Below, piece by piece: positions 1-9,139 of a stretch of 9,139 nucleotides of DNA. A model generated the notes under the pieces. It was not told where the DNA came from and ran no database searches. It was given only the letters and a program-made list of their open reading frames with translations. Made by a program: the position numbers and the translations under genes. Every line of letters begins with the position of its first letter. The stretch's first letter is position 1. Source of the DNA: Selaginella moellendorffii (taxonomy: Eukaryota > Plantae > Lycopodiophyta); NCBI RefSeq assembly GCF_000143415.4, contig NW_003314495.1:39519-48657 (forward strand), written 5' to 3'.

Positions 1-124
1 GAAAATGTGGAGCAAGCTGGAACATCTTCCAAGTGACAAGAGAAAAGTCTTATGGAGGCGAGGTAGATCAAGAGTGCCAAGGAGGAGGAGCAGCAGCAGC
101 AAGAGGAGCTCGAGAGAATTCTCC

Positions 125-132
125 AAACCCTA
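125..132 (+). promoter_or_regulatory. Telo-box (AAACCCTA) in the WRKY leader/promoter
   Basis: Exact AAACCCTA at 125-132, upstream of the ATG at 298; this element is common near plant transcription start sites and in 5' UTRs. Confidence 0.45.
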
Positions 133-201
133 GGCGGAGCTACAGAAGCTTCTTCATCTCCATCGCGGTCTACAGCAACAGCGCTGATAACTTCTTCTTT
201 C

Positions 202-237
202 TCTTCCAGTTCTTCCAGTTCTTCCAGTTCTCCCAGC
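202..237 (+). repeat. 9-nt tandem repeat (TCTTCCAGT)x3 plus one degenerate copy in the WRKY leader
   Basis: TCTTCCAGT at 202, 211 and 220, then TCTCCCAGC at 229. Confidence 0.85.
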
Positions 238-297
238 TCTTCGTCGTCCTTGATCGCTAGCGGGATAGCTGCATCGGCCGCGCAGTCAGCAGCGCTG

Positions 298-2134
298 ATG
301 GACTCCACGGTTGCAGCAGCGGCTCCCTGGAGCTTCCACTTGGATCCCGCGATGGCGGCCATGGTGGACTCGGCGCAGCTTCTCTACAGTGGCGGCATCT
401 CGGGCATCATGGCCGGCAGCTCCACTGTTCCAGGCAGTAGCAGTAGTGGCGCTGCTGCCGCTGGGAGGCTCTACACCGACTGGAATTTGGCCGACTTTGA
501 CAACGCTGCTACTGCTGCTGCTCCTCGATCCGGAGTGGAAGCGTCGTGGTGGCAGCAAACTTTCCTCTCGCAGCAGCAGCAGCAGCAACAACAGCAGCAC
601 CACCACCATCGCCACCAAGAACACTTGGAACAAAGCTACAATCCCGCGGGATTTTTCTTGGACGACCCAGATGACGATCAAGTAGCGGCGCCGTCGAATC
701 AACAGCAGCTGGATCTGGCGAGCGCTGGTCATGCTGCTGCTGCTGCTAGCGCTGGTGTTGCTGCTGCTGCTGCTAGTGGATCGATAGCGTCTGGAGGGTC
801 AGGAGGAGGAGATCAGGCGATTGGAACTCCCACGTCCTTCACGTCCTCGTCGGGAGCCAGCGATGGCGACGAGGAGCACAAGGGAAATGTGGCATCGTCC
901 GGAGGATCGCTCAAGCGCAAGGCCGGGTCTTCCGAGGACGCGGAGAAATCGTCGTCGCTGGAGCCGCAGCCGCAACAACAGGAAGGAAAGAAACCGTAAG
1001 AACTCTCGGCAAACTTTTCACCATTTCTTCTCTTCCACTGGGCTTTTGGTTTGTTCTTGCGGTTTCGTTGATTTCTTCCGTGCTTTCGTGCTTTCATGCT
1101 TCTTGGGCTTGCGAGGATTTGCATCGTTGTAACTGGGCTGCCATGAATTTCAGTGTTGGCGGACGCCATAGCCATCCATCTCTTACGTATGCCCGCCTCG
1201 GGCATACGTGAGTCTACACTGGCATTTTTCAGGGAAGATTTTCGTGCTTCCAAAGGCAATGATGAAAACATGGAGTTGTTTTTGTCCTGGGCATTTGTGC
1301 ATTTGGATTTCATCCCTGACTGGAACTCTCATCTCACAGATCTCTCACCAAATTTTCCTGTCAATCGTTTGCTTCCAGAGCCAAGCCTCCAAAGAAAGGT
1401 CCCAAGCGAAACCGCGAGCCTCGCTACGCTCTCCAGACGCGCAGCGACGTGGATATCATGGACGATGGATTTCGGTGGCGAAAATACGGGCAAAAGGCCG
1501 TCAAGAACAGCCCCCATCCAAGGTACGTGAGCAAAAAACTGGATTTTTCTTCCGATCGATCACCAAGTTTTCTTTCTTCTCTCGCAGGAGCTACTACCGC
1601 TGCACCAACAGCAAGTGTCCAGTGAAGAAGCGAGTGGAGCGTTCCTGCGAGGACCCCGGAATTGTTATCACCACTTACGAAGGTACTCACACTCACCACA
1701 GTCCGGCGACGCTGAGGAGTTTGACGGAAGTTGGAGGCGGCGGAGGCGGAGGAGGTGCTGGAGCTGTGAATCCTTTCGGCAGCCAGCGCCCCGGATCGTT
1801 CACGCAGGCGCTGTACCAGACTATGCCTCACTTGCAAATGCAGCAGCAGCAGCAGCAGCAGCAATCGCTTCTCTCTGGCCTCGGAGCTAGAGGTGCCAGC
1901 TTCAATTTTCCATCGGCTCGAGCGCAAAGCCAGCAGCAGCAGCAGCAGCAGCAGCAATTCCTCCAGCAGCAAAGCCAGCTTCTCCAGCAGCAGCGGCAGC
2001 ACCAGCGAAGCCAGCAGGATCAGCAACAGTTTCTACAGCAGCACCAACAGCAAAGCCGGCAAGTAGGCCAAAGCCAGACTTTCACGGACGAAGGCCTGCT
2101 AGAAGATATGGTTCCTCCTGGTATGCGGAAATGA
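298..2134 (+). CDS. WRKY: Group IIc WRKY transcription factor (WRKY57-like), 3 exons: 298-995, 1379-1522, 1588-2134; 462 aa
   Basis: Splicing CC|gtaag(996)...ttccag|A(1379) and AG|gtacgt(1523)...cgcag|G(1588) keeps frame and gives [73 protein letters not shown]. This has WRKYGQK, a C-X4-C-X23-H-X-H zinc finger and the conserved phase-2 R-type intron after the PR. The C-terminal [15 protein letters not shown] is typical of IIc members. The first in-frame ATG is at 298; the ORF track's start at 250 is TTG. Confidence 0.95.
571..609 (+). repeat. CAG/CAA then CAC microsatellite encoding polyQ-polyH in WRKY exon 1
   Basis: cagcagcagcagcagcaacaacagcagcaccaccaccat read directly from the sequence. 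Confidence 0.9.
1841..2052 (+). repeat. Multiple (CAG)n tracts encoding the Q-rich WRKY C-terminal region
   Basis: Pure CAG runs at about 1841-1861 and 1931-1954 plus interrupted runs to about 2052. Confidence 0.9.
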
Positions 2135-2403
2135 AAATTGGAAACTTACCTCGATAGCAGGACCATCTCGAAGCAGCCAGGAGGTCGGTGTTTAAGTCTG
2201 GCCAAGCGAAGAAAGGTCCAGTTTTGCGCGTTCTACTGCAGCACCGAAAGGAGAAAAAGAAACGTACACATGAATTAGCAAATAACTTCCACGGCCCAGC
2301 GCATTTTGAGACAAGGTACCTGGTTCTGGGCCGCTACTAACACCTTCAGATGGAGCTCTTGTCACAAGGCACCATTTTTTTTTTGCTCGACGATCCAAGA
2401 GGC

Positions 2404-2821
2404 TTAAACATTTCCTCTCGCGCAGGCCTTTTCCGTTCCGATATAATTTGTTATATCAAGCCGCGGGGGGGAAGAGATGCTGCTTCGTAGTGTTACATTC
2501 ATTCCATCTGTGTAGCTCGCAATAAAACTTTTGGTCACTTTCACCATATCTGAGCGTTGCAGCGGGGGGAGCACAGAGCCGCAGTAGCGAAATCCCACCA
2601 GATGGATCATCCCATCTCGGGCAGCAGCAGCAGCAGGAGCAGCACTGAAATACCATAAAGCATGACAACAGCAGAGCTCGGCGATGGCATTAATGCAACA
2701 ACGTACCAGTTTGGACGAGGACTGATCGCGTCAAAAAGCCTGCAAAAACCACATATCTGGAACTCCAGAACCAAATGATCACTGGAAATGTGTGCATAGC
2801 TAGCTACCTGGGGGAGTACAT
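2404..2821 (-). other. Candidate small spliced transcription unit (exons 2821-2808, 2739-2707, 2644-2404); possible 95-aa orphan ORF or lncRNA/UTR exons
   Basis: Two canonical short introns on the minus strand: CAG|gtagct...tttttgcag (2807-2740, 68 nt) and CTG|gtacgt...atttcag (2706-2645, 62 nt). Splicing keeps ATG 2821 in frame to TAA 2404. No family recognised. Confidence 0.35.
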
Positions 2822-3372
2822 TCTTGTGTAAGTGCGCTTACACACACCGACACAAAGCCTTCGCGTACGAACCAGCTTCAAACGCTTCAACCGTCGAGAT
2901 CACCGGATCAAACCAGGACCACGCGGCTGGCCGCTGGAGAGATCATATAATAATACCCGGGTGGCTCGAATCGCGAGAGAGCGAGCGGAGACTCAGCAGT
3001 AGCAGTCGGATTGAAAAGTAGAGAAATCCATTAAAAAGGAAAGAGCGAGAGAGGGGAAGAGCCAATGTAGTAAACCTCGCAGCGGATGTGTGTCGTGCTG
3101 GTGTGGCCACGCTCCATCTTCAGTGAGGGCTGACATAGTTCGCGAATCGATCTGGTCAAAAACGAGAACGATTCACCCGGTCAGATGGCACGAACAGGAA
3201 AATTCTTTCTTTTCTAGCAAGCAACACCTACCAGTCTACTGGTTGACAAGCCTTCGTCAAGAACGCAAGAAGCGACACTTAAGGTGGGCTAACATAGCTG
3301 ACAATGCGTCCTGCTTTTGTTTACACCTCCAAGTTAGCCCCAGAAATCCAGCCAAACCAGATCTTACGCTCG

Positions 3373-4440
3373 TCAGTATGGCTGCCGGTGCTTCCTGTGG
3401 AAACGATGATACTGCTTCCGTTTCCTCTCGATCCCGCTTAGCTCCCGCTTCTCAATTTCCACCACCTTGATCGGGCTCAGCTTGAACGTCCCGTTTCTAA
3501 GCTTGGCTTGAGTGTTGTGGAACCAGTCCATATTCACGTTGTCCAGAGGAACTTTCGATGGATCGCCACCTGGACCCGCCTTGACTCTCCTGTACGCCTC
3601 CAGTAGAACGTCTATGTCCGACACCACCTCCATCAAGCTCCGGTACCTCCCATCCGGATCCGGTGCTAGCATGGACAGCTTCTGATGAACTTTCTTGCAG
3701 TGCTCGTCCTGGACTAACGATCTAGAGTCGTACTCCTTCTTCATCGCTCTGAGATAAGCGCCGGCTTCCTTACGAACCCGCCCAGCTTCCCCCTGCTGCT
3801 GCCTAAACTTCTCCTCGGCCTTCTTCACTGCGTCCTCCGGAACATTGGGAAGAACACGCGCGAGTTCTTCCATCAATCTATCCGAGACCGAAGGCTGCTC
3901 CACCTCTTTACTTTCTTCCGTATCCTTCTCGCTCAGTTCACTGCTAGGTGTTTCATCCATCCCCTCGTTCTCGCCCCAGAGATCGTTGTCGTTGAGAAAC
4001 GTATCACCCTCCTCAAACTCCGACCCCTGGTCTGAGTCGCCACCACCACCACCCTCTCCTTCGTCGTGGCTCCACATCGACTCACTCTCACTATAGCTCC
4101 CTTCTCCATCGCTCATATCGGACAATTGCTCGCGCTCGTCGAAGAAGGACTTCTCATTCTTGTCACTAGAGCTAGACTCGGTGGAGCAGGACCTCCGAGC
4201 ACCTGGAATGAGTAAGAACGGCTCTCAAACAACCGACTGGCAGGCAAGCATTCAAGCGGCGGAACGAGCGGAGAGAGCCTGACCTTCGAAACGTAGAAAT
4301 CCGCCGCTCGAGAGCCCGGAAACCAGCCGCGATGACGCCAGAGTGCTGTGAAACGGCCGCATTGACTCCAGCGCCGCGATTTCACGAGGAATCCTATGTG
4401 TGTCGAAGTACGTGAGCAGGCAACGGCGCCGGGAGATCAT
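3373..4440 (-). CDS. Nuclear-encoded, putatively organelle-targeted protein carrying only the N-terminal RT0/RT1 part of a group II intron maturase/RT; exons 4440-4284 and 4202-3373; 328 aa
   Basis: A phase-1 intron GAAG|gtcagg(4283)...cattccag(4203)|GT joins the 62-aa ORF (4252..4440) to the frame of the 250-aa ORF (3373..4125) with no stop. The segment 3660-3448, DPDGRYRSLMEVVSDIDVLLEAYRRVKAGPGGDPSKVPLDNVNMDWFHNTQAKLRNGTFKLSPIKVVEIEK, follows the group II intron RT0/RT1 pattern (L..AY..IK..PG...LDG....WF......L..G.F.F.P...V.I.K). I found no RT2-7/YADD or domain X in any frame downstream. Confidence 0.75.
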
Positions 4441-4647
4441 ACCTGAGGCATCGCGGCCGCTGGAAGGCCGATTGCCGCGGCGGCGCGCGCATTGTCGCGA
4501 TCAGGCGCCTCGCTATTCCCCTGCTCGCCATGAGAAGCCCCAAGCCCTAAACCCTTGTGAGCTAATGACATGGCAAATCAGCCCTAAAATATGATGACGT
4601 GTCTGCCAAGCGGGCGGATAATGTTTTAGGGTTTTAGGCGCGAGGGA
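4441..4647. promoter_or_regulatory. 207-nt divergent (bidirectional) promoter with telo-box-like motifs and an ACGT element
   Basis: Lies between ATG 4440 (-) and ATG 4648 (+). TTAGGGTTT at 4626-4634 (AAACCCTAA on -), AAGCCCTAA/AAACCCTT at 4542-4556, TGACGTGT at 4595-4602. Confidence 0.6.
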
Positions 4648-5048
4648 ATGGCTACAATATCCGGGAATGCGGCATCCATGGCGCTCGCGCGCCGCCTTGT
4701 CTCTCCTCCCCAGGCGCTGCGTTCCTCCTCGTCGCTCTCCAAGTCAAATCTGGCTGCGAAATCATCGCCTTGCGTGATTCTCCGGGCAAATGCCGCTGCC
4801 GCCAATGCCGAAGGCTCCAAATTGCGGCAGATTTCTTCGCTAGATTCCATGATTTGGAGAGCTAGGAATGGCAATGGCGCCGTGCTGCGAATGAGCACTC
4901 CCACAGTTTTATCGCTCCAAGGTATGCTGAGAAAATTCTCCATCTTACTTGTTCTTTCTTTCTCTCTCCTTTTCCTTCTTTCTTTTATTTTCTTGGCTTG
5001 TTTGCAGGCACTTTTATGTGCACGAGCACAACAGATGATGGTGGATAA
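4648..5048 (+). CDS. Small organelle-targeted (transit-peptide-like) protein, exons 4648-4921 and 5008-5048, 104 aa; weak resemblance to NFD6-like small proteins; alternative 3' exons possible
   Basis: Ser/Ala/Arg-rich, acid-poor N-terminus (MATISGNAASMALARRLVSPPQALRSSSSLSK). Strong donor CAAG|gtatgc at 4922, pyrimidine-rich intron, acceptor tttgcag|G at 5007. The spliced end reads SLQGTFMCTSTTDDGG*. The family assignment is a tentative recollection only. Confidence 0.5.
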
Positions 5049-5414
5049 TTCTCTTTTGTGGTCCTCTCTAGCAGGTCACGTCGTGCATTCCTTCTTGAAG
5101 AGTGGAGTCACGTAATTTTCTGGTGAAAGAGAGAAAGAGAGAGGGAGAGATTCTCGCCAAAGAGGTTGGAAGTTCTTTTATTTTTTGGTTTATCATTGAG
5201 AAACGGAACACAAACTTTCCTTCTACGAACAGTCACTAGAAAGGCTATATATCTTTGATCTGCCTGATGTTTTCGCGCTTTTACAGGCACCTCCAGTAGC
5301 AGAGCTGAAAGCTATCGGTATAGATGTTGGACTTTGGGTTTCCTTGCAGTGATCTAAACTCCTGTTTTATTTTTTCTTGTGCTTTGACAGGAGAGTCGGA
5401 TGCGACCAAAGTTT

Positions 5415-6623
5415 CTAGTTCCTCAGTCGGCAGTTTTTGCGAATCTCGCCTTCAGCCTTGACGTTAATAGCACCCATCCGGACCATGGCGTTTGCGAACT
5501 TGAACTGCCACATGTTTTCATCCTCGGCGTTTGACTCGGAAGAAAACTGGGTGAGCATGTCGCTGTGGAGCGTCTGATCTGAGATCATGAGCCCCATGTT
5601 GTTGACGAGGTTGGAGTAGTAGCGATTGTCAAACTGGGAAGGGGTGACAGGATCCAGCGGCACGACAGTTCTCGGATCAAAGTTCCTCGGACAGGCCTGC
5701 TTTAGTTTCCCGGCGTAAGCAGCGTCGAGATTCGGATCAGTATCAAACTCCGGGCTGAAGTNNNNNNNNNNNNNNNNNNNNNNNNNNNNNNNNNNNNNNN
5801 NNNNNNNNNNNNNNNNNNNNNNNNNNNNNNNNNNNNNNNNNNNNNNNNNNNNNNNNNNNNNNNNNNNNNNNNNNNNNNNNNNNNNNNNNNNNNNNNNNNN
5901 NNNNNNNNNNNNNNNNNNNNNNNNNNNNNNNNNNNNNNNNNNNNNNNNNNNNNNNNNNNNNNNNNNNNNNNNNNNNNNNNNNNNNNNNNNNNNNNNNNNN
6001 NNNNNNNNNNNNNNNNNNNNNNNNNNNNNNNNNNNNNNNNNNNNNNNNNNNNNNNNNNNNNNNNNNNNNNNNNNNNNNNNNNNNNNNNNNNNNNNNNNNN
6101 NNNNNNNNNNNNNNNNNNNNNNNNNNNNNNNNNNNNNNNNNNNNNNNNNNNNNNNNNNNNNNNNNNNNNNNNNNNNNNNNNNNNNNNNNNNNNNNNNNNN
6201 NNNNNNNNNNNNNNNNNNNNNNNNNNNNNNNNNNNNNNNNNNNNNNNNNNNNNNNNNNNNNNNNNNNNNNNNNNNNNNNNGTCACAGCCCTGTTCATCAA
6301 GTTGGCGAGGATTGGTGAGCAAGAATTCTTTCAATGACTACGGATTTTTCAAATCGATAACGATGCTGCCTAGATGAAAGGCGAGACAGAAGTTGATCAC
6401 GGACCTGGACGAAACAGTCGTGGAAGTGGAGACGAAGCAACGAAGCAGCGATGGATTGGTCTCGTGCCACGGCCGCGGTGAGAACTTTCTTGACAATCTC
6501 CTCGGCCATGGGACATCCATTTTGCTCGTAGTATCCAACAACGAGCTGAGCTTCCACACGGACAAGCGTGACAACAACACTCACCACCAATGCTGCTACT
6601 GCTTTGCGGACGACGAGCTCCAT
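5415..6623 (-). CDS. Class III secretory plant peroxidase; exon 1 6623-6405, exon 2 starts 6289, middle lost in the assembly gap, last exon visible 5761-5415
   Basis: Signal peptide MELVVRKAVAALVVSVVVTLVRVEA, then QLVVGYYEQNGCP and the distal-heme motif AASLLRLHFHDCFVQ|GCD split by the conserved phase-0 intron (6404-6290). The C-terminus has DPNLDAAYAGKLKQACP, LDPVTPSQFDNRYYSNL, GLMISDQTL and FANAMVRMG...GEIRKNCR. Confidence 0.95.
5762..6280. other. Assembly gap (519 N) inside the peroxidase gene
   Basis: Run of N bases. Confidence 1.
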
Positions 6624-6674
6624 CGCTCTTCCTCGCTCGGTGCTGTGACGACTCCCACTCCATCCATCACCACC

Positions 6675-6681
6675 ATTTATA
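6675..6681 (-). promoter_or_regulatory. TATA box of the peroxidase gene
   Basis: TATAAAT on the minus strand, about 50 nt upstream of ATG 6623. Confidence 0.6.
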
Positions 6682-6991
6682 CAGGTAACTTTGCTCCAAC
6701 TTGTTGAGTTGTGCTTGAGCTGTTTAGCAGAAATATCCTTTTCCAAATGATTTTGCGCGGCTTCTAGTGGAAGAGCAACTCCAGTAAAAAGTAAGCCCAC
6801 TTCCATTATTCTAGATTCTTGTCAGAATACATCGCTTGGCTCTAAAGCTACGAGAAAATCTTATGTACAGGTGACTGATCACTAGCAAAAAAAAAGAAGA
6901 AAAACGCTTCAATACGGCCGGTATGGATACTCTGCAAAGATTGAGTTAGCCCCTCTCACGCAAAGATTTTAAACAGGAACTTAGGTGCTAG

Positions 6992-8353
6992 CTACAAACC
7001 TTGATATACTGGAGGATAGCCAGACGAAGTTGGAGGAGGCCCATACGAAGCTGGAGCTGTAGGAACATAAGGAGGTGGCTGCTGATGCGTATACGGAGAT
7101 GGTGGTGGAGGATGAGAATAAGCTGCTGAATAGCCGGCCTGGGGAGCTGGAGATGGATATGTTTGTGGCGAATAAGGTCCAGGTCCATAGCTGGAATACG
7201 CTCCACTATGTGGTTGCTGATGCTGTTGCTGTGGTGGTGGATTGTAGTATGATTGCGACGAATATGGAGCCGCAGGAGCTGGATATGGGGCCGCTGTTGG
7301 TGGTGGAGCAGCGTACGGATAAGGCTGTGGAGCCGTGGAGTATAGCTGCGCTGCATATGGAGACGAGACCATCGGAGCTACTGGTTTTGGCTGGAAAGAA
7401 GATCCCAAGTAAGAAAAACAGTGTTGAAAGTATCAAGTCTAAAGCTTACCGTTTTCGTAAAGTGTAGAATGACCCGCAGTTCTCCGGCATATCTGCGAAA
7501 AGAAAGATCAAATGTAAGCTTTAGACTCTCCTGTTTCTTCTCGATTTTTGATACCTTCCACTCTTTGATGTCAGGTTCCACGTTGAATCATCATAGCCCG
7601 TGGTGAGAGCTTTGTCCAGCAGTATCCTAGAAAAAAATTTACGAGGGCCGCGTCAGGCATGACGTCCACGAGGAAACGCAAGCTACAAAAATCGCACAAC
7701 GCACCTTCCAGAGCCAATGAAGTCATCGAATGTAAGCGTGTTGCTGTTCCACACCTCCGCGTTTATCTCACGGAGCCCCTCGATGAGAGGCAGCACAAAC
7801 TTCTGGTTGAAGGACGGATTTCTTCCTCCATCTGCGGAAAAGAAAGTCTCTTAGCTCGTGATCAAGTAAAAAGCTAGCTACAGTGATCATGAGCTTATGA
7901 TCAAGAAAATGGAAGAAAACATTTTTCTAGCAAACAAGTGATCAAGCACAGCAAACCCAAAAAGAAAAAAAAAAGTGATCATGAGCGTATGATCGAAATG
8001 ACCGAAAAACTCAAGGAGCACAACAAACAAACAGGCAAACGAGAAATTTTCTTAGCTCGTGATCAAGCAAGCAGCTCCTTACCTGTGTCGGTCTTTGTCC
8101 TCAATTTGCTACTGGCATAAGTGATCACAACGTATGGATCCTGCCTCGACAGCCATTCCTTGTCTCTCAAATTCCTGCATCCTAGAACTGCCAAGACACA
8201 CAAAGAAGATTCTTAGCCGAATCACTCCAGGAAATTCGCTCCCACCAAAGAGAAATAGAAAATGGGAGCGACAGTGCCACCGACAGGGCGCCAAGATCTG
8301 GAATTCCACTCACCATTGATATCGAGGAGCTGCCCTTGCACGCCCGCCGCCAT
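6992..8353 (-). CDS. C2 (CaLB) domain protein with a Pro/Tyr/Gln-rich low-complexity C-terminus (ERG/AT4G34150-like); exons 8353-8314, 8187-8083, 7831-7705, 7626-7555, 7492-7450, 7390-6992; 261 aa
   Basis: All five introns are GT-AG and phase-consistent. The spliced product is MAAGVQGQLLDINVLGCRNLRDKEWLSRQDPYVVITYASSKLRTKTDTDGGRNPSFNQKFVLPLIEGLREINAEVWNSNTLTFDDFIGSGRILLDKALTTGYDDSTWNLTSKSGRYAGELRVILHFTKT followed by a PY-rich tail. It has the typical C2 motifs DPYV, NP.FN and DDFIG. Confidence 0.93.
7841..8070. repeat. Degenerate tandem repeat within C2-gene intron 2
   Basis: CTTAGCTCGTGATCAAG at 7850 and 8051; GTGATCATGAGC(T/G)TATGATC at 7883 and 7976; a partial unit near 7938. Confidence 0.7.
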
Positions 8354-8476
8354 TCCCTCTCGCGCTTCCTCGATCGATCGATCGATTGAATCACAGCCGC
8401 CCTAGTTTTTTCCCATTATATGTGAATGCCGCCGGACTGCGTCAATGCCGGCGAATATTCCATTCCATTCTATGTT

Positions 8477-9139
8477 TCACAGCTCCACGCGGAGGATATT
8501 GTTTTGGTTCATGCTTTTCATCGATACTTCTCGCCTATGATCTATTTGCCATTCGCCATCTACGACGAACTTCATCTGGGCCAAAGAAGAAAGAAAACGT
8601 TTTCTTTTTATCAGCCATCATCGATCGAAGAGAACTTTTGAAACTCGTTACCTCGTACACGCCAGGATAGAGCCATAGCTCGGTCTCCCACAACAACGGA
8701 CCTCTAGAAAAAAAACCTTGGAGTTTAGCAAAAGAGAAACAAGCCGACAGTGATAAATTCACCTTGATCCGTCTGGTTTGACGATCTCGGACGAAAGATC
8801 GGGCTCCAGCACGAAAAAGTGCTGCCAGCCATTGAAGCTTCCAGCGAGCTCGACTTTGGAAGCTACACCCCACCACTCTATCTTCACCTGCGTTGACAAT
8901 CTTAAACGTGTCATGTCTGGAGAGAATTTTCGAAGTTTGTAGTACCTGTTTTAGATTCGCCAGCGCATGCTCCGCAGCGCTGAGTCGCAAGTCCTTTTCC
9001 ATGGACGCTTGCTTAGCCTGGGACAGTTCTGCCGTGGTCTTGGCTTGTACCAAAGCGAGTTGTGCCTGGAATTAAGAGAAAACTCTTTCTTTAGAACTGA
9101 AAAATAATAAGCGTTGATTCTTTCACCTTGGCCTCGTTC
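8477..9139 (-). CDS. PTST1: PROTEIN TARGETING TO STARCH 1-like (coiled coil + CBM48), 3' part; exons ...9139-9127, 9065-8946, 8887-8763, 8703-8652, 8575-8477; 5' end outside the window
   Basis: The spliced product is AQLALVQAKTTAELSQAKQASMEKDLRLSAAEHALANLKQ (coiled coil) followed by VKIEWWGVASKVELAGSFNGWQH...[26 protein letters not shown]...QNNILRVEL*. This is a CBM48 with GSFNGW and KF.VDG.W; the LWLYPG.YE motif is characteristic of PTST1. Splice phases are all consistent. Confidence 0.88.

Follow-up and report, generated by a model that had tools for sequence, protein, structure and literature searches.

Plant nuclear maturases (nMAT1-4) are proteins of around 700 aa in which degenerate RT1-7 motifs are followed by domain X, with nMAT3 and nMAT4 also carrying D/En. 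Plant organelles depend on degenerate derivatives of group II intron maturases (MatK, MatR and nMAT1-4). To our knowledge, those known so far all keep the thumb (X), and their RT0 has been lost or degraded. RT0 provides bacterial maturases with high-affinity, sequence-specific intron binding, and that of LtrA binds domain IVa of the intron. MatR and MatK are devoid of the N-terminal RT0 part and keep the later RT motifs together with domain X, and the RT0 of the nMATs has been described as degenerate (PMC9321910, PMC13172542). Paralogues of the nMAT1/2 type are present in Selaginella (PMC10012718).

The gene described here lies in a stretch of 9,139 nucleotides of Selaginella moellendorffii (contig NW_003314495.1, positions 39,519 to 48,657), called the window from here on and used for all coordinates. 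It is nuclear, as are the genes for nMAT1-4, which also come from mitochondrial group II maturases and whose products have presequences and are imported into mitochondria. However, the nMATs keep RT1-7 and X, whereas the Selaginella protein keeps RT0 only. MatR and MatK are likewise partial derivatives of group II RT/maturases, but with the converse truncation. We put at roughly 85% the joint probability that the gene is correctly identified and that its conserved domain descends from the NTE/RT0 of a mitochondrial-type group II intron RT/maturase. RT0 alone is here found as a conserved and expressed nuclear gene family in lycophytes, ferns and angiosperms, the converse of the known plant maturase derivatives.

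Structure and transcription of the gene

In S. moellendorffii, this locus corresponds to a nuclear gene that is expressed, with three coding exons and a product of 342 aa. An ORF of 250 aa on the minus strand (3373-4125) showed 98% identity to the S. moellendorffii "uncharacterized protein LOC9642249" of NCBI, also of 342 aa, which can be placed on the window in three exons. Transcript contigs from four runs, belonging to four studies, were mapped on 3000-4800; the type of these runs was only guessed, and they were taken as RNA because of their GT..AG joints and the small size of their assemblies (25-37 Mb). From the contig joints and the LOC9642249 alignment, the CDS corresponds to 4531-4443, 4393-4284 and 4202-3373 on the minus strand.

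The first exon (4443-4531) contains the CDS start and encodes MASRGIARRLIATMRAPPRQSAFQRPRCLR, with an alignment of 100% to the LOC9642249 protein. In contigs of two studies, 4443 is connected with 4393 over a GT..AG intron of 49 nt (4394-4442), which is followed by the second exon (4284-4393), which is supported by contigs and joints and whose translation equals that of the LOC9642249 protein. The original prediction was a two-exon ORF of 328 aa (4440-4284 plus 4202-3376). Such an ORF is present in the sequence, and its 4284/4202 junction was recovered in the transcript contigs as the GT..AG joint of an 81-nt intron (4203-4283), found in one run with loose ends in the other three, but the spliced product has three exons and 342 aa, and the ATG at 4440 taken as its start is intronic, as it falls in the donor GTATGA of the 49-nt intron. 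The actual start is assigned to the ATG at 4531 (M1) following the model that NCBI gives for the other haplotype; it is preceded by an in-frame stop, and the contigs reach 4498, in such a way that either M1 or M14 could be used. The peptide encoded by exon 1 is basic, with a net charge of +8 and zero D/E in the first 30 aa of the protein, so that by its composition the N-terminus looks like a mitochondrial presequence with a putative targeting role.

The coding part of the third exon (3373-4202, minus strand) is defined by the ORF and by contigs of 1016-1030 nt that span 3232-4204 in all four runs, and encodes the acidic middle of the protein together with the RT0-like domain and a basic tail, ending with the TGA stop at 3375-3373. 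The 3' end agreed with what had been anticipated: in the four runs the contigs read through the stop into a 3' UTR (first part, 3232-3372) and splice from there to a non-coding exon, with no continuation into RT or X sequences in the transcripts. The 3' UTR intron involved is of the GT..AG type and 80 nt long (3152-3231; joint 3151->3232, four of four runs), and its donor is located 141 nt after the stop. The last exon covers 3000-3151 on the minus strand, where contigs extend beyond the mapped stretch, and goes on to around 2400 as estimated from the sizes of the transcript contigs.

An additional isoform skips exon 3, with exon 2 joined to the last exon (3151->4284), in two of the four runs. 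This form was checked for another protein behind the shared presequence and none was found, its ORF being of only 76 aa. An intron in the 3' UTR at 141 nt from the stop corresponds to a classic NMD-prone layout, and together with the skipping of exon 3 may reflect a regulated unproductive splicing.

An RT0-like domain and the family that carries it

The RT0-like domain comprises residues 237-316 (3454-3693, minus strand), as delimited by tblastn, phmmer, hhalign, TIGR04416, LtrA and AF2 data. A phmmer search with residues 168-342 against 1.84e9 representative proteins detected full-length group II RT/maturases with E values of 4.7e-9, 2.9e-7 and 5.4e-7, well outside the range of chance. These proteins possess the YADD motif, domain X and an endonuclease of the HNH type, and part of them are so named by their sources. 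When eight group II RTs were compared with the window by tblastn, the sole match was 3654-3448 (E 3e-15 to 4e-10), practically the 3660-3448 stretch where RT0 homology had been proposed, and the phmmer and hhalign profile checks were also positive. In the latter, the profile of the short family was aligned to that of RT N-termini with a probability of 99.25% and an E value of 5.9e-20, its columns 19-108 corresponding to RT columns 27-112 and ending just before the RPLGI of RT1, and even an angiosperm-only profile matched RT0 in register (89.6%, E 1.9e-6). The Selaginella protein shares with LtrA (5G2X), the T. elongatus RT (6ME0) and TIGR04416 the NTE/RT0 motifs DGRY..., L..AY..IKS.PG, LDGI..F and L..GTYKF.P.R.V.

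Other comparisons gave weaker signals of the same kind. The NCBIfam model TIGR04416 was matched over its positions 2-62 with an E value of 0.046 and a score of 12.8 bits, the cut-off being 300, and this weak match was seen in two of 12 family members. LtrA was the top hit of a PDB search with the family profile, its residues 34-96 being in register, but with an E value of 0.38. An AF2 model of residues 225-342 showed pLDDT values of 81-95 across the RT0-like domain. Among 48,161 chains, the two best structural matches of the search were N-termini of group II-type RTs (9d5x_A, Z 4.7, and 6me0_C, Z 4.3, over 84 residues), with Z scores too low to stand alone, and an Atlas shape search of the model retrieved, apart from the plant family, an RVT_1 cluster with a weak TM of 0.49. 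Foldseek gave no match of the AF2 model in the PDB at E<=0.001, and no family was assigned by Pfam to the ORF or to ten members of the family, with sub-threshold noise to V-ATPase_G_2 and PGC7_Stella coming from the acidic/coiled part.

Two other identities gained no support from these searches: a PDB sequence search with the single protein gave only chance matches to alpha-actinin, and no plant mitoribosome chain was matched in the PDB search, as would have been expected for a mitoribosomal protein.

Beyond RT0 the likeness ends. As had been noticed from the sequence, the alignment stops before the RPLGI of RT1 and gives way to a basic tail and a stop; this tail, EKRELSGIERKRKQYHRFHRKHRQPY (3376-3453, minus strand; net charge +7), occupies the place of RT1 (RPLGI...) in true RTs, in such a way that the ORF ends around 26 residues after the RT0 match and lacks YADD. 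Bacterial and organellar RTs carry RT1-7 (YADD), X and En, in contrast to the Selaginella protein, which is devoid of the three. Pfam scans gave no match to RVT_1, GIIM or Intron_maturas2, so neither the RT1-7/YADD palm and fingers nor domain X was detected, and tblastn found no RT1-7, X or En in the window or within 10 kb on either side of the loci of Selaginella and Diphasiastrum. Of the features that define a plant nMAT, a degenerate RT and an intact X behind a presequence, only a presequence-like N-terminus was found, RT1-7 and X being absent. All the members seen end before RT1 and consequently lack polymerase, thumb (X) and endonuclease, so this is not a maturase in the usual sense.

Proteins with the same RT0-only build were detected by homology in Diphasiastrum, ferns and angiosperms, orthologs with this truncation being among the checks proposed with the original prediction. 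This prediction had presented the gene as a lycophyte oddity, and in this it has to be amended, as the gene belongs instead to a large, already annotated and mostly unnamed family. The homologue of Diphasiastrum complanatum has 273 aa (E 7e-23, 54% identity over 91 aa), and a second gene of Selaginella (LOC112343584 / LOC112342137) encodes 355 aa (E 1e-21) and finishes right after the RT0-like domain with the tail KKKSFKK. Angiosperm members from tomato, Striga, Quillaja, Rhodiola and others were found by phmmer with E values from 3e-6 to 1e-4 (2.9e-6 for tomato, 1.4e-5 for Striga and 2.1e-5 for Rhodiola, in the library of 1.84e9 proteins), and fern members (Adiantum, Ceratopteris), along with unnamed Logan transcripts grouping with ferns, between 2e-5 and 8e-4. 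Members were thus seen in lycophytes, ferns and angiosperms, the lack of bryophyte and gymnosperm ones being no evidence of absence. A profile search retrieved 353 proteins at E<=0.001, and the best 120 of these 353 were nearly all named angiosperm proteins or unnamed Logan/ENA/JGI transcripts of around 270-340 aa.

Most family members are annotated as "uncharacterized", and some are misnamed as GatC, methionyl-tRNA formyltransferase, nucleolin or clavata3-like. In Adiantum nelumboides, at least eight near-identical members (MCO5561735-MCO5561746, L7F22_015358 to _015369) are located on one 2.48-Mb contig, in what looks like a tandem amplification.

The family has a common build of 200-360 aa in total, with a basic N-terminus, an acidic middle, a domain of about 80 residues and a basic tail. 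In the eight members measured, the first 30 residues had a net charge of 0 to +8 (at least +3 in seven of them), the middle region of -6 to -30, and the domain 80-86 residues, and seven had a tail with a net charge of +5 to +12, the Ceratopteris protein being tailless. By alignment, members end within around 25 residues of the point where RT1 starts in true RTs. Among 18 angiosperms, the RT0-like segment was the most conserved part (0.92), followed by the tail (0.90).

A maximum-likelihood tree was built on 91 shared columns, with plant nMAT and matR sequences not included. A single branch (98/94) had all the short proteins on its same side, where they formed lycophyte (88/90), fern (95/96) and angiosperm (100/99) subgroups, a topology that fits a single old truncation followed by vertical descent. 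The two Selaginella genes grouped together (94/89), pointing to a duplication in the lineage of Selaginella. As an alternative to one family, related RTs may have been truncated independently; the similarity between lycophyte and angiosperm proteins is modest, around 29% identity over the domain, and the set of sequences in the tree, from which nMAT and matR are absent, would also leave room for this.

DFR1 and the possible functions of the family

The Arabidopsis member of the family appears to be AT5G17460, or DFR1, whose description is identical to that of the Arabidopsis family protein AED92429/AED92430 (PMC10995227); this assignment rests on a match in name and chromosome and not on an accession cross-reference. 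DFR1 has been described as a mitochondrial protein that binds and inhibits ProDH and P5CDH, the enzymes of proline degradation (Ren et al. 2018, Cell Rep 23:3960, as cited in PMC10837010 and PMC9252438). In these accounts, binding and inhibition of ProDH and P5CDH, and not splicing, is the sole activity reported in the family. DFR1 was not detected in ProDH1/P5CDH complexes, and the interaction assays have been criticised (PMC10837010). Drought, cold and ABA act as inducers of DFR1, and published lists of genes that respond to ABA, cold and salt include AT5G17460. In the literature searched, we found no paper tying DFR1 to maturases or stating an RT0 origin.

DFR1 and the Selaginella protein have the same architecture, and their domains align over the full length, with the same end point and on the same side of the tree branch, at the identity level given above for lycophytes and angiosperms. 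They differ in the RT0 loop, which is RT-like in the lycophyte protein (GPGGDPSKVPLDNV) and reads GPEYEELRKGGPK in angiosperms, and in the acidic region, where the LWTGSEDE/DADDSDEL repeats conserved in angiosperms are not obvious in Selaginella; binding to ProDH/P5CDH and induction by stress are known for Arabidopsis DFR1 only. For DFR1, a stress-tolerance protein of "otherwise unknown function" and with misleading database names, the homology offers an evolutionary origin and a structural hypothesis.

Further candidates for the identity of the gene, namely PCIS1 (AT5G25500, 420 aa) and the MatK partners MKIP1, EMB3120, ValRS2 and uL4c, were left aside on the basis of their loci, sizes and annotated families.

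These data support the reading of the gene as a domesticated RT0-only protein, whereas its presentation as an intron-binding mini-maturase would be a hypothesis in competition with the different function published for the Arabidopsis member, and the split-maturase and dominant-negative roles also raised in the original prediction would be hypotheses as well. We propose that the protein would be imported into mitochondria and act there by binding and not as an enzyme, its putative binding surface being the helical module derived from RT0 together with the basic tail. A role as a protein-binding regulator of the ProDH/P5CDH kind falls somewhat short of an even chance, and a retained capability to bind organellar RNA or introns is rather doubtful. 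A partner of RNA, intron or maturase nature stays in play because of the ancestry of the domain, the basic tail and the lack of RT0 in MatR and MatK.

The alternative that survives best, although unlikely, is that the protein would be a splicing cofactor or the trans-acting RT0 of a split maturase, binding organellar group II intron RNA and perhaps supplying the RT0 that MatR and MatK lack. The descent of the domain from RT0, a tail of +5 to +12 well suited for nucleic-acid binding, the absence of RT0 in MatR/MatK and its degeneration in nMATs (PMC9321910, PMC13172542), and a distribution that coincides with plants having many mitochondrial group II introns are all in line with it. However, the published work on DFR1, in the accounts cited above, reports another activity and a stress-induced expression rather than a splicing phenotype; the loop of RT0 (PGNMTPG..TLDG) has been replaced by a different sequence in angiosperms and has become acidic in ferns; and DFR1 is not among the partners co-immunoprecipitated with MatK (MKIP1, EMB3120, ValRS2, uL4c).

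In its most specific form, which we regard as distinctly improbable, the DFR1 family would provide in trans the RT0 that plant organellar maturases are missing, and would dock either on the maturase or on domain IV of the intron. MatR, and in functional terms MatK or the nMATs, would have been deprived of a working RT0 by an old event of gene fission and transfer, and the imported RT0 with its basic tail would restore high-affinity binding. If true, the splicing of certain introns could become stress-responsive, given the induction of DFR1. For the non-enzymatic binding protein that we propose, the question is now a testable one, namely if a former RNA-binding module of a retroelement regulates proline catabolism, still contacts organellar introns or maturases, or does both.

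Haplotypes and neighbouring genes

LOC9642249 is located on a scaffold of 6.95 Mb with matching neighbours, a peroxidase upstream and a gene for 563 aa downstream, which in the window shows a WRKYGQK motif. The RT0 gene has equal length in this scaffold and in the window, with 12 differences in 1159 bases, and the two sequences probably represent both haplotypes of the assembly.

This comparison also bears on the idea of a lineage-specific fragment in decay, nMAT-like or derived from a NUMT, which would be transcribed by chance and serve no conserved function. The two haplotypes differ by six non-synonymous and five synonymous changes, as could be expected from such a fragment, although these are too few for inferring selection within the species, five of the six amino-acid differences fall outside the RT0-like domain, and frame and stop are identical in both. 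Only around 70 residues are RT-like and no Pfam family is recognised, but in the angiosperm protein no other part is as well conserved as the domain, and the truncated build is kept in Diphasiastrum, the Selaginella paralogue, ferns and angiosperms, with a grouping on the tree whose subgroups are those of lycophytes, ferns and angiosperms. Even if exon-3 skipping and the 3' UTR intron suggest unproductive or NMD-prone transcripts, we consider this explanation highly improbable, and the opinion given in the original prediction that this is not a raw NUMT is sustained by a gene that is spliced, transcribed, with the same frame and stop in two haplotypes, and conserved in build across lineages.

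An assembly or annotation artefact, with a full-length nMAT whose RT1-7/X exons would lie farther downstream or in a gap, is scarcely credible in spite of the N run of the window (~5750-6290) and the nuclear maturase paralogues of Selaginella (PMC10012718), since contigs read through the stop at 3375-3373 and are spliced to nothing but a non-coding exon. In addition, the N run is placed inside the peroxidase gene, which is upstream, the independent haplotype scaffold has an identical structure, the 10-kb flanks in Selaginella and Diphasiastrum are without RT-like sequence, and the homologues of other plants share this end point.

The neighbouring genes of the window were also recorded. A convergent gene on the plus strand (250-2134) encodes a WRKY-type protein, with WRKYGQK in the ORF 1449-1625 and long poly-Gln tracts. 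The last exon of the RT0 gene, which is non-coding, may reach towards the 3' end of this WRKY gene, to ~2400. On the minus strand, the class III peroxidase gene (5415-6806) is broken by the assembly N run, with PF00141 on the sister scaffold (7860-9116); at higher coordinates there are a Pro/Gln/Tyr-rich low-complexity ORF of 138 aa (6992-7408, minus strand) and a C2-domain-like exon, CRNLRDKEWLSRQDPYVVITY (8063-8203, minus strand), where the annotation of the sister scaffold shows a C2 protein (PF00168).
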